DNA from: Candidatus Bathyarchaeota archaeon
GTDB taxonomy: Archaea; Thermoproteota; Bathyarchaeia; Bathyarchaeales; Bathycorpusculaceae
Direction of reading: 5' to 3'
Assembly (NCBI GenBank): GCA_963772455.1
Contig: CAVYXJ010000009.1
Span: forward strand, 96,001 to 160,000
Length of the DNA stretch: 64,000 bases
This document shows, piece by piece, positions 1 to 64,000 of the stretch. The translations under genes were made by a program, and so were the position numbers. Position 1 is the first letter of the stretch. The number at the start of each line of letters is the position of its first letter. Below the pieces are notes generated by a model. It worked only from the letters and a program-made list of their open reading frames with translations, was not told where the DNA came from and did no database searches.

Positions 1-184
1 GATCAATAGTTGGAGTTGTTTGCTCGGTATAAGTTTTAGAAAACTGTGAATACTCATAACCTACTTGTAAACCAATAAAAAGAATTAGAACAATCAGTGC
101 CCCAATGTACTTTGGATTAGCCAAAATGCTCTTGAACGCTTTTTGCGGTGCATAAATAACTTTCAGGATGTCATCAATGAACAA
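1..184 (-). CDS. Partial membrane protein (Yip1-like N-terminus), runs off the window
   Basis: Manually translated from TTG at 184: MFIDDILKVIYAPQKAFKSILANPKYIGALIVLILFIGLQ...; the 'P.KAF..I...P' pattern followed by a TM helix is Yip1-like. Confidence 0.5.
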   Translation of the reverse strand, partial: MFIDDILKVIYAPQKAFKSILANPKYIGALIVLILFIGLQVGYEYSQFSKTYTEQTTPTID

Positions 185-345
185 TTTATTTCTAGACCTT
201 CGCCAAGTGAAGATTACGCGGCATTTATTAAGTGTTTTTCAACTAATTAGCTAACGCAACGAAAAGTTGCTCTATCCACAATTTTGCCCTTTATTCAAAC
301 GAATCAAACTAATTATTTAAAATTTCATTATGAATGCAACAATCA

Positions 346-1854
346 TTACATTCCTGTCTTGAGTCGCCGGTAAGTCGTGTAGTCCACGTATTCCACGAAT
401 GGATTTTCAGCTTGAAATTTAACGCTGATTTTTTGTCGTTTACGTTTGTCGAGCAATTGACTTGTTGTTCTAAGCATGTAAGCGTCGCTGCCTGCACCTG
501 AACCATAGCTTGCAACTAAAATGCGTTCATCCGGCTTAGCAACATCCAACACCGCAGCTAAACCGACAAGCGAGGCTCCCGAATACGTATTTCCAAACTT
601 TGTTATTTGAATCGCAGGCAAATACTGATCTTCTCTAAAACCGAGTTCTTTGGCTATTCGAACTGGAAACTGTGGATTAGGTTGATGAGGAACGAAATAG
701 TTTAGGTCAGTTGCTTTATAATTTAATTTCTCCATGAGTTTAGTGGCAGATTTTCGAACATGTTTAAAATATGCTGGGTCGCCAGTGAATCTTCCACCAT
801 GCATTGGATACTGTTCGCCATCTCTACGCCAAAAATCAGGAGTGTCAGAAGTGCAAGAATACCAACCTTCAACTTCGGCTATTACATCGTTTTTTCCAAA
901 AATAAAAGAGGCACCGCCGAAACCAACATATGTATCTAATTCCCCGCCCGCACAACCTCTAGGGGCAGCTTGAGAATTATCTGCGCCGATAACCATTGCG
1001 TATTTTATACAAGACCTTGGATAGCTAACCAACGCTGAAGCATCTTTGAACATGCTTGTGCCCGCTTTGCAAGCAAACTCAGTATCTACTGCATCAACGC
1101 TTTGAACGTCGCCGTCTTCTTCACCGAGCTTAAGAACTTGAGCTACCTTTGATGCAATAGGTTTAACGGCATAAGGGTTTGATTCTGAGCCAACATAGAC
1201 TTTTCCAATCCAAGTACTATCGAGACCTGAATGGATAAGGGCAAGCTTTCCAGCTTCAACCGAAGCAGTAACCGCGTCTTCATCTATGAATGGAACAGCA
1301 CGTTCCAAGCCGTCTTCTTTTATGCGGAAACGAGAAGTATAAGCGCCATAACCTACGATACCAGGCAATTCATATTCTTTGCTGGGTTGTACCACTTTGT
1401 ATTCTTGGTGTGGATAATATTCATCTGCTAAAGTGAAAGCTAAAGAAATTGTTGGAACAACCTCGCTTTTACCCACTGAATAACGTCTTCTGAAGCGAGG
1501 AATTACGTCCCTGCCTTCAAGGTTAGTTAAATCCACATCGTCACCTGCACAAATCAATTGGTCAGTTAATCTTGCGGGAACACGGATTTTTCCATCATGA
1601 AAGGAAACAATTCCGTAAACGAAACTTGAAAGTTTCATGAACTTGTTAGTTGGTTCATTGATATAGGTACATAATTCTAGTTTGCCCTTATCATAGAATA
1701 AGTCAACGCTATCCATTTTGCCATAGCTTTTTCTGCCGCAGTTACTGCAATAATCGCGTATTTCAAAATATTCTTTGCCGCAGCATTGACATCGGCTCGC
1801 TTTTAAGCGGTCGCCTAAGTAAGAAACACGTCTTTCTATTGGCTCACTACTCAT
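346..1854 (-). CDS. DUF35 (Zn-ribbon + OB-fold) fused N-terminally to archaeal HMG-CoA synthase
   Basis: N-terminal CQCC...CSNC zinc ribbon; HMGCS motifs GSES, EFACKAGT (catalytic Cys), HQPN, GNTYSG, SYGSGAGSD. Confidence 0.9.
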   Translation of the reverse strand: MSSEPIERRVSYLGDRLKASRCQCCGKEYFEIRDYCSNCGRKSYGKMDSVDLFYDKGKLELCTYINEPTNKFMKLSSFVYGIVSFHDGKIRVPARLTDQLICAGDDVDLTNLEGRDVIPRFRRRYSVGKSEVVPTISLAFTLADEYYPHQEYKVVQPSKEYELPGIVGYGAYTSRFRIKEDGLERAVPFIDEDAVTASVEAGKLALIHSGLDSTWIGKVYVGSESNPYAVKPIASKVAQVLKLGEEDGDVQSVDAVDTEFACKAGTSMFKDASALVSYPRSCIKYAMVIGADNSQAAPRGCAGGELDTYVGFGGASFIFGKNDVIAEVEGWYSCTSDTPDFWRRDGEQYPMHGGRFTGDPAYFKHVRKSATKLMEKLNYKATDLNYFVPHQPNPQFPVRIAKELGFREDQYLPAIQITKFGNTYSGASLVGLAAVLDVAKPDERILVASYGSGAGSDAYMLRTTSQLLDKRKRQKISVKFQAENPFVEYVDYTTYRRLKTGM

Positions 1855-3043
1855 TTTTGCATTCTCCTAATATGGTAACGTAGGCTTTTGTTCCAAAGCC
1901 CTCAAACTCTAATACGCAACCATTCTTTGGCATATCTTTACCAACGTGAACTTGTCTTTCGCCAGCTTCCCCACGAAGTTGACGATAAATCTCAAAGATC
2001 TGCGCCCCTCCAGTTGCACCCAGCGGGTTACCGTTTGCTTTTAAACCACCATCTGTATTAACATAAAGTGGTTTACCACCTATATCATAACAGTTTTGGC
2101 AGCCATGTATGCTTTTCCAGGCTGTTCCAGGCTGACAAAAACCCAAGTCTTCAAGAGAAACCATTTCCATCATAGTGGATTGGTCATAAACTTCGATAAT
2201 CTCTAAATTGGAAGGCTTGATTTTGGATGTTTCGGAAGCTTTCTTCATAGCAAGCTCAGCAGAAAGGAAATGGGATAAATCCGCTCTTGCTGGATAATTA
2301 AGATAGTCTGTTGCTGCACCAATGGCCAAAACGTTGACTGGTCGATCAGTCTTTTTCTTAGCCACTGATTCGCTTGTAAGAATCAGAGCTGATGCGCCAT
2401 CAGAAATTGGAGCAAAATCGTAGAGTCCTAAAGATTTCTGCGCTACTTTTCTTGCGCTTAAAACTTGATCAATGCTTATTTTTCTTTGATATTGGGCGTA
2501 TTTGTTTTTGGTTGCGTTAGCATGGTTCTTTACAGTAATCTCTGCTAAAGCCATGTTAAGTTGATCTAAGTTTTCACCTGTTATGTTATGTTTTTTTATG
2601 TAAGCACGAAGCATTAGTTCATGGTTTGATTCAGGTGTCCCACCTGCATAATAACTCCAAGGATCATCGAGGAGCATGAGATCGTCTCGGATTTTGTCCC
2701 AGCGATCTGTCATCTTCTCAATTCCGCCGACTAGAACAGTGTTGTAAGCTCCTGCTTGAATAGCATGGCAAGCTGTTAATAATGCGGCACTAAAAGAACG
2801 TGTGACCTCCATGGGCACATGAAGCTCAGTTAATTCTGAGAGAAAACCTTCTTCAAGACCTAATTTGTTTGTGATTGGAAGAAAGCAATCGGACATATAA
2901 CATGCTTCTAGGTCTTTTCGTTCTATGCTGCATTCATTTGAAGCGGCAAGCCAAGCTTCTTCAATTAGTTTTTCTGGTTCTTTGCCGTAGTGCTCTCCAA
3001 ACTTAGTTCGGCCAACAGCAACAATGGCTGGGCAATTTTGCAT
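1847..3043 (-). CDS. Thiolase-fold protein (archaeal acetoacetyl-CoA thiolase-like), catalytic residues apparently lost
   Basis: VGRTKFG, GGIEKM, APISDGASAL, NTDGGLKANGNPLGATG; likely start ATG 3043 behind a GGGGG SD; overlaps HMGCS by 8 nt. Confidence 0.85.
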   Translation of the reverse strand: MQNCPAIVAVGRTKFGEHYGKEPEKLIEEAWLAASNECSIERKDLEACYMSDCFLPITNKLGLEEGFLSELTELHVPMEVTRSFSAALLTACHAIQAGAYNTVLVGGIEKMTDRWDKIRDDLMLLDDPWSYYAGGTPESNHELMLRAYIKKHNITGENLDQLNMALAEITVKNHANATKNKYAQYQRKISIDQVLSARKVAQKSLGLYDFAPISDGASALILTSESVAKKKTDRPVNVLAIGAATDYLNYPARADLSHFLSAELAMKKASETSKIKPSNLEIIEVYDQSTMMEMVSLEDLGFCQPGTAWKSIHGCQNCYDIGGKPLYVNTDGGLKANGNPLGATGGAQIFEIYRQLRGEAGERQVHVGKDMPKNGCVLEFEGFGTKAYVTILGECKNE

Positions 3044-3323
3044 AATATACCCCCTTTTTGGATAGCCATAAAGATTTTCAAAAAAGACTATTAAGGGTTT
3101 GCCAAATTCCTCACAAAAATTTTGATTGTTATATATAGCAACCAATCAGAAAGATGCTTTCAAAAAATTAAGGATAGAAAGAAAAATTATAAGAAGTCTG
3201 GAGAGAATTATCCGAATTGTTACTTTAGTGAATAAATAAAATAATTCATTAAAAATCTGCACTTCGATAATTAAATTGCGAACGCTGTCGCAAAGATAAT
3301 CAAAAGCGACTTAAAAATTAGCT

Positions 3324-4730
3324 TTAAAAATGTCGAAGCACTTCATTATTTATTTCATTTTTTATTAACTGAGATTTTATTGCTTCAATGAGTTTCTGAA
3401 GTTTTTGGCTCAACTCAACGGGGTAAACTGGAGCGTTTGTTAATGCCTTAAATTCTGCTGGAAGTTTAGAAATGTCTTCTGAAGCCTTGCTGCGGATTTC
3501 ATTAATAGTTGGAAGATTATAGATGATCTTGCCTTTGTCCATGACCTTAAGGAGTAACGGCTCACCCTTAACTTTTTCATCTGATAATGCGATGAGGTCT
3601 TTTTCAAAACTGCCCTCTTTATTCTTAAATCGATACACCTGCTTTCTTCCAGGCAAAGTAATTTTGTCTTTGCTTAACTTCATTTTGGGTGAAAAGCTGC
3701 CATCAGATCTCATTGTTTCACACAGTTTGTAGATAACGTCAAGGTAAGGTCTATCAGCTGAAGTGCCCATCTTAGTTCCAACACCAAACGCATCAATCAT
3801 GACGTTGTCATTGAGGAGTTGGGTGATTTTAAATTCGTCCAAGTCGCCACTTGCAAAAATCTTAATTTCCTTTAAATTATTGGCATCTAAGATTTTCCTA
3901 ATTTCTTGACTGTTTTTTGCTAAGTCACCGCTGTCCAGTCGAATTCCTCCAAGAGTATACCCTTTTGATTCGAGTTCTTTGGCGACTATTACGGCTTTTT
4001 CCGCTCCTGCCATAACATCGTATGTGTCTATTAGAAGGGTTGATTTGTTTGGGAATGTTTTGACGAAAGCTCTGAAGGCATCGATTTCCTTTTGGTAAGA
4101 CATAACAAATGAGTGAGCCATCGTGCCATAAACTGGAATACCATATGCCATTGCCGCTAGAACATTACTGGTTCCTTGACACCCAGCGATGTAACTTGAG
4201 CGAGCTACTTTCATCCCAGCATCAATACCCTGTTCACGTCTTAAACCAAATTCGATTATTGATTTGCCTTTAGCCGAATGGACTACTCGTGAAGCTTTAG
4301 TCGCTATCATAGTTTGAAGGTTAATTGTGTTTAAAAGAAACGTCTCTACAAGCTGCGCTTCAATAATAGGAGCTGATACACGAATTAATGGTTCATTGGG
4401 AAAAACCACAGTACCTTCTGGAACAGCCCATACTTCACCATTGAAATGGAAAGCATTGAGATAATCTAGGAAGTCATCGTTGAATCCCTGTTCTTTTAGG
4501 TAAATCAAATGATCTTTTGTAAAACTAATGCTTTGCAGATATTGTAAAGCTTCTTCTAACCCCGCGAATAGAAAGTATGAGCGATTTTCTGGCAACCGCC
4601 TAATGAAAAGCTCAAATGTGGCATTTTCAAAGTTCTTGTTGTCAAAGTAGCTTGCACACATGGTTAACTCATAATAATCAGTAAATAAGCTCATGTTTTG
4701 CAGTTTTAGGAAATCCAGAAAAGAGTTCAT
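3324..4730 (-). CDS. pncB: Nicotinate phosphoribosyltransferase
   Basis: TDYYELTM, EFGLRR, GTMAHS, LIDTYD, RLDSGD, ASGDLDE motifs. Confidence 0.95.
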   Translation of the reverse strand: MNSFLDFLKLQNMSLFTDYYELTMCASYFDNKNFENATFELFIRRLPENRSYFLFAGLEEALQYLQSISFTKDHLIYLKEQGFNDDFLDYLNAFHFNGEVWAVPEGTVVFPNEPLIRVSAPIIEAQLVETFLLNTINLQTMIATKASRVVHSAKGKSIIEFGLRREQGIDAGMKVARSSYIAGCQGTSNVLAAMAYGIPVYGTMAHSFVMSYQKEIDAFRAFVKTFPNKSTLLIDTYDVMAGAEKAVIVAKELESKGYTLGGIRLDSGDLAKNSQEIRKILDANNLKEIKIFASGDLDEFKITQLLNDNVMIDAFGVGTKMGTSADRPYLDVIYKLCETMRSDGSFSPKMKLSKDKITLPGRKQVYRFKNKEGSFEKDLIALSDEKVKGEPLLLKVMDKGKIIYNLPTINEIRSKASEDISKLPAEFKALTNAPVYPVELSQKLQKLIEAIKSQLIKNEINNEVLRHF

Positions 4731-4957
4731 GAACTATTAGGGGAAACTTTGCTGATTTAACGCTTTCTTAAAGTTTTAAGACCTAATTATTAATTTGCTT
4801 CTGTAAGGCTACATCAAATACCCGGTCAATGGAACCAAACTATCTTAGTATAACAATATACTCAAAACACTTTCACTTCCAATTACCCCTCCCCTGCAAG
4901 CAAACTCTGCTTATTCGTGTGTTTTAAATATCCCTAACCATACATCATCCTAAAAGT

Positions 4958-6010
4958 GTGAAGTTAATGACTGATGACTCCGATGTTGAAGAGCAGGAAA
5001 ATAGCGAAGAAACTATATTGGAAACAAACAGGAAAAAATACCAATTCATTGAAGATCTGCCAGGAGTTGGACCTGCAACTGCTCAAAAACTCAAAGAGCT
5101 CGGTTATCACACTGTAGAATCTTTAGCGATGGCAACTAGCCGTGAACTCGAGCCGGTTGGAGTAAGCGAGAAAAAAGCCTTCCAAGTCATTGAAGCCGCA
5201 CGCTCATCAATTGGCATTTCATTTATTCGAGCTGATGAACTCTTCAAAATGCGCCAAACCGTCTTGCGGGTAACTACCGGCAGTAAAGCCTTAGACAAAA
5301 TCGTTGACGGCGGTTTAGAAACCCAAACTATAACAGAATTTTACGGTGAATATGGCAGCGGTAAAAGCCAAATGTGCCATCAATTATGCATCAATGTTCA
5401 ATTGCCTCCGGAAAAAGGTGGACTTAATGGAGGAGCATTGTATGTAGATACCGAGAATACTTTCAGATTGGAACGTATTGTTCAGATGGCAAAGTTTGCG
5501 GGTTTAGATCCGGCAGAAGCTGTTAAAAAAATTATTTACGCTGAAGCTTATACTTCAGATCACCAAATGTTCTTGCTTGAAAACGCTGATGAAATAATCA
5601 AAGCAAACAACATCAAACTAATCATAATAGACTCATTAACTGCCCATTTTAGAAGCGAATATATAGGAAGAGAAATGCTTGCATCAAGACAACAAAGACT
5701 CAATAAACATATGCACAAACTCATCGCTTTAGCAAGAGCATTCAATGCAGTTGCAGTCGTAACCAACCAGGTGATGGCAAAACCAGATCAATTCTTCGGT
5801 GACGCCATTCATCCTATAGGTGGAAACATTGTTGGCCACACAAGCAACACGCGAATCTACTTAAGACGTGCATCTCATGGACCAATTCGAATTGCAAGAC
5901 TTGTTTCAAGTCCATATTTACCAGAAGGCGAGGAAATCCTTAAAGTAACCGAAAACGGAATAGAGGATGTCTCTGAAGAAGAGAAAGCAACCAAACCTCG
6001 TGGACGCTAA
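4958..6010 (+). CDS. radA: DNA repair and recombination protein RadA
   Basis: HhH LPGVGPATA, Walker A GEYGSGKS, YVDTENTF, IIIDSL, VTNQV. Confidence 0.97.
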   Translation: MKLMTDDSDVEEQENSEETILETNRKKYQFIEDLPGVGPATAQKLKELGYHTVESLAMATSRELEPVGVSEKKAFQVIEAARSSIGISFIRADELFKMRQTVLRVTTGSKALDKIVDGGLETQTITEFYGEYGSGKSQMCHQLCINVQLPPEKGGLNGGALYVDTENTFRLERIVQMAKFAGLDPAEAVKKIIYAEAYTSDHQMFLLENADEIIKANNIKLIIIDSLTAHFRSEYIGREMLASRQQRLNKHMHKLIALARAFNAVAVVTNQVMAKPDQFFGDAIHPIGGNIVGHTSNTRIYLRRASHGPIRIARLVSSPYLPEGEEILKVTENGIEDVSEEEKATKPRGR

Positions 6011-6013
6011 AGT

Positions 6014-6487
6014 ATGCCGATATCACAAGCCTTAGTTACAAGATACTTCCAGCTGCTAGTCAGCAGACAATTCACAGAAGCTGAACGCGAGCTTGAAAGA
6101 GTCAAACAAAAAATGCAGAAAACCGAATGGAACAGAGGATATTTCCGAGCACTTTATGGAATGTATCTTTCACGCAAAAACAGTGCCACAGATGACTACG
6201 CTTTTTTTTCAAAAATTGATCTAACTGATAAAGTAAATTTGCATGCTTACAGAAAAGAATTCCTCGACCATATGCGCAACGGCTTACATGGAGATTTCGA
6301 CCGCGGATTCTTTTCAGCTTGGGCAGATTGCATGCGAATTCTAACACGAATGGACGTTCCTAATTCTCAAAGCAGCAATGGAAAAGATAATAGCGACGAA
6401 GAAAAAATTGAAACACTCAGAAGCGACAAAAGTCAGGCGACAATAGCCAATTTTTTAGTTAAACCCAAAGAAAATAAAGAAGAATAA
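6014..6487 (+). CDS. Hypothetical helical protein co-transcribed with radA
   Basis: 157-aa ORF 3 nt after the radA stop; internal repeat WNRGYFRA / FDRGFFSA. Confidence 0.7.
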   Translation: MPISQALVTRYFQLLVSRQFTEAERELERVKQKMQKTEWNRGYFRALYGMYLSRKNSATDDYAFFSKIDLTDKVNLHAYRKEFLDHMRNGLHGDFDRGFFSAWADCMRILTRMDVPNSQSSNGKDNSDEEKIETLRSDKSQATIANFLVKPKENKEE

Positions 6488-6493
6488 AAAAAA

Positions 6494-6793
6494 CTAAACT
6501 TGTCCTAACGCTACTAAAAATACAGTGTAAAACAGGACAAAGAAAGATAACCAACTAAAGAAGTACATTCCAATGGCAGTGCTGAGGATTTTTGATTGTT
6601 TCTCGATTTTGTTTTTGTAAAATCCCCTGAGAATGTAATATGTTACGAAGTAGATTAGTAAAGCTACTGTTATGCTATTTACAAGGGTAGTAATGTCGCT
6701 TGAATTTCCGAATGTGGCTAAACCACCCGTTATTGCACCTGCAATAATGCCTAACACAACTCTTAACCAGTAAAGTTGGACTATAGGTGTCAT
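6494..6793 (-). CDS. Small 3-TM membrane protein, EMC6/Rab5ip-like
   Basis: YWLRVVLGIIAGAITG...LIYFVTYY...GMYFFSWLSFFVLFYT pattern. Confidence 0.6.
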   Translation of the reverse strand: MTPIVQLYWLRVVLGIIAGAITGGLATFGNSSDITTLVNSITVALLIYFVTYYILRGFYKNKIEKQSKILSTAIGMYFFSWLSFFVLFYTVFLVALGQV

Positions 6794-6957
6794 CTAAATC
6801 TAATCCTTGGCTGAGTATATTTGTTCTTACTTAAAAAAGATGCCTAAGTATTAATCATTTCTGCCCCTCTAAACTTTGCAATCTCCAACCCAGAATTATA
6901 GTGAAACGGTTATTTTATAGCCAACTCTGCAATAGAGTCCTACCATTGGTGGATGTC

Positions 6958-9015
6958 TTGCGCAAAAAAGATTTCTCAAGCTTTGACATTGCGGCAGCAA
7001 TAAAAGAACTAAAAACCACTTTGGACCAATCCAGAGTGAACAACATCTACCAACTCGACGAGAAAACAATAATTTTCAAACTGCATAAAACAGACATGCC
7101 TCCTATTCGATTGGTTATGGAAGCAGGCAGGAGATTGCACGTTACCAGTTATGCAGAAGAAAACCCTTCGGAACCCCCAACGTTCTGTATGACATTAAGA
7201 AAATATTTGCGCAACGCTTGGGTGGCGGGAATTGAACAACACGAATTTGAAAGAATCGTAACAGTAAGTTTTCGCACCAAAACTGGCGTGTTAAAGCTTG
7301 TTGTGGAGCTTTTCGGCGAAGGCAACCTCATACTAACAAATGAACAAAACGTAATTATTCATGCTTTAGCTTTCAAAAAAATGCGTGACCGCGACATATT
7401 GCATAATGTAGTTTTGGAGCTTCCGCCTTCAAGCGGCAAAAACCCGTTCAAAGTAACTCAAACTGAATTGGAAGAAGCCCTCAAAAACGCAGGCGAAACT
7501 GAAGTTGTTAGGTCTATAGCGCGTTTCTTGGGTGTGGGGGGAGTTTATGCAGAAGAGATCCTTCTGCGAGCTAACATCGATAAAACCAAGCATTGCAGCG
7601 TCCTCACTATGGATGATGTTAAAGTAATTTATGAAACACTGCAAACCTTGTTGGCTGCGGTTTCAGGTGGGAATTTGGAGGCAGCAATCGTTTTAGGTGA
7701 AGATGGAGAATTTTTTGATGTTGTACCTATCAAACTCAAACGTTATGAAGGGTTCAAAACACAGGTTTACCAATCTTTTAACCAGGCTTTAGACGAGTTT
7801 TACCTGCGGGTAACGGTTGCTGAAAGAGCTGTTAACCATCTTGAAGTGGATAAGTTAAAGAAAGAAGCTGAAAGGTTAAGGCGCATGGTTGCTGAACAGG
7901 AAAAATCCATTCAGGAAGATGAAGCAAAATCAGAACGAGACAAACTCATCGGCGACACAATCTACGCCCACTTCAACGAACTCCAAACATTCCAAGAACA
8001 ACTCCTAAAAGCCAACCAGCAAGGACATGAATGGGAAACAATCATCACAACTGTTATGGCTGCGAAGAAAACAGGCAAACCGCCAGCTGCTTATGTTGAA
8101 TCGTTTGATGGAAAAAACCTTGCATTAAACCTTGGCGTGGACAGTTTCCACTTTAGTTTTAACCTTAGAGATTCGCTCTTCGAAAATGCTAACAGGTACT
8201 ATGAACATGGCAAACGCGCAAAAGAGAAATCTCAAGGCGCCCTCTTTGCGCTTCAGGATTCTAAGAGGAAACTCGCTAAAATCGAGCGTGAATTGGCTCA
8301 AGCGGAAGAACTTAAAAGCCTCAAGCCTGCTGAAATCATGGAAGCCCTATCGAAGCGCAAGGTAGAAATGGAGAATAGGGAATGGTACGAGAAATTCCGT
8401 TGGTTCATTACTTCGGATGGTTTTTTGGTGGTTGCGGGAAAAGACACAGTTAGCAATGAAGTGCTTGTCAAAAAGTATGCTACGATGGAAGACGCGGTTT
8501 TCCACGCTGAAATTACGGGGTCACCTTTCGTAGTCGTTAAAGCGGAGGGCAAACCGATAAGTGAGCAAGCGCTGCGTGAAGCTGGAGATTTTGCTGCGTC
8601 TTATTCGCGGGCTTGGCGAGAAAATCTTGGGACAGCAGATGTTTACTGGGTAAAAGTTGACCAGCTCAGCAAAAGTGGCCCGTCTGGGGAATCGGTTCCT
8701 CATGGCGCTTTCTTTGTGGTGGGCAAGCGCAATTGGATGCGAAACGTGCCGCTCCGAGTCGCAGTAGGCATAATTGTTGGGGAAGAAACAAGTTTTGTGG
8801 GAGGACCTGTGGAAGCGGTTAAAGCGAAAACAAAAGCTTACGTGGTTATCCTTCCAGGAGATACGATGGGGAAAGATTTGCTTAAACAGATTCTGAAATC
8901 ACTCATGCTCAAGCTGTCAAAGGAGCAACGTGAGAAAGCTGGCAAAACTTCAATTGAACAAATCCGAGAGTTCGTTCCTTACACGAAAGGCGCGATAAAT
9001 CTTAAAGCAGCCTGA
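6958..9015 (+). CDS. rqcH: Ribosome quality-control protein Rqc2/RqcH (NFACT family)
   Basis: FCMTLRKYL, ERIV, ELFGEGNLIL, coiled coil, WYEKFRWF, AGKD..SNE; probable TTG start at 6958 (ORF open from 6901). Confidence 0.92.
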   Translation: MRKKDFSSFDIAAAIKELKTTLDQSRVNNIYQLDEKTIIFKLHKTDMPPIRLVMEAGRRLHVTSYAEENPSEPPTFCMTLRKYLRNAWVAGIEQHEFERIVTVSFRTKTGVLKLVVELFGEGNLILTNEQNVIIHALAFKKMRDRDILHNVVLELPPSSGKNPFKVTQTELEEALKNAGETEVVRSIARFLGVGGVYAEEILLRANIDKTKHCSVLTMDDVKVIYETLQTLLAAVSGGNLEAAIVLGEDGEFFDVVPIKLKRYEGFKTQVYQSFNQALDEFYLRVTVAERAVNHLEVDKLKKEAERLRRMVAEQEKSIQEDEAKSERDKLIGDTIYAHFNELQTFQEQLLKANQQGHEWETIITTVMAAKKTGKPPAAYVESFDGKNLALNLGVDSFHFSFNLRDSLFENANRYYEHGKRAKEKSQGALFALQDSKRKLAKIERELAQAEELKSLKPAEIMEALSKRKVEMENREWYEKFRWFITSDGFLVVAGKDTVSNEVLVKKYATMEDAVFHAEITGSPFVVVKAEGKPISEQALREAGDFAASYSRAWRENLGTADVYWVKVDQLSKSGPSGESVPHGAFFVVGKRNWMRNVPLRVAVGIIVGEETSFVGGPVEAVKAKTKAYVVILPGDTMGKDLLKQILKSLMLKLSKEQREKAGKTSIEQIREFVPYTKGAINLKAA

Positions 9016-9310
9016 TACTATTCTAAAAAACCTGTTACATTTAAAACGTGCCAAGTTAGATTATTTTTTTAAACAATGGTTCACGTCTGCGCTAAAGTGT
9101 TAAGAAGTTTATCAAGCTCTGCAAAACCTTCTTCCCGTTTTCCACTTTGAAACCAAAAGACATTCTAGAAAAAACAAAAAATTCACCTAAAAACAATTGT
9201 AGCTCTTTAGTTTAAAAGTTTTAACGTTGACATTTCTGATTGTTAAGCGATTACTACGCGCAGTGAACTAGTTTTTATTATAATTCAATAATAATTAAAA
9301 TGAGGTTGGT

Positions 9311-9919
9311 TTGTTGGATAAAATTGACTTTAAAAAAGAGTTAAAAAACCTGTACAATCCTTCGGTGAAAGAAGTTACGGCTGTTGATGTTCCAGCTATG
9401 AATTTTCTATTGGTTGATGGAGAAGGTTCGCCTTCATCACCGAAATATATCGAGGCTATTGAGGCTTTATTTAGTGTCTCTTATACGCTCAAATTTATGG
9501 TTAAGAAAGGCAAGGGCGTTGATTACGTTGTTATGCCGTTGGAAAGCTTATGGTGGGTTGATGATATGACTAAGTTTAGTGCGGACAGAAAAGATGAGTG
9601 GAAATGGACAGCTATGATAATGCAGCCAAAGTACGTAACAGCCGAAGATTTCAAAATAGCGGTTGACCAGGTAAAGAAGAAAAAGAATCCTACTGCGCTG
9701 CTCAAGGTTCGGTTTGAAAGTTACAAAGAAGGATTATCCGCACAAATAATGTATATTGGACCATTTTCAGCTGAAGGACCAACCATAACAAAAATCCACT
9801 CACACATCCAAAAAAGTGGGCATGAACTAAGCGGCAAACACCACGAAATCTACCTAAACAACCCGGCCACAACAGCGCCAGAAAAATTAAAAACCATCAT
9901 AAGGCAACCCATGAAATAA
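9311..9919 (+). CDS. GyrI-like small-molecule-binding domain protein
   Basis: KIDFKK, VMPLESLWW, WKWTAMIMQP, GKHHEIYL, KTIIRQP. Confidence 0.85.
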   Translation: MLDKIDFKKELKNLYNPSVKEVTAVDVPAMNFLLVDGEGSPSSPKYIEAIEALFSVSYTLKFMVKKGKGVDYVVMPLESLWWVDDMTKFSADRKDEWKWTAMIMQPKYVTAEDFKIAVDQVKKKKNPTALLKVRFESYKEGLSAQIMYIGPFSAEGPTITKIHSHIQKSGHELSGKHHEIYLNNPATTAPEKLKTIIRQPMK

Positions 9920-10030
9920 CGCAGCCCATTGAAGCAACCATCTTTTAAAAATGGGTTAGATCCCTCAGATCAACCCTTTCCACCCCTATTTAAAAAAAAA
10001 TTCTAATTTAATTGTTCAAACTACGTCACC

Positions 10031-10561
10031 TTATTGAATTCGCTTTGATAATTCAGCGATTTGACCTCTAAATTTTTCGCGCATTTGTGTGAAGCGCATG
10101 GCGGCCGATGGATGAACAACCTGAATATATTCGATGCCGTCTATTCTGGGAGTATCCTTTGCAGATGCACCAAGGAGCACTATTATTTTTGGTTTAATAA
10201 ATCTGATTTGAGTGATTAAATAAGGTAAGCAAGCTGCAACCTCGTCGGGGAAGGGTTTGCGGTTTTTTGGAGAAACATGCTTGACAATGTTGGTTATGAA
10301 GACATCTTCGCGTTTTATGCCAAATTCAGCGAGGGTTTTAGTCAGGTATTTTCCTGATCGACCAACAAACGGTCTACCCAACTCATCCTCATCCGCCCCA
10401 GGATTCTGCCCCACAAACATAACTTTAGCATGTAAAGGTCCCTCACCTGGCACGCCATGTTTAGCGCCTTGCCAGAGCCTGCATTTCTTGCAGTCATAAA
10501 TTTGTGTGTTAAATTCTTCCATTGATTGGTAACCGCCTTGTTGGTGGCTATTAACAGTCAC
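10031..10561 (-). CDS. Uracil-DNA glycosylase family 4-like
   Basis: CKKCRL, GEG, VGQNPG, GRPFVGRSG, ITNIVK, HPSA. Confidence 0.88.
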   Translation of the reverse strand: MTVNSHQQGGYQSMEEFNTQIYDCKKCRLWQGAKHGVPGEGPLHAKVMFVGQNPGADEDELGRPFVGRSGKYLTKTLAEFGIKREDVFITNIVKHVSPKNRKPFPDEVAACLPYLITQIRFIKPKIIVLLGASAKDTPRIDGIEYIQVVHPSAAMRFTQMREKFRGQIAELSKRIQ

Positions 10562-10665
10562 GCAACCTTAAAAAACGCCGCTTAACTAATACTTAATCAA
10601 GTTCTTGTTGGTCAAAACAAGAAAAGATTTGGTATTTTTTAAACTAAATTTTACGAGGAAAAAAA

Positions 10666-10968
10666 ATGGCAAATGAAGAATCCGTTTCTGAATCTTTAAT
10701 CGGCAGCGCAGTTCGAGTTCTTATGAGGGTTGCTTTTGTCTTTGAACCTTTAGCGCCAACAGCAATCACGGTTTTGATGAATCAACAGTTGCATCGATTC
10801 AGGGAAGCAGGCAGAATCGGCGAGTACAAAACCCACACTAAACGCCTTGGAAAATTTCACTATCGAATTGTAATTGATTTAGACCTGACAGGAATGCAAA
10901 CAATCCATCTTTTGGGAAACTTATTTCCTAACCAATTAAGTCGTTATAGGAGGTGGTTCCATGAGTGA
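10666..10968 (+). CDS. Hypothetical protein
   Basis: 100-aa ORF with GAGG SD; overlaps the next small ORF. Confidence 0.6.
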   Translation: MANEESVSESLIGSAVRVLMRVAFVFEPLAPTAITVLMNQQLHRFREAGRIGEYKTHTKRLGKFHYRIVIDLDLTGMQTIHLLGNLFPNQLSRYRRWFHE

Positions 10969-11113
10969 TATGACCGAAAAGAAAGGCAAAATGAAAGTAA
11001 CCGTCGAACTTGAAGTCAACGAGGAATTGATGGCTGTAGTTAAAGATGCAATGTCCAAAGCTTCAACAAAAATTCCTGAGATGATGAGGCGCGGCGGAGA
11101 AAACAAACAATAA
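10961..11113 (+). CDS. Small 50-aa protein not in the ORF track (possible ribbon-helix-helix)
   Basis: GGAGGTG SD before ATG 10961; MSDMTEKKGKMKVTVELEVNEELMAVVKDAMSKASTKIPEMMRRGGENKQ. Confidence 0.65.
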   Translation: MSDMTEKKGKMKVTVELEVNEELMAVVKDAMSKASTKIPEMMRRGGENKQ

Positions 11114-11157
11114 TCCAACATATATTTCCATAATTTTTCTTATTTTTTGGATAATTT

Positions 11158-11400
11158 CTATGTTCTACTTGCTCGCTTTAGCACTTTGACAATTAAAGAG
11201 TCAAGAATTCGGCCAGCTTCTGCTTCTGCTTCTTTTGGATCGCGTATTTTTTTGGCGTGCTCAATAGCATGCGCTTCTAATGCTTCACTCATAAGTTTAA
11301 CGTTTGGAACCAACAGTATCTTTTGCCCACAAAAAGAACACCGAATTATGGGTAAACTTGGGCTTTCGTTAATTTTCTTCTCAGAGTTTCGAACTGGCAC
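11158..11400 (-). CDS. Small putative zinc-finger protein
   Basis: CSFC...HAIEH; AAGGT SD upstream. Confidence 0.6.
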   Translation of the reverse strand: MPVRNSEKKINESPSLPIIRCSFCGQKILLVPNVKLMSEALEAHAIEHAKKIRDPKEAEAEAGRILDSLIVKVLKRASRT

Positions 11401-11620
11401 AGCATTTGACCTTCATTTTTTTTACTCAAGGTAACACTTGGTCTTTTTGTATAAAGGTTTATTTCCAAATTAACAAAATATTATCCATCTAAACCATCAT
11501 ACAGAAATCCAATAAGAAACGTCATGCCAAATGTTTTTTGGAGCCCAGCTTAAAAAATCTCCATTCACTCTCTATAGAAAGATTTTTACCACAAGCGAAC
11601 ACTTTCTTACAAGGATAAAT

Positions 11621-11932
11621 ATGAAGTTTTTAATTATACAAAAAATCAAACGTGAGGTTCCGATTGAAAAATGGGCAAAGCTACTTCCAATGCAATTCAA
11701 GTACTTTGAAAACCTCGAAAAGGAAAAAACCCTCGAAATTACATACCACCTAATCGGGCAACAAGGCAGCATGCTTATTGTTAACGTGGACTCAGATGAG
11801 AAACTTTCTAAAATCGTCGGTCAAGACCCCATGTTCTTTGATTCAGAACGCGAAATCTACCCTTTAACCACAAGGCAGAACCACGAAAAGCAAATCCGAG
11901 AACTTCTCAGACCAGAGCCTGCAGGTTTTTAA
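11621..11932 (+). CDS. Muconolactone isomerase/DUF3303-like dimeric alpha-beta barrel protein
   Basis: MKFLII...GSMLIVNVDSDEKL...DPMF...EIYPL; AAGGA SD before ATG 11621. Confidence 0.6.
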   Translation: MKFLIIQKIKREVPIEKWAKLLPMQFKYFENLEKEKTLEITYHLIGQQGSMLIVNVDSDEKLSKIVGQDPMFFDSEREIYPLTTRQNHEKQIRELLRPEPAGF

Positions 11933-11934
11933 CC

Positions 11935-12489
11935 TTGGGCTGCCACGGAGGCTTTATCCTTGATGATGCCACAAGACGATCCTGGTATAGTCCCGAAGCC
12001 ATCTTACAAAACCTTAGATCAGGCATGATTTTCATGGATATTGGCTGTGGCGAAGGCTTTTTTAGTGTTCTAGCTGCAAAAAAAGTAGGCACTACTGGAA
12101 AAGTTTATGCTGTAGATGTCGATGCTTCAGCGATTGAAAAACTTGAACAAAAAACTAAAGCTGAAGGCTTAAAGAACATCGTTACGAAAATTGGGAAAGC
12201 TGAGGACACAGTTTTCTGCCAGGGATGTGCCGATTTCATTTTTTATGGTATGGATCTTCATGATTTCTCTGACCCAGCCAAAGTCCTTAAAAACGCGAAA
12301 CAAATGATGAAAGTAAATGGACAACTAATTGATTTGGACTGGAAAAAAATGAACATGTCATTTGGTCCGCCAGTTGCCATTAGGTTCAACGAGGAAAAAG
12401 CATCGGATTTGTTGCGTTCAGCTGGGTTCACTGTTACCGACATTAGAAATATTGGTCCTTATCACTATCTTATTGTTGCAAAGACTTAA
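11935..12489 (+). CDS. Class I SAM-dependent methyltransferase
   Basis: MDIGCGEGFF, VYAVDVD, LHDFSDP, DW...GPP. Confidence 0.9.
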   Translation: MGCHGGFILDDATRRSWYSPEAILQNLRSGMIFMDIGCGEGFFSVLAAKKVGTTGKVYAVDVDASAIEKLEQKTKAEGLKNIVTKIGKAEDTVFCQGCADFIFYGMDLHDFSDPAKVLKNAKQMMKVNGQLIDLDWKKMNMSFGPPVAIRFNEEKASDLLRSAGFTVTDIRNIGPYHYLIVAKT

Positions 12490-12493
12490 TTGA

Positions 12494-13123
12494 TTACTCT
12501 ATATTTGCATAAAGTTCAAGCAAATCGCGCTTAAATCTGTCTGGCTCGTCTTTGTATGCGGAGTGGTTGGCGTTTTCGTAGATAACAAGTTTTGCATTGG
12601 GTAATCTATCAGCTAAAACCCTCATGTCTTCGCTTGAAATTATGTTATCTTGGGAACCCCAAATTATAGTTGTTGAAAACTTGAATTCGCCATAAACCTG
12701 CAATAAATCTGGCTCAAGGACCCTTGCAGGTCCAATAAGCAACAAACCTTTTACTGGAAACTTTGAAGCATACCTAAGCGCCATGTTCCCTCCTATACTC
12801 GCACCTACAAGAACGGGCGTAATATCTCCAAACACAGTTTTGACTGCTTCGTTCACATAGGCTATGTTTTTTTCTGGACTGCGGGTTTTTGGTTGGCATT
12901 GACTTTTTAAACCGTAAGGCATGTCCAATGCTAAAAAGGGTATTCGTTTTTTCATTAAATAATCTAAGATACCTATTCTTTGCCAAATGTCGGGAGTATA
13001 GGATAAGCCGTGCAGGAAAACGATTGGAACGCCAGATGCAGTGTAGTATAAAGCTGGGCACTTATGGTCCGCAACGTTTAATGTTTTCTCCAAAATGGAA
13101 CTCTCCAAGTTTGTTATGCACAA
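12494..13123 (-). CDS. Alpha/beta hydrolase
   Basis: VFLHG, GASIGG nucleophile elbow, WGSQD, NHSAY. Confidence 0.9.
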   Translation of the reverse strand: MCITNLESSILEKTLNVADHKCPALYYTASGVPIVFLHGLSYTPDIWQRIGILDYLMKKRIPFLALDMPYGLKSQCQPKTRSPEKNIAYVNEAVKTVFGDITPVLVGASIGGNMALRYASKFPVKGLLLIGPARVLEPDLLQVYGEFKFSTTIIWGSQDNIISSEDMRVLADRLPNAKLVIYENANHSAYKDEPDRFKRDLLELYANIE

Positions 13124-13201
13124 AGAGTCTTATAATAGTTAATTTTTAATTTGCGAAAAGAATAATAGCCTTAAAATGTCACTCTTAATTGGCGGATTTT
13201 T

Positions 13202-13678
13202 TTGGCAGTTAAAGTAGGCGATAAAGCACCTGATTTCAAACTCCAATCTCAAATGGGAGACGATGTCAGGCTCTCAGAGTTTTTTGGCAAAAAAAATATA
13301 GTCTTGTATTTTTACCCTAAAGATGAAACAACCGGTTGTACAAAAGAAGCCTGTACCTTTAGAGATAACTATGAGGAACTAACCAAGTTGGATGCTGAAG
13401 TGATTGGTGTAAGTGGGCAAAGCGTCGAATCTCACAAATCCTTCGCCAGCCATCATGGATTGCCGTTTATTCTTCTCAGCGACGAGGGCAATAAGGTTCG
13501 GGAACTTTATGGTGTTCCTTCGAGTATGGGCATTATTCCTGGGCGTGTCACTTACATCATCGACAAGAGTGGCGTGGTTCGTCACATTTTCAATTCCCAA
13601 ACTCAAGCTCAGAAGCATGTGGATGAAGCTAAGAAAACCTTATTGGAAATATTGAAAGAAGAAAATCTAAAAGCTTAA
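13202..13678 (+). CDS. bcp: Peroxiredoxin (BCP/PrxQ)
   Basis: LYFYPKDETTGCTKEACTFRD. Confidence 0.93.
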   Translation: MAVKVGDKAPDFKLQSQMGDDVRLSEFFGKKNIVLYFYPKDETTGCTKEACTFRDNYEELTKLDAEVIGVSGQSVESHKSFASHHGLPFILLSDEGNKVRELYGVPSSMGIIPGRVTYIIDKSGVVRHIFNSQTQAQKHVDEAKKTLLEILKEENLKA

Positions 13679-13692
13679 GCGGAGATCAACAA

Positions 13693-14928
13693 TTGCTGAA
13701 CTTATTCAATACGTTAACACAGAAGAACGAGACCTTCAAGATTGGAGAAGACATGCAGGTCAAAATGTACACCTGCGGACCATCCACCTATCAACCAGCT
13801 CATATCGGAAACTACCGTACATTCCTTTTCGAAGACATTCTTCAACGTTACATGGAATACTTGGGCTACAATGTAAAGCGCGTGATGACGCTCACCGATG
13901 TTGAAGACAAAGCTATTGACCAAGCAAAAAAAGAAAACCTCACAGTTGAAGAGTTAACAAGGAAAAACGAAGCTGTTTTCTTCAAAGACTTCAAGTTTTT
14001 GAAAATCAAAAAGCCCCAATACCCAATAAGGGCTTCGGCGGCGGTAGATCAGGCAACATATTTAATTTCTCAACTCATGGATGCCGGTTACGCTTATCTT
14101 TACGAATATAAGGGTGCAAAAAACGTTTATTTTGACCCACTAAAATTCAAAAGATTTGGAAAACTCGCTCATCTTGACATGAGCAAATGGCCAAAGAAAA
14201 AACGTCGTTTCCACAAAGATACTTACCCCGGTACACCATGGAACAAGGGAGATTTTGTGCTTTGGCACGGTTGTAAAAATGGGAATTCGTGTTACCAAAC
14301 ATCAATTGGAAACGGTCGCCCCGCATGGAATATTCAAGACGCAGCAATTGTCACTAAACAATTGGGATTCACGGTCGATGTTGGGTGCGGTGGAATCGAC
14401 AATTTAGTTAGGCACCACGATTATACGATAGCAGTTGCGGAGGCGGTTTCAGCAAAGCAGTTTTCGAGATTCTGGCTTCATGGCGGACACCTGTTTGTTG
14501 AGGGCAAAAAAATGTCCAAAAGTAGGGGAAACGTGTATTACCCAAGTGAACTTTTGGCAAAAGGTTTCAGCGGCAGTCAGTTGAGGTTCTTTCTTATATA
14601 TGGACCTTATAGGAAAAAACTTAACTTCACATTCGATAAGTTATTTCAGACAACTCAGAAACTGAATACGTTAAAAAACATGGTTAACGAATTGCAAAAT
14701 ACAAAATCATTTAACCAAACTGAAAAGCATGAAACACTAATCAGCAAAATTATACCTAATTTTGAAAGTTACATGAATAATGACTTAGATGTGAAATCTG
14801 CTTTTGACAGCTTAACCGAAACAATCACGAAATTATATGCAAAACGAACCACTTTGAGCTCAAAAGAAATAAAAAACTTGATGATTGAATTGGAAAAAGT
14901 TGATAATGTACTGCAATGTATCTTTTAG
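13693..14928 (+). CDS. Cysteinyl-tRNA synthetase paralog (truncated, altered active site)
   Basis: CGPSTY, HIGN, DFVLW, KMSKS present; WHIEC replaced by WNIQD, HHENE by HHDYT; 411 aa with no anticodon-binding domain. Confidence 0.85.
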   Translation: MLNLFNTLTQKNETFKIGEDMQVKMYTCGPSTYQPAHIGNYRTFLFEDILQRYMEYLGYNVKRVMTLTDVEDKAIDQAKKENLTVEELTRKNEAVFFKDFKFLKIKKPQYPIRASAAVDQATYLISQLMDAGYAYLYEYKGAKNVYFDPLKFKRFGKLAHLDMSKWPKKKRRFHKDTYPGTPWNKGDFVLWHGCKNGNSCYQTSIGNGRPAWNIQDAAIVTKQLGFTVDVGCGGIDNLVRHHDYTIAVAEAVSAKQFSRFWLHGGHLFVEGKKMSKSRGNVYYPSELLAKGFSGSQLRFFLIYGPYRKKLNFTFDKLFQTTQKLNTLKNMVNELQNTKSFNQTEKHETLISKIIPNFESYMNNDLDVKSAFDSLTETITKLYAKRTTLSSKEIKNLMIELEKVDNVLQCIF

Positions 14929-14933
14929 CGACC

Positions 14934-15173
14934 TTAAACTAGATCGCCAACTAACTTTATCCTGTTAAAAGTTTCTTCGCGGTGAGGAGCCATTTCAAGT
15001 TCTTCTGTTAAGTCTTTGCCTGCATCATGCATACCCATGTGTTCTCCTTCCATCCAGAAACTGCTATCTGTGACTTCATAGACTTTACCCTGAAAAGCAA
15101 AGTAAGCTGGTTTGCCATTCTTACCGTTATTCTGTGCTAATTCTTGACGCGTTATCTTTTTTTGTTCTGACAA
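14934..15173 (-). CDS. Cytochrome b5-like heme/steroid-binding protein
   Basis: NGKNGKPAY, GKVYEVT, W..GEH..H.AGKDLT, APH. Confidence 0.88.
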   Translation of the reverse strand: MSEQKKITRQELAQNNGKNGKPAYFAFQGKVYEVTDSSFWMEGEHMGMHDAGKDLTEELEMAPHREETFNRIKLVGDLV

Positions 15174-15242
15174 AAATTCACCTTTCCGTTACTTTTTTAA
15201 AGTCTGAAGAAGGCTTTAAATGTTTTCAAGCTTGAAAAAAAA

Positions 15243-16307
15243 TCAATTTCTCATACTGGGTCCGTTTGAAGATTGATAAACCGCGTTTATGTTGATGTTG
15301 CCTAAGTTTGTTCTGGTGTTTATTTCAATATTGTTTGAGGCGGGGTAATTGTCAGATTGGATGGGGGATTGATTACCTGAAAAATGTTGAACATCTAAAT
15401 GTTCACTTCCAAGGTTAGTTTGTGAAATAATTTTGGCTCCAACGTCATTATCGATTTGTAAAGCAATGTTTATTGTACCCAATTGCGTGATAGCGTTCGT
15501 TTGAAGGCTTCCTTTCAATGTCTTAGTTTGAGTTATATCTATTCCAATTGAACCAGCATTTGAATGCAAGGTAACCGTTTGGTTGCCTAAAAGAGACACT
15601 TGGTGCACTCCAAAATTAATTGTTCCAGCCTGAGTAATAAGAGATACTTCACCTTCGATTGTGGCATTTTGTAGGTTTGCCTGAACTTCACCCGCATTTG
15701 AATGAAGGTTTATGGACAGAAAAGTTGCTGATTTATCTCCTGTTAGGGTGACTGATCCAGATTGAGTGGTTACATTAATGTTTAGTTTTAAGGCTGGATT
15801 AATGTAGATAGAACAAGTTAAGTGAATGTTTCCAGTAGGAAACCCTTCAGTCTCAGTTACTTTTGAGTTAATTGTTAACACATTATCTTGGGTTTGGTTG
15901 GTGAAGGTTACCTCGATGGGGGTGGCTGAGCCGAATATACTTCTTGTCCCATTTGCAGAAGTATTGATTAATATATTTTGATTGTTAATAATTTGGGTTA
16001 TTATGGTTACTTGTGCAGTGTTCGCTTGAAAGTTTAGGTTAAGAGTATTGATGCCAGATTGGCCATTTTGGTTTGTTTGGTTAAAGTTAACAGGTGAGAA
16101 AGGAGCAAAAATAATGGCGCTCGCAATTACGCCTACTAACAAAATTGCGATTAATACAGTGGCAGCTATTACTAAGGGCTCTTTTCTTAACGGTCTACTA
16201 AGCTTTACTGGTGCCTCAGGAGAAAATGTTACAATTGGAGTTCCACATTTCTGGCAGAAACGTGCATAATCATCAAGTTTAGCTCCGCATTTACGACAAT
16301 ATGGCAA
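15243..16307 (-). CDS. Zinc-ribbon membrane protein with extracellular beta-repeat (DUF4097/adhesin-like) domain
   Basis: YCRKCG...FCQKCG, one TM helix, repeated T/S-x-x-G-x-I/V units. Confidence 0.75.
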   Translation of the reverse strand: MPYCRKCGAKLDDYARFCQKCGTPIVTFSPEAPVKLSRPLRKEPLVIAATVLIAILLVGVIASAIIFAPFSPVNFNQTNQNGQSGINTLNLNFQANTAQVTIITQIINNQNILINTSANGTRSIFGSATPIEVTFTNQTQDNVLTINSKVTETEGFPTGNIHLTCSIYINPALKLNINVTTQSGSVTLTGDKSATFLSINLHSNAGEVQANLQNATIEGEVSLITQAGTINFGVHQVSLLGNQTVTLHSNAGSIGIDITQTKTLKGSLQTNAITQLGTINIALQIDNDVGAKIISQTNLGSEHLDVQHFSGNQSPIQSDNYPASNNIEINTRTNLGNININAVYQSSNGPSMRN

Positions 16308-17084
16308 AACGAAACCTCAAATTACACGGTACGCGCCTTACAAATTTAAGGTTTATCAAAACATCTGAAATGCAAGTATCTCCATCAAAATCTTGACCAA
16401 CCCCTTAAGTGATTTAGCGATGATCAAATACGATGATCCAAAAAAAATTTGTATCCTAATTTGCCCTAACCCAAACAGCCTCTCAGCGGTAAACTCAAAT
16501 CATACCTTTTTCAAATCTAGTTCAGAGTTAGAATTGCCTTTCAAAAATCACAGTGCCAGGTTATCGGGATAACGCCGAACGCTGGGGCAAATTCAAATCA
16601 AGCAACAACACAAAAAGGTCGTTCAAGAAGCAAACATCGCCGACCTAACAGTTACGAAAATAATCCACAAAAAAATCCAAAGAAGATAATGATGATGAAG
16701 ATGATGAAACAACACTTTTTCGCAACAGCATCATCTTTCAAATCAACCACTGTTTACCTACATTGAATCGTCAACTTCCATAACTTCAAAAAAAGAACCA
16801 AATTTAAGTTGCACTCTCCTCATTAAGGGGATAGTTTTTCTTCCTTACATGTCGCCCTTAGCTTTTTCATTCTATGGCTTTCTGTGACTTTTCCAGACGC
16901 ATTCTGCAAAAGCCATTAAGCCTAAAACAGAAAAGCAATCCAAAAAAAGATATCTCAAAAATGAAAATTCCACTCTTCTTCTTCTCTTAAAAAGAAAAAT
17001 TTTGAAGAATTATTTTCCTTTCTTAATGATGATGTTATAGGTATTTTAATAAGGTTGACGTTTAACGATTTTGTTGTGATACCT

Positions 17085-18781
17085 GTGTCTGAAAAAGTTC
17101 TCGTTACATCAGCTTGGCCATACATCAATGTTACCCCACATCTAGGCAACCTTGTCGGCTCAGTCTTATCTGCTGACGTTACAGCCCGCTACTATAGACT
17201 AAAAGGTAGTGACGTTTTAATGGTAAGCGGTTCAGATACACATGGCACCCCAATCGAAGTAGAAGCCATCAAACAGGGCATCAAACCAAAAGAATTAACA
17301 GACCGCAATCACGCAAAAGTCGCAGACCTTTTCCGCCGATGGGATGCTTCCTTTGACAACTACACAAGCACAGAAAGCCCAATCCACAAAGAATTCGTCC
17401 AAAAAACCCTTCTCGAAATCCAGAAAAACGGTTACATCTTCGAGCAAGACACTCAAATGCTCTACTGCGAACATGACCAGAGATTCTTGCCTGACCGCTT
17501 CGTAGAAGGCAAATGCCCTTACTGCGGCTGTGAGAAAGCCCGAGGCGACCAATGCGACTATATGTGGCAAACTTTTGGAGCCAACTTTACTGGTAGAACC
17601 GTACTGTGTCATATGCAAAAGCAAACCTATTGTAAAAAATACTACGGCACTGGTACATCGACCTCTCTAAACTCGCCGAACCATTAGCAGAGTACCTCAA
17701 AGAAAATCAACAACTGCCTACAAACGTTAAGAACTTCAGTTTAAACTGGATAAAAGAAGGATTAAAACCTAGAGCAGTCACTCGTGACATTGAATGGGGC
17801 ATTCCGGCTCCGTTTGTAGGTGCAGAAGGCAAGACCATCTACGTTTGGGTAGATGCTGTGTTAGGTTATGTTTCTGCAACAATTGAGCAATGTCAACGCT
17901 TGGGGCAGGCTGAGAAGTGGAAAGAATTCTGGTTTGATAAAAAAGCTAAAACCCTTTACTTCGTTGGTAAAGATAACATTCCCTTCCACACTATAATTTT
18001 ACCAGCGCTTTTGTTGGCTTCAGGTCAAGGCTACAATCTACCCTGGAATGTTTCTGCAACCGAATTTCTTCAGTTTAAAGGCCAAAAAGCTTCCAAAAGC
18101 CAAAGAGTAGGCATATGGATAGACGAAGCCCTTGAGATGTTCCCCGTTGATTACTGGCGTTTCTTCCTAATTGCTACAAGACCTGAAAGCAAAGACACCA
18201 ACTTTACATGGACAGCATTTATGGAGAAAATCAACTCTGACTTCAACGACACATTCGGCAACTTCATTCACCGAACCCTTTCATTCATCAACAGCAAATT
18301 CGACGGGTTAATCCCAGAACCAACCAAACTTGATAAAGACGACGAAGCCGTACTGCAGGTCTTAAAAGAGAAAGTGGGGCAAGCAGCAAAAGAAATTGAG
18401 GATTCATGGCTACAATCCGCCGCCAATACGCTCGTCGGAATAAGCCGTATTGGCAATCAATATCTAAATACCAAGGAACCCTGGAATCTCATGAAGACCG
18501 ACAAGGAGCGTGCGGGAACTATTTTTTATGTTGCTGCTCAGGTCGTTAAGGCAATCGCCGTTGTTTCAGAACCTTTCATACCACAGACGGCACAGCAACT
18601 TTGGCAAACACTAAATCTTGCTGGAAACAGTCGACAAAAGTAATTGGAATGAAGCATTAAAACACTCGAGGCGAGACACAAAATCAATAAACCCACACCA
18701 CTATTCCACAAAATTGACTCAGACGAAATAAAACTTGAAGAAATGCTTGAGCAGATTCGAGCAAAGACACCTCCAAAATAG
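17085..18781 (+). CDS. metG: Methionyl-tRNA synthetase, interrupted by at least 3 indels (probably assembly errors)
   Basis: [46 protein letters not shown]; frame changes near 17560, 17645 and 18630. Confidence 0.9.
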
Positions 18782-18792
18782 GAGGCTTATTA

Positions 18793-19455
18793 ATGCAGAT
18801 AAAAGCTGATCTCCACGTTCATACAACATACTCAAAAGATTCCTTGATAACTCCAAAAGACCTTATTTTTTACGCGAAGAAACGCGGTTTAAATGCTGTA
18901 GCAGTCACTGACCATAACGAGCTGGAAGGTGCTTACAAAATCGCTAAAGAAACGGATTTTTTAATTATTCCAGGAATGGAGGTTTCCAGTGCTGATGGGC
19001 ATATAGTTGCACTTAATGTAAATGAGTTAATTCCAAGGGGTTTTAGCGCAGTCGAAACGGTAGAGCGAATTCACAGGGCAGGAGGAGTAGCCATCGCATG
19101 CCACCCATATGTCCTTTTCAAAGGTTGCCTTCGGGAAAAAGTCTGCTCATCCTTTGACGCCATCGAAACCATAAATGCACGAGCATTCCCATTCAAAAAC
19201 AGCATGAAAAAAGCTGAGGAAGCTGCGGAACGCCTGAAGTTATCGCGAGTTGCTGGAACGGACGCTCATTATGGTCCACAAATCGGTTACAGTTATACGG
19301 TTATCGAAACCTCGAAACCCACAGTTGAAGCCATCGCTAAATCCATCGTTAATGGTCAATGCCAACCTTTTGGTCAGCCAGTTCCGCCAATCATAAACAT
19401 GAAGCAGCAGTTTTTGAGGTTAAAGCGAATGGCTAAAAAATTCAGCCACATCTAA
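18793..19455 (+). CDS. PHP-domain phosphoesterase
   Basis: DLHVHT, VTDHN, GMEV, CHP, GTDAH. Confidence 0.92.
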   Translation: MQIKADLHVHTTYSKDSLITPKDLIFYAKKRGLNAVAVTDHNELEGAYKIAKETDFLIIPGMEVSSADGHIVALNVNELIPRGFSAVETVERIHRAGGVAIACHPYVLFKGCLREKVCSSFDAIETINARAFPFKNSMKKAEEAAERLKLSRVAGTDAHYGPQIGYSYTVIETSKPTVEAIAKSIVNGQCQPFGQPVPPIINMKQQFLRLKRMAKKFSHI

Positions 19456-19498
19456 AACCATTATAAATCTGCAATAAAAGAATTTCAATATTGAAAGA

Positions 19499-20227
19499 TT
19501 ATTTTTTGGATTTAAGCCGGAAAACCAACATATCCAAACCCATCTTACCTGCTTCTCGAACAGGATTTACCTTTGAGACACCGATATCTCTTTCAGCCCA
19601 TTGAACCGCCACCTCAACCACAGGAAACCCAAGCTGTTTGCAACGTACAATCATTTCTGTGTCAAAGAAGTAACCATCGGATTTGGAAACGTTCAACACT
19701 GCCTCTGCAACTTCACGACTCATCGTTTTGAAGCCACATTGGTGGTCATGGACGCCATCGAGAAAAAGCAATCTCACAGCCAAATTGTAAGTTAAACTAA
19801 ACAATGTTCGTGAAACTCGACGTTGAACACGCGACCCTGTAATATGTCGGGAACCAATTGCCATTCCCCCGTTTTCTTTTACAACTCGTAGAAGTTGTGG
19901 TAAACATTCAAGATTAGTTGCTAAGTCTACATCCATGAAAGTTATAATTTTACCATTAGAGGAACTCAAAGCGTTTTTGATGCCTTTTCCTTTGCCTAAA
20001 CGGGATGGTGAATGCAGAAGTACAAGATTTGGGTTGATCTTAGCCATTTTTTTAACGATGATGTCGGTGCCGTCGGTGCTTCCGTCTTCGGAAACGATTA
20101 TCTCGTAAGATTTGGAAAAGGACTTGACCGCTTCTTCAACTTTGCGTACGCACATTTCAATCTGCGCTGCCTCGTTGAAGGCTGGCAGAAGAATCGATAA
20201 TTCTTTGTTAGGCACCCCACTCTTCAA
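19499..20227 (-). CDS. GT2 glycosyltransferase (dolichyl-phosphate hexosyltransferase-like)
   Basis: LPAFNE, EDGSTD, GKGKG, FMDVD, IGSR, DHQCGFK, FDTE. Confidence 0.9.
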   Translation of the reverse strand: MKSGVPNKELSILLPAFNEAAQIEMCVRKVEEAVKSFSKSYEIIVSEDGSTDGTDIIVKKMAKINPNLVLLHSPSRLGKGKGIKNALSSSNGKIITFMDVDLATNLECLPQLLRVVKENGGMAIGSRHITGSRVQRRVSRTLFSLTYNLAVRLLFLDGVHDHQCGFKTMSREVAEAVLNVSKSDGYFFDTEMIVRCKQLGFPVVEVAVQWAERDIGVSKVNPVREAGKMGLDMLVFRLKSKK

Positions 20228-20495
20228 TACGATTCAACCTTACCCGAACTGGAAAAACAAACGATTCTATACCATAAATGAATTGTGTATTTTCCCCCAA
20301 AACTCATACTGCAGCTTTTTGAAGGTTATCACAAACTCTTTTTAAATACAGCCACTAATTCTCACTCCTTGAAGGGGTCGCTAAAACATTACCTCAACCA
20401 TTGATGCCAGCGGTCAGCCGCCAATTGGAAAAGCGAAGCTAGGTCATCGACTCAAAAGCAATCTAAGTCGTCAATGTCAAGTAACTCTTGCATTC

Positions 20496-22080
20496 ATGGA
20501 AAAATACCATTATCGACCAGCTCTACTAATTTTTTTAGTAATTTTCGCTGCAGCTGTACTCTACAATCTGGGTTATATGTCGGTGCAATGGGACGAGATG
20601 CCCCATCTTTATGGAGCAACCATGCTTTCTCGTGGGCAAACTTGGGATTACATGACTACTTATGGCTATTACCCGCCAATCTTTGACCTTGTCACTACGG
20701 GTTACTTCCAAATATTTGGGATCAGCCAAATTACTGGGCGTTTGGTGGCTGTTACTTTTTCGTTGCTGGCGATTGTGCTTTTGTTTGAATTTACCAAACG
20801 AACCTATGGACAAAAAAACGCTTTGATCGCCTGTGTCCTTTTGGGTACTATGCCTGGGTTTTTTTGGCTCTCCAGGGTAACTATGTTAGAAACCATGCTT
20901 ATTTTCTTCTTTACTCTCGTAATGTTTGCGTTTTATTCGTGGATTACCAAAGATACTTACAAGACGCTTCTTTTCAGCGGTTTAGTCTTAGGTATAGGTG
21001 TTCTTGCAAAATACCAGATTATTGTTGCAGCCATAGCGATGTTACTGAGTATTTTATTTCTTGCAAGAAAACGTTTGAAGCTTAATCTAGCAAAGTTTCT
21101 GATAATTTTTGGCATCGTAGTCTTGGTAGCTCTACCATGGTTTGCGATGATTTACCACTACAACGGAGTAACCAAGTTTGAAACTCTTCAGTACGTTATG
21201 AGTGAAGGCGGCCAAGACAGACCTGCCTATAGCAATCGATTCCAACCTATCCCCGCATATTACCTTGTTGAGATGTCATGGCCATTCAACGACATAGCTG
21301 TCCACCCTATCTCTCTTCCAATTTTTGCTTTAGGTTTATGCGGCTTAGTGATTATTTGCTTACCGAAGAAAGAAACAGGACATTTTCTTTCTAACTTGGT
21401 TTTTGGTTGTTTATGTTTTTTTCACTATTATTCCGAATAGACAATGGCGTTATGTTACGCCGCTTTTTCCAATTTTAGCCATTTCCGCCGCATGCTTCAT
21501 AATGTTTCTGTATGGCAGAGTCAATGCGTGGAAACCTAAAGAGGTTGGAATCAAGGGTGACCGCAAAAAGAAGCTTGCCGCGGTATTCTTCAGTGTTATA
21601 ATAGCATCGGCGGTTGCGTATGCTGCCTACGATGCTTATCAAATGACTGCCCGCGACCAAATCCACATTCCAATAAAAGAATCTACGGATTATTTGGCGG
21701 CGAATTTGAACCAAAACCAGTCGGCAGTGCTTGTTTGCTCCTTCAACCTTCTCAACCAAGACATGTTCCGTTTCTACTTGCCTTCAAACATTTCAAGAGA
21801 CCAAATCTGGCAATACCCAGAATTGGCAGTCGATTCTTTTACACCAAACTTTAACATTACAGAATTCCTAAATCTTTGCCAACAACAAAACGTAAAATAC
21901 ATCATACTCTTCGACTACGGAATACACACCCAATTCTTCAACACAACTCTAGATTACACCCAAGTAGAAAATATGATTTACAATACAGGAAGATTCGGCG
22001 ATCCACTGGATCAGCCTTTCTGGGGCGATTTCTACGGAAACATGGGCTATAGAATTTTCTTAGTTCGCTTCTTAGGATAA
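20496..22080 (+). CDS. GT-C (family 39, ArnT/PMT-like) glycosyltransferase with one frameshift
   Basis: WDE..H, YPP, GRL, multiple TM helices, RYVTPL; split near 21350; frame is open upstream to ATT 20388. Confidence 0.85.
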
Positions 22081-22081
22081 A

Positions 22082-22564
22082 TTATTGAGTTTCCAAAAAT
22101 TCAAACCCAGTTTCCTTGTTTTTAACTCTTTTAGCTGAGCCACCAGCTAATTCCAAGATGACTACCTCCCCTATTTGCCAAACATCCACACCCATACGAA
22201 CACAACCAGTGATTGCATTGTCGTTTCTGCCGAAACTCGCATGCATATGCAGTTTGGGTTTACCTTCTTCATCAGTGAAGATTGTGCCTACGCCGCATGC
22301 TTCATGGACGCCTCTCAAAAGTGTAATCATTGGTTCGGGGGGCATTGCATCACCATTTTTTGGTCCCACAACAACTTTGCTTTTGTCTTGGGCACCACCG
22401 AGGAAAAAACAGAGGGCACTTTTAACTTGTTTTTGTTCTGCGAATTCCTCAATAACTTTGTGAAGCGTTTCATCGTGGTGGAGTCTGAGTATAAAGATTC
22501 TTGCGAGAGATGCTTCAGTGTAATTCAAGGGTTTGACCTCTTGCGTTAAAACGGAGAGTTTCAA
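22082..22564 (-). CDS. PPC/DUF296 domain protein
   Basis: RIFILRL, EACGVGTI, KLHMHASFG, GEVVI. Confidence 0.85.
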   Translation of the reverse strand: MKLSVLTQEVKPLNYTEASLARIFILRLHHDETLHKVIEEFAEQKQVKSALCFFLGGAQDKSKVVVGPKNGDAMPPEPMITLLRGVHEACGVGTIFTDEEGKPKLHMHASFGRNDNAITGCVRMGVDVWQIGEVVILELAGGSAKRVKNKETGFEFLETQ

Positions 22565-22897
22565 GTATAAAAGAGTTCAATTGAAGCAAAAAATATTCTC
22601 TTTAAGAGATAACGGTTTGCAGTTTACACTCTGTTTATGTATAGTGTTTGTTTGGCATCTTCTTTGCTTTTTTGTGAAGGCACGATTGATGCGTCGATAA
22701 CCGGGGTTTGAGCGGTTATTTGGCATTTTGGACTGCGCCTTACTGCATTTTTCTGAGACATATTTTTCAACCTCTTGAAGAGCCACACAAGTATTAGATT
22801 ACGCTTATAAACGTTATCCCGCTTTTAAAACTGTCTTTTGTAGGCTAAATACTTATTATAACTAACAAAAAAGGCCAACGATTGATTAAATTACGAG

Positions 22898-23486
22898 TTA
22901 ACGATTAAAGCGGTCGTTTTTCCATACATCGGCCTTGTCACTGTAACCTCGCTTCTCCCAGAACCCCAACTCCTTGCTGCGAGTAAAACCTAAACGCACC
23001 ACCCACAAAGCACTCTTGTAAGCGTATTTGCTTGGCACAATAAGGCGCACTGGAAAACCAAGTCCCTCATCCAATACTTCACCGTTAAGCTTGTAAGCTA
23101 ACAGCACGTCGTCGCCTGCAAGTTCTTCGCGAAAAAGTGAAGTCCTATAGTTGTCGGCACAATCAAAATTTACGGCTCGCGCCACATCTCTTGGCTTGAC
23201 GAGTTTTTCTACTGTCTTTGATTTTGACGCCCTCCCACTTGCAATCCAGCACGCTCCAGCCTTCAACACAATGAAAATCGCTCACAGAAACGGTTTTTGG
23301 CAATTTCATGAAATCGTTCCAACTAAGTTTCACTGGATTTTCAACTTCGCCCTCAACTGTTAACGTGAAGGTTTCTAGCTGCAACTGGGGGTTAGTTGAT
23401 GTTATCCCTGGATGATCGGTGCCCCAGCGTAAAATGTGGTCTGTGACTTGTTGGTCAGGCGGAAGCCTTTGTTTTTTAGAAGCCAA
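22898..23486 (-). CDS. Sulfite-oxidase-family molybdopterin oxidoreductase with one frameshift
   Basis: LPPDQ, DFHCVEGWS, W.GV, GFPVRLIVP, YAYKSA.W, GFWE.RGY in two overlapping frames. Confidence 0.88.
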
Positions 23487-23540
23487 AAATAATCACTAAT
23501 AGAAAACAGATAAGGTTAAAGAAAAAGTTTACTTAATCTA

Positions 23541-24644
23541 TCAACCCATTTGGAAAAAATGTGATAGCTGTTTTTGCCTTGGTTCTTCTCGGCTGAAAAC
23601 TGAGACTTTGACGCCGACCCTTCGTATTTCAAGTGTTGATTCGCTCAAGAACTTCTCGAAAAGAACTCTAACGTTTCTCCTAATCGTTTCCTTATCCTTT
23701 GAGGGTTGGTCAAGTGTGATTGAACGGCTTTTGCTGCTTAAGTCTGTTCGAACCACGTAAATTGCCACTTGCTTGAAGCTTAGGTTTTTCTCCGTAACCT
23801 CTCTGAAGACGTCCTCCGTTAATTCATCGGTTTTCTGAAGAATAAATTCCAAGTCGTGTGTGTCCTGTTTTAGGGTGCCGATGCGGCTGATTGATTCTGC
23901 TTCGCCTTGTTCTTGGACTGGTTCGTTGTCGACTGCGTTGGCGGCATTGTGGAAGTAGATGCCTATGACTTTGCCGAAAACTTCGATGAGTCTTTGACAA
24001 TCGAATTTGGCTAAGTCACCAATGGTTTTAATGCCCAACTCAGCCATCTTTACTGAAGTTTTCTTGCCTACCCCTAAAAGTCGGTCAACATCTAGCGACG
24101 CAAGGAAAATCTTTGCTTCTCGGGGTTTAACAATGGTTAAGCCGTCGGGTTTTTGGCTGTCACAAGCGATTTTCGCGACTATTTTGTTTGGTCCAACACC
24201 TACTGAAAAGGAAATTCCAACTTGGTTTTTTACGTCCGCCTTGATTTTTTGGGCGTAATCTTGAGCTTTTTCAAAGCTGCCTTCAACCTGCTCTGTAACA
24301 TCCAAATAAGCTTCATCGACGCTGACTTGCTCAAGACTGGTAGCGTAACCGCGGAAAATTCGCATTATCCTGTCGCTAATTTCGTCATAGTACTCATGGT
24401 CAACGGGCAGAAAAACTGATTCTGTACCTTCGAGTTTGCGCTTTGCCAAAAAAAGGGGCATGCCAGATTTAACTCCGTATTTGCGAGCGATGTAATTGCT
24501 GGTGCTTACCGCTCCGCTCTCCTCAGTTCGCCCCGAATATACGCCGACTACAACAGGTTTGTCCTTAATTGTTGGGTTGCGGAGTTCTTCGCATTGAGCA
24601 TAGAAATAGTCGAAGTCAGCCAGCATTATCACGCGATCTTGCAT
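23541..24644 (-). CDS. dinB: Y-family DNA polymerase IV (DinB/Dpo4)
   Basis: DFDYFYAQ, NY.ARKYGVKSGMP, SVDEAY, KIVAKIA, KPDG, C-terminal PIP-like QKQLSHFF. Confidence 0.95.
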   Translation of the reverse strand: MQDRVIMLADFDYFYAQCEELRNPTIKDKPVVVGVYSGRTEESGAVSTSNYIARKYGVKSGMPLFLAKRKLEGTESVFLPVDHEYYDEISDRIMRIFRGYATSLEQVSVDEAYLDVTEQVEGSFEKAQDYAQKIKADVKNQVGISFSVGVGPNKIVAKIACDSQKPDGLTIVKPREAKIFLASLDVDRLLGVGKKTSVKMAELGIKTIGDLAKFDCQRLIEVFGKVIGIYFHNAANAVDNEPVQEQGEAESISRIGTLKQDTHDLEFILQKTDELTEDVFREVTEKNLSFKQVAIYVVRTDLSSKSRSITLDQPSKDKETIRRNVRVLFEKFLSESTLEIRRVGVKVSVFSREEPRQKQLSHFFQMG

Positions 24645-25517
24645 TGTTTATCCTCCTTTGATTTGGGCATTAGCCATGAGCCATCACATGTTGCAGTGTT
24701 TAACTTTGGTAAGCCTTCTCGGCAAACGCCAAACTTCATCCCGTTAGCTTCAGCCAAATCCCGTATATCTTTGAGAATTTTATATCTGAGTTCTTTTGGC
24801 AAAAATGTGCTTCCTCCGATTTTTTCGCCTTGCACAAAATACAGCGGTTTCAGTTTCTCAGCTATTTGTGGCATTGCATTTGTAAGGCGCATCCAGTTGT
24901 CTGCTTTGGCTTTGTAGGTTGAGCATGTTATGTGTTTAACGCCGATGTCTGAAAGGATTTTGATGAGTCTTTGTGGTTGGTCGTTTACGAATGGGATTAT
25001 TGGGTCGATTCGCACGGAAACTGGGATGCCTGCTTTGATTAGGTCTTGGGCGGCTCTTATGCGCTGGGAGGGCGAAGGCGCGAAGGGTTCAAGGAATTTT
25101 GGCGAGGTCATCGTCATCGGTGGTTATGGTTAATGCAACCGTCGATGGAACCTTGGCGAGCAAGTCGTCGTCTCGTGTTACTATGTTGCTTTTGGTTATG
25201 ATTTGTACTTTGCAGTTGTTCTCAACAAGAATTTCGAGGCAACGTCTGGTCAAGCCCTCGGTCGCTTCGACTCTTGGATATGGGTCAGATGAGTTGGATA
25301 TTGAAATGGTTTCGCCTTTGAGTTTAGCCGCTTCCCTCTTCAACATTGTCAATGCATCTTTTTTTGGGTGGCAATCTTTGAAGTTTGGAATGTAGCTTGT
25401 GGCATAGCAGTAGGTGCATTGATGGTCGCATCCCGTGTAAGGGTTAAAAGTTAATTTGGGTGGACATGTGCAGAGGCCTGAACGCCATGGGTCAAAGCTT
25501 GAAATCAAAGGCACCAA
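24629..25517 (-). CDS. Radical SAM protein (SplB/spore photoproduct lyase-like) with one frameshift
   Basis: NPYTGCDHQCTYCYA, SSDPY, ITKS, LEP.APSP..R, RIDPIIP; break near 25110. Confidence 0.88.
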
Positions 25518-25794
25518 ACATTCACTACCCAGTATATGCAATGCAGGCAAACAAAAAGTATTCGCACCAAGATTATTATTTTAGTAAAAAGTGGAATCGT
25601 CCAAAAACAATGATGTTTTGTTGCTTTATTTATGGAGAGATCGCTAAGAGCAGAAATAATAAGTGTTAATGAGTAATAGTTGAATTTGATTGAGAAATAA
25701 TTTCTGGTTAATTTAAGGTATGTTTAATTTGCTGTTTTGATTTTTAGTTTATTAGTTAAGATTTACTATTTTTTGATAATTCTGGGATTGATAA

Positions 25795-27752
25795 ATGGGC
25801 TATTGCAAGGAAAAACTGGAAAAAGAAGCAGGTGAAGAAGGACGCAGCAAGCGATTGCTGGTTGCCTTTGCAGTTTGGCTAGGAATAACAATACTTGTCA
25901 GCGGCTTACTAGACCTGTTTGCTAAGGGGTTTGCCACTTGGCTTTACCATGCCAATCCTGAACCTTCCCGCAACATTATCCATGATACTTTATTACGTCG
26001 CAATCCTTACAGCAGCAATCTACATCGGTGCCGTCGGCTTAAAGGAGCTTGTTTTAGAAAGACGCTTCAGCGTAGAGTTCCTAATGGCAGTTGCAGGATT
26101 AGGCGCACTTTTCCTCGACTACCGATTTGAAGCAGCCACCGTATTGTTCCTCTACTGTTTAGCAGAATACTTTGAAGGATACATCCAGAGCAGAGCAAAG
26201 CGAACGGTTGAGAAAATATCCAAAGTTATTCCTGAAAACGCTCGCGTTTTAAGCCAAGGTGCCGAGAAAAATGTTAGTGTAAATGAAGTTGAGATTGGCG
26301 AGATTATTCTTGTTAAACCCGGAGAAAGAATACCCTTGGATGGCAACGTGATTGAAGGATTCTCGCATGTTGATCAAGCCTTGGTTACGGGTGAATCGGT
26401 GCCTGTGCCCAAAAAAGTGAATGACTGCGTATTTGCTGGCACTCTCAACGCGAGTGGCGTGCTAAAGATTACAGTTACCAAGAAAGCAACAGAAACATTA
26501 GTTTCGCGGATTGTTGAACTTGTAGTCGAGTCACAAAAAAGAAAAGCCACAATTGAGGGTTTAGTTGACCGGTTTGCTAAGATTTATGTGCCAATCGTAA
26601 TTGCACTTGCAGTTTTCACTGCTGGAGCTTTGCCTTACTTGGTGGGCGGATCATTTCAAACTTGGTTCTACCGCTCACTAATCTTGCTCGTAGTCTCTTG
26701 CCCAAGCGCTTTTATCATCTCTGTTCCAGCAACAATCTTCATAGCAATAACAATTGCTGCCAAAAGAGGCGTAATAATTAAGGGAGGAATATTCATCGAA
26801 AAGCTCGCACGCGTAAAATCTGTAGTTTTTGACAAGACGGGTACATTAACTCTGGGAAGACAAGCTGTTCACGAAGTTAGGCGAGTTGACATTTCCAGAG
26901 CTGAGGATGAAGCTATAACTTACGCAGCTGCTTTGGACCAGTTTTCGAACCATCCGATTGCCCAGGCTATTGTTCGCAAAGCTCATAGAACGTGGGATTG
27001 ACCTTAGCAAAGTCAAGGTAACCGATGTGGTAGAAGTTCCAGGAAAAGGCATCGTGGGATTAGTGAACGGTAAACACGTAGCTATCGGCAACTTGGAATT
27101 GATGCGTGAATTAGGCTGCGACTGCACAGATGCCTTTGAGATTATTTCAGGTGACATCCACACGGCTGTCTGTGTTTCAGTTGGTAAAGTTGGTTTAGCT
27201 GCGGTTTGCGTGGTTGATGAAGTAAGAGAAGATGCTCTAAAAGCCATTAACTCCTTGAAGCGACAAAACATTAAAACTGCCATGTTAACAGGCGACAGCG
27301 AAGAAATTGCAAAGGACACTGCAAAGTCTCTGGGCATTAGCGACGTGTTTGCAGGACTGTTGCCTGAGGATAAATTGAAGTGCATAGAAGACATGAAGGG
27401 AAAAGGTGGGTTGGTAGCGATGGTTGGCGACGGTGTTAACGATGCGCCCGCTCTTGCTGCTTCTGATGTGGGAATTGCCATGGGGGCTCGAGGAGTTGAT
27501 GTGGCGTTGGAATCTGCAGACGTTGTGTTGGTTAAGGATGAATTGGCTCAAATTCCTTACTTATTAAAATTGAGTGATAAGACAATGGTTATTGCAAAAC
27601 AGAATATTGCTGCGTCATTGGTTGTAAAGTTGATTCTTGGCGCTTTGGGATTGATGGGTTTAACGCCGCTGTGGTTTACGGTGGCTTCAGGAGACGATGG
27701 AGTAACAATGCTTTTGCTGCTTAATACGCTACGTCTTGAAAGAATAAAATAG
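25795..27752 (+). CDS. P1B heavy-metal (Zn/Cd-type) ATPase with two frameshifts
   Basis: TGES, SCPS, DKTGT, HP, MLTGD, GDGVNDAP, KQNI; three overlapping ORFs. Confidence 0.9.
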
Positions 27753-27816
27753 ACATTTACTTTGCTGTTATAGGTTAGTTGAGCAGTTGCTTTGTTGCAT
27801 TATGAAATGTTAATAA

Positions 27817-28386
27817 GTGCAAAACCTCGAGTTAAGCATCATGCCTAACAAGCAAAAGACAAATCCTAAGTCCAATTCAAAGAGTCAACGAAAGATTAAA
27901 CTAAAGGAAAAACAGGCTAAGGCCCAACAAAAACCAGTAAGCATATTCAAAAGCAAATATTACTGGATAATTCTGACTACAACTATTCTAATTTTTATTT
28001 TTGCCTTAGGATATTTTGCGCATATTTCTATAGAAAAAGAGCTGCTAATTTTAGGCAGCGTTTTATCGCTAATATGCTTCGGATTTTATGTCGCCTATAA
28101 ACCATCTGTAAATTACGATAAACGAGCAACGTTCTTTTTTGCTGGAGCATCAATCATTGGCTTTAGCATTTGGGCTTTAATAGTGCTCTCCCTTATTGTG
28201 TCGGGAGTTTTAATACAAATTCTAAATTCAGTAGGCGACAGCTTCTTTGTTATAACAAGCCTAACAATCTTTTTGGTCTTAGGAGCATTCATCGGCGACT
28301 TCATCGGCAAAAATAGAGAAATTGTACTATTCTTTGCTCATCAATTCAGAAACCGATTGTTCCATTCCAAAGCAGAGGGAAAATAA
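27817..28386 (+). CDS. Hypothetical 4-TM membrane protein
   Basis: Basic N-terminus followed by four hydrophobic segments. Confidence 0.7.
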   Translation: MQNLELSIMPNKQKTNPKSNSKSQRKIKLKEKQAKAQQKPVSIFKSKYYWIILTTTILIFIFALGYFAHISIEKELLILGSVLSLICFGFYVAYKPSVNYDKRATFFFAGASIIGFSIWALIVLSLIVSGVLIQILNSVGDSFFVITSLTIFLVLGAFIGDFIGKNREIVLFFAHQFRNRLFHSKAEGK

Positions 28387-28468
28387 GGTATCTTTTCCTG
28401 TTTCCCCAGAAACTTTAAGAGCACAATCCCTCAGCATGTTCTAAAGACTCATCAAGGACCGACCTGCA

Positions 28469-29347
28469 TTGAAATTTGGAATAATGACGCGAAACATGGA
28501 AGCATGGAGCTCCACACAAGTTCGAGCAGCACTAACTAAACACGGTATTCCTTACGAATGCTTCACTTTTCCAAGAATTGTTGCGCGACTTGCGTATAAG
28601 CCTTATTTTAAAGTCAATGGTATCAGCATCCTTGATGATTTGGATGCATTAATTATTCGTCCGATTGGACGGGGTTCTCTTGAAGAACTTGTTTTTCGAA
28701 TGGACATGCTCTACAAACTTGAACGCCAAGGCTTTTACATGGTTAATCCACCCACAGCAATTGAGCACTGCGTGGACAAATACGATATCTTAGCAATTCT
28801 CGAAGATCAAGGCGTTCCTGTACCCCGAACTTTGGCTACGGAGAGTGTTAATGAAGCCATAAAAGCTTTCAATGAATTAGGAGGCGACATCGTCGTCAAA
28901 CCAATTTTTGGCTCAAGAGGACAAGGGGCTACACGTGTAAACGACATAGACATCGCCGATACCGTTTTCAAAGCCATCACCTTCCATCACGGCGTCATTT
29001 ACATGCAGGAATTCGTACAACATGGAAACTCAGACATACGCGCCTTTGTTATAGGCGACCAAGTAGTCGCATCCATGCGCAGAGTAGCTACTGGATGGAA
29101 AACCAACTATAGCCAAGGAGCCAAACCTGCCCCTGCAATAATCAGCAAAGAATTCGAAGAAATAGCAGTAAAATCTGCTAAGGCAGTTGGGTGCAAAATC
29201 GCTGGCGTAGATATCCTTGAAGGACCCAACGGACCACGCATAGTTGACGTTAACAGTCAACCAGGATGGAAGGGACTACAAGTAGTAGCGAAAGTTAACA
29301 TTGCAGAAGAAATCGTTAACTTTGTTTTGAAGGAACTGAAAAAATAG
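28469..29347 (+). CDS. RimK-family ATP-grasp glutamate ligase (MptN-like)
   Basis: VVKPIFGSRGQG, YMQEFV, DIRAFV, WKTN, AGVDI, DVNSQPGW. Confidence 0.9.
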   Translation: MKFGIMTRNMEAWSSTQVRAALTKHGIPYECFTFPRIVARLAYKPYFKVNGISILDDLDALIIRPIGRGSLEELVFRMDMLYKLERQGFYMVNPPTAIEHCVDKYDILAILEDQGVPVPRTLATESVNEAIKAFNELGGDIVVKPIFGSRGQGATRVNDIDIADTVFKAITFHHGVIYMQEFVQHGNSDIRAFVIGDQVVASMRRVATGWKTNYSQGAKPAPAIISKEFEEIAVKSAKAVGCKIAGVDILEGPNGPRIVDVNSQPGWKGLQVVAKVNIAEEIVNFVLKELKK

Positions 29348-30346
29348 TTATTTACCAGATAAAATCAGAGTATATGGATCGTCAGCGACCTGCGGAAACT
29401 TCATTTCTTTTCCTTTCTTAATTAGAACTTTTTCTTTGTTTCCCATAAATTCGCCAATAAAGCAAGCTTCCAACCCCATCATTGCTAATGTTGCCTTGAC
29501 TTTTTCTTTCGCTCCAGGTTTCACTGAAGCCAAAATCGTGCCCGTTGAAGACATTGCAAGCAATTGTTCATCGCTGAGTTTAAAGTAGCTCTGCAATGCC
29601 AAAACTTCTTTGTTAAGCGGCAGTTTCTCCCATTCCACTCGAAAACCCAATTTTGATGCTTGTGCCAACTCGTTGAGCGCTGCAATGAACCCGCCTTCTG
29701 TCGCATCATGCATCGCATTCACACCGCCCACTTCTGCAAGCTCAGAAGCTTCTCGCACGCAACTTTGCAAGTGAACTTGAGAAGCAAGAATTCTTTGTTG
29801 CTGTGTTCCGAATAGTGTTTGTGCTAACGCTGGGTATGTTAATGATAGGTTTGTAATTGTTTCCAGTCCAAGCGGCTTTGTGCATAGAATCAAGTCGCCA
29901 GCTTTTGCATTTCCTGGAGTAATCAATTTGTGAGGTTCGACAGCTCCGTAAACTGTGCAAACTCCAAGCAAACCTGCAAGGCTACTGTACATGCCAGTGT
30001 GTCCTCGGACTATGGCTATACCCAATTCGTCGGCGGCTTCGCATGTTTGTTTCATAATTTTCTGGAAAACTTCAGGTTTGGTTCCTATTGGTCCGAGGAG
30101 GTTTATGGTGCAAAATTCAGGTTTAGCTCCGAAAAGGGCAATATCGGAAGCGGGATAATTTATCATCAGCCACCCAAACCACTCTTCAGGAACACCAGTG
30201 CAGGGGTCAGTAGCAACAGCCACGTACTTGCCATGTAAAAGGTGAACTCCTGCATCATACCCAATCATGGGTGGCACAATGACTCGGAAATCCTTCTTTA
30301 TGCAGCTTAAGATTTTTTGGAGGTCTTCAGTTGCAAGCTTTCCCAT
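29348..30346 (-). CDS. AIR-synthase-related (PurM-fold, ThiL/HypE-like) protein
   Basis: MGKL, G.DAG, ATDP, SDIA..GA.P, GHT, GDLI, AMHDATEGG. Confidence 0.85.
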   Translation of the reverse strand: MGKLATEDLQKILSCIKKDFRVIVPPMIGYDAGVHLLHGKYVAVATDPCTGVPEEWFGWLMINYPASDIALFGAKPEFCTINLLGPIGTKPEVFQKIMKQTCEAADELGIAIVRGHTGMYSSLAGLLGVCTVYGAVEPHKLITPGNAKAGDLILCTKPLGLETITNLSLTYPALAQTLFGTQQQRILASQVHLQSCVREASELAEVGGVNAMHDATEGGFIAALNELAQASKLGFRVEWEKLPLNKEVLALQSYFKLSDEQLLAMSSTGTILASVKPGAKEKVKATLAMMGLEACFIGEFMGNKEKVLIKKGKEMKFPQVADDPYTLILSGK

Positions 30347-30362
30347 TTACCTTAAACTCCTT

Positions 30363-30905
30363 TTACATATACATTTTCAATGCTTTACTTTTCTGAAGAA
30401 GGAAAATCACAAATAGACTTATTATGAGTTCGGGCAGCAGATAACTTCCATTGTAAATTCCCGAATATACCCAAGGGTTCATCCCTGCAGGTGCGTAAGA
30501 AGCAAAGAAGAGTACTCCTGAAATTAGATGCATGAAAAAGCGTCCTGTGATTGCAACTACAACTCCTGCTAATGCCCACCTTTTATGGAAGAATCCTGCT
30601 AAACCTAGGCAACCAAATGCAAGTGGATAATCCAATAGAACTTGGGGTAAAAAGTATATTTGTGGCATTACAACAAGCTGAACCAAACCGTAGACAAAGC
30701 CTGCGGTCAAACCAATTTTTGGTCCTCTTCGAAGTCCGAGCCAAATTATGGGCACCATAGAAGCCAAAGTAATTGAGCCCCCTTCGGGCAATTGAAAAAT
30801 TATTATGAAGCTCAGTGCCGTTGCCAGCGCAACAAATATTGCAATTTCAGCCAAGACTCTGGAAGTTGAATTACTAGTATATTCGTAAGATTGATTTTTT
30901 GCCAA
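30363..30905 (-). CDS. thiT: ECF-type thiamine transporter S component
   Basis: LAEIAIFVALA, LPEGGSITL, RRG, QVLLDY, SG..FFASYAP, YS..YNGSY; TTG start at 30905. Confidence 0.92.
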   Translation of the reverse strand: MAKNQSYEYTSNSTSRVLAEIAIFVALATALSFIIIFQLPEGGSITLASMVPIIWLGLRRGPKIGLTAGFVYGLVQLVVMPQIYFLPQVLLDYPLAFGCLGLAGFFHKRWALAGVVVAITGRFFMHLISGVLFFASYAPAGMNPWVYSGIYNGSYLLPELIISLFVIFLLQKSKALKMYM

Positions 30906-30910
30906 TGATT

Positions 30911-31003
30911 TTCCCTCCGCCAGTATTACCTGGTTCAGGTTCCTAAGGGTCGACAGCAACTCAGCCGTCCTCTCAGCCAGGTCACTTTCCCAGCTCCCCA
31001 AGA
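30911..31003 (-). ncRNA. TPP (thi-box) riboswitch
   Basis: Minus strand reads GGGGAGCUG...GGCUGAGAGG...GACCCUUAGGAACCUGAACCAGGUAAUACUGGCGGAGGGAA, directly upstream of thiT. Confidence 0.92.
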
Positions 31004-31067
31004 ACTAAAGGGGATAATGTTTTTAGGTTATATTTGAGTTTTCCTACCTCTCAACAAACGATTAGGA

Positions 31068-33563
31068 TTGTTTAGCATGCAGCCTATGCCTAAAGACTAC
31101 AATTTTGCAGATATTGAGCGTAAATGGCAGAGTAAATGGGAAGAGATGGGTATTTACCATTATGACTGGAAGGATACGCATCGTGTTCCTTTCAGTATTG
31201 ATACTCCACCACCTTATCCATCAGGCGAGTTGCATATGGGAAATGTCCTCAACTGGACATACTTTGACATGGTTGCCCGCTACAAACGTATGCAGGGCTT
31301 CAACGTGCTTTTCCCTCAGGGCTGGGATTGCCATGGCTTAGGCATAGAAATCCAAGTTGAAAAAGCAAGAAACATACGAAAACGCGATGTCCCGCCAGAC
31401 CAGTTCCGAACATGGTGCATTGAACTGGTTGAAAAATATATTGCCATGATGAAAGAAGGTATCCTTAAGATGGGTGCTAGTATCGATTGGACTACCGAGT
31501 ATAAAACGATGGATCCCGACTATTGGCGCCGAACGCAACTTAGTTTCGTTTTGCTTCATAAGAAAGGTTTCATGTATCGGGGCACACATCCAGTGAATTG
31601 GTGTCCTAGAGACGAAACTGCGATTGCTGATGCAGAAGTTGATCATGTAAAAAAGGATGGCACCTTGCATTACATTCGCTTTCAACTTGAAGGCAGCAAC
31701 GAATACTTGCTTATCGCTACTTCCCGCCCTGAATTCATACCCGCATGTGTCGCCGTGGAAGTAAACCCAAAAGACGAACGATTCAGCAAGTACATTGGGA
31801 GAAAAATTTCTGTACCCCTAATGAACCGAGAAGTAACGATCATTGCAGAAGAATCGGTAGACCCCTGTTTTGGCACAGGTGTAGTTCAGATTTGCACTTA
31901 CGGCGACAAAGAAGATGTAAAAACGGTTATCAAACATAAACTCCCAGTAATCCGTCTTTTGACTGAAAACGGAAAAATAAGCGAAGCTGGATGCAAATAT
32001 TCAGGTTTATACGTCAACCAAGCTCGCGCGGCAATAGTCGCAGATTTAACTGCAGCTGGATTACTTGAAAAAACTGAGAAGATACAACATGAAGTCGGCG
32101 TCTGTGATCGCTGCAAAGCCCAAGTTGAAATCTTAGAGGTAAAACAATGGTTCATGAAAACCCTTCCACTTTGCGAAGCTGTAGAGAAGAATGCTAACGA
32201 AATACCATGGTACCCAGATTATATGAAAAACCGATTAATCGACTGGACCCGTGCTTTAGATTGGGATTGGGTAGTAAGCCGCCAAAGACTGTTTGCTACG
32301 CCAATTCCAGTTTGGTACTGCAAGAGTTGCGGTGAGGTTATCGTTGCTCAAGAAAGTTGGGTGCCGATCGATCCAAGGATGGAAAAGCCCCGAATTGAAA
32401 AATGTCCTAAATGTGGTGGAAACGAGTTTATGGGTGAAACTGATGTTTTGGACACGTGGATGGATTCCTCAATTACTTGCGCTGTCCATGCCGGTTGGCC
32501 AGATAGAGCTGACTGGAAACACCTGTATCCAGCCAGCATGCATCCGTCTGGCACAGATATTATCCGAACCTGGGCATATTACCTCATGGTACGGCACCTA
32601 GCATTATTTGATGAACGCCCATTCAATAGTGTCCTCATAAACGGCATGGTGCTTGGCGCTGACGGTAGAAAAATGAGCAAATCACTGAAGAATTACGCTG
32701 CAGCGCCTGAAGTATTAAACAAAAGTGGCGCAGATGCCACTCGACAATGGGCCGCTGGCGGAGGCGCAACAGGCTCAGATATTCCTTACCGTGTCCAAGA
32801 CGTCGAATACGGTAGGCGCTTTTTGGTTAAGCTATGGAACGTTACTGGATTTGCAACCAACCTCTTAGCAGATTACGACCCCAAAGCCAATGCGGAAGTT
32901 GACCTACAACTACTCGATAAATGGATTCTCAGCAAAACGGAGAACCTGACTAAAAAAGTTACAGAAGCCTTCGAAAAATGTCAATTCAACATCGCTATCG
33001 AAGAGATCCGAAACTTCACCTGGCATGTCTTCTGCGACTATTACATTGAATCAGTGAAGGATAGACTTTACCGTCAAGAGAAAGAAAGTGCAGCCAAACG
33101 GCGAGCAGCACAACAGACCCTTTACGAGGTATTGTACAAAATTTTACAGTTGCTAGCCCCAATAACCCCTCACTTGACGGAAGAAATCTATCAACATATG
33201 TACGCCCCAGATAAAGGCTTCAAAAGCTTACAGATAACACATTGGCCAAAAGTAGATGACACCCTCGTCAACAAAACAGTAGAAGATCAAGGAGACAAAG
33301 TGATGGCTCTAATTGAGGATGTGCGAAGAAAAAAAGCAGCCCAAAAGCTACCTCTAAATATTCCCATTTTGTCCCTTGAAGTCTACACAGAAAGTCAAAA
33401 AAGCGCTGACATAATTATTTCAAGCAAAGAAGATATCGCAGGAACTCTCAAAGTTGCTATAGATGATTTTAACGTTATTCCCAAAGCGGGTCAAGGACAG
33501 GAAGTGCCACAATTTCCAGGAGTAATTCCTGTTGCCATCTTCGGGACGGTAACCAAGAAATGA
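31068..33563 (+). CDS. valS: Valyl-tRNA synthetase
   Basis: [40 protein letters not shown]. Confidence 0.96.
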
Positions 33564-34294
33564 AAAGAGTTGGATTAATTGGCTGCGGCGCCATCGGCAC
33601 GGTTCTTGCTGAAGCCATCGAGCGGAAATTGGTGGTCTGTGATGAACTGGTCATTTTCGATGTGGATGCAGCGAAAGCAGAGAAACTCAAAAACTCCTTA
33701 AAATTCCCTGTAAAGATCATGTCAAACGTGGATGAGTTGCTTGCGTCCAAGCCATCAATAATTGTTGAAGCAGCATCCCAACAAGCCGTGCGAGAATACT
33801 ATAACAAAATTTTAGCGGCAAACATCGACTTCATCATTATGAGCACAGGCGCACTTTTGGATTTAAACACAAATACCCCTAAACTTCACTTTCCCTCAGG
33901 CGCCATCGGAGGATTAGATGCGCTTTCTCCTGCTGCTTTAGCTGGAATCGACGAGGTCACGTTGACTACCCGCAAACCTCCCAAAGCCCTTGGAAAAACT
34001 AACACCCAAGAGGAAACCGTCTACGAGGGTTACGCAGAGGAAGCGGCAAGACAGTTCCCTCGGGAAATGAATGTTGCAGCAACGTTAGCCTTAACCGTTA
34101 AACCAGCCAAAGTGAAAGTTCAAGTGGTATCCGACCCAACGATCGTACGCAACACCCACGAAATCCATGTTAAATGGCGCTACGGCGAAATGAACTTTCA
34201 GCTTGCCAACGACCCCCACCCAGACAACCCACACACCAGCGCACTCGCTGCTTGGTCAGCCATAAACCTGCTAAAATCACAACTGGAAAAATAA
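33560..34294 (+). CDS. nadX: L-aspartate dehydrogenase
   Basis: IGCGAIG, VEAAS, SGAIGGLD, RKPP, FP...NVAA, NP.TS.LAA. Confidence 0.9.
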   Translation: MKRVGLIGCGAIGTVLAEAIERKLVVCDELVIFDVDAAKAEKLKNSLKFPVKIMSNVDELLASKPSIIVEAASQQAVREYYNKILAANIDFIIMSTGALLDLNTNTPKLHFPSGAIGGLDALSPAALAGIDEVTLTTRKPPKALGKTNTQEETVYEGYAEEAARQFPREMNVAATLALTVKPAKVKVQVVSDPTIVRNTHEIHVKWRYGEMNFQLANDPHPDNPHTSALAAWSAINLLKSQLEK

Positions 34295-34509
34295 GTTAGC
34301 TCCCTAAACCCAGGTATCTTTTTTGTGTGTCTCCCATGCCTTACATAAATCGGATTTGGAATGGCTACTTTTTTTGAACAACTAATATTCCAATTTTTGC
34401 TTTCAACCAAGGATTATTAACATGGTCATAGAAATTTAACGAACGAAAATAAGAAAATTCTGCTAAAGAAACAAACAAAAAAGAAAAGAAAGAAGAATAC
34501 GGATTTATC

Positions 34510-37500
34510 TTATTCAGTTGTGTTTTCGTCGTTTTCTTCTGCTTGGGGGGTTTGGTCGCTGTTGTCCGCTTCCGTTATCAGGACCGAATGCGCCTGCTGG
34601 AACGCTTCTGAAGGGTGGGACGGAATGTGTGCCTCCCTCCACCAATGAAATAGTTTCTATTGCTGGTTCTTCAAGAACTTTTTCAAGGGTAGTTTCGATT
34701 GGAACTTGCTCTGTTACTTCGAAGTCTTGGAGTGGAGCTTCAATTACGCGTTGTTCTTCGTGGGCTGCTTCTGCAATTGGCTCGGTTGCAATGATTGTTT
34801 CTGCTGGAGCTTCGACTGGTGTTTCGTTTATGGGGACTGCTTCAACTGTGAGTGCTGGGGCTTCTTCAACTGCGATTGTTGGCGGCTCGATTGGAGCTGT
34901 TTCTTCAACAACTGCTACTTGAGCTTCCTCAACGATTGCGGCTGGCACTTCAACTGGTGCTTCGATGATTGGAGTAGCTTGGATTACTTGTTCTTCGACT
35001 GCTGGCTCGATTACTGCTTCGGTTACTATTTCAACTGCTGCTTCTGGCTCAGCTGCAACTACTGGAGCCTCTTCCACTGGGGCAGCTTCTACAATTGGAG
35101 TTTCTTCAACGATTGGAACTTCAATTGCTGGAGCTTCTTCAACAATTGCTACTGGAGCTTCGACTGGTGTTTCAATTATTGGGGCTGCTTCAACAACTGG
35201 AGTTTCTATTGCTGGAGCTTCAACTATGGTTTCAACTGCTGGAGCCTCAACGATTGGGGCTTCCTCAATTGGGATAACTTCAATTGGGGCTATCTCTATT
35301 GGGGCGGCTTCTTCGACAATTGGAGCTTCAACTGGTGCAGCTTCCTCAACGATTGAGGCTGCTTCTGCGACCATTTCCACTGCTGGAGCTTCTTCAACAA
35401 CTGGTGTGCTTTCAACTACTGGAGCGGTTTCAACTGAGGCTTCAATCGTGGCTTGCTCAACTTGAGCTTCCACTGGGGCCTCTAAAGGGACCGCTGTCTC
35501 CACTGGAGCTGCTTCTGCAACTGGAGCTTCAACTGGAGCAGTTTCTATTGGAGCACACTCAATTGGAGCTGCTTCGGCTACTGGAACGGCTTCTTCTATG
35601 ATTATTGCGGGAGCTTCTTCAACAATTGCTACTGGAGCTTCGACTGGTGTTTCAATTATTGGGGCTGCTTCAACAACTGGAGTTTCTATTGCTGGAGCTT
35701 CAGCTATGGTTTCAACTGCTGGAGCCTCAACGATTGGGGCTTGCTCAATTGGGATAACTTCAATTGGGGCTATCTCTATTGGGGCGGCTTCTTCGACAAT
35801 TGGAGCTTCAACTGGTGCAGCTTCCTCAACGATTGAGGCTGCTTCTGCGACCATTTCCACTGCTGGAGCTTCTTCAACAACTGGTGTGCTTTCAACTACT
35901 GGAGCGGTTTCAACTGAGGCTTCGATCGTGGCTTGCTCAACTTGAGCTTCCACTGGGGCCTCTAAAGGGACCGCTGTCTCCACTGGAGCTGCTTCTGCAA
36001 CTGGAGCTTCAACTGGAGCAGTTTCTATTGGAGCACACTCAATTGGGGCTGCTTCGGCTACTGGAACGGCTTCTTCTATGATTATTGCGGGAGCTTCTTC
36101 AACAATTGCTACTGGAGCTTCGACTGGTGTTTCAATTATTGGGGCTGCTTCAACAACTGGAGTTTCTATTGCTGGAGCTTCAACTATGGTTTCAACTGCT
36201 GGAGCCTCAACGATTGGGGCTTGCTCAATTGGGATAACTTCAATTGGGGCTATCTCTATTGGGGCGGCTTCTTCGACAACTGGAGCTTCAACTGGTGCAG
36301 CTTCCTCAACGATTGAGGCTGCTTCTGCGACCATTTCCACTGCTGGAGCTTCTTCAACAACTGGTGTGCTTTCAACTACTGGAGCGGTTTCAACTGAGGC
36401 TTCAATCGTGGCTTGCTCAACTTGAGCTTCCACTGGGGCCTCTAAAGGGACCGCTGTCTCCACTGGAGATGCTTCTGCAACTGGAGCTTCAACTGGAGCA
36501 GTTTCTATTGGAGCACACTCAATTGGAGCTGCTTCGGCTACTGGAACGGCTTCTTCTATGATTATTGCGGGAGCTTCTTCAACAATTGCTACTGGAGCTT
36601 CGACTGGTGTTTCAATTATTGGGGCTGCTTCAACAACTGGAGTTTCTATTGCTGGAGCTTCAACTATGGTTTCAACTGCTGGAGCCTCAACAATTGGGGC
36701 TTGCTCAATTGGGATAACTTCAATTGGGGCTATCTCTATTGGGGCGGCTTCTTCGACAATTGGAGCTTCAACTGGTGCAGCTTCCTCAACGATTGAGGCT
36801 GCTTCTGCGACCATTTCCACTGCTGGAGCTTCTTCAACAACTGGTGTGCTTTCAACTACTGGAGCGGTTTCAACTGAGGCTTCAATCGTGGCTTGCTCAA
36901 CTTGAGCTTCCACTGGGGCCTCTAAAGGGACCGCTGTCTCCACTGGAGCTGCTTCTGCAACTGGAGCTTCAACTGGAGCAGTTTCTATTGGAGCACACTC
37001 AATTGGAGCTGCTTCGGCTACTGGAACGGCTTCTATTGGGGCAGTTTCAATTGGCGCTGCTTCAACTGGGCAAGTTTCTATAATTGGCGCTGTCTCAACA
37101 GGTGTAGCTTCCACGGGGACCTCTAAAGGGGCCGCTTCTACCGCCGTTGGTTGAACTGCTGGAGCTTCCATTATTGGAGCTGGTTCAGGAGCTTGAATTG
37201 TTTGGGCGCAAGGAAAAATTTGGTCAATTGCTTGTTTTATTACACCTAATTCGTTTCTTGTTGTTTCAAGTGTATTTGAGAGAAGGTTTATTTCTCGACC
37301 GTAGCTTTCCTCATCGATTTCTCCAACAACGTGTTGGATTTCATAGTTAGCGAGGAGGGTTTCTAAGGTTTTTAGTTGACCTTCTAATTCGAGGGTTTTT
37401 GCTTGCATCTTTTGAGCTAGGTCTTGTCGTTGTGTTTCGATTTCGACCATTGCTGTAGTTGATGTCGCCAGTGAAAGAGTCGCGAGTAGCTTGAGAGATT

Positions 37501-37598
37501 TTGCCTGTTGTAAAAAGGTTGTCTAAAGCTTGCTTCTTTTTCTTGGCAATTTCGTATTCTTCATTTAATCGTTTAAAGGTATATTTCCATGAAATCAC
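34510..37598 (-). CDS. CdvA-like coiled-coil protein with a very long E/A/P/V/I-rich repetitive tail (indels near 37455 and 34635)
   Basis: N-terminal KKKQALDNL...GKIS followed (next frame) by ...GEIDEESY, matching the CdvA coiled-coil pattern; the alternative frame gives an acidic C-terminus ending ENDENTTE. Confidence 0.7.
35130..37034. repeat. Intragenic tandem repeat, 480-bp unit, about 4 near-identical copies
   Basis: cgactggtgtttcaattatt recurs at 35161, 35641, 36121 and 36601; only scattered substitutions between copies. Confidence 0.97.
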
Positions 37599-38008
37599 GT
37601 TTAGGGCACCGTAGCTTGCTTAGGCGAAAATATGAAATAACGTTTGTTAACATGCACATATATCGCTAACTATTAAATTCGTTTAGGTTGGCAGAAAAAT
37701 GGTAATTTTAAAGTAAAAATGGGTTCTGTTTGTATGGGTTTATGTATATAAATAGTGTAATTATTCTTCAAATTGATGGAGATAAAATGACACTTCTATG
37801 TTAACTATAATGTTGTCAACTAATATGTTATGTAGCCATATATGCAAAAGAATGTTGAGCAGATTTTGATGGTTTTTTCCCTTGAGGCATTTTTTTTAGG
37901 ATTCGATTTAGTTTTTTTTGTTTAAACATTTGCGAATCTTGTTATAACATTTTATTCTAAATCCGAATAATTCTTATATATCTAAACAAGAATAAACAAG
38001 AGTGATGC

Positions 38009-38392
38009 GTGCAAAATATGGTAGCATTAACAATCGCTTTAAACGGAGAAAAATCAGAAGCCAGAATAATCAAAAAAATGCATGAACGTGTAATAAAAAC
38101 CTTCATGGATACAATAATAATGGCTGAACTGCAAAATGGATCGATAAGCGGATATGATGTAATCTCATTTATCCACAACAAGTTCGGATTCCTCGCCAGC
38201 TCGGGCACAGTCTATTCCTTACTCTATTCACTTGAGCGAAACGACTTAGTAGAGGGAATATGGATTGAACGAAAAAGAGTCTATAAACTTACAGAAAAAG
38301 GCGCAAAAACAATCGCGACCATTATGAATTCACATGATAAAATCAAGGGTTTCATGTCAACAATACTCAAAGCACAAACACCCCAATATTAA
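38009..38392 (+). CDS. PadR-family transcriptional regulator
   Basis: SGYDVI, SSGTVYSLL..LE, RKRVYKLTEKG. Confidence 0.9.
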   Translation: MQNMVALTIALNGEKSEARIIKKMHERVIKTFMDTIIMAELQNGSISGYDVISFIHNKFGFLASSGTVYSLLYSLERNDLVEGIWIERKRVYKLTEKGAKTIATIMNSHDKIKGFMSTILKAQTPQY

Positions 38393-38469
38393 TTTCTTTT
38401 TATCATTAATTCAATAGAAATACTAAAAAACCCCCTCGTGTTTTTCTATCAGCCGCAACGAATCTTTGC

Positions 38470-38547
38470 GGGTCCGTAGCTCAGTCAGGCTAGAGCATCG
38501 GACTTTTAATCCGAGGGTCGCGGGTTCAACTCCCGTCGGACCCGCCA
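38470..38547 (+). tRNA. tRNA-Lys(UUU), intron-less, CCA encoded
   Basis: Acceptor stem GGGTCCG/CGGACCC, anticodon arm TCGGA-CTTTTAA-TCCGA, T-loop GTTCAAC, 3' GCCA. Confidence 0.96.
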
Positions 38548-38578
38548 AATTATATTGGAGTAAATTTTATTTTGTGGA

Positions 38579-38824
38579 TCATTTTCTATAACCTCTTTTC
38601 GTCTGTGCTTTCTTGAGGTTAGCTTCGACTTTGGTTATCCTCTTCTCAAGTGCCGCTATTTTTTCATTCTCTTGTTTTTCGGACACTTTTTTTGCTCCTG
38701 TAAGATTGGAGACCGTACATTGTTGTAGACGCTTGCAGGAAGCGCAATGGACACGCTCTTGTCCTCGTTTTGAGGTAAAATTCATGAAGGCATCTGTAAG
38801 ATAGCTAAAATTTTTATGTTCCAT
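38579..38824 (-). CDS. Hypothetical small protein (CxxC, C-terminal coiled coil)
   Basis: 81-aa ORF inside the element; HCASC; IAALEKRITKVEANL. Confidence 0.4.
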   Translation of the reverse strand: MEHKNFSYLTDAFMNFTSKRGQERVHCASCKRLQQCTVSNLTGAKKVSEKQENEKIAALEKRITKVEANLKKAQTKRGYRK

Positions 38825-39041
38825 AAGATTGAAAAACTCATATAGAATTTCGGTTTAATGGAACAATGAGAAAACTCCCACAAGCAAGTACTTCTTTAGC
38901 AACCTAGAATTACAAATAATCAAAGAAATAGCAAAAGGAACCTGTGAATTTTCATCAATTCGCCCTTTTCTGATAGGTATTTAAAAGTTATTAACCAAAA
39001 TGGGTTAACAACATATATCTGCCTTCTACCCAGCCTACTTC

Positions 39042-39407
39042 TTGATTTTCATGCAAGCGAATAAAGTATCTAAACAACACGGGTCAAAAATCATTGTAGC
39101 TTCCAAGGTTTACCAAGTTGTGTATTGCATTGAAATTAGGTATTCTTCAGGTGAAGTATGGTGGCAAACATGGCATTTATTGAAGTGCCCTATAGTTGGG
39201 TTTAATCGTGCTGAGGCTTTACGAAGTGCTAAAGAATGGAAGGTCCAGCTTGGCGCGAAGTTCCAACCGGTGATTATTGGTGAAGATGAGGGGGATTTTG
39301 AGAGCATAGATTGCGATAATCTTTTCGGCATTAATGCCATTGGTGGATTTGATGCTGGCGAGTTCGAGTTTCCAGATTGTCTACTTGAAGAGGATGAGTG
39401 TCCATGA
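39042..39407 (+). CDS. Hypothetical protein of the integrated element
   Basis: ORF overlapping the next gene; acidic C-terminus. Confidence 0.55.
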   Translation: MIFMQANKVSKQHGSKIIVASKVYQVVYCIEIRYSSGEVWWQTWHLLKCPIVGFNRAEALRSAKEWKVQLGAKFQPVIIGEDEGDFESIDCDNLFGINAIGGFDAGEFEFPDCLLEEDECP

Positions 39408-39817
39408 AAGGACAACCTTGGACTGTTCAAGAGGAAAAGCAACTTCGCGAAATGGTTCAGGCGAAAAGAAAGCTCAATGAAATCGCCACGTTTTTTGGCA
39501 AATCTCCTGAAAGTGTCAAGAAAAAGATGAATCGTCTTAACTTGGAAGTAGTCGTCCTGCAAATTCCAAAGACGACTACTTCTAATGATTTACCAAGTGT
39601 TGAAGAAGCACTCCAGAAACTCAACGATGCGTTGGTCTCGCTGGAGACTCCTGGGCTTGATCACGCAGAGACTTTACGATTGCGTAGCATAATCCAAGGT
39701 AGGAAATTGTATATCGAGAAGTTTGCTGATTTTTTGAATTACCAGGAACTTGAGGCTCGTTTGTTTGATTTGGAGGGAAAATATGCGGCGCTTTCTAAGA
39801 AGAGCAAGAACTCTTGA
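39398..39817 (+). CDS. HTH + coiled-coil protein, candidate terminase small subunit
   Basis: PWTVQEEKQL...EIATFFGKSPESVKKKMNRL HTH; overlaps the TerL start. Confidence 0.6.
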   Translation: MSMKGQPWTVQEEKQLREMVQAKRKLNEIATFFGKSPESVKKKMNRLNLEVVVLQIPKTTTSNDLPSVEEALQKLNDALVSLETPGLDHAETLRLRSIIQGRKLYIEKFADFLNYQELEARLFDLEGKYAALSKKSKNS

Positions 39818-41231
39818 TATTAATGCCTACAGGCGGCATCGTGGAATTTTGGATAACTCAGTAGTGGAACTTGAAATTGAGCTGGCAAGTCAAGTTACAT
39901 CTTTGAGTGTTGATGTTAAGGCGTTTTTTGAGCAGATTTTCGGTTTTACTCCATTTAAGTACCAGCTTGAATTGGCAGACTTGTTTGAGAAGAATCAGTT
40001 TACTTCTGTCCGCTGGTCTCGCCAGACGGGTAAGAGTTTTTGTGTTTCGGCTTTGCTTTTAAAGTATGCATGGGATCATCCTGATAGCTATATTGCGATT
40101 GTTGGACCAAGTTTTCGGCAAACAAAATTGAATATCAGGCGGATGGGGGGTTTTGCTAGAAAGCTTCCTCAGCTACCAGGATTGCACATACAGAAGACCA
40201 GAATTACCTTGCCTAATGGCAGTACGATTGAGGCTTTTCCAAACAACCCTGACACAATCAGGGGACCAACCTTCAAAGTAATCTGGATCGAAGAAGCAAA
40301 TTTTATTCCAAATGACGAGGACCTCTATGATGCAGTTCTATTTACTCTTGGAACGACCAACGGCAAGTTGATTGCTACTTCCACGCCTTTTAATACGGAT
40401 AGTTTGTTTTGGAAAATGTGCAATCACAAAGACTTCAATGATTTTGCAAGATCTCATGTACGATGGAGCGAGGCCATGACGCCAAATGGTCCCTGGTACC
40501 CAGCAATGGTTGAGAAAATTAAACGCCAGTTCGGAGATGACCCTCAACGTTGGCGCCGAGAAATGGAAGCAGAATGGGCAGAAGACGAAGACACATGGCT
40601 ATCTCAAAGCCTAATCGTAAGCTGCATTGGCACAGAAAAGAGTTGCGAAACTGATCTGCAAGAGTTTAGCCCCGATGCAAACTATAAAGGCGACTTTTTT
40701 GCAGGATTAGATTTAGCGCAAACACGCGATTTCTGTGTACTCTCAATTGTTGAACGGTTAAATGAGAAACTATTTCTTAGGCATGTCAAAATTTTCAAGC
40801 AACCTACCCTCTACTCAACTGTTATGGGTTATCTTAAGACACTGCAGGACCGTTGGGGAGGATTTACGAAAATACGCATTGACTTCACACGGGAAGGTCC
40901 TAGTATAATTGCAGATATGACTGCTGCTGGAATTGACAATGCTGAAGGTGTGAACTTTAGTGTGCCCCGAAAAAGTGAAATGGCAAGTTTGCTTAAGCAA
41001 CGTATGTCTAATGGCGATTTCTTTTATCCCCTTCTAAGTTGGGAAAAGCCCTATCGAGGAGATATTACCGCCGAGTTAAATGTTGAACGATATGACTTGC
41101 GCAAAGATGGCTCCATAGGCTTCTCACATCCTAATGGTACACACGACGATGTCTTCTGGAGCATAGCCCTAGCAGTATACGCGACCGCAGAAATGAGTCC
41201 CGAACCATTCATAGCAGTCATCCCAAGATGA
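39783..41231 (+). CDS. Terminase large subunit (Terminase_6-like)
   Basis: FTPFKYQ, Walker A SRQTGKS, IRG, Walker B IWIEEA, STP, RREMEAEW, RNase H-like AGLDLA..RD, HDD...SIALA. Confidence 0.92.
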   Translation: MRRFLRRARTLDINAYRRHRGILDNSVVELEIELASQVTSLSVDVKAFFEQIFGFTPFKYQLELADLFEKNQFTSVRWSRQTGKSFCVSALLLKYAWDHPDSYIAIVGPSFRQTKLNIRRMGGFARKLPQLPGLHIQKTRITLPNGSTIEAFPNNPDTIRGPTFKVIWIEEANFIPNDEDLYDAVLFTLGTTNGKLIATSTPFNTDSLFWKMCNHKDFNDFARSHVRWSEAMTPNGPWYPAMVEKIKRQFGDDPQRWRREMEAEWAEDEDTWLSQSLIVSCIGTEKSCETDLQEFSPDANYKGDFFAGLDLAQTRDFCVLSIVERLNEKLFLRHVKIFKQPTLYSTVMGYLKTLQDRWGGFTKIRIDFTREGPSIIADMTAAGIDNAEGVNFSVPRKSEMASLLKQRMSNGDFFYPLLSWEKPYRGDITAELNVERYDLRKDGSIGFSHPNGTHDDVFWSIALAVYATAEMSPEPFIAVIPR

Positions 41232-41314
41232 CAAAAAATGAGAACAGGAAAACCTAATTCATATCCGAAAAACACGCTTGGCAGACGACAAGTTAACATT
41301 TCCACAATTACCAT

Positions 41315-41333
41315 TCCCGTCCGGACTCGCTCA
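41315..41333 (+). repeat. Degenerate direct repeat of the tRNA-Lys 3' end (putative attR)
   Basis: tcccgtccggactcgctca versus tRNA tcccgtcggacccgcca (38531-38547). Confidence 0.6.
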
Positions 41334-41395
41334 ATTTCGTTTCTCATTAGAGTTTTTTCCACAAGATAGAAAAAGAGAACTACAAATTTACATTT

Positions 41396-42166
41396 ATGTC
41401 AAAACCCATTTCAATCAATAAATCGCGGAATCCTGTTTGCCTATGGCTTGATGAATTAAGCACAAAAGAAGCGGAAAATGCTTCAAAAAACGGTGCAGTT
41501 GTAATTTTTCCTGTTGGGAGCGTCGAAGAGCATGGCGATCACTTACCCTTATGCACTGACAGCGTTCAACCTGAATATGTCGCGTTGGGTGTTGCTAGGA
41601 AAACCGGGTGTTTTGTGGCTCCACCGTTAAGGTATGGAATTTGCAATGCCACACGTAATTTTGCGGGAACATTAACTATTGGATTTGACACCTTTTACAA
41701 GATAGTGAATGAAATTCTCTCCGAGTTAGTTCGCAACGGTTTCAATAGAATCATTGTTCTTAGCGGTCACGCGGGAAATTCACACATGGTTGCGTTGAGG
41801 ATGGCAGCCCAAGATATCGTAATTAAAAACGAAGCTTTAGGGGCAGAAAGGAAAACTCGGATTATGGTCCTCTCAGACTACGACTTCGCAAAAGAATTAA
41901 CTCCAAAATACGCTTCAGAAAAAGATGGACATGCAGGCACATTAGAAACTTCGCGAATGATGGCCATCAAGCCTAACCTTATTAAATCAAAAGGTTCTGC
42001 AAGTTTCACAGATATGCCTCGTTTTGAAGTTGTTGCTCACCCGGAATTTTATTTCCCTAGTGGAGTCAATGGAGATCCAACGGTTTCATCTGCGGAGAAT
42101 GGCCAAAAAATAAACGATTACATCATTGATCAGGTCGTCAAACTAGTTAAGAAAATTAAAGAATAA
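41396..42166 (+). CDS. Creatininase/amidohydrolase family protein
   Basis: PVGSVEEHGDHLPLCTD, GHAGN, GHAGTLETS, SGVNGDP. Confidence 0.9.
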   Translation: MSKPISINKSRNPVCLWLDELSTKEAENASKNGAVVIFPVGSVEEHGDHLPLCTDSVQPEYVALGVARKTGCFVAPPLRYGICNATRNFAGTLTIGFDTFYKIVNEILSELVRNGFNRIIVLSGHAGNSHMVALRMAAQDIVIKNEALGAERKTRIMVLSDYDFAKELTPKYASEKDGHAGTLETSRMMAIKPNLIKSKGSASFTDMPRFEVVAHPEFYFPSGVNGDPTVSSAENGQKINDYIIDQVVKLVKKIKE

Positions 42167-42382
42167 ACTCTTTTATTTTCAAATTGGACTTTCTTGGAGT
42201 TTGTAGTGACATGGTTAAGATGTGTTTTGGATTCTTCTTTAAATAATTATTCTTGAATTTTAAACAAATTTTTTTTATTATATAATCAAATTTAATTAAG
42301 AATGCTCTCAAAGTAATGATATAGGTGCTTATTGAAACAAAGCTTATATTATAAACAGTCTAATACCGATTGATGATCAAAA

Positions 42383-42697
42383 ATGAAGGGAGCTTTAATA
42401 TTTTTAGCAGTATTTGCAATTATCGTTATCATAACATTGGCGTATACTTCGCTTCCTCCTGGAAACTCAATATACCAAGCAGTTCTTCCCAATACAGAAC
42501 AATACACCTCAACTTATGCAATCGCAGGGACTAACGCTTTTGCTTTAATAATTGCGGTTTTCAACGGGGTTATCTATGCATTCATAGCGTGGCTAATTTT
42601 CACATTGCTAACTTGGGGACATAGGAAAGAGAAAAAACAAAACGTAACCGTCAATGTTAACAACCAACCCGCGTCACCACCTCCACCACCACAATAA
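42383..42697 (+). CDS. Small membrane protein
   Basis: Two hydrophobic segments and a Pro-rich tail. Confidence 0.7.
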   Translation: MKGALIFLAVFAIIVIITLAYTSLPPGNSIYQAVLPNTEQYTSTYAIAGTNAFALIIAVFNGVIYAFIAWLIFTLLTWGHRKEKKQNVTVNVNNQPASPPPPPQ

Positions 42698-42897
42698 ATT
42701 AAAACGGATAAAAAAAACACAATTTTTTTTTCTCATTACCCAGCTTTAGCCTTGCCGAAAGAAAAAAGTTAAAGCTTTCCAGAATACCTTTGGAAGCCGT
42801 TTTAACATTTAGTGTAATTTACACTGCAGACATTGCTGAGAACTATGCTTTATTCAATATGATTAGGCAACCTAAAAGTGAATAATCCGGCGCTTTT

Positions 42898-43548
42898 TTA
42901 GCGTAGGTACTTGAGAAACCAATCGATTGAGACTTTTGCAACTTCTTCAAGTGTGCCTTGTTCCTCAAAAAGATGCGTTGCGTCTGGAATAATTACTATT
43001 TTCTTTTCAGATTTCATTTGATTCATTGCTTGGCGATTAAGTTCTATCACTTCAATATCTAAACCACCTACTATAAGTAAGGTTGGGGTAACTACGTTTG
43101 AGAGGTATTTGCCTGCAAGATCTGGGCGTCCTCCACGCGAAATGACAGCTGAAATCTCATTTGGAAGTTTTGCAGCAGCAATTAATGCTGCAGCTGCGCC
43201 TGTGCTTGCTCCAAAATACCCGAAGGCTAAGCGCTTTGTTTTAGGATCGTTTCTCAACCATTCCGTTGCCCCAATAAGGCGATCTGCTAGCAAAGGAATG
43301 TTGAAGCGATATTCAGCTGTTACTATGTCTGTTTCTTCTTCTTCTTGTGTAAGCAAATCAAATAGTAGAGTTCCGATCGCCGCTTTGTTGAATTCTTTTG
43401 CAACGTATTGGTTCCTAGTGCTGAATCTGCTGCTGCCGCTTCCATGTGCAAACAATACAACCCCTTTAACGGCAGGGGGTAGAGTCAAAGTTCCCTCGAT
43501 AACTACTTCGCCTACTGGAATTTTTAAGTCTATTTTGTTATGAATCAT
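42898..43548 (-). CDS. Dienelactone hydrolase-family alpha/beta hydrolase
   Basis: FAHGSGSSRFS.RN, GYFGASTG, SRGGRPDLA, ATHLFEE. Confidence 0.92.
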   Translation of the reverse strand: MIHNKIDLKIPVGEVVIEGTLTLPPAVKGVVLFAHGSGSSRFSTRNQYVAKEFNKAAIGTLLFDLLTQEEEETDIVTAEYRFNIPLLADRLIGATEWLRNDPKTKRLAFGYFGASTGAAAALIAAAKLPNEISAVISRGGRPDLAGKYLSNVVTPTLLIVGGLDIEVIELNRQAMNQMKSEKKIVIIPDATHLFEEQGTLEEVAKVSIDWFLKYLR

Positions 43549-44219
43549 ATAATCGCCTTGTTTTCATTTTTTTTGTTGATGTTTCGTTTGTTTTCTTGCA
43601 ACAAACCGATGACTTCTTCATCGGACGTTTGGCTAAAGTCCTTGTAAAATTCTCCTATTGCCTGGAAAAATTCAGGTGTGTAGAGGCATAAGACGCGGTT
43701 AGCCATTTTTTCAAGTTCGTTAATGGTTGAAGGTGGACCTACAGGAATTGCGACTGTTATACTGGCAGCCCCCCTATTTTTCACTGAAGACAAGGCCGCT
43801 TTCATCGTTGAGCCAGTCGCGATTCCATCATCAACAACTATGACATCAAGTCCCTTGAGATCTGGGTAGGATGTGTCTTGCCTGTACAATTTGAGCCTGC
43901 GTTTGATTTCCTGTTTTTGACGTTCAGTTTCTTCTATAACATATTCTCGATCAACACCCAAGTATTTAATTAAATTCTGGTCGAGAATAGTGGTTCCGTC
44001 TTCAGCTACAGCGCCGATAGCCAACTCGGGGTTATCGGGGGCACCAATTTTACGAGGAATAATTATGTCCAATGGCAAATTAAGGGCTTTAGAAATCATA
44101 TACCCAACAACTACCCCGCCTCTTGGAATTGCCAGAACCATACCTTTTTTTCCTGAAAAATTCTTCAAAGCAGATGCTAAACGTTTACCAGCATCAACTC
44201 GATCCACAAAAAAAGCCAT
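43545..44219 (-). CDS. Phosphoribosyltransferase-family protein
   Basis: F.DR.DAG, IPRGGV, RKIGAP.NPE, VDDGIATGST. Confidence 0.92.
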   Translation of the reverse strand: MAFFVDRVDAGKRLASALKNFSGKKGMVLAIPRGGVVVGYMISKALNLPLDIIIPRKIGAPDNPELAIGAVAEDGTTILDQNLIKYLGVDREYVIEETERQKQEIKRRLKLYRQDTSYPDLKGLDVIVVDDGIATGSTMKAALSSVKNRGAASITVAIPVGPPSTINELEKMANRVLCLYTPEFFQAIGEFYKDFSQTSDEEVIGLLQENKRNINKKNENKAII

Positions 44220-44438
44220 GGTATATTCCTCAAAAAGTTGCCTGCTAAAATAATGAGCAACCTCCAATATAAAAATGGTTACCAACATCCTAAACACAAT
44301 TGGAATCACAGGTGCACTCAGTTAATCCAAACTCTTTCTTCAATCTCAAAGCTTTTTTTTGCTTGGTTGTTTGGGGGGTCTTGGATTAAGTTAAGGATTC
44401 TAAAGAGATAAGAAAAATTAATAGTGCTATCTATTGAG

Positions 44439-46844
44439 CTATTTCCGTTTGACTAATATCGCATTGTCTTTGTCGAACGAGTATTCGGCATATTTTTGTG
44501 TGTAGAATAGTCTTAGGTATTCTGCTGCAAAACGTGGTTGAAACGGCAAATCTTCAGGTAAAAGTTTTTCTTTCACTTTGAGGCGTTCTTCGATTGCTGC
44601 TTCTGCTATTGGATAATTTAACAGAAATTCTTTGCGCTCTTTATATGCCGATAAGGTTTGTATAGCCTCATTCATGTAGGATAAGTAGAGGGGCAAGTTT
44701 TCCATTACTTGGTTGACCTTGTAATTTGATGGGTTAGCAAGGATCTCAATTGCTTTGTTTAGGCGTTCCCGCAATGTAGAGTTTTTCTCCCACAAGTAAT
44801 CTTTGGTAGGCAGCAAGTGATCGATTACGTTTTCATCATTGATTAATTCAGTATACAACATAGCTAGTACGTCGTTAGCGATACCTAGTAATGATTGAAC
44901 ATCTGATTGTAAAGTGATGATATCCAAAATATCCAGTTTTTCTTTTTCAATCATTTTCTGAGCGTCAATTGTCATTTCTTCTGCTTTCTTTGCATAGCCA
45001 AGCACTTTAGGGGTATTTTCGCCAAAAACTACTGACAAATCTTCATTTTGAGTGCTTATGTTAGCAATTGGTGTTAGTGAATTTTGAAGGAGTTTCATAG
45101 ATGCTTGAATTTCTTGGCCATATTGACGTTTCCAATTATTGAGTGAACTGTATAATGCTTCGATGACAATCCAAGGTGCCTCTTTTGTCTTTAACTTTTC
45201 ATTTGCAAATTCTATTGCGCGGCATTTCTCAGGAAGAGTAGGGTCATATAGCGATCTTATGATTTTGTAGATTGGGTCAACTACTAAAATTGCTTCGAGC
45301 GCTAGAGCTCTTCCAGTATCTAAAACTTGCTTTATACGTTCTATTCTTTGTTCTAAGGTTATTTCTTGTTGAAAGGGTTCACTAATTATTGTTTTGATTG
45401 GCAACCCTGCATCTTTGAGTTTTCCTGCCCAATTTGAATATTCGCAAGTTGCTAGAATTTGATATTCAGACAGGATAACATTTAATTCAGTTTCTAAAGA
45501 TTCGATGTCTTTGTCTAGTTGGTTTAGTTGGTTAAATTTTTGGTCTAACTCTTCTTGTTCATACCTGTGTTTTTCAGCATTTTTCAATGTGTCTTCAAGT
45601 GAATCCTTGAGGACGAGCATTTTTCCTTGTGGCGTAGTTATAGTAACAGGAATGTTATTTTGTATATTATCAAGTTGTCCTTCGAAAATCAGAATTTTAT
45701 TTAGGAGGGTTTTAGTTTTTTCTTGAATCTCTTTGTTTGAAGATCTATTCTTGGGAGCGGAATCGATGAAAGCCACGGGCAAAGTAAAAGCAAGTGTGGC
45801 TAAAATACCTAAAACCATTGTTGTAGCACTAACGTCAGCTGTGAAAGCTAATGGAACTTGAAGGGCACTTAGAAGAATGAAGAACAAGGCTGCTGCAATG
45901 GTAACGGTAAATATTTGAAAAAGCCTGTCTCCCTTACCAATTAAGCCTTCCTTTACTAATGTTCTTGTAAAGAAGACAAGTGTTAAAGCAAGCCCCACGA
46001 CAATGACCACAAACATAAGTAAACCTGGAAGAGAATCCAGATACTGTGCCAATGCATCTTTGATTGTGCGTCCAGTCCAATCGGGAACCCAGGTAGTTTG
46101 ACCTGCAATTTCATAGAAAACGTTGGATATATCGAACAGTCGAACTTGAGTACCGGACAAGTTAAGGCTCTTAGAAATTGAGCTCAACGATACCAAAAGA
46201 GGTGGGCTTGACCCTGCTGCTACCCACCAATCAGTCCTAGCAATCTGAGTAACGACATCATTGTAATATTGCAAAATCTGTAGAGGCACAGAAATTAAAA
46301 CGTAATACACTATTGAAAGAACAACGTTCTTTTTGAAGTAAACCGCTGAAGCTAAAATCAGTGGAATAGCTAAAAAGTAAGTTGGAGCAAAAAATAGCAT
46401 CGTAACTGCTAATATGCCAAAATCAATGGCAAGTGCGCTCTTGTATCGGTTAGAAATGAGAGGCAGAACAATAAACAAAGTTAGCCAAATGGCGATAAAT
46501 GCAACTCGAATTGTTGTATCTCCAAGGAAGGAAATAAATCTTAATTGGGCCAAATGGAATAGTAACCCGATACCAATGATTGCGCCTCCTACTGGCATGC
46601 CCAAACGTGGACTCTTGAAAACGACAAATGCAACCAATACTGCAAGAAAAATTGGCACTGGTTGAGGGAAAATCGGCAAGAAGGACATTCCTAGAGCCAT
46701 GGCTACAGATGTTAACAGAAAAGTAACCATTTTTAGTGTTGAAGATTCAAGATTGCGTTCTTGCTCTTCGTTGTCTTTTCTTTTCTGTAAACTGGTTTTA
46801 ACCGAAGGGATAATGCCAGAAATTTTTAAGGAAGGTTTCTTCAC
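44439..46844 (-). CDS. Polytopic membrane protein with a large C-terminal helical/coiled-coil domain
   Basis: Roughly 8-9 hydrophobic segments in the first ~360 aa, then ~440 aa of K/E/L-rich helical sequence. Confidence 0.8.
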   Translation of the reverse strand: MKKPSLKISGIIPSVKTSLQKRKDNEEQERNLESSTLKMVTFLLTSVAMALGMSFLPIFPQPVPIFLAVLVAFVVFKSPRLGMPVGGAIIGIGLLFHLAQLRFISFLGDTTIRVAFIAIWLTLFIVLPLISNRYKSALAIDFGILAVTMLFFAPTYFLAIPLILASAVYFKKNVVLSIVYYVLISVPLQILQYYNDVVTQIARTDWWVAAGSSPPLLVSLSSISKSLNLSGTQVRLFDISNVFYEIAGQTTWVPDWTGRTIKDALAQYLDSLPGLLMFVVIVVGLALTLVFFTRTLVKEGLIGKGDRLFQIFTVTIAAALFFILLSALQVPLAFTADVSATTMVLGILATLAFTLPVAFIDSAPKNRSSNKEIQEKTKTLLNKILIFEGQLDNIQNNIPVTITTPQGKMLVLKDSLEDTLKNAEKHRYEQEELDQKFNQLNQLDKDIESLETELNVILSEYQILATCEYSNWAGKLKDAGLPIKTIISEPFQQEITLEQRIERIKQVLDTGRALALEAILVVDPIYKIIRSLYDPTLPEKCRAIEFANEKLKTKEAPWIVIEALYSSLNNWKRQYGQEIQASMKLLQNSLTPIANISTQNEDLSVVFGENTPKVLGYAKKAEEMTIDAQKMIEKEKLDILDIITLQSDVQSLLGIANDVLAMLYTELINDENVIDHLLPTKDYLWEKNSTLRERLNKAIEILANPSNYKVNQVMENLPLYLSYMNEAIQTLSAYKERKEFLLNYPIAEAAIEERLKVKEKLLPEDLPFQPRFAAEYLRLFYTQKYAEYSFDKDNAILVKRK

Positions 46845-46850
46845 GCAATC

Positions 46851-46873
46851 TACCTAAAACCTTATTTTAGGTA
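46851..46873. promoter_or_regulatory. 9-bp inverted repeat in a 61-bp divergent intergenic region
   Basis: tacctaaaa-cctta-ttttaggta. Confidence 0.45.
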
Positions 46874-46905
46874 AACTCCTCTTAAAGCTTATGTAGGTAC
46901 CTCTG

Positions 46906-48282
46906 ATGAATGATGGTAAAGCAACGTTCAACGTACTAGCAAGCATAGAAAAACATATTGAAGGGTTAAAGCCGCTATTGCCAAAACAAGTCTTGGTTTG
47001 CATCGGCGAATATCCTATAAAAACAATCTTAAAGGAACCTATAATTACTAAAGATCTTGCTCTACCAATCTTAATTGAAAAGTCAAGCGATGAAATTTAT
47101 AAGTGGCTTCCAAAAGGCTACGATGCGCATTTTGTTTTAGGGCTTGAAGAAGAACGCATAGATACACATTTCTGGTACAATGTTTTACCCACTATTTCTA
47201 AAGATAATTCAGTTTTGGAGAGTTTGAAGAAGAAATCTTTTGAAAAAATCCATGGTGCAATAATTTTTTCTTCAGTTTGGGACGGAGTCGGTAGTGCATC
47301 GCTTCCAACATATATTAGAAAGTTCAAAGAATCTAATATTGATTCACTTTCTATAATGATTTTACCCTCGAAAATTCAGCCTAAAGATGCCCAATTCAAT
47401 GCTTGTGGTGCTTTAGAAACATGTTTAGCTACGGATGGGGCAACAGTTTTGCTTTTGGAAAGGGATCAAATTGATAGTTATGAGGGTGTTGATCGAAAAG
47501 GTGAACCAATTAAAGGCGATATAACTGCAAATTATCTTTTGAATCTGTTTTTGACCAAGAATTCTCTTGTTGAAGAAATTGCAGAGTTGTCAAGGACTTT
47601 TAATACCAAACTGTTTACTGCTTTGTTGGTTACTGGTTCAAGCTACAATATATTCGGTTCCTTTGGTAACATGTTAAACGCTGCGTTTCTAAAACCTTTC
47701 TTTACCTTTGATTTGCCAAACGCTCCTTTGATATACGTACTTTTGCGTATGCCTTTGATTATGAAAGATAAGGTTACAAGAAGCAAAATCGAGTCAACAA
47801 TAACAAATTTGTTTAAGGAAAAAACAAACCTTCAATCAATATACATAACTGAACCTATCTATACCCAAGACTTGACCGATAGGATAGATGCAGTCTTGTT
47901 TATAGGCGGTTTTGAAGCGACCAAGCTTCTGTCAGATATGGAGACAAAAGTAAAGTCTCTAAAGGATGATGCTGTTGGGAAAGGTTTCATTACAGAAGAT
48001 TGGAAAGTTGTTTCAAAAATTGAAAGTTCACCTAATATTGTCGATATTCTAAAAACCGTAGAGCCGACAAAAAATGATGAGTCTAAAATTGTAAATGAAG
48101 CAACAACGAATGAAGAGGAAATAAAAGTCGCTGATTCTGCGGGTTTAGAAGAGGCAAAAATTGTGGAGCAATCGATATTAAGTGATCAACCCAAAATTGC
48201 TGAAGAGCCAAAAATTACCGTACCAAAAAGAGTTCGTAGAACAAAGAAAACAATAACTAAAAACTTGGATGAAGAAAAATAG
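46906..48282 (+). CDS. Degenerate tubulin/FtsZ-fold protein
   Basis: Ordered remnants VCIGEYP (T1), GAIIFSSVWDGVGSASLP (T4), MILPS, NACGAL, LLERD; charged disordered tail. Confidence 0.65.
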   Translation: MNDGKATFNVLASIEKHIEGLKPLLPKQVLVCIGEYPIKTILKEPIITKDLALPILIEKSSDEIYKWLPKGYDAHFVLGLEEERIDTHFWYNVLPTISKDNSVLESLKKKSFEKIHGAIIFSSVWDGVGSASLPTYIRKFKESNIDSLSIMILPSKIQPKDAQFNACGALETCLATDGATVLLLERDQIDSYEGVDRKGEPIKGDITANYLLNLFLTKNSLVEEIAELSRTFNTKLFTALLVTGSSYNIFGSFGNMLNAAFLKPFFTFDLPNAPLIYVLLRMPLIMKDKVTRSKIESTITNLFKEKTNLQSIYITEPIYTQDLTDRIDAVLFIGGFEATKLLSDMETKVKSLKDDAVGKGFITEDWKVVSKIESSPNIVDILKTVEPTKNDESKIVNEATTNEEEIKVADSAGLEEAKIVEQSILSDQPKIAEEPKITVPKRVRRTKKTITKNLDEEK

Positions 48283-48291
48283 TTTATAGAT

Positions 48292-48314
48292 AAAGGAGTA
48301 TAAAACTCCTTTTT
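48292..48314. terminator. Hairpin between convergent genes (possibly a bidirectional terminator)
   Basis: aaaggagt-ataaa-actccttt followed by T residues. Confidence 0.5.
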
Positions 48315-48322
48315 AATTGAGC

Positions 48323-50993
48323 TTACTTTTTGTCGTTAGCGTTGTTATGGTTGTTTAATGCTTTAATGATGTTAGTAGCGTGCACTCCGTGTTCCAGTAG
48401 GAATGAGCGTGACAGATATCTTTCGAAGTCGCTGGATTTGCTATATAAGAGTTGCATTTCATCGTAGGATTCCAAGTCTTCCGATTTGGCTCGTCCGCCG
48501 ACTACCATGACTCGAGTTGTCCAGGCATCTCTTGATTCAACAACACGTACAGTGATTGTTCTTGAGACTTCGCTTGTTACGTATCCAGCTAATGCAGTGT
48601 ATACTTCCTGAGAGAGGTCTTCAGACCACATGTTTGGCGGTGTTGAGATGGTTACCCATATGTAATCGGTTTTGTATGTGTTTTTGAAACCCATAATGCT
48701 TGGTGTCTTGAAAGCTCGGATAACACTTTTCATGTAATCTTTAAAGTGGTCCATATCAAGGATTTGCTTGAAGATTACTTCGCGAGTCAATGTGTCTTCT
48801 TGCTCTGTAAGTATTTTGAAAATTATTTTGAGTTGTTCGCGTTCTGTTAAGTCTGCTGATTTCTCGAAGTAAGGCTTTTGTGAACCTATTTCAGCAATCT
48901 TTAGATTGTATTCATGGTGTAAATCAACAATCTTGTTTAATCGTTTGCGGTATTCAGAAACTAATTCGAACCGTTTGGCCAATTTTTCATAGAGTTTGAT
49001 TGTGCTGTCAACTTTGTTGAGATTCTCAAGCGCAAAAGATTCTTCTTGTTCAACTCGCTTAAGTTCTCGATCTATGTCCAGAAGTTGTTCTCGTGCATAG
49101 CGTTTTCCGCTAAGGAACTTTCTAAGTTGTCGTTCCATTTTAGTTTTGTCAAATTCTTTGCGTTTCTTTATCTCTTGAACTCTCATGACTTCGTTGTCGA
49201 AGTTTCCTCTTTTCTGCATACGCTGTGTTAAGATTTGGTTAATGTAGGTAAGGTGTTCATCGATCATTTTAGATTCGTCGGCTGGCGTTCTAAGCATAAG
49301 TTGAATTACTAGGTAGATTGTTCCGAGTTCTGTCTGGATAGCCTTTAAGTCTTCTAATTCGGCTTTGCATTCTGGGAGAACTTCGTAGTATCGTGTTAAT
49401 GCGTCTGTTAAGTATCTGGTTTCGTCGTAGAATTTGAGAATAGATAATGATTTTTCTGTTAGTTCAGCTATGTTCACAAGGTCTTCTATTACTTTCTTTT
49501 GTCTTAGAGTAAAGATTTGTGAGCTTGGAATAAGCTGGTTCAAGCGTTCAATGATTGTTGCTTTACGTTGTGGGAATTCTAGGTATGTTTTTTGTAGATT
49601 TGTTAGTAATATTTCTAGGTTATCGAGTTTTCTATTGCCATCTTTGCGTAGTGTTAGGTTTATAATTGATTCTTCGATTGGGCCAATTTTGCCCATTAGC
49701 TTTATGGTAGATAGGAATTTCATTATGTCGTTTAGCCAGTTTTTGACTTGTATCTCAGTTCCTTTTACATGTAATGTTGTGTCGTCTTCGAGTCGTGGGT
49801 TGCTAGTTATGATAGTTTTAAGTTTTTCTTCGAATTGTTCTTCATTGTAAGTGCCTGTTTTTATAAGATAGTTTTTGAAGAGATCTCTAGTAATTTCACT
49901 ATCCACTTTTATGACATTGTTAATTTCTTCAAGGATGTTCTAGTTTTTCTTTTCTTGAATCTTGTAGAAGTTGCATTCCTTCAAAGTTCAACTTGTATGC
50001 CATTATATAGTCTTCAACTGGATAGGTCACTTTTGTCATGCCCAAGGTATGCGATGAATTGTTGGTTAGACCTACTTCAGTTCCTATGCCACCTAGCAAG
50101 TCTGCCAAGTCAAAGTCCATTAAAACATACAGCAAGTCTACGACCATTTGATCCATTTCTTGTCTTGCACTTACAATGTTGCCAACTTTTGAGAATGCTG
50201 GTAGCAAAGGTAGGTAGACTAGGGCATTTATTGGGTTTCGGTAGATTTCTCCATAATTCTTAATGACATATTCGTTATAGTCTTTGTTTAACAATAGTGA
50301 AAGTTCGTTCATAGCCACGAAGGCTGAACAGCCTTTTGCCGGAGGATCATCTCCACCGCATGGAGTGATAACGAAAGCTATGATTGGCACACCTGAACCT
50401 AAAACTTTTCGCAGGTGTCTAGCAAAGTCGAAGAATAAACCGCTGCCTGTACCCCCGCCAAGTCCGTAAACCAAAGCTACTGTTGGGGTTACAATTGATG
50501 AAAGTGCCTGCTCTTTAAACGAGTTGATACAATTGCGAATTATACCTAGTTGGTAGTAGTTTAATGCATAGATTGCTTTTGCGAGTGCTCTTCTTCGGCC
50601 TGCGCCTCCAGCCATTGGTGGAATAGCCATTGTGGTTTGTAACCAAGGGACAAAGGTTTCGAGTTTTGAACCTTCACCGATTAAGTATTCTCCGTATTTT
50701 TGGTTGACGAAGTCGAACATTGCTTCGGCAGTGGGGAATTTGACTGATTGTGCGACTAAACGCATTCGTTCGCGTGGGATACCTGCTTTAATCATTGATT
50801 TGACTGTTTGCTCATATGCTTCTTGCAGGCTTCTGATTTCTGGGTCAGCTATGTCTATAGCTAAAAGAGAAAGACGTGTTAGGTCGTTTTCCATTAGTTC
50901 TTTGGTTTTCTTATTCGTTAAGAAAGATTCAACTATGTTTGTTCCTGCTGAACCAAGACCTATTAACTGAACGCTGTTTTGGTAGATTCGCGT
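48323..50993 (-). CDS. Tubulin/FtsZ-superfamily GTPase (Tubulin_2-like) with a long coiled-coil region, about 890 aa, one frameshift near 49930
   Basis: Frame extends upstream of 50894 through VQLIGLGSAGTN (T1) to ACG 50993; AIDIA, GGAGR, GLGGGTGSG (T4), ITP; the second ORF is the coiled-coil part. Confidence 0.85.
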
Positions 50994-50999
50994 ATTCTA

Positions 51000-51953
51000 T
51001 CACATCCCAACTAATCTTTTTAATCTGTCTTTTACTGACTCAAGATTTGAGGACATTGCCCTATCGATTTTAGCGGCTCTGATTGTTATGCCTTCCAAGT
51101 CTTTAATTTGATCCTCAACTACAAGCTGGAAATAGCTAACTTTTCCACGTACTCTCAGGAACATGACCACAAATACAACTGCTAAAACAGCTAGCACCGC
51201 TATTACGGGTATAAAGAGCATTTCAGTTGATGAACTTACTGGTGGATTGGATGCATTGAGACTGTTTAAGAGAGCTGTTGCATCGCTAACATCACCTGCG
51301 TTAGCTATGGCTCTGGATGCGTTGAGAACGTTAGTGAAAATATCGATGTATCCTTGGGCAACTCCGCTTGATTTAAGTTCTTTCAGCTTTGTTTCTTGCT
51401 GGGAGTATAGGACATTAAAGTTGGCTAGACCTGCACTGGTTGCTTGGACTGTTACCTCGTCGAGAGCAGTTCCGCCTGAACCACCATATAAGCTAACAAC
51501 TTTAACAATTTGTGCAACAGTTGTGGTGCCGATTGGAACTTTTCCGTATAGAACCATGTCAAAGGTTCCAGCTGTCCATTTGAATGTTGTTGATTGTGAA
51601 GCTGGGTTGTATGAGGAGCCCATGTCATATCCTGAGGTTTGAAGTTCCCAGTATCCGCTGGGGTGAGATGTAGATTTTCCTAAGCTTGTTGCAAGTCTAA
51701 GTGTATCTGAGCCTAATGCAACAATGTTTATTGTGAATGTAACTTTAATGTCGGTCCCAGGTAATACTGGCGCCAAATTGTTAGTTGTGTTCGTTGAGGG
51801 GTTATATTGAACCAGAAGTTGCCCTGACGAATCTTCAATTGAATATGTCGTTATCCATTGTCCTTCACCAACAGCTTTGACTGGAGAAAAGGACATTATA
51901 ATCATGGTTGTTAAGATGAATAGTAGACTTAGAGCTAGAATTTTGTTTTTCAA
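51000..51953 (-). CDS. Secreted protein with C-terminal TM anchor and cytoplasmic coiled-coil tail
   Basis: Signal peptide ending PVKA, S/T/G-rich beta region, TM helix IPVIAVLAVLAVVFVVMFL, tail QIKDLEG...LESVKDRLKRL; TTG start at 51953 with AAGGAG SD. Confidence 0.8.
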   Translation of the reverse strand: MKNKILALSLLFILTTMIIMSFSPVKAVGEGQWITTYSIEDSSGQLLVQYNPSTNTTNNLAPVLPGTDIKVTFTINIVALGSDTLRLATSLGKSTSHPSGYWELQTSGYDMGSSYNPASQSTTFKWTAGTFDMVLYGKVPIGTTTVAQIVKVVSLYGGSGGTALDEVTVQATSAGLANFNVLYSQQETKLKELKSSGVAQGYIDIFTNVLNASRAIANAGDVSDATALLNSLNASNPPVSSSTEMLFIPVIAVLAVLAVVFVVMFLRVRGKVSYFQLVVEDQIKDLEGITIRAAKIDRAMSSNLESVKDRLKRLVGM

Positions 51954-52241
51954 TTTGGGACACTCCTTAACTTTTTTAGCTTTTAATGCATATAACATTT
52001 ACGCTATTCTAATATAGATTATTAAGAAAGCATGGATTTAACTTTTTTTGGTGCTTATTGGATTTTGCCTCTCTCTTAACAAATGTTTTTTGTATATTTG
52101 TTAAGTCCGCCTTGCAAAGTACAGTGATGGATTTCGGAAATAAGTTAACCTTTTGTATTAAGAAGCTTTAAACAAATTGATATTGAGCAGGACAAAGGAT
52201 AAGAGAATTCAAGAACCTTACATTGATAATAGTGTCTAATA

Positions 52242-53171
52242 ATGGAAATCATAAACGTACGTTTGCCAGACAAATTGGCCCAAGACATAGATAAATTATC
52301 AAAGAAACATAGTCTAACCCGTTCAGAAGTTATTCGCCAAGCGTTAACAATGTATTTGCATCTAACAGAAAATGTAGGCACTATGCTAAGACCCATGGTC
52401 TTCCAAGTAAAACCCGCCCAAATAAGTTACACGAGAAGAGGCGATGTTTCAATACTAAAAGTTCCCACAGGGCATGCCATCGTGGCAGGATCAACATCAT
52501 CAGGAGCTGTTGGACCCAAGGAAATGGACAAAGTTAAAGTGGATGGCCGTATGTTGGGAAAGTTTTTGGCACGAGTTGCTTTAATGGATGTTTCTGCAAC
52601 AGGTGCATTTCCCCTGCTTTTGTCTGTTACTTTAGGAGTTGAGAAGGAACCAACAGGTAATGCCATAATTGAAGGCATAAGGGGAGAAGCAAGAAGTATT
52701 GGTCTTGATCCAAACCAAGTTATAATGGAAAATACTGAGGATAATTTCGAAACCCTACAAACGGGGGTAGGTTTAACTGTTGTTGGCTTCGCAAATGAAG
52801 GGGAGCTCAGGATTGGAAAAACGTGTCCTGGCGACTTAATTGTTGCGATTGGTAAACCTAAGGTCGGTGATGAAGTAATTGCTGGAGAAGTTAGAGGCGA
52901 AATTGCAGACCTAAAAAACGTCACACAACTCTCGCAGAGAAAGTACGTCCATGATATTTGGCCCGTTGGAGGATTTGGTATTGCTAGTGAAGCAAAAATG
53001 ATGGCTTACGGGGTTGGAAGACAATTGAAAATCAATGAAGTGCGAGGGTTAGATTTGAATAAGTCTGCTGGTCCAGCTACCGTTGTTCTTGCAACAATCG
53101 ATAGTGATAGTCTCGAAGATTTAGTGTCTCTTATTCCTAAACCGATTAATGTAGTGGGAGAAATACTCTAA
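52242..53171 (+). CDS. Ribbon-helix-helix (CopG) domain fused to a CblS/AIRS-like (PurM-fold) domain
   Basis: MEIINVRLP...IDKL......TRSEVIRQAL; SGAVGPK.MD.V.V, GKF.ARVALMD, TE.NF.T.QTG.G.T, G.PKVG.EV, KSAGPAT. Confidence 0.8.
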   Translation: MEIINVRLPDKLAQDIDKLSKKHSLTRSEVIRQALTMYLHLTENVGTMLRPMVFQVKPAQISYTRRGDVSILKVPTGHAIVAGSTSSGAVGPKEMDKVKVDGRMLGKFLARVALMDVSATGAFPLLLSVTLGVEKEPTGNAIIEGIRGEARSIGLDPNQVIMENTEDNFETLQTGVGLTVVGFANEGELRIGKTCPGDLIVAIGKPKVGDEVIAGEVRGEIADLKNVTQLSQRKYVHDIWPVGGFGIASEAKMMAYGVGRQLKINEVRGLDLNKSAGPATVVLATIDSDSLEDLVSLIPKPINVVGEIL

Positions 53172-53181
53172 GGAAAAGCAC

Positions 53182-53652
53182 TTACTTTAGTAAATGTCCA
53201 TTGCGATCGATTTCGCCACTTCGAATTCTAGTAGTGGAAATTGGAGTATTGTTTTCAGCTGGAACCATGTTGACAGCAACAATTTCAAGTGGAGCAAACC
53301 CAGCTTTTTGGCGTTTTTCATTTATTCTTTCAGCCATTTTTTTAGTTTCTTTACTAACAACCAAAGCTTCCAAGCCTTTACCCGATATCGTTAAACCGCA
53401 TGGATCATTTAATGGCACGATTTCAGCTCTTGCAACTAAACCAGATAATTCCAAAAAAGCTGCAAGTTCTTTTTCTCTTTCTTTATACGATGCAGTAATG
53501 TGGGGTTTGCCCATTTTTGACACAAATTCGTCGGAAGATAAACCGATGATCACTTTGTCTCCGACTTCAAATGCTCTTCCAAGTAAAGTCTTGTGTCCCA
53601 TATGTAGTTCATCGAATGTTCCGCCAACAGCGACTTTATGGAATTTTTTCAT
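53182..53652 (-). CDS. coaD: Phosphopantetheine adenylyltransferase (archaeal type)
   Basis: VGGTFDELHMGHK, LVVS.ET, IN..R, ISTTRIR.GEID. Confidence 0.92.
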   Translation of the reverse strand: MKKFHKVAVGGTFDELHMGHKTLLGRAFEVGDKVIIGLSSDEFVSKMGKPHITASYKEREKELAAFLELSGLVARAEIVPLNDPCGLTISGKGLEALVVSKETKKMAERINEKRQKAGFAPLEIVAVNMVPAENNTPISTTRIRSGEIDRNGHLLK

Positions 53653-54585
53653 TTTACCAGCCTAGCGCCTTGAAAATCTATCTTACTGACTATCACTTGT
53701 TGTGAAGGTAAGGTTTGCTTAAAAGCTTCTGCTACTGAGTTAGCGTTCTCTTCATACACTATGGCGTGGACTGCTTCGCCAATCATGTTTTGGGCTGCAC
53801 CTACAGCTCCAGCCTTCTTAGCTGAAGCAACTAGTTGGCGGGTATTTTCGGTTGAGAATCCGGCTTTTAGAGAGAAATCCCAGCAGCATTCGAGAAAATT
53901 CTCGAGGCTTGGTTCTAAAAGGATAGCTTCTAAAGTTTTTTGACCGAAACGGTTTATCTCTTGTTTTTTTTCTGGTACTGAAAGGATGTTTTTCTTTAGA
54001 ATATTTGATTTGAAAAAGCCAACTACAACTTTGTAATCAGATCTTAATGGTATGCGGTCGATCTGACAAATGCCAGGTGCTCCTGGTTTAACAACGAGTA
54101 CGCAGCCGCCGCTAAATGTCAATGAACTAACTGTTCCTAAACCAGTTTGACATTTTATTTCGGAGACGTGGGCTATTTTACCAATCTGATTATAGGTTAA
54201 TGGTAAATCTAATGCATCTTTGAGTGCCAAGCCGGCTGTTAATGCTCCTCCTGCACTTGTGCCAAACCCTGTTCCAATAGGCACTTCAATTTGGTGTTCA
54301 ATGTTAATTTTGTATTTTGTGGTGGTTTTGCTTAGGAGAGATTCTAAAACTTGCTCTGTTGTTTTCGCTTCTTTAGCTAATTTGGAATTAATATAAACTT
54401 TAATGCTGTTTTTCCGATGCTTCTTCCGCGGTTACTGTGGTTAATACTCCTTTTTCAAGCCCGAATCCTCCACCAATCGCCCCTATTTTCTCTAAATCAG
54501 CAATTGGTTTCCCTTTTTCCGTGTCGTGGATTTGGAAAAAGCTGGAGATTGCTGCTGGCGCGAAAGCTTTAGCTGTTTTAGTCAC
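53649..54585 (-). CDS. Pantoate kinase (GHMP family) with one frameshift near 54405
   Basis: AFAPAAISSFF, GAIGGG, PIGTGFGTSAGG, TGLGTV, AQNMIGE; overlaps coaD. Confidence 0.88.
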
Positions 54586-55304
54586 TATTCTTCACTTTTC
54601 TGGTTTTTCGCGGCTAATGTAGGGAAAGCTCGATAGATTGAGGCAATTATTGGCGGTCCTAGGACAAGAACAAACGGAATTTCGGTGAAGAAAGTGAAAA
54701 AGAAGGTTGATAAAGCAATAGGTATAGTGACAGGTGCACCTTGCAAGAAATAATTTAGAAAAGGAGGTACTGTCGCTGCAATTATTGCGGAACCAATTAA
54801 CATGCCTGCTATTGATCCGACTTCGAAACTGCGCCAACGTGAGTTTCTTAAAATAACTACTGGAACAAGAAATATTATGTATGATGCAGCAACTACGCCA
54901 ATAAATGCAATTTTGGTCCAATAATCTATGTTAGTATAAGCGTACCCAATATATATGAAAACTGCAGTGGCTAAACCGTAAGTTAAAACGGGGGTTTTCC
55001 AGCTTATTTTTTTCTTTGCTATGTATCCTATTAAGAAGAATGCTACAAAGTTGCTAGTTACTCCTGCAATTAATGAAAGCAATAAGTTGTTTCCAAAAAT
55101 GGCGTCGCTTATGAATATACCCACTGCAGCGCCGATTCCTCCAACGAGTGGACCAAACACCACGGCGAAGATGGCAGGAACGATAACTGGTGGCCAAAAT
55201 CGGACTCCGCCAAATGAAATAGGTAGTATTGTATAAAAAATGTAACCGACAGCCACATACAATGCAATGTTTAAAGCTAGACCGGCAACGTCAATAGTTT
55301 TCAA
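54585..55304 (-). CDS. ECF transporter S component (QueT-like)
   Basis: ALYVA, ISFGGVRF, FGP..G..GA..G..I.D; multi-TM; first gene of the PoK-coaD operon. Confidence 0.8.
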   Translation of the reverse strand: MKTIDVAGLALNIALYVAVGYIFYTILPISFGGVRFWPPVIVPAIFAVVFGPLVGGIGAAVGIFISDAIFGNNLLLSLIAGVTSNFVAFFLIGYIAKKKISWKTPVLTYGLATAVFIYIGYAYTNIDYWTKIAFIGVVAASYIIFLVPVVILRNSRWRSFEVGSIAGMLIGSAIIAATVPPFLNYFLQGAPVTIPIALSTFFFTFFTEIPFVLVLGPPIIASIYRAFPTLAAKNQKSEE

Positions 55305-55461
55305 GTTTTTATCCCTACGTTAAGTTTATCACTGAAAACTTCGGAGACAATTAAGCCTTCCGTATATAACGTTTAAACATGATTAAACAATAAAATCGGA
55401 AGATCTTGCTTAAACAAATGTTAATAATTGAATTATTTGGAAATAGAAGAAAGTGTTTTGG

Positions 55462-55809
55462 CTATTTCTTGTGCCTTTTGATTCTCTCTTGCCGCTGTGT
55501 CTTCTTGCGCCAATCTTTCTTTCGCTGAGTCTGCATTGAGAACCTTTCTTGACGGGGGACATCGAGTTTTCTAAAAGGTCCCAAATTCCGATAAAACGTT
55601 TCAAGATCAATTTTATTTTCTTTTAGGTCTTGAATGTTCTGGTTTAACTCTGTTTTAGCTTGAGCTTCGGTTGCCTTGTCGAAAGCTTCTTCATAAACAA
55701 GGTAAGCAGCGTGAAACGGGAAATTCATTGAGTCATTGTCGATTAAAAGTTTCTCAATTTGAGGGATTATTTCATTGTTGTTGTTTTGCTCGTTTGGTTG
55801 TTGAGTCAT
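55462..55809 (-). CDS. Hypothetical protein with a highly basic C-terminus
   Basis: ORF with likely ATG at 55809. Confidence 0.65.
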   Translation of the reverse strand: MTQQPNEQNNNNEIIPQIEKLLIDNDSMNFPFHAAYLVYEEAFDKATEAQAKTELNQNIQDLKENKIDLETFYRNLGPFRKLDVPRQERFSMQTQRKKDWRKKTQRQERIKRHKK

Positions 55810-56006
55810 GTTTATCCGTCTTTTGAATGAGCAATGATTGTTTTTCACACTTTTAAGGATGTGCCTATTTTGATAAAAGAAATCTTGCTTGTTCTAACGC
55901 TCGAGCAGAATTTTGCACCTAATAAATGCTTTCGAACTATGTTGAACGGAAAAGAAATCAATCATAAACGAAAAATAAAGATGGACAAAAATTGTCATTT
56001 TATTTC

Positions 56007-56451
56007 TCAGTTTGTTCGCTGAAGAAAATTCCTAATTTTTTTTGCATCCATCTCCAGCAACTCTTCGACCCTAGGCTGAGTTGGATCCCGATAAGCCTTG
56101 CCATGACTAAAACCTTCATGGGGCATCATAGGAATAATATGCACATGCAAATGGAAAATTACCTGTCCAGCCGCCCAACCATTATTCTGCACAACTCGTA
56201 TGCCTTCAGCGCCCATTGCATCCCTAACCGCATGCGCAACCCGCTTAACAACTCTGGAAAAGAAAAGCCACCTCATCCTCTGAAATCTCATAAATATTCT
56301 CATAATGTTTTTTGGGCAACACAAGCGTGTGACCCTCGTTTACGGGGCGGTTACTCAAAAACGCAATGACTTGCTCATCCTCGTAGACTACGCTTGCAGG
56401 TAATTGTTTGCGAATTATCTGGCAGAATACACATTCAGACATAGAGTCCAT
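56007..56451 (-). CDS. HIT-family hydrolase with one frameshift
   Basis: CVFCQI, GHTLVLPKKH, NNG..AGQVIFHLHVHIIP. Confidence 0.9.
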
Positions 56452-56514
56452 ACCTTTCAGCCGTTTATTTGGTGGGATATATCTTTAAATGAATTTCTAA
56501 TTTAATAATACTTT

Positions 56515-57537
56515 ATGGACACTTTAGTTGATGATATTGGCAGTTTTCCTTTGCCCCAAGGAATTGGAAGAGAAGTCTATAACAAGGCGTATGAACTTGC
56601 AAGAGATGCAATAATTAAAGGTAAAAACCCTGCTGAAGACGAATTTGTTCAAAATAATTTTTGTTCGGTAGTTGTTGATTCTTTTAAGAAAAAAATTATT
56701 TCCGGTTTAGATGTAATTAATTTTCCTCAACATTACAGTGGAATCAAACAAGTTGGTGATGCCGTTCATGCAGCTATGGAGAAGGGTTCATTTGTCGTCG
56801 ACCAAGATAGAGCATTTCTCCCAGAAATATTCGTTCTCAACCAAGAAGCAAAAAAATTAAGTGAAGAGTTTGGTAAGAAAATCCTTTTGAGAGTTTCAAT
56901 TTTTGGTCCAATCGAGCAGTATTTGTCTGAGGTTGGGACAACGGCTTTTCCCGACGTGTTAGATGGATTTGCCCAAACGATAAATCGCTTTGCAAAAAAC
57001 TCCATATTAAACAATAAGTATATCGAAACTAAGGCGATATCAATTGATGAACCAAGTCTTGGCCACATGAATCTCTCGGCAACGCCGGAGTTGGTTCGTG
57101 AAACACTGCAAAAAGCTTTTGATTTTCAAGGACCTGTAAAACAGATTCATCTGCATTTCTCGTCTGGAATACATGATTTACTTGCCGTTCAAGGTCTAGA
57201 TGTTTTGTCTTTTGAATACGCTGCGTCTCCAAAAAATATTGAATCAGTCCCAAAAAGCATGCTTGACAGTGCGGATAAGCAGATAAGGGTTGGAGTTTCC
57301 CGAACCGACATTGACAGTATCTTTGCTGAACTCTACGAGAAAGGCATCACTAAACCATCCAACGAACAATTAGTTGACTCAGTGGAGATAATAGCAAAAA
57401 GGTTCCGTGCTGCCAAGGAAAAATATGGAGAGCGGATGACGTTTACGGGTCCTGATTGTGGACTTGGTGGCTGGCCAAATCAAGATGCAGCCGCGTTACT
57501 GTTGAAGCGTACAGTTGAGGCAGTAAAAACCGCTTAA
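56515..57537 (+). CDS. Cobalamin-independent methionine synthase-like catalytic-domain (core MetE-like) protein
   Basis: DIGSFP, GP, IDEPS, IHLH, SFE, GPDCGL. Confidence 0.75.
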   Translation: MDTLVDDIGSFPLPQGIGREVYNKAYELARDAIIKGKNPAEDEFVQNNFCSVVVDSFKKKIISGLDVINFPQHYSGIKQVGDAVHAAMEKGSFVVDQDRAFLPEIFVLNQEAKKLSEEFGKKILLRVSIFGPIEQYLSEVGTTAFPDVLDGFAQTINRFAKNSILNNKYIETKAISIDEPSLGHMNLSATPELVRETLQKAFDFQGPVKQIHLHFSSGIHDLLAVQGLDVLSFEYAASPKNIESVPKSMLDSADKQIRVGVSRTDIDSIFAELYEKGITKPSNEQLVDSVEIIAKRFRAAKEKYGERMTFTGPDCGLGGWPNQDAAALLLKRTVEAVKTA

Positions 57538-57542
57538 TTCAA

Positions 57543-58406
57543 TTATTCCTGCGGTTCCTCTGGCAGAGGTGGCTGAGATACAGGCATTGTTTTCTTGGCT
57601 GGTTTCTCGCCTGGTTGACCTTTGGGTAATTCTTTGAAACCGAACGTTCCTACGGGTGGCCAACCAGCTTCAGGCATTGAGGAGGGAATTAGCATTATAG
57701 TGTTTGTACCAGCCTGTTGACCGAGTTCATAAATGATGTTCATCCATCTTAACCGTAAGCCTTGCTCGCTTGACTCATACATTTTTGCTGCTTCAATCAT
57801 TTTTGCAGATGCTTCGAACTCTGCGGTAGCTAAGGTTACTCGCGCAATCCGTTCCCGTTCAGCCTGTGCTTGGCGGCTCATTGCGTCTTGAAGGTTGGCA
57901 GGGATAATGACATCTCGGACTTCAACGGAAGTGACTTTGATGCCCCATGACTCAGTTTTCTCGTCTATAATTTCTCTCAGTCGAGCTCCGACTTTTTCGC
58001 GTTCAGCAAGCAATTCGTTTAGACTGACTTTGCCGATGACTTCTCTGAGGGTTGTTTGCGAAGCTAATTGGGTTGCTTGATAATAGTTTTCAACTGCCAA
58101 TACCGCTTTCTCCAAATCCACAGGTTTCATGTACAAAACTGAATCGACGTTCACGGGGACATTGTCTCTTGTTAATGTAGATTCTGTTCGGAATTGTATG
58201 GTGTCTAGTCTTGTTGAAATTTTTATAGGTGCTCTGTCGATTAACGGGACAAGGTAAATTAGTCCTGGACCTCTCATGCCCACGTAACGTCCTAGCCTTA
58301 AAACGGGCATGCGTTCCCATTCCCTTAGGACACGGATGCCGCTTAATAGGAAAAGTGCAACTACAATAGCTATAAAACCTATAACTGGAACTAAAATATC
58401 AACCAA
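57543..58406 (-). CDS. SPFH/stomatin (slipin) family protein
   Basis: GPGL, TRDNVPV.VD, QTTLREVIG, WGIKVTSVEVRD, QAQAERERIA. Confidence 0.93.
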   Translation of the reverse strand: MVDILVPVIGFIAIVVALFLLSGIRVLREWERMPVLRLGRYVGMRGPGLIYLVPLIDRAPIKISTRLDTIQFRTESTLTRDNVPVNVDSVLYMKPVDLEKAVLAVENYYQATQLASQTTLREVIGKVSLNELLAEREKVGARLREIIDEKTESWGIKVTSVEVRDVIIPANLQDAMSRQAQAERERIARVTLATAEFEASAKMIEAAKMYESSEQGLRLRWMNIIYELGQQAGTNTIMLIPSSMPEAGWPPVGTFGFKELPKGQPGEKPAKKTMPVSQPPLPEEPQE

Positions 58407-58446
58407 TCTTCATCCCTCAACTATTGGTATTCTAAGCTTTATGGAA

Positions 58447-58842
58447 TTAAGCTTTTTGCTCGGTTGGTTTTACCACAAGAAACATGCCATCCATACCTAT
58501 GACTTCAATGGTTTGACCATTTACTATTTCACCGTCTTTGGCTGTGGCTTCCCAGAATTCACCCATAACTCTGACTTCGCCCTTTGGCTTAAGGTCAGTA
58601 GTTGCTGTTCCAATAGCACCAATCAAAGCTTCTTTTCCAGTCTTAACACGCGTAAACTGAGCTTTAACACCTACATAGAATATGACTGCTAAAATCAAAG
58701 CTACAATAATCATTGTAACTCCAAGAGTTAATTCAACCGAAATGGCTAATCCATAATAGGTTGTTCCAGAAATTACTGCGAAAAACAGGAACGCTGCAAT
58801 AGTTACTAAAACACCTATCACGAAAGCTAAACTTGCCTGCAT
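58447..58842 (-). CDS. Short NfeD-like protein
   Basis: Two TM helices, TGKEALIG, GEVRV.GEFWEA; upstream of stomatin. Confidence 0.9.
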   Translation of the reverse strand: MQASLAFVIGVLVTIAAFLFFAVISGTTYYGLAISVELTLGVTMIIVALILAVIFYVGVKAQFTRVKTGKEALIGAIGTATTDLKPKGEVRVMGEFWEATAKDGEIVNGQTIEVIGMDGMFLVVKPTEQKA

Positions 58843-58925
58843 TCCTATTCCTGAATTATTGATAGGTTGATTTCGCTTATAAGGTATTTCTGAAATATAA
58901 AAAAAGAAAAAAGAATATTTTTGGT

Positions 58926-59075
58926 TTAGTTCCAGTGTTCATTTATGAATAATCGGAGCGATGGATCTTCTCGTGGAACGATTCTTAGTTGAGGCGTTGG
59001 GGATGGTCGTCTGCGTAGCGGCGGTGGCTGCATGGGTGATGGCGGTTCAAGTTCTAAGGGAATTTTGTTTATCAG
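58926..59075 (-). CDS. Putative 49-aa Pro-rich peptide
   Basis: CTG start overlapping the HtrA TGA stop with a GGAGG SD; (M)INKIPLELEPPSPMQPPPLRRRPSPTPQLRIVPREDPSLRLFINEHWN. Confidence 0.5.
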   Translation of the reverse strand: MINKIPLELEPPSPMQPPPLRRRPSPTPQLRIVPREDPSLRLFINEHWN

Positions 59076-60016
59076 TCTTCTTCGCCTCCGTGAACAGTTG
59101 GGATGATTGTGATTTCGATTAGACTCTCTTTGCGAATGATTGTTAATGTCGTTTCTTTATTGATAACGTCTTGTGCGAGCAGTCTTGGGAGGTCGTAGAA
59201 TTCAGTAACGGGTTTGCCATTGAATTTAATTAACACGTCGCCCATCGCTAATCCTGCTTTGCGTGCTGGAGATCCTGGTTCAACTGAGAATATCATAACG
59301 CCTGTTTCTTGATCTAAGCTTGCTGCCTCGGCGATTTCCTCTGGGATAGCGACGGTGTTGGCGATTATGCCTAGATAGCCTTTCTGGGCAATTTTTCCAG
59401 TCATTAAGCGGTCAGTGATGGCTTTAACCTTGTTTATGGGGATAGCTATGCCTCTTTGCCAAACGTAAGCTGCGTTTATGCCGATTAATCTGCCTTCTAC
59501 ATCTATGAGTGGTCCGCCGCTGAAACCTGGGTTTAACTGGGCGTCTGTTGCAATTATATTTTCCATGGCTGTTCCTCTCCAGCCGCGGATGGTGCTGTTA
59601 ACGCTTGTTACCATGCCTGAAGTGGCGGTTGACTGGTGACGGTTGAATGGATTAGCGAGAGCTAAAACGTATTGTCCTACGTTTAGTTTTTCGGAATCAC
59701 CCATTTCGATAGGTGTAAATTCTCCTTTCTCAGCTTTAAGCAATGCTAAATCATTATATGGGTCTGTGCCTACAATTTTTGCTTGAACGTTTTTTTCGCC
59801 TATTCCGATTTTGACTGTGTTGCATCCTGAAAGTACATGGTTACATGTCACTATGTAACCGTCTTTAGATAAAACTACACCTGTGCCATGTGACATTTGT
59901 GATTTTACGCTGACGACGGATTCTGAAGTTTTTTTGATTAAGGTGCTTGTTGCTTCTGAGATCGATTTTAAGATTTCTAATGGGTTAGTTAGTTGACTCA
60001 TTTGGTTTTTCTCCAA
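59072..60016 (-). CDS. HtrA/DegP-family serine protease with PDZ domain
   Basis: GTG, VTCNHV, DLALL, TDAQLNPGFSGGPL, SPARKAGL..GD. Confidence 0.93.
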   Translation of the reverse strand: MEKNQMSQLTNPLEILKSISEATSTLIKKTSESVVSVKSQMSHGTGVVLSKDGYIVTCNHVLSGCNTVKIGIGEKNVQAKIVGTDPYNDLALLKAEKGEFTPIEMGDSEKLNVGQYVLALANPFNRHQSTATSGMVTSVNSTIRGWRGTAMENIIATDAQLNPGFSGGPLIDVEGRLIGINAAYVWQRGIAIPINKVKAITDRLMTGKIAQKGYLGIIANTVAIPEEIAEAASLDQETGVMIFSVEPGSPARKAGLAMGDVLIKFNGKPVTEFYDLPRLLAQDVINKETTLTIIRKESLIEITIIPTVHGGEED

Positions 60017-60076
60017 AAGAGTATAGATGCAAAAAGGTATTTGTTGACTAAGGAATGCGTGTAGTCAGTCACAAAA

Positions 60077-60709
60077 TTAAGCTGGCATCGTGGAGCTGCT
60101 GAAGTAACCAACGTTTCGGGTCATGACATGTCGTGCAGACTGCGAGGTTATGCAGAGTTTGCCGATGTGTGACATTAATTGGTAGGAAGCTTTTAACGCC
60201 AAGTTTACGTTGTTGTTTGTTAAGAATTTAGCTTCTATATTTAGAGCAGTACCCTGGATATTTGCTGCTATTTGGATTGCACCATCTTCGGTTATCCATT
60301 TGAGAGTAACTCCTTGATTGTTTTCAGATATGCCAAACCAACGTAGCAAACCGAACCATTTGCCTTTAAGCGACAAAATCAGTTGCTGCGTCATCAGGTC
60401 TGAAGGAAGGAACGTTTGTATGAGCGGTGTTGTGGGGGTTTCTTTTTTTGGTTGACTAAGTTTTAACTCGGTTATTTTCGGAGTTACTTTGTAACCTTCA
60501 TGCACCTTTTTTATTATGCCTTCTTCTTCCAGACGGGTAAGTATTCGTGATAGCGTTTCAGGATGTAGTCCTGTTCTTCGTTTTATTCCATCAAATGTGA
60601 AAGTGGCTAAGTCTTCGGTTTCGATAAGTGCCAATACGTCAGCATCGCGTTCGCTCAAGCTGAAGTCGGCTTGTGGGTTTTGCCAATTAACATTCAGAAC
60701 AGGTATCAT
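60077..60709 (-). CDS. Winged-helix DNA-binding protein
   Basis: FTFDGIKRRTGLHPETLSRILTRLEEEGII. Confidence 0.75.
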   Translation of the reverse strand: MIPVLNVNWQNPQADFSLSERDADVLALIETEDLATFTFDGIKRRTGLHPETLSRILTRLEEEGIIKKVHEGYKVTPKITELKLSQPKKETPTTPLIQTFLPSDLMTQQLILSLKGKWFGLLRWFGISENNQGVTLKWITEDGAIQIAANIQGTALNIEAKFLTNNNVNLALKASYQLMSHIGKLCITSQSARHVMTRNVGYFSSSTMPA

Positions 60710-60928
60710 TAATTAGAGGATTGTTGAAATGTTGCTTTTGAAGGTTCCTAATTGTTTTGATAAAAAAACAAGAAATAAAGCTTATGAAGAATAACATCAA
60801 TTGAAACAAATAAACCTAATAATAATTAATAATTAACAAATATTTTCTACTTTTTTTTGTTTATTAATCAGATATCCTATTATTTTAACAATAGCCAAGT
60901 TTTTAACCTCAAATGCTTTCCCTTTATT

Positions 60929-61453
60929 ATGGAAGAAATTGAAGTCAAAGTTCTAGAAGTTAATCGGTTAAAAGTTGAGAAGATTCTCGCCAATTTGGGC
61001 GCTAAAAAAGTCTTCGATGGTAAAATTGAAACGTTGTTCTTTGACTTCAAAAAAGGTACAATTATTAAGAAAAAAAACGTTCTTCGTCTAAGAAAAAAGC
61101 AAAATAAAATAGAATTAACATATAAAAAAGTTCATTTTACCTCAAAGGCCAAAACTGCAGTAGAATACTCTGTGAGCGTTTCAAGTCTTGAGACAATGGA
61201 GAAAATTCTTATGAATTTAGGTTTATCTGTAATTGAAAGTATGCAAAAGCAAAGGGTCAGTTACAAACTTGATAATGTGCACTTTGACTTTGATCGTTAC
61301 TCTGGGAACTATGGGTTTATTCCTGAGTTTTTGGAAATAGAAGCTGAAAACACTGATTTAGTGTACAAATATGCGGCCTTGTTAGGGTTTAAAGAGAAAG
61401 ATTGCTTGCCATGGTCAACAACAGAGTTAATTGAGCATTATTCTTCAAAATAA
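60929..61453 (+). CDS. CYTH-domain protein (class IV adenylate cyclase-like)
   Basis: EIEVK, LRLRK, LTYK, K.R, FLEIE. Confidence 0.9.
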   Translation: MEEIEVKVLEVNRLKVEKILANLGAKKVFDGKIETLFFDFKKGTIIKKKNVLRLRKKQNKIELTYKKVHFTSKAKTAVEYSVSVSSLETMEKILMNLGLSVIESMQKQRVSYKLDNVHFDFDRYSGNYGFIPEFLEIEAENTDLVYKYAALLGFKEKDCLPWSTTELIEHYSSK

Positions 61454-61478
61454 CCGTTTTGGGATAGATGTTGGTCAT

Positions 61479-61928
61479 TTATTTGTGGGTGGGACCAAGT
61501 TTGACGACTTTTTGCGCCGCTTTCGGCTTTGTTTGAGGAATTGCAGAAACCTTCTTTGAAATGTTCCAAGCTGGACATACGCCATATTCTTTCTTAAATT
61601 TCTCCATGAGTTCTTTTTGTGTTATCTTTGGGTTTTCACTAACCATCCAACTTATAGACACTTTTTCAAGGTATCCTTCATTTATGAGCATTGAATTGAT
61701 TTTTCGGGTTGTCTTACCACCATATCCTGCCAGATATCCACCGAACACTCTTTTTATTGGTTTTTTGGATTTGCCAATGTACAAAATGTCAGATTCTCCT
61801 TTTCCAGTTAGTGTGCAGTCAGCGAGAACAAAAACACTGCTTTTATCAAAAGGCAGAGAAGAAAATGTGAGTTTTTTTAATGGTACGAATTCGGCAAAGC
61901 CGTTCTCTTTAAGAGTTAAAGAATTCAT
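61479..61928 (-). CDS. Hypothetical protein, GIY-YIG-like
   Basis: SVFVL...ILYIGKS...R, P.WN. Confidence 0.55.
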   Translation of the reverse strand: MNSLTLKENGFAEFVPLKKLTFSSLPFDKSSVFVLADCTLTGKGESDILYIGKSKKPIKRVFGGYLAGYGGKTTRKINSMLINEGYLEKVSISWMVSENPKITQKELMEKFKKEYGVCPAWNISKKVSAIPQTKPKAAQKVVKLGPTHK

Positions 61929-62258
61929 GTGGGCTTATTTATATTGCGAGAGATTTAACTTTTCCTACATAGACTATTGTGAACTATATACACTATTTTC
62001 AGAGCCCTTAAAAGCTACTTCAGCAAATTGAAAGCAATAGGTGTAATTTGGAATGGATAAGAGACTTCCTCTTTTCGAGTACGAAACGTTTGCGGTTCGT
62101 AGACCAAAATGTGCGGTAAACAATTATTCCATAAAGAAACGCGAACGTTAAAGGCAAAGATTTTTTTAGATTGTTTTTATGATAATATTGCAAGCGTTAT
62201 TGTGCTTATTCTTAAGGGGAAGAGGGCATTAACGATGGGATATTCCGGGTAGAAGACT

Positions 62259-64000
62259 TTGTTAGCTCCAAACAATCGCGATTCTGACACAAACAACGCC
62301 TTAACCCAAAAAAAACTTTTAGACAATCCGAGTTATTTTCTTAACAGGGAACTTAGCTGGATAAGATTTAACGGGCGCGTTCTTGAGGAAGCACGTGACA
62401 TTTGGCATCCTCTCCTCGAGAGAGTTAAATTCATCGCCATATGTGGCAGCAACCTCGACGAGTTTTTCATGACGCGTGTTGCTCGACTTATAAAAAAAGT
62501 CAATGCAGGCTCTCAAGAAAAATCCATGAATGGAATGAGCTTCATGGAGCAAATTGATGCCACACGCAAAGAAATTCTTCCATTAATTGAAAATCATGCA
62601 AAGTGCTGGAAAGATGAACTCGTACCTGCCTTAGCTAAAGAACAAATCTACGTTAGAAATTTTAAAGATTTATCAGAAAAAAACAAGACCGACTTGAGAG
62701 AGTTCTTCACAGCGGCAATTGCTCCATCGATTAAAGTCCCCAAATTGGGTTTTGATAGTGGATCAATTGAGAATCTGCATGTAACACTTTACGTATCAGG
62801 CTTCCAAAATCAACCGGATTTATGCATCTTGCTTGATGTTCCGTCCGAAAAATTTGGTAGACTTATCAGTATCCCAAAAGAAGAGCAAGCAGAAATAGGT
62901 AAAGATGCAGAAACTGGAGAAGTCTACTTTATTTTGTTGGAAGATTTAATCATCAATAATTTGGATATAATTTTTCCTTCGGAAAAAAACCTCACGGCAT
63001 ATTCATTCAGATTGACACGCAACGGAGAAATAGATATCCTAATGGACGAATCTGCGGATTTCATTAAATCCGTACAAAAAAGTCTCTCAACACGAAAAGC
63101 CGGATTTCCCACAAGACTTGAATTTGACAAGAAAACACCCTACTCCATAAAACAAGCAATAACCAAAAAAGTGGGCTTGCCTGATTACTTAACATACGAG
63201 TTTGATGGACCACTGGGACTAGTTGACCTATGGCAATTGCTAAAAATAAACCGCTCCGACCTCAAAGACAAAAGCTTTTTCCCATGCATCTCGCCGCTGG
63301 TTATTTCTGATAAAAACATTTTTGAAACCATCTCTAAACAAGACTTCGTCCTCTACCACCCATACGATGGCTTTGATGTAATAATTGACCTATTAAGGGA
63401 AGCATCTATAGAGAGTTATGTTTCAGAAATTTGCATAACAATGTATAGAATGGACCATAAATCACCGATTGTTGATGCATTGATTGAAGCAGTCCGCAAT
63501 GGCAAAAAAGTCACTGCCATAGTTGAATTAAAGGCCAAATTTGACGAAGAAAACAACATCCTTCTAGTTGCAAAACTGCGAAGCGGGGGCGTAAACACTG
63601 TTTACAACTTCCCAAATTTTAAGGTACATGCAAAACTATGTCTAATCACCAGAAGAGAAAATAAAGATGTAACCCGGTATTCGCACATTGGGTCAGGTAA
63701 CTATAATGCGGTTACAGCGAAAATTTACGGCGACATCGGTTACCTTACCGCAAACCCCGAAATAGGGTTAGAACTTGAAGACCTATTCCACGCAATAATT
63801 AACGGGGTTCAAGAAAAAGAAACCAAACATCTGCTTGTGGCTCCGAAAACTTTGAAGCGAGAAATTCTCAGGCGAATAGATAGGGAAATAAGTGTTCACC
63901 AGAAAACGGGCAGGGGCTACTTAGCCTTTAAGCTCAACAACCTTGAGGAAAAAGAAATTATTCAAGCACTATACAAGGCGTCGATAGCGGGAATCAAGAT
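62259..64000 (+). CDS. ppk1: Polyphosphate kinase 1 (3' partial)
   Basis: Manually translated from TTG 62259: FLNRELSW, SNLDEFFM.RVA, LYHPYD, MYR, ELKAKFDEENN, KVHAKL, GSGNYN. Confidence 0.93.
   Translation, partial: MLAPNNRDSDTNNALTQKKLLDNPSYFLNRELSWIRFNGRVLEEARDIWHPLLERVKFIAICGSNLDEFFMTRVARLIKKVNAGSQEKSMNGMSFMEQIDATRKEILPLIENHAKCWKDELVPALAKEQIYVRNFKDLSEKNKTDLREFFTAAIAPSIKVPKLGFDSGSIENLHVTLYVSGFQNQPDLCILLDVPSEKFGRLISIPKEEQAEIGKDAETGEVYFILLEDLIINNLDIIFPSEKNLTAYSFRLTRNGEIDILMDESADFIKSVQKSLSTRKAGFPTRLEFDKKTPYSIKQAITKKVGLPDYLTYEFDGPLGLVDLWQLLKINRSDLKDKSFFPCISPLVISDKNIFETISKQDFVLYHPYDGFDVIIDLLREASIESYVSEICITMYRMDHKSPIVDALIEAVRNGKKVTAIVELKAKFDEENNILLVAKLRSGGVNTVYNFPNFKVHAKLCLITRRENKDVTRYSHIGSGNYNAVTAKIYGDIGYLTANPEIGLELEDLFHAIINGVQEKETKHLLVAPKTLKREILRRIDREISVHQKTGRGYLAFKLNNLEEKEIIQALYKASIAGIK

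Follow-up and report, generated by a model that had tools for sequence, protein, structure and literature searches.

Why should an apparently complete viral terminase gene pair persist beside a tRNA gene when so little else of a virus accompanies it? The question is raised by a tRNA-Lys locus in the window, which is the whole stretch of 64,000 nucleotides analysed here, taken from a Candidatus Bathyarchaeota genome (G000) that is 92% complete; the genomes compared with it are metagenome bins with completeness from 52 to 100%. The first-pass annotation placed two small ORFs after the tRNA gene, followed by an HTH/coiled-coil ORF overlapping a full-length TerL, and a degenerate copy of the tRNA 3' end beyond the TerL stop which it regarded as a decayed attachment site. 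The ORFs recovered here, along with the matches of TerL to PF03237 and phrog_2, agree with this arrangement.

A site-specific insertion at tRNA-Lys

The tRNA-Lys(TTT) gene predicted by ARAGORN (38470..38547, forward strand) forms the left boundary, its last ~17 nt (38531-38547) constituting attL, the left-hand att repeat. The right copy, attR (41315..41333, forward strand), is the displaced and decayed original tRNA-Lys 3' end, with an equivalent in two related carriers, G002 and L105. Aligned with 38531-45, the tRNA-3'-like repeat at 41315-41330 agrees in 15 of 16 columns with one indel, and the comparison of attR with the tRNA 3' end gives one mismatch and one indel over 16 columns, or three mismatches and one indel over about 20. 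By sequence alone this repeat stands only marginally above chance: its score of 11 is the top local match in the window, with a runner-up of 10 (12,769 scanning windows), and it falls outside the top 20 of the 45 repeat families present.

The repeat is nevertheless accepted as real because the empty sites of the three closest relatives (G079, G067 and G075) are colinear with the right junction. In these genomes, which share 92-93% nucleotide identity with the window across PadR and the tRNA and 87-91% amino acid identity in the creatininase, tRNA-Lys is followed by the creatininase gene without the element. Positions 41315-41395 of the window are colinear with the tRNA 3' end and the ~63-bp spacer of these empty sites, where the creatininase start lies ~63-68 bp downstream of tRNA-Lys; the corresponding host gene on the right flank of the window (41396..42166, forward strand) belongs to the creatininase family (PF02633, E = 2e-57). 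The junction comparison also reveals that the window tRNA-Lys ends with an encoded CCA, where the tRNA of the empty sites differs. The degenerate tRNA copy therefore falls exactly at the empty-site junction, as the annotated att site required, and 38548-41333 is a true insertion by site-specific recombination into the tRNA-Lys 3' end, showing the two marks of a tRNA-targeting element, namely a tRNA 3' end directly repeated across its two junctions and an empty site in relatives.

A search for the same HTH-TerL cassette in relatives, as the first-pass annotation had proposed, recovered it at this site in G002 and L105, both with the order ORF121-terS-terL-attR-creatininase. The idea that the element is linked to the tRNA in every carrier was also checked: in G002 the tRNA and the cassette are separated by ~7.5 kb of other genes (encoding a beta-CASP nuclease, a P-type ATPase and membrane proteins). 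The attR adjoining the creatininase gene is still present in G002, and therefore the entire 9.9 kb was inserted at that site. No complete provirus occupies the site in the relatives examined.

Gene content of the element and its genome

The only intact genes in the insertion are terS and terL; what else remains is the small ORF121 and two gene fragments. The large terminase subunit gene terL (39783..41231, forward strand) encodes 482 aa from an ATG at 39783, in a frame that is open from 39750 (up to 493 aa), and its start overlaps the end of terS. TerL matches PF03237 (E = 2.9e-17, above cut-off) and phrog_2 (E = 2.8e-38), and phrog_2 and phrog_5909 cover the protein up to residue 478. Alignment with 43 relatives bears out the annotated integrity of the ATPase and nuclease motifs: Walker A, Walker B, the C-motif and the three nuclease acidic motifs are all intact, and across the 44 aligned TerLs the catalytic motifs are conserved with the sole exception of one truncated copy. 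L027 and L028, both provirus copies, share with the clade of the window TerL an E-E pair of acidic residues in Walker B. Judged by its sequence, the protein would combine the N-terminal ASCE ATPase and C-terminal RNase H-like nuclease of a large terminase of the Terminase_6N/phrog_2 type; portal and capsid genes from the same virus, a further mark of this class, were found in neither the element nor the genome.

The gene upstream (39404..39817, forward strand, with an alternative start at 39398) encodes a 137-139-aa HTH/coiled-coil protein and is described as terS-like on the grounds of position, architecture and HTH matches below cut-off, which make it a probable small terminase gene. It directly precedes terL in 33 of 44 loci, and its product matches phrog_323 (E = 1.7e-7) and Myb-like Pfam families just under the cut-off. 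An AlphaFold2 model (mean pLDDT 80) predicts a three-helix N-terminal HTH (residues 8-44) joined by a linker to two further helices, one at 66-80 and a long one at 87-136, which fits the small terminase architecture of an N-terminal HTH followed by a helical oligomerisation region. A Foldseek comparison of the model with the PDB returned nothing at E <= 0.001; the best match had an E-value of 0.5, and two small terminases appeared at 0.9 and 1.7. Within the terS linker, RNA folding places a hairpin (39542..39585, forward strand) with a 15-bp stem and a 14-nt loop, which has a folding energy of -21 kcal/mol and a z-score of -6.3, none of 200 shuffled sequences being equally stable. This hairpin has dispersed copies in the chromosome. 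Other terS genes carry hairpins at the same position with different stem sequences, strong ones (stem of at least 9 bp) being confined to 8 of 34 terS genes. The hairpin is possibly a pac site, and is treated here as a candidate.

Three further ORFs or remnants occupy the left end. ORF81 (38579..38824, reverse strand; 81 aa) is a gene fragment with a match in G010 and no Pfam or PHROG family. Over residues 8-75 it aligns, with 53% identity, to the central part of a 349-aa G010 protein that is assigned to no family and whose gene lies upstream of genes for 154-aa and 317-aa proteins. All three G010 proteins lack Pfam and PHROGs matches, BLASTP against the scaffold-like, cement and capsid proteins of the G014 proviruses gave nothing significant, and the AlphaFold2 model of the 317-aa protein, built from 5 sequences, has a mean pLDDT of 33.8, too low to judge a capsid fold. 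From gene order one might guess that ORF81 derives from a head gene. The second fragment (38809..38961, forward strand) comprises the upstream region and 5' end of a winged-HTH/HVO_2833_C gene, with 85% identity over 153 bp to positions 17649-17801 of G000:C18, where the full 312-aa gene stands beside a primase-small-subunit-like gene; in the window, its reading frame ends after 13 codons. ORF121 (39042..39407, forward strand; 121 aa) has no assigned function and a stop overlapping the terS ATG. A search of the 60 other genomes of the genus found homologues in just 3, each time beside terS. The gene shows weak constraint (dN/dS 0.38-0.55), and in L105 it is split.

Pfam and PHROGs gave no match to integrase, portal, capsid or replication families among the four element ORFs, in accordance with the first-pass annotation, and no tyrosine or serine integrase of its own lies within 38548-41333. 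The annotation also suggested looking for portal and capsid genes elsewhere in the genome, where none was detected. In tblastn, 33 proteins of the G014 proviruses gave no capsid, portal or tail-tube match in the genome, and the matches obtained were confined to terS/terL copies, a fragment of an integrase, one non-structural protein of 187 aa and short stretches of low complexity. PF05065 and PF04860 have no matches in the genome, and capsid and tube protein searches likewise found none in G000. Across the genome, PF00589 has one match above cut-off, on another contig (C6), and two sub-threshold fragments. The genome does contain a further intact terS-terL cassette as well as two fragments of terL. 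As no capsid gene was detected in it, any packaging role of the cassette depends on viruses not seen here.

Viral origin and retention of lone cassettes

The source of such a cassette is indicated by the complete genome G014, which contains ~22 kb proviruses, flanked by tRNA-Leu, encoding an HK97-type capsid protein, a cement protein, a tail tube and a gp10-like protein as well as terS-terL, an ABC ATPase and an integrase. Their gene order runs from tail genes through terS-terL to the ABC-type ATPase, and the premise of the first-pass annotation that TerL adjoins the portal gene does not hold for this virus group. The window TerL is sister to the TerLs of the G014 proviruses in the tree, where lone terL genes interleave with those of complete proviruses and are indistinguishable from them in sequence and motifs. 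Because left-end gene fragments are present and the terL is nested among provirus terL genes, an origin by deletion from an integrated tailed virus of Bathyarchaeia is well supported. The earlier option of "simply a deleted provirus" is in this respect correct as to origin, but the word "simply" does not fit lone cassettes that are conserved and recur across the genus.

Lone terS-terL pairs in a cellular context account for 27 of 39 full-length terL loci across the genus, lone being defined as having no other provirus-protein match within the fetched region of approximately ±8 kb; among the best 80 species-collection loci, 35 have no provirus-protein match within ±3 kb. The lone terminase pair is the commonest state of this gene family in one Bathyarchaeia genus. 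Up to 11 matches occur in a single genome, several lone cassettes are syntenic across 3-4 species, and no extra gene consistently linked to lone cassettes was found. One in-frame stop is carried by 6 of the 27 lone terL genes and fragments are common; at an orthologous tRNA-Gly locus the gene is interrupted by a single stop in G011 and by a single stop in G002, and G000 is left with no more than a 173-aa fragment. Retention is therefore not universal. The genus-wide pattern is one of several origins from provirus lineages, long vertical inheritance, occasional exchange or replacement, and some decay. Sampling centred on terL, together with tallies of capsid and tube genes per genome, suggests that the terminase is preferentially retained in the genus.

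Both terS and terL are under strong purifying selection. For terL, dN/dS is 0.057 between the window and G002 (dS 0.81) and 0.052 between the window and L105, pairwise values that average the whole path. It is 0.043 on the window branch (dS 0.65), part of which may predate integration, inside a functional virus, and ~0.11 on the branches of G002 and L105, which have the lone state in common. Medians of 0.08 and 0.10 are obtained in two clades composed entirely of lone copies (22 and 38 pairs), and values of 0.05-0.14 among syntenic orthologues (dS 0.09-2.2). For terS, dN/dS is 0.11 in the window comparison and 0.05-0.24 in 10 of 11 lone pairs. The earlier suggestion of a decayed right att site beside terminase genes kept intact by selection is in line with these ratios (0.06 for terL, when rounded, and 0.11 for terS), and neutral evolution of terL is not what is observed. 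Since several lone cassettes are syntenic across species and dN/dS is 0.04-0.14, the lone cassettes are kept by purifying selection, though some decay.

Possible functions of a packaging motor without capsids

The explanation favoured here, to which we would give about an even chance as a whole, is that the cassette is a virus remnant kept by selection as a trans-acting packaging motor. The most likely activity, as far as the sequences indicate, would be on the capsids of related viruses, resulting in hijacking, interference or transduction. The terminase would still work as a DNA-recognising ATPase-nuclease motor, with procapsids coming from a related virus, whether infecting or resident. The DNA site recognised by TerS would lie within or close to terS itself, the hairpin being the candidate, and TerL would cut at this site and pump the adjoining chromosomal DNA and the cassette into the foreign capsids. 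In this way the cassette and neighbouring host DNA would spread and the virus would face competition for capsids, the main beneficiary being either the cassette, as a satellite-like hitch-hiker, or the host, through interference or gene transfer. If the motor does act on the capsids of other viruses, it would represent a minimal means of hijacking or sabotaging viruses, or of moving host DNA, within an abundant group of uncultured archaea.

Phage-inducible chromosomal islands and other satellites are small integrated elements without capsid genes which use helper capsids and have genes for proteins that set packaging specificity, TerS among them. In known phage satellites an integrase is accompanied by a replication module and by regulators that sense the helper, and such satellites are not generally known to carry a terL of their own. 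The tRNA-Lys element, in contrast, has terL and no recognisable integrase, replication initiator or primase, or helper-responsive regulator, only the broken 5' end of the winged-HTH gene remaining. Terminase is taken to mark a complete tailed virus; the present data caution against counting terL matches in archaeal metagenome bins as proviruses. Phrase searches of the literature found no description of lone terS-terL cassettes in Bathyarchaeia, and in passages of papers on the viruses and genomes of Bathyarchaeia only complete viruses are mentioned. For the Bathy-6 group, PMC11697101 mentions enrichment cultures and proteomics.

The nearest described case comes from Candidatus Nitrosopumilus koreensis AR1, whose cryptic integrated element NitKor-E1 is likewise archaeal and, as its authors describe it, has terS-terL as its only Caudoviricetes-like genes (Krupovic et al. 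2019, PMC6563490). It keeps its tyrosine integrase together with VapBC and a restriction endonuclease (PMC6563490), whereas the tRNA-Lys element has no integrase or cargo; moreover NitKor-E1, likened here by its description, was a single case, whereas the Bathyarchaeia cassette is one of dozens in its genus, with measured purifying selection and synteny. Gene transfer agents, including the thaumarchaeal head-tail loci read as GTA-like, similarly retain virus-derived packaging machinery under selection without att sites or replication genes, as described in the same source (PMC6563490), but they keep a full head-tail morphogenesis cluster, and no such cluster, nor any capsid, portal or tube gene, was detected in the window genome. 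Bacterial defective prophages are also integrated viruses reduced by deletion, with parts under selection (Khan and Wahl 2020, PMC7744054). However, by that account incomplete prophages preferentially lose terminase genes and are enriched in integrase, transposase and tail genes (PMC7744054), the opposite of the tRNA-Lys element, in which the terminase is kept and the integrase gone.

A bolder and rather unlikely extension of the packaging-motor reading is that lone cassettes and dispersed hairpin copies constitute a distributed, capsid-less system for initiating packaging, a "split" gene transfer agent and/or a virus-sabotaging decoy. Once a related tailed virus provided procapsids, chromosomal terminases would begin headful packaging at cassettes or hairpins, and infections would give rise to transducing particles, which would explain why selection preserves the terminase and not integrase or tail genes.

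Host domestication for a role unrelated to capsids, as a cellular or defence nuclease-translocase that cuts invading DNA, for example, without packaging, is given a small probability. It accords with long vertical retention under purifying selection, with the five high-quality genomes (G000, G010, G022, G062 and G063) that have terL cassettes and no capsid or tube match, and with the several divergent paralogues per genome and the allele replacement at one locus, as at conflict loci. However, no PADLOC defence model matches TerL, TerS or ORF121 (0 families at E <= 0.01), no additional gene was found to travel consistently with the cassettes, and the lone TerLs cannot be separated from provirus TerLs.

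A lower probability still attaches to a neutral relic, i.e. a recently gutted tRNA-Lys provirus whose terS-terL is not yet broken and whose selection signal dates from the active virus. Such a history would account for the left-end gene fragments, the missing integrase and structural genes, the weak constraint on ORF121 and the decay of other lone copies, and the authors of NitKor-E1, who found its function enigmatic, preferred a probable relic for that similar case (PMC6563490). Against this, the sequence of attR has by now drifted from that of the tRNA 3' end and terL is without defect, G002 and L105 have remained lone at the same site with constrained terL since their split, the syntenic cassettes of 3-4 species show equally low ratios, and lone terL genes are far more numerous than random decay of ~22 kb proviruses would leave.

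Lastly, an autonomous two-gene mobile element using the RNase H-like nuclease of TerL as transposase or integrase is very improbable: the high copy number within genomes, the near-identical copies inside G015 and a cassette shared by G002 and G011 at 96.6% identity with flanks at just 87% would suit it, but DNA similarity among lone copies ends at the borders of the two ORFs, with no conserved terminal repeats or ends, on which ground a transposon-like reading was rejected, the window junction duplicates the tRNA 3' end, as is typical of elements with a tyrosine integrase, most lone copies show synteny between species and are not new placements, and the G015 duplicate includes >6 kb of flanks, as in a segmental duplication or bin artefact.

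The tRNA-Lys insertion and its borders

The window contains one tRNA by ARAGORN, tRNA-Lys(TTT) at 38470-38547, next to which the first-pass annotation had proposed an element of ~2.8 kb bounded by an att-like repeat. By itself the repeat is weak: the tRNA 3' end (38531-38545) and 41315-41330 align with one indel and agree in 15 of 16 columns, and the latter is the best-scoring tRNA-3'-like site in the window by a single point over the runner-up (12,769 windows scanned). The decisive evidence that the repeat is real comes from empty sites, which the annotation had suggested seeking in relatives. In three other genomes of the genus (G079, G067 and G075) the PadR regulator and tRNA block is 92-93% identical to that of the window and the creatininase-family gene 87-91% identical, the creatininase start lying ~63-68 bp past the tRNA, and window positions 41315-41395 are collinear base for base with the tRNA end and spacer of these sites. 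The right-hand repeat copy retains the ending found in the empty sites, whereas the present tRNA-Lys gene has a CCA of its own at the 3' end (38545-38547), suggesting that its present 3' end was brought in by the element. The empty-site junction and the right-hand ending therefore delimit a site-specific insertion of 38548-41333. The CCA is encoded in the window, G002, G001, G014 and G023; it is not encoded at the empty sites of G079, G067, G075 and G010, nor in G069, a distribution that fits replacement of the tRNA 3' end by integrating elements.

The 3' flank of tRNA-Lys is an integration hot spot. Five species (G002, G001, G069, G027 and G014; loci L024, L075, L076, L080 and L081) carry differing, unrelated inserts of ~3 kb to >12 kb between tRNA-Lys and creatininase, and five others are empty or nearly so. 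Cellular genes flank the insertion: those for a PadR regulator and a CdvA-like protein to its left and the creatininase-family gene to its right. The CdvA-like protein (34514-37450, minus strand, 978 aa) has its coiled coil at the N-terminus, followed by about four near-identical repeats of ~160 aa (~480 bp) each, rich in Pro, Val, Glu, Ala and Ile, an extension unusual for a cell-division protein.

Gene content and viral ancestry

terS and terL are the only intact genes of the insertion. The TerL frame, open from 39750, probably starts at the ATG at 39783; it stops at 41231 and matches Pfam Terminase_6N (E 2.9e-17) and phrog_2 (E 2.8e-38); the catalytic motifs are intact throughout the compared TerLs. 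The terS-like ORF (39398/39404-39817, 137-139 aa), whose ATG overlaps the ORF121 stop, has Myb-like HTH matches slightly below Pfam cut-offs and matches phrog_323 (E 1.7e-7). Pfam and PHROG searches of the element ORFs found no integrase, nor any portal, capsid or replication family, in agreement with the initial reading.

The two ORFs left of terS match no Pfam or PHROG family. ORF81 (81 aa, minus strand, 38579-38824) is a gene fragment whose residues 8-75 align, at 53% identity, with the central part of a 349-aa G010 protein. In G010, genes for proteins of 154 and 317 aa come next; Pfam and PHROGs gave no family for any of the three, and BLASTP against the scaffold-like, cement and capsid proteins of G014 gave no significant match. 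Window positions 38809-38961 share 85% identity with the start of a wHTH/HVO_2833_C gene and the sequence preceding it, which lie on a different contig of this genome (G000), where the full gene adjoins a primase-like gene; in the window its reading frame ends after 13 codons. ORF121 (121 aa, 39042-39407) has homologues in 3 of the 60 other genus genomes, each time immediately upstream of terS, and a dN/dS of 0.38-0.55. An A/T-rich box at 38980-38987, resembling an archaeal TATA element, lies ~60 nt upstream of ORF121, and 38983-39026 (44 bp) is 82% identical to the terS upstream region of a lone G014 cassette (L029), so this region may be a promoter common to both cassettes.

The complete genome G014 holds two ~22 kb proviruses with the gene order tail genes, terS-terL, ABC-type ATPase, in which Pfam recognises an HK97-type capsid protein, a cement protein, a tail tube and a gp10-like protein; one of them has a recognised integrase adjoining tRNA-Leu. 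In the maximum-likelihood TerL tree (44 sequences), a starred clade of five unites the window TerL and its G002 orthologue with the two G014 provirus TerLs and one lone G014 copy. A deleted provirus was among the options first offered, and the gene fragments together with this nesting support it as the origin: the insertion derives from an ordinary integrated virus that has lost all but its terminase. In proviruses, an ABC/SMC-like ATPase of ~480 aa always comes next after terL (L027 9440-10093, L028 9474-10913 and 13 other loci), with weak matches to defence-system ATPase models (mad3 1.7e-11; also PtuA and LmuB), and no recognisable portal gene adjoins terL. One contig titled Methanocella sp. 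(L132) encodes proteins 80-93% identical to a G014 provirus; in its terL, which abuts a structural gene, the first 79 residues are missing. This contig has probably been mis-binned or represents a deletion variant.

Recurrence, selection and exchange of lone cassettes

Of the 61 genus genomes, 41 (among them G000) have TerL of this family (E <= 1e-60), 31 the G014-type capsid protein and 18 the tube; G000, G010, G022, G062 and G063, each at least 92% complete, have terL but neither of the other two. A search of relatives for the same HTH-TerL cassette, as first suggested, showed that lone terS-terL recurs: in 39 full-length terL loci, compared with up to ~8 kb per side and some cut by contig ends, 27 have no other provirus protein, six are clearly proviral and six have only a flanking 137-aa gene and/or the ABC ATPase. 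Among the best 80 loci of the species collection (3 kb flanks), 35 have no other provirus protein, and by title 74 are Bathyarchaeota/Bathyarchaeia bins, five 'uncultured archaeon' and one Methanocella. No gene other than terS (33 of 44 loci) regularly accompanies lone terL. In the 44-TerL tree, at least four groups of lone copies lie nested within the provirus TerLs, and two of these groups comprise 8 and 16 members.

Substitution patterns (Nei-Gojobori, pairwise averages, in which non-syntenic pairs may include time in active viruses) demonstrate purifying selection on terS-terL. Between the window and G002, dN/dS is 0.057 for terL (dS 0.81), purifying rather than neutral, and 0.11 for terS, bearing out the earlier suggestion that both stayed intact by selection. 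A three-taxon split assigns terL 0.043 to the window branch; the branches of G002 and L105, which both have the lone layout, receive ~0.11 each. Median values are 0.08 and 0.10 in all-lone TerL clades, syntenic lone orthologues give 0.05-0.14, and terS in lone pairs gives 0.05-0.24, bar one pair with very few changes. The cassette dS lies below that of six flanking host genes (1.1-2.9, window against G002), so the cassette lineages of G000 and G002 split later than their hosts, which implies horizontal arrival at the same site; for two host genes, comparison with G079 gives a dS of about 0.5. Given this later split and the three empty sites in closer relatives, the simplest reading is a gain in the G000 lineage.

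Other lone loci are syntenic across species: one on contig C10 of G000 with G002 and G011, one at tRNA-Gly in G011, G002 and G000, and a clade-C locus in G014, G023, G022 and G034. Exchange occurs as well, the G002 and G011 cassettes being 96.6% identical against 87% for their flank. At C10, G000 and G002 have nearly the same terS allele (dS 0.07) and different terL alleles (dS 1.1), and a 318-bp piece of an old terL 3' end remains downstream in G000. The C-terminal terL fragment at this locus (L025 10458-10866) is 95% identical to the G002 allele, against 83% for the resident gene; terL was therefore replaced, with its old 3' end left behind. C-terminal terL fragments also lie directly downstream of intact lone cassettes in L039, L043, L048, L049, L054, L143, L152 and L165.

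A packaging motor without a capsid

In G000 (24 contigs, 92% completeness) there is one more intact terS-terL pair, at C10:257540-259547, along with two fragments of the terL C-terminal part. Portal and capsid genes, which the first-pass annotation had proposed looking for elsewhere in the genome, were not found there with Pfam Phage_capsid and Phage_portal or with capsid and tube proteins, and tblastn with 33 proteins of the G014 proviruses gave no homologue of the capsid, tube, baseplate or ABC ATPase. Apart from terS/terL, the latter search hit only part of an integrase, a single non-structural protein of 187 aa and short stretches of low complexity.

The closest precedent comes from a marine thaumarchaeon: the element NitKor-E1, whose sole viral genes are terS-terL and which its authors judged enigmatic and a probable relic (PMC6563490); it retains an integrase and cargo genes, whereas the window insertion has no integrase. 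Phage satellites share the logic, but the insertion has neither integrase nor replication module; gene transfer agents share it too, but a head-tail cluster was not found in this genome. Among bacteria, incomplete prophages preferentially lose their terminases (PMC7744054). The portions available of papers on Bathyarchaeia viruses and Bathy-6 genomes treat complete viruses only, and a literature search for 'orphan terminase' and like phrases found no paper.

The terminase may have been kept since it is still functional. Because no capsid is encoded and related viruses are common in the genus, it could act on the procapsids of those viruses. The cassette would then be a minimal hitch-hiker or else a host-side decoy, and might drive transduction of adjacent DNA; to this family of explanations we give about an even chance. 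A cellular or defence role independent of any capsid is unlikely. Quite unlikely is a neutral relic: some lone cassettes do decay, with one in-frame stop each in 6 of 27 lone terL genes and only a 173-aa fragment at the tRNA-Gly locus of G000, but dN/dS is low. That the lone copies, whose DNA similarity stops at the two-ORF borders, are a self-transposing element is very improbable. Part of the probability is assigned to none of these readings. A selectively retained, recurrent lone terminase cassette deserves experimental follow-up.

The linker of terS contains a hairpin (39542-39585; 15-bp stem, -21 kcal/mol, z -6.3), for which a pac site, a terminator and a small mobile repeat are candidates. 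Perfect 10-12 bp stems of other sequence occupy the equivalent position in 7 of 34 terS genes, two of them proviral. Pieces of terS, ~70-100 nt long and with the window-type hairpin at their centre, are scattered through intergenic DNA (L192-L202); the hairpin pattern matches 28 times in all, in 11 of the 61 genomes, whereas a reversed control has no match. G002 carries nine dispersed copies, and the ilvD-acetolactate synthase spacer holds one in G000 (C7:195194-195266, L185 4194-4266) and, at the orthologous position, in G002 and G079. In one copy, matching changes in the two arms of the stem leave the pairing intact.

Follow-up and report, generated by a model that had tools for sequence, protein, structure and literature searches.

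The window, a stretch of 64,000 nucleotides from a Candidatus Bathyarchaeota archaeon (contig CAVYXJ010000009.1), contains between positions 44439 and 51998 four genes in the order D-C-B-A (Table 1). C and B encode proteins with predicted tubulin folds, and A and D encode membrane proteins. This composition, with one tubulin-fold protein competent as a GTPase and the other degenerate, had been proposed in an earlier note, and structural models together with related loci bear it out as a tight, conserved cassette. The ORF coordinates also reproduce the gaps of 61, 40 and 6 bp given there. A and B are divergent across 61 bp, B and C are convergent across 40 bp, and 6 bp separate the stop of D from the ACG at which C probably begins. 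The four genes do not form a single operon, however; counted by strand there are three units, with D-C and A on the minus strand and B on the plus strand.

Table 1. Positions of the genes of the cassette and of features within them, in the coordinates of the window.
Feature	Position	Strand	Description
Gene A	44439..46844	-	ORF; 801 aa, polytopic membrane protein
Gene B	46906..48282	+	ORF; 458 aa, predicted degenerate tubulin fold
Gene C	48323..50993	-	FtsZl1/Tubulin_2-type GTPase, ~889 aa without the extra base
Gene C, as two frames	48323-49906 + 49929-50993	-	in this assembly
Gene C, in ORF list	48323-49906 + 49929-50894	-	two ORFs
Gene D	51000..51998	-	332 aa (317 aa with start at 51953), type-I membrane protein
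S8-S10 and helix H10 of C	48488..48661	-	completes the predicted tubulin C-terminal domain
Helical module of C	48695..50018	-	~440 residues (325-765 in the ortholog model)
Extra A in C	49938..49939	-	GAAC vs GAC; shifts the frame
T7-like DFDLAD of C	50100..50117	-	between H7 and H8; D294, D297 invariant in A2
T4 signature GLGGGTGSG of C	50439..50465	-	invariant in A2
T1 loop IGLGSAGTN of C	50937..50963	-	in frame; G11, G13, G16 invariant in A2
ACG of C	50991..50993	-	probable start codon, 6 nt past the TGA of D
GGGATGTGA	51000..51008	-	last codons and stop of D, also Shine-Dalgarno-like site for C
Cytoplasmic tail of D	51003-51155	-	51 aa

C passes the Pfam Tubulin_2 profile PF13809 at 57.7 bits (cut-off 27, E 1.6e-15, profile positions 2-207; 56.6 bits with the profile run on its own genome) and PF00091 at 34.4 bits (cut-off 33). 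Alignment by hhalign to a 1069-aa PF13809 protein extends over 822 columns with a probability of 100% and E 4e-46. The family described as FtsZl1 by Makarova and Koonin in 2010 (PMC2875224) has a layout of an FtsZ-like head, a long helical region and a C-terminal domain, and was predicted at that time to be part of membrane-remodelling complexes. Its named carriers in the accessible part of that paper include Deinococcus radiodurans and Methanosarcina acetivorans, both of which are matched by the PF13809 profile. The same part of the account provides further likenesses to C, whose relatives are 889-905 aa long: a total of ~900-1050 aa made up of an FtsZ-like GTPase domain with GGGTGSG at the N-terminus, a long middle stretch of helix or coiled coil and another domain at the C-terminus, a location beside genes for membrane proteins with a predicted association to the membrane, and an occurrence both alongside and independent of canonical FtsZ. 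Since C passes PF13809 and matches FtsZl1, we assign it to that family, which is described though without bench study, and the system should not be called undescribed, as it was in the earlier note. Canonical FtsZ was also considered as the identity of C and rejected. A congener FtsZ (369 aa, AVGLGGAGCN...AVNTDATH) finds nothing in the genome, C included (E 1e-3), and C has AIDIAD instead of the FtsZ T2 motif NTD.

In an AF2 model of an ortholog (mean pLDDT 87.9, pTM 0.75), C is predicted to be a complete two-domain tubulin/CetZ fold. The top Foldseek matches are CetZ, TubZ, FtsZ and tubulin, with E from 1e-6 to 1e-4. CetZ chains align over 310-326 residues at Z 27.3-28.1, including 3zid_B (Z 28.1, rmsd 3.2, 310/342 residues, model range 4..856) and CetZ1 4b46 (Z 27.9, 326/330 residues, model range 5..854); tubulins align over 352-360 residues at Z ~24, and FtsZ also scores Z ~24. 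The T1 and T4 motifs are intact and in frame, as had been read earlier, and their conservation in Table 1 refers to an alignment (A2) of 19 C sequences with identity down to 25%. The T7-like motif lies between H272-292 and H295-302 of the model, and we take its two aspartates to be the catalytic ones of FtsZ T7. The full CetZ-like fold and this catalytic-type loop make a polymerisation-dependent GTPase activity a concrete prediction for C.

The several hundred residues of helix that the earlier note placed behind the GTPase domain are present, but in the model they are not a tail. According to the model secondary structure, in which helices extend over residues 325-761, the module is inserted in the C-terminal domain between S7 and S8, the CetZ chains align across it, and the chain then returns to complete the tubulin fold in the S8-S10/H10 segment, which has a mean identity of 82.7% within the genus. 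The coiled coil would be, on this model, a lateral insertion. CetZ proteins are roughly 350-400 aa and have no large insertions, and they are reportedly not needed for division. CetZ is archaeal and the best structural match of C (Z 27-28). The solved chains (3zid, 4b46, 4b45) differ, however, in having 330-342 residues with no insertion and 14-16% identity to C, and C passes PF13809; at 889 aa with a ~440-residue insertion, it falls outside the compact CetZ pattern. In the accessible part of PMC2875224, no T6-H7 or FtsZ-like C-domain was detected in FtsZl1, whereas in the model of C the CetZ-like fold is complete and includes a T7-like loop. We did not find such a fold, with an S7-S8 insertion and T7-like DFDLAD, in print for FtsZl1.

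B carries no annotation, and its only Pfam match is Tubulin at E 0.027, below cut-off (PF00091, 15.2 bits; cut-off 33). In its AF2 model, with core blocks mostly at 80-93 pLDDT and a tail below 40, residues ~25-367 form a complete tubulin/CetZ fold, and the last ~90 residues make up an acidic, disordered tail with a basic patch at the end. In a VIA-align comparison with 48,161 chains, the best scores are for OdinTubulin (Z 28.1, 333 residues aligned), BtubA (27.8) and CetZ (27.4), and the first unrelated fold is at Z 9.3, ~8 Z units below the weakest tubulin-family match. The loops are degenerate, T1 reading CIGEYPIK and T4 reading WDGVGSAS, with only G127, G129 and S130 retained in the latter. 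An acidic residue is found at the start of H8 in 16/16 sequences. By this model B is the second complete tubulin fold of the cassette, though its GTP loops are degenerate, in agreement with the earlier suggestion; we did not find this fold of B in print. The sequence likeness of B to C is weak, with an hhalign probability of 52% over the T4-S5 stretch.

Two diverged tubulin-fold genes kept together recall the heterodimeric tubulins (alpha/beta-tubulin, BtubA/B and Asgard AtubA/B). B resembles a partner of that kind in lacking canonical nucleotide loops while keeping an acid at the catalytic T7/H8 place, and its best fold matches are tubulins. On the other hand, B and C are on opposite strands and weakly related in sequence, and their pairing is something that we infer. 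Alpha-tubulin also still binds GTP, whereas the T1 and T4 loops of B are degenerate.

Hydropathy places 9-11 hydrophobic segments of A within residues 40-360, as expected for the multi-TM protein of the earlier note; its C-terminal half is soluble and ~440 aa long. A has no Pfam, NCBIfam or PADLOC family, and its Atlas matches are Bathyarchaeota hypothetical clusters only. D, taken earlier as a signal-peptide/TM-anchored protein, indeed has a signal-like segment and one TM at residues 260-278 by hydropathy, with a variable extracellular part and a short cytoplasmic tail. Over one set of 16 sequences, the tail averages 71% pairwise identity and the ectodomain 39%. For neither A nor D did the searches yield a family, a solved relative or an Atlas lead. 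There is a likeness, in idea only, to the tethers of FtsZ (FtsA, ZipA and SepF), in which a cytoplasmic segment of a membrane protein holds a tubulin-like polymer; the candidates for that role here are the conserved tail of D and the soluble half of A. Pfam found no homology to those tethers in the cassette, and FtsA, ZipA and SepF, unlike D, are not known to have a large extracellular part.

The start of C is unusual. As the earlier note supposed, it appears not to be ATG. From the in-frame TAG to the T1 loop there is no ATG, GTG or TTG, and ACG stands at the probable start position or one codon upstream of it in 75/77 loci, with ATG in 2/77 and TTG in the two most divergent copies (L024 and L105). 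Of the 3,970 Thr codons that these genes contain, only 9.4% are ACG. Judging from these sequences, C probably begins at the conserved ACG, except that an in-frame GTG or TTG occurs a few codons upstream in 17/77 loci, where the ACG may simply be a Thr codon. The last codons of D are predicted to form the ribosome-binding site of C: GGATGTGAT matches the complement of the 16S 3' end, GGATCACCTCCT, in 8/9 bases, and the Shine-Dalgarno-like site is kept regardless of the relative frame of D and C. Near-cognate initiation at ACG has eukaryotic and viral examples. C is like them in that its conserved ACG follows a predicted ribosome-binding site and is replaced by ATG or TTG in a few relatives; it differs in its archaeal setting and its predicted coupling to termination of the upstream gene. 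We did not find this conserved start in print. It matters for annotation, because gene callers cut the GTP-binding T1 loop off C.

A second annotation problem is the split of C, which the earlier note put down to an indel at ~49930 and which traces to one extra A at 49938/49939; with the frame restored, the protein is ~889 aa. Three relatives read GAC there, the two parts of C are one open frame in 79/80 related loci, and every contig bridging the site lacks one base (4 contigs from three runs, X2 from DNA and X15 and X19 from RNA libraries). The extra base is most likely a sequencing or assembly error. Alternatively, the base may be a genuine mutation in a cassette that is undergoing decay in this strain, where C would then be a pseudogene or be made as two polypeptides. 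In favour of decay, members of the genus can do without the cassette, C is likewise fragmented in G002, G015, G023 and L081, the site is no long homopolymer (AA vs A), and the closest run (X1) has no cover there. But A, B, C and D have no further lesion within the window, and both halves of C are 94-96% identical to their nearest relatives. Two more single-base insertions occur within 7 kb, one at ~54411 within a T run of a GHMP-kinase-like gene and one at ~56257 in a 154-aa ORF; three relatives have both genes intact, and that pattern indicates assembly error. G023 is frameshifted in nearly every gene compared and so also looks like an error-rich assembly. We therefore regard decay as unlikely.

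The cassette is conserved well beyond this genome. D, C, B and A have the same order and orientation in 12/12 congener loci, and the order holds in 72/80 Bathyarchaeia loci from GTDB species genomes, the other 8 being ended by contig edges; the co-location in related genomes on which the earlier note had staked its reading is thus observed. The same arrangement recurs in 4/6 additional loci, which come from two other families of the class and are only 24-59% identical. A adjoins B divergently in every locus compared. The only families common to all 15 distant loci are D, C, B and A, and the flanking genes vary between groups. The cassette keeps a fixed chromosomal location throughout the genus and shows vertical conservation between families. 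C is present in 13/24 congeners and PF13809 in 76/301 genomes of the class, and in G001 (98% complete) the site is empty, with the two flanking genes ~275 bp apart. The cassette is accessory, conserved but dispensable.

That roughly half of the genus lacks the cassette is as compatible with a niche or conflict function as with a cytoskeletal one. The cassette might be a conflict, defence or surface-recognition system, in which the D ectodomain senses a virus or a neighbour cell and the tubulin-like pair is the effector or scaffold. Its presence and absence within the genus, the clean empty site and the divergence of the D ectodomain relative to the tail would agree with this. Against it, PADLOC assigns no family to any of the four genes, domain searches of the cassette turned up no nuclease, protease or other effector, the flanks are metabolic genes and not a defence island, and the fixed chromosomal place and vertical conservation point the other way, which makes such a function improbable. 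Very little credence can be given to the idea that cell division in this genus, where FtsZ has largely been lost, is carried out by C and B in its stead: C is the sole PF00091/PF13809 match in its genome (92% complete), where the congener FtsZ finds nothing, and FtsZ is in 6/24 congeners vs 14/16 genomes of other genera of the order, but five congeners that are 96-98% complete (G001, G006, G014, G017 and G019) have neither FtsZ nor C, four have both, and the genome has four Snf7/ESCRT-III-like matches, one of them at cut-off.

The reading that we prefer is a membrane-associated tubulin-superfamily system of the FtsZl1 (Tubulin_2) type. As to identity and anatomy, this is very probably right; the mechanism for the cassette as a whole is tentative, and with the two blended, it is our best explanation and a reasonably probable one. 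C would polymerise head-to-tail in a GTP-dependent manner, either alone, alternating with B or capped by B. In a B-C polymer, the T7-side acid of B would act on the nucleotide of C, as alpha-tubulin does on that of beta-tubulin. The helical arm would project sideways from the filament and dock to the membrane via the D tail, the soluble half of A or both. D may link to C across the envelope. The polymer would organise or reshape the envelope, with no role in division, and translation of C would be coupled to D and held low by the weak start. A more specific version, speculative and on balance doubtful, is that an alpha/beta-like heterodimer of a dead but activating B and the GTPase C, with its 440-residue lateral arm, polymerises on the inner face of the membrane, with the single-pass D providing the link to the outside and its tail controlling assembly. 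If true, TACK archaea poor in FtsZ would have a membrane skeleton that is built on tubulin and responds to signals, with dosage set via termination-coupled ACG initiation.

Few branches of the tubulin/FtsZ superfamily are as diverged as FtsZl1, and we found no biochemical or imaging data on any FtsZl1 protein in the literature searched. The earlier note had held that membership of the GTPase in a characterised family with a known operon would count against it; the family is described, but it has no experimental characterisation, and the partners here differ from those in the accessible part of PMC2875224. Those are a vWA protein, Ser/Thr kinases, a P-loop GTPase and OmpA, and none is beside C, which has as its neighbours a protein with a degenerate tubulin fold and the orphan membrane proteins A and D; the accessible account has no counterpart of A, B and D, and we found none elsewhere in print. 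No vWA, Ser/Thr kinase, P-loop GTPase or OmpA-like Pfam domain was found on A, B, D or the flanking genes, and by its partner genes the cassette differs from the published FtsZl1-vWA operon system, so far as the accessible account defines it. C is instead always accompanied by another, hidden tubulin fold and a pair of membrane proteins, a compact four-protein system that could be reconstituted. The host class consists of widespread, uncultured soil and sediment archaea.

Elsewhere in a related genome there is a more canonical FtsZl1 (86 bits), whose neighbours include a VWA match at 23.7 bits, just below the cut-off of 23.8, and an AAA/TPR protein. Both types of FtsZl1 therefore coexist.

The four genes constitute a genuine cassette in the order D-C-B-A, in which D is a type-I membrane protein gene, C a GTPase gene, B a degenerate tubulin-fold gene and A a polytopic membrane protein gene. 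The cassette spans 44439-51998 on contig C9 of a 2.45 Mb assembly (24 contigs, 92% complete). The tight packing reported in the earlier note, with gaps of 61, 40 and 6 bp, is returned unchanged by the ORF coordinates. That note also took C and D to be cotranscribed. D and C do run together, and the four genes make up three transcription units rather than one; by strand orientation, B is convergent with C and divergent from A. The flanks are ordinary metabolism: a phosphoribosyltransferase, an alpha/beta hydrolase, an RHH-AIRS-like protein, a cytidylyltransferase, a GHMP kinase and an ECF transporter component. At 38470-41351, the ~2.8 kb between tRNA-Lys (38470-38547) and a creatininase-like gene are missing in the close relative L029. 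This interval holds an ORF resembling a terminase large subunit (39750-41231; Terminase_6N, E 3e-17) and is probably the remnant of a viral element integrated at the tRNA-Lys.

Features of the cassette and two further insertions, in coordinates of the window
Feature	Position	Strand	Remarks
Gene A	44439-46844	minus	801 aa ORF
Gene B	46906-48282	plus	458 aa ORF
Gene C	48323-49906 and 49929-50894	minus	listed as two ORFs
ACG with Shine-Dalgarno-like GGGATGTGA	50991-51008		most likely start of C
Gene D	51000-51998	minus	332 aa ORF
Single-base insertion	~54411		GHMP-kinase-like gene (313 aa in relatives), within T run
Single-base insertion	~56257		154-aa ORF

The arrangement is conserved. Public metagenome-assembled genomes supplied relatives with these genes at 58-100% identity, of which 80 were kept. 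The labels are archaeal in 78, mostly Candidatus Bathyarchaeota/Bathyarchaeia, including Ca. Bathycorpusculum and 'MCG-6', with single genomes labelled 'uncultured archaeon' and 'Thermoproteota archaeon'. The remaining pair, loci L056 and L073, are full Bathyarchaeia cassettes in bins labelled bacterial (Limnocylindrales and Sulfotelmatobacter), probably through mis-binning. Order and orientation of D, C, B and A are kept in all 12 congener loci and in 72/80 loci of GTDB species genomes, which is the outcome of the synteny check proposed in the earlier note. In the remaining eight loci, the contig ends before the missing gene. One of these has a ~3.8-kb insertion with three unrelated ORFs between C and B (L059:10700-14504, from a termite-gut Ca. 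Bathycorpusculum genome). Even at 24-59% identity, four of another six loci, drawn from two other families of the class, keep this order and orientation. The four cassette gene families are the only ones common to all 15 distant loci; no fifth gene is conserved in all of them, and the family F5 adjoins the cassette in 5/15. Across the class, PF13809, the Pfam Tubulin_2 model matched by C, occurs in 76/301 genomes (68 above cut-off) and 21/109 genera, mostly in two families. The cassette is dispensable. C is found in 13/24 species of the genus, and in the congener G001 (98% complete) an interval of ~275 bp separates the two flanking genes and is an exact empty site.

C is a member of the FtsZ-like 1 family (FtsZl1), to which Tubulin_2 corresponds. 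In Pfam, it scores 57.7 bits against PF13809 (cut-off 27) and 34.4 bits against Tubulin, PF00091 (cut-off 33). The PF13809 model also matches in Deinococcus radiodurans and Methanosarcina acetivorans, which are both listed as FtsZl1 carriers by Makarova & Koonin 2010 (PMC2875224). That paper describes FtsZl1 as a protein of ~1000 aa in which an FtsZ-like head is followed by an extended coiled coil and a C-terminal domain that is mostly helical, and gives T6-H7 and an FtsZ-type C-domain as not detected (PMC2875224). The system had been called undescribed in the earlier note. This label has to be given up, since C passes PF13809 and matches the 2010 family; the cassette belongs to the described FtsZl1 kind. 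A profile of nine C orthologs retrieved 170 proteins at E <= 1e-3 among 1.84 billion cluster representatives, ~15 of them full-length. A distant match of 1069 aa scores 89 bits against PF13809 and aligns to the C profile over 822 columns with a probability of 100%. Among PDB sequences, the only match to the profile is the T4 nucleotide loop stretch of CetZ1, an archaeal tubulin-superfamily protein (E 9.5e-6).

The fold was modeled with AlphaFold2 on an intact ortholog, using an alignment of 19 C sequences (A2) reaching down to 25% identity. The model has a mean pLDDT of 87.9 and a pTM of 0.75. It runs through S1-S6, H7 (272-292), H8 (295-302) and S7 (313-322) into long helices (325-761), after which come S8 (777-783), H10, S9, S10 and closing helices. 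VIA-align places it nearest to CetZ 3zid_B (Z 28.1, rmsd 3.2, 310/342 residues, model range 4..856) and CetZ1 4b46 (Z 27.9, 326/330 residues), followed by tubulins (Z ~24, 352-360 residues) and FtsZ (Z ~24). Foldseek, suggested in the earlier note, agrees with this result. Given the order of the elements and an alignment to CetZ that resumes after the long helices, no part of the fold is missing from the model of C, and the helical region of ~440 residues interrupts the C-terminal domain as an insertion. The coiled coil of several hundred residues in the earlier note is therefore retained, but not its position following the GTPase, as in the model the fold is completed after it. The insertion presumably occupies the position of the tubulin S7-H9 'M-loop' and H9, on the side of the protofilament. 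The C alignment shows no variation in T1, in T4 or in either Asp of DFDLAD, which lies between H7 and H8; the Asp pair presumably corresponds to the catalytic T7 Asp of FtsZ.

The start of C is unusual. Going 5' from the T1 loop, the frame meets a TAG before any ATG, GTG or TTG, and a conserved ACG lies within this stretch, as expected from the proposal that a non-ATG start hides the loop from the ORF track. The N-terminal motif (R/K)IYQNS was sought in 80 loci and is present in 77; L031 and L084 were excluded for broken 5' ends and L105 for a divergent N-terminus. The codon preceding the motif is ACG in 69/77 and ATG in 2/77, and the other six have ACG one codon upstream, giving ACG at or one codon 5' of this place in 75/77 loci. 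The two most divergent C copies, L024 and L105, have TTG at this start position. Elsewhere in these genes, ACG makes up just 9.4% of 3,970 Thr codons, and the codons adjoining the conserved ACG vary freely among loci. There is no canonical in-frame start 5' of the ACG in 60/77 loci; the other 17 have a GTG or TTG within a few codons on its 5' side, mostly the GTG of GGGATGTGA overlapping the TGA of D. This element, 6-9 bases 5' of the ACG, is made up of the final codons of D with its stop, is kept in whichever frame D and C stand to each other, and is complementary to the 16S 3' end at 8/9 bases. Since the ACG is conserved, is rare as a Thr codon and is accompanied by this element, it is the likeliest initiation codon of C, most likely used by ribosomes coming straight from the translation of D. 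Such a start would explain why gene callers lose the T1 loop. Read-through of the TGA and TAG between D and C is rejected because the relative frame of the two genes differs among loci.

The indel that the earlier note placed near 49930 is one extra A (GAAC vs GAC) at 49938/49939 when compared with three relatives. The two resulting pieces of C share one frame in 79/80 loci of other species. Among 13 congeners with a match, nine have a single open frame of 889-905 aa, one has a copy shortened to 690 aa, and in the last three C is fragmented. A programmed frameshift is rejected, as the extra base is not present in relatives. In public sequencing runs, one base is absent at the site in every bridging contig (X2, DNA, n=1; X15, RNA, n=2; X19, RNA, n=1), and the closest run, X1, has zero cover there. 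Since the bridging contigs derive from relatives, they document the intact frame as the norm, not as the state of this strain. Two further insertions of one base each occur in the window, in genes that three relatives carry intact. Such a density of +1 insertions, three in ~8 kb and one of them hitting a gene that is probably important, suggests assembly error, and we consider it quite probable that the extra A is one.

By sequence, B reaches PF00091 with an E of 0.027, below cut-off, and the best 120 of its 445 homologues are all close Bathyarchaeia 'hypothetical proteins' without Pfam domains. Its model (mean pLDDT 71.4; core blocks mostly 80-93, tail <40) bears out the second, degenerate tubulin-fold protein of the earlier note. 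Against 48,161 chains, it matches OdinTubulin (Z 28.1, 333 residues), BtubA (27.8), Asgard AtubA/B2 (27.6) and CetZ (27.4), and the first unrelated fold appears only at Z 9.3. The T1 loop reads CIGEYPIK and the T4 loop WDGVGSAS. An acidic residue opens the helix after H7 in 16/16 sequences. By hhalign, B matches C weakly over T4-S5 (52%, E 1.4e-4). B also has a tail that is disordered, acidic and P/E-rich and carries a short basic patch, reminiscent of the acidic tails of tubulins. It is C-terminal in the group of the window (48010-48279) and N-terminal in another subgroup (260 aa, L064:11873-12652), where this acidic, P/E-rich extension is of low complexity and matches no Pfam family.

The other two proteins are membrane partners. 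D consists of a signal-like segment, a variable outer part, a single TM segment (260-278) and, on the cytoplasmic side, a tail of 51 residues. Over the same 16 sequences, mean identity is 71% in the tail and 39% in the ectodomain. A combines a soluble half of 440 residues with 9-11 hydrophobic segments, located within residues 40-360. No family above cut-off was found for A, B or D in Pfam, NCBIfam or PADLOC. The ESM Atlas linked A to Bathyarchaeota hypothetical clusters only and D to no usable named match, and the A profile found nothing under E 0.4 among PDB sequences, with no family, Atlas lead or solved relative for either A or D in these collections. A and C align by hhalign with a probability of 2%. 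A complex prediction of full-length C (from A2) with the D tail (283-333) scored 0.00 without controls, a value that speaks neither for nor against binding.

We propose that C would polymerise head-to-tail with GTP, and that B would cap or alternate with C, its T7-side acid perhaps acting on the nucleotide of C. The inserted arm of C would project sideways and meet the D tail and/or the soluble half of A at the membrane, and the assembly would shape or organise the envelope. The main functional rival is a role in conflict or surface recognition; against a conflict or defence role, no PADLOC family was found for the cassette.

Substitution for FtsZ in division is rejected. In its own genome, C is the sole match to PF00091 or PF13809, a congener FtsZ used as query finds no match, and there are four Snf7-like (ESCRT-III-like) matches, one at cut-off. 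FtsZ is found in 6/24 congeners (for example at L110:791-1897) versus 14/16 genomes from the order's other genera. Within the genus, canonical FtsZ is missing from several near-complete genomes, including one made up of a single contig. Across the 24 congeners and the own genome, four have both FtsZ and C, ten (the own genome included) C only, two FtsZ only and nine neither. Five of these nine are 96-98% complete, and therefore the cassette is not required for division and is no FtsZ substitute.

In full-text searches of the literature on FtsZl1, on the FtsZ-tubulin superfamily and membrane remodelling, and on tubulin/FtsZ in Bathyarchaeia, the 2010 supplements lying outside this scope, we found no paper on the cassette, the complete fold or B. 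What we found on FtsZl1, in the portions of the sources available, includes the 2010 description (PMC2875224) and a passing mention in 2015. Several structural and genetic features of the cassette were accordingly not found in print. A second, more canonical FtsZl1 occurs beside the cassette type in G244, another genome of the class (L114:6221-9523; 888 aa, PF13809 86 bits). It adjoins a protein with a VWA match of 23.7 bits, just under the cut-off of 23.8, and an AAA+/TPR ATPase, and these VWA-like and AAA/TPR neighbours are the published context of FtsZl1.
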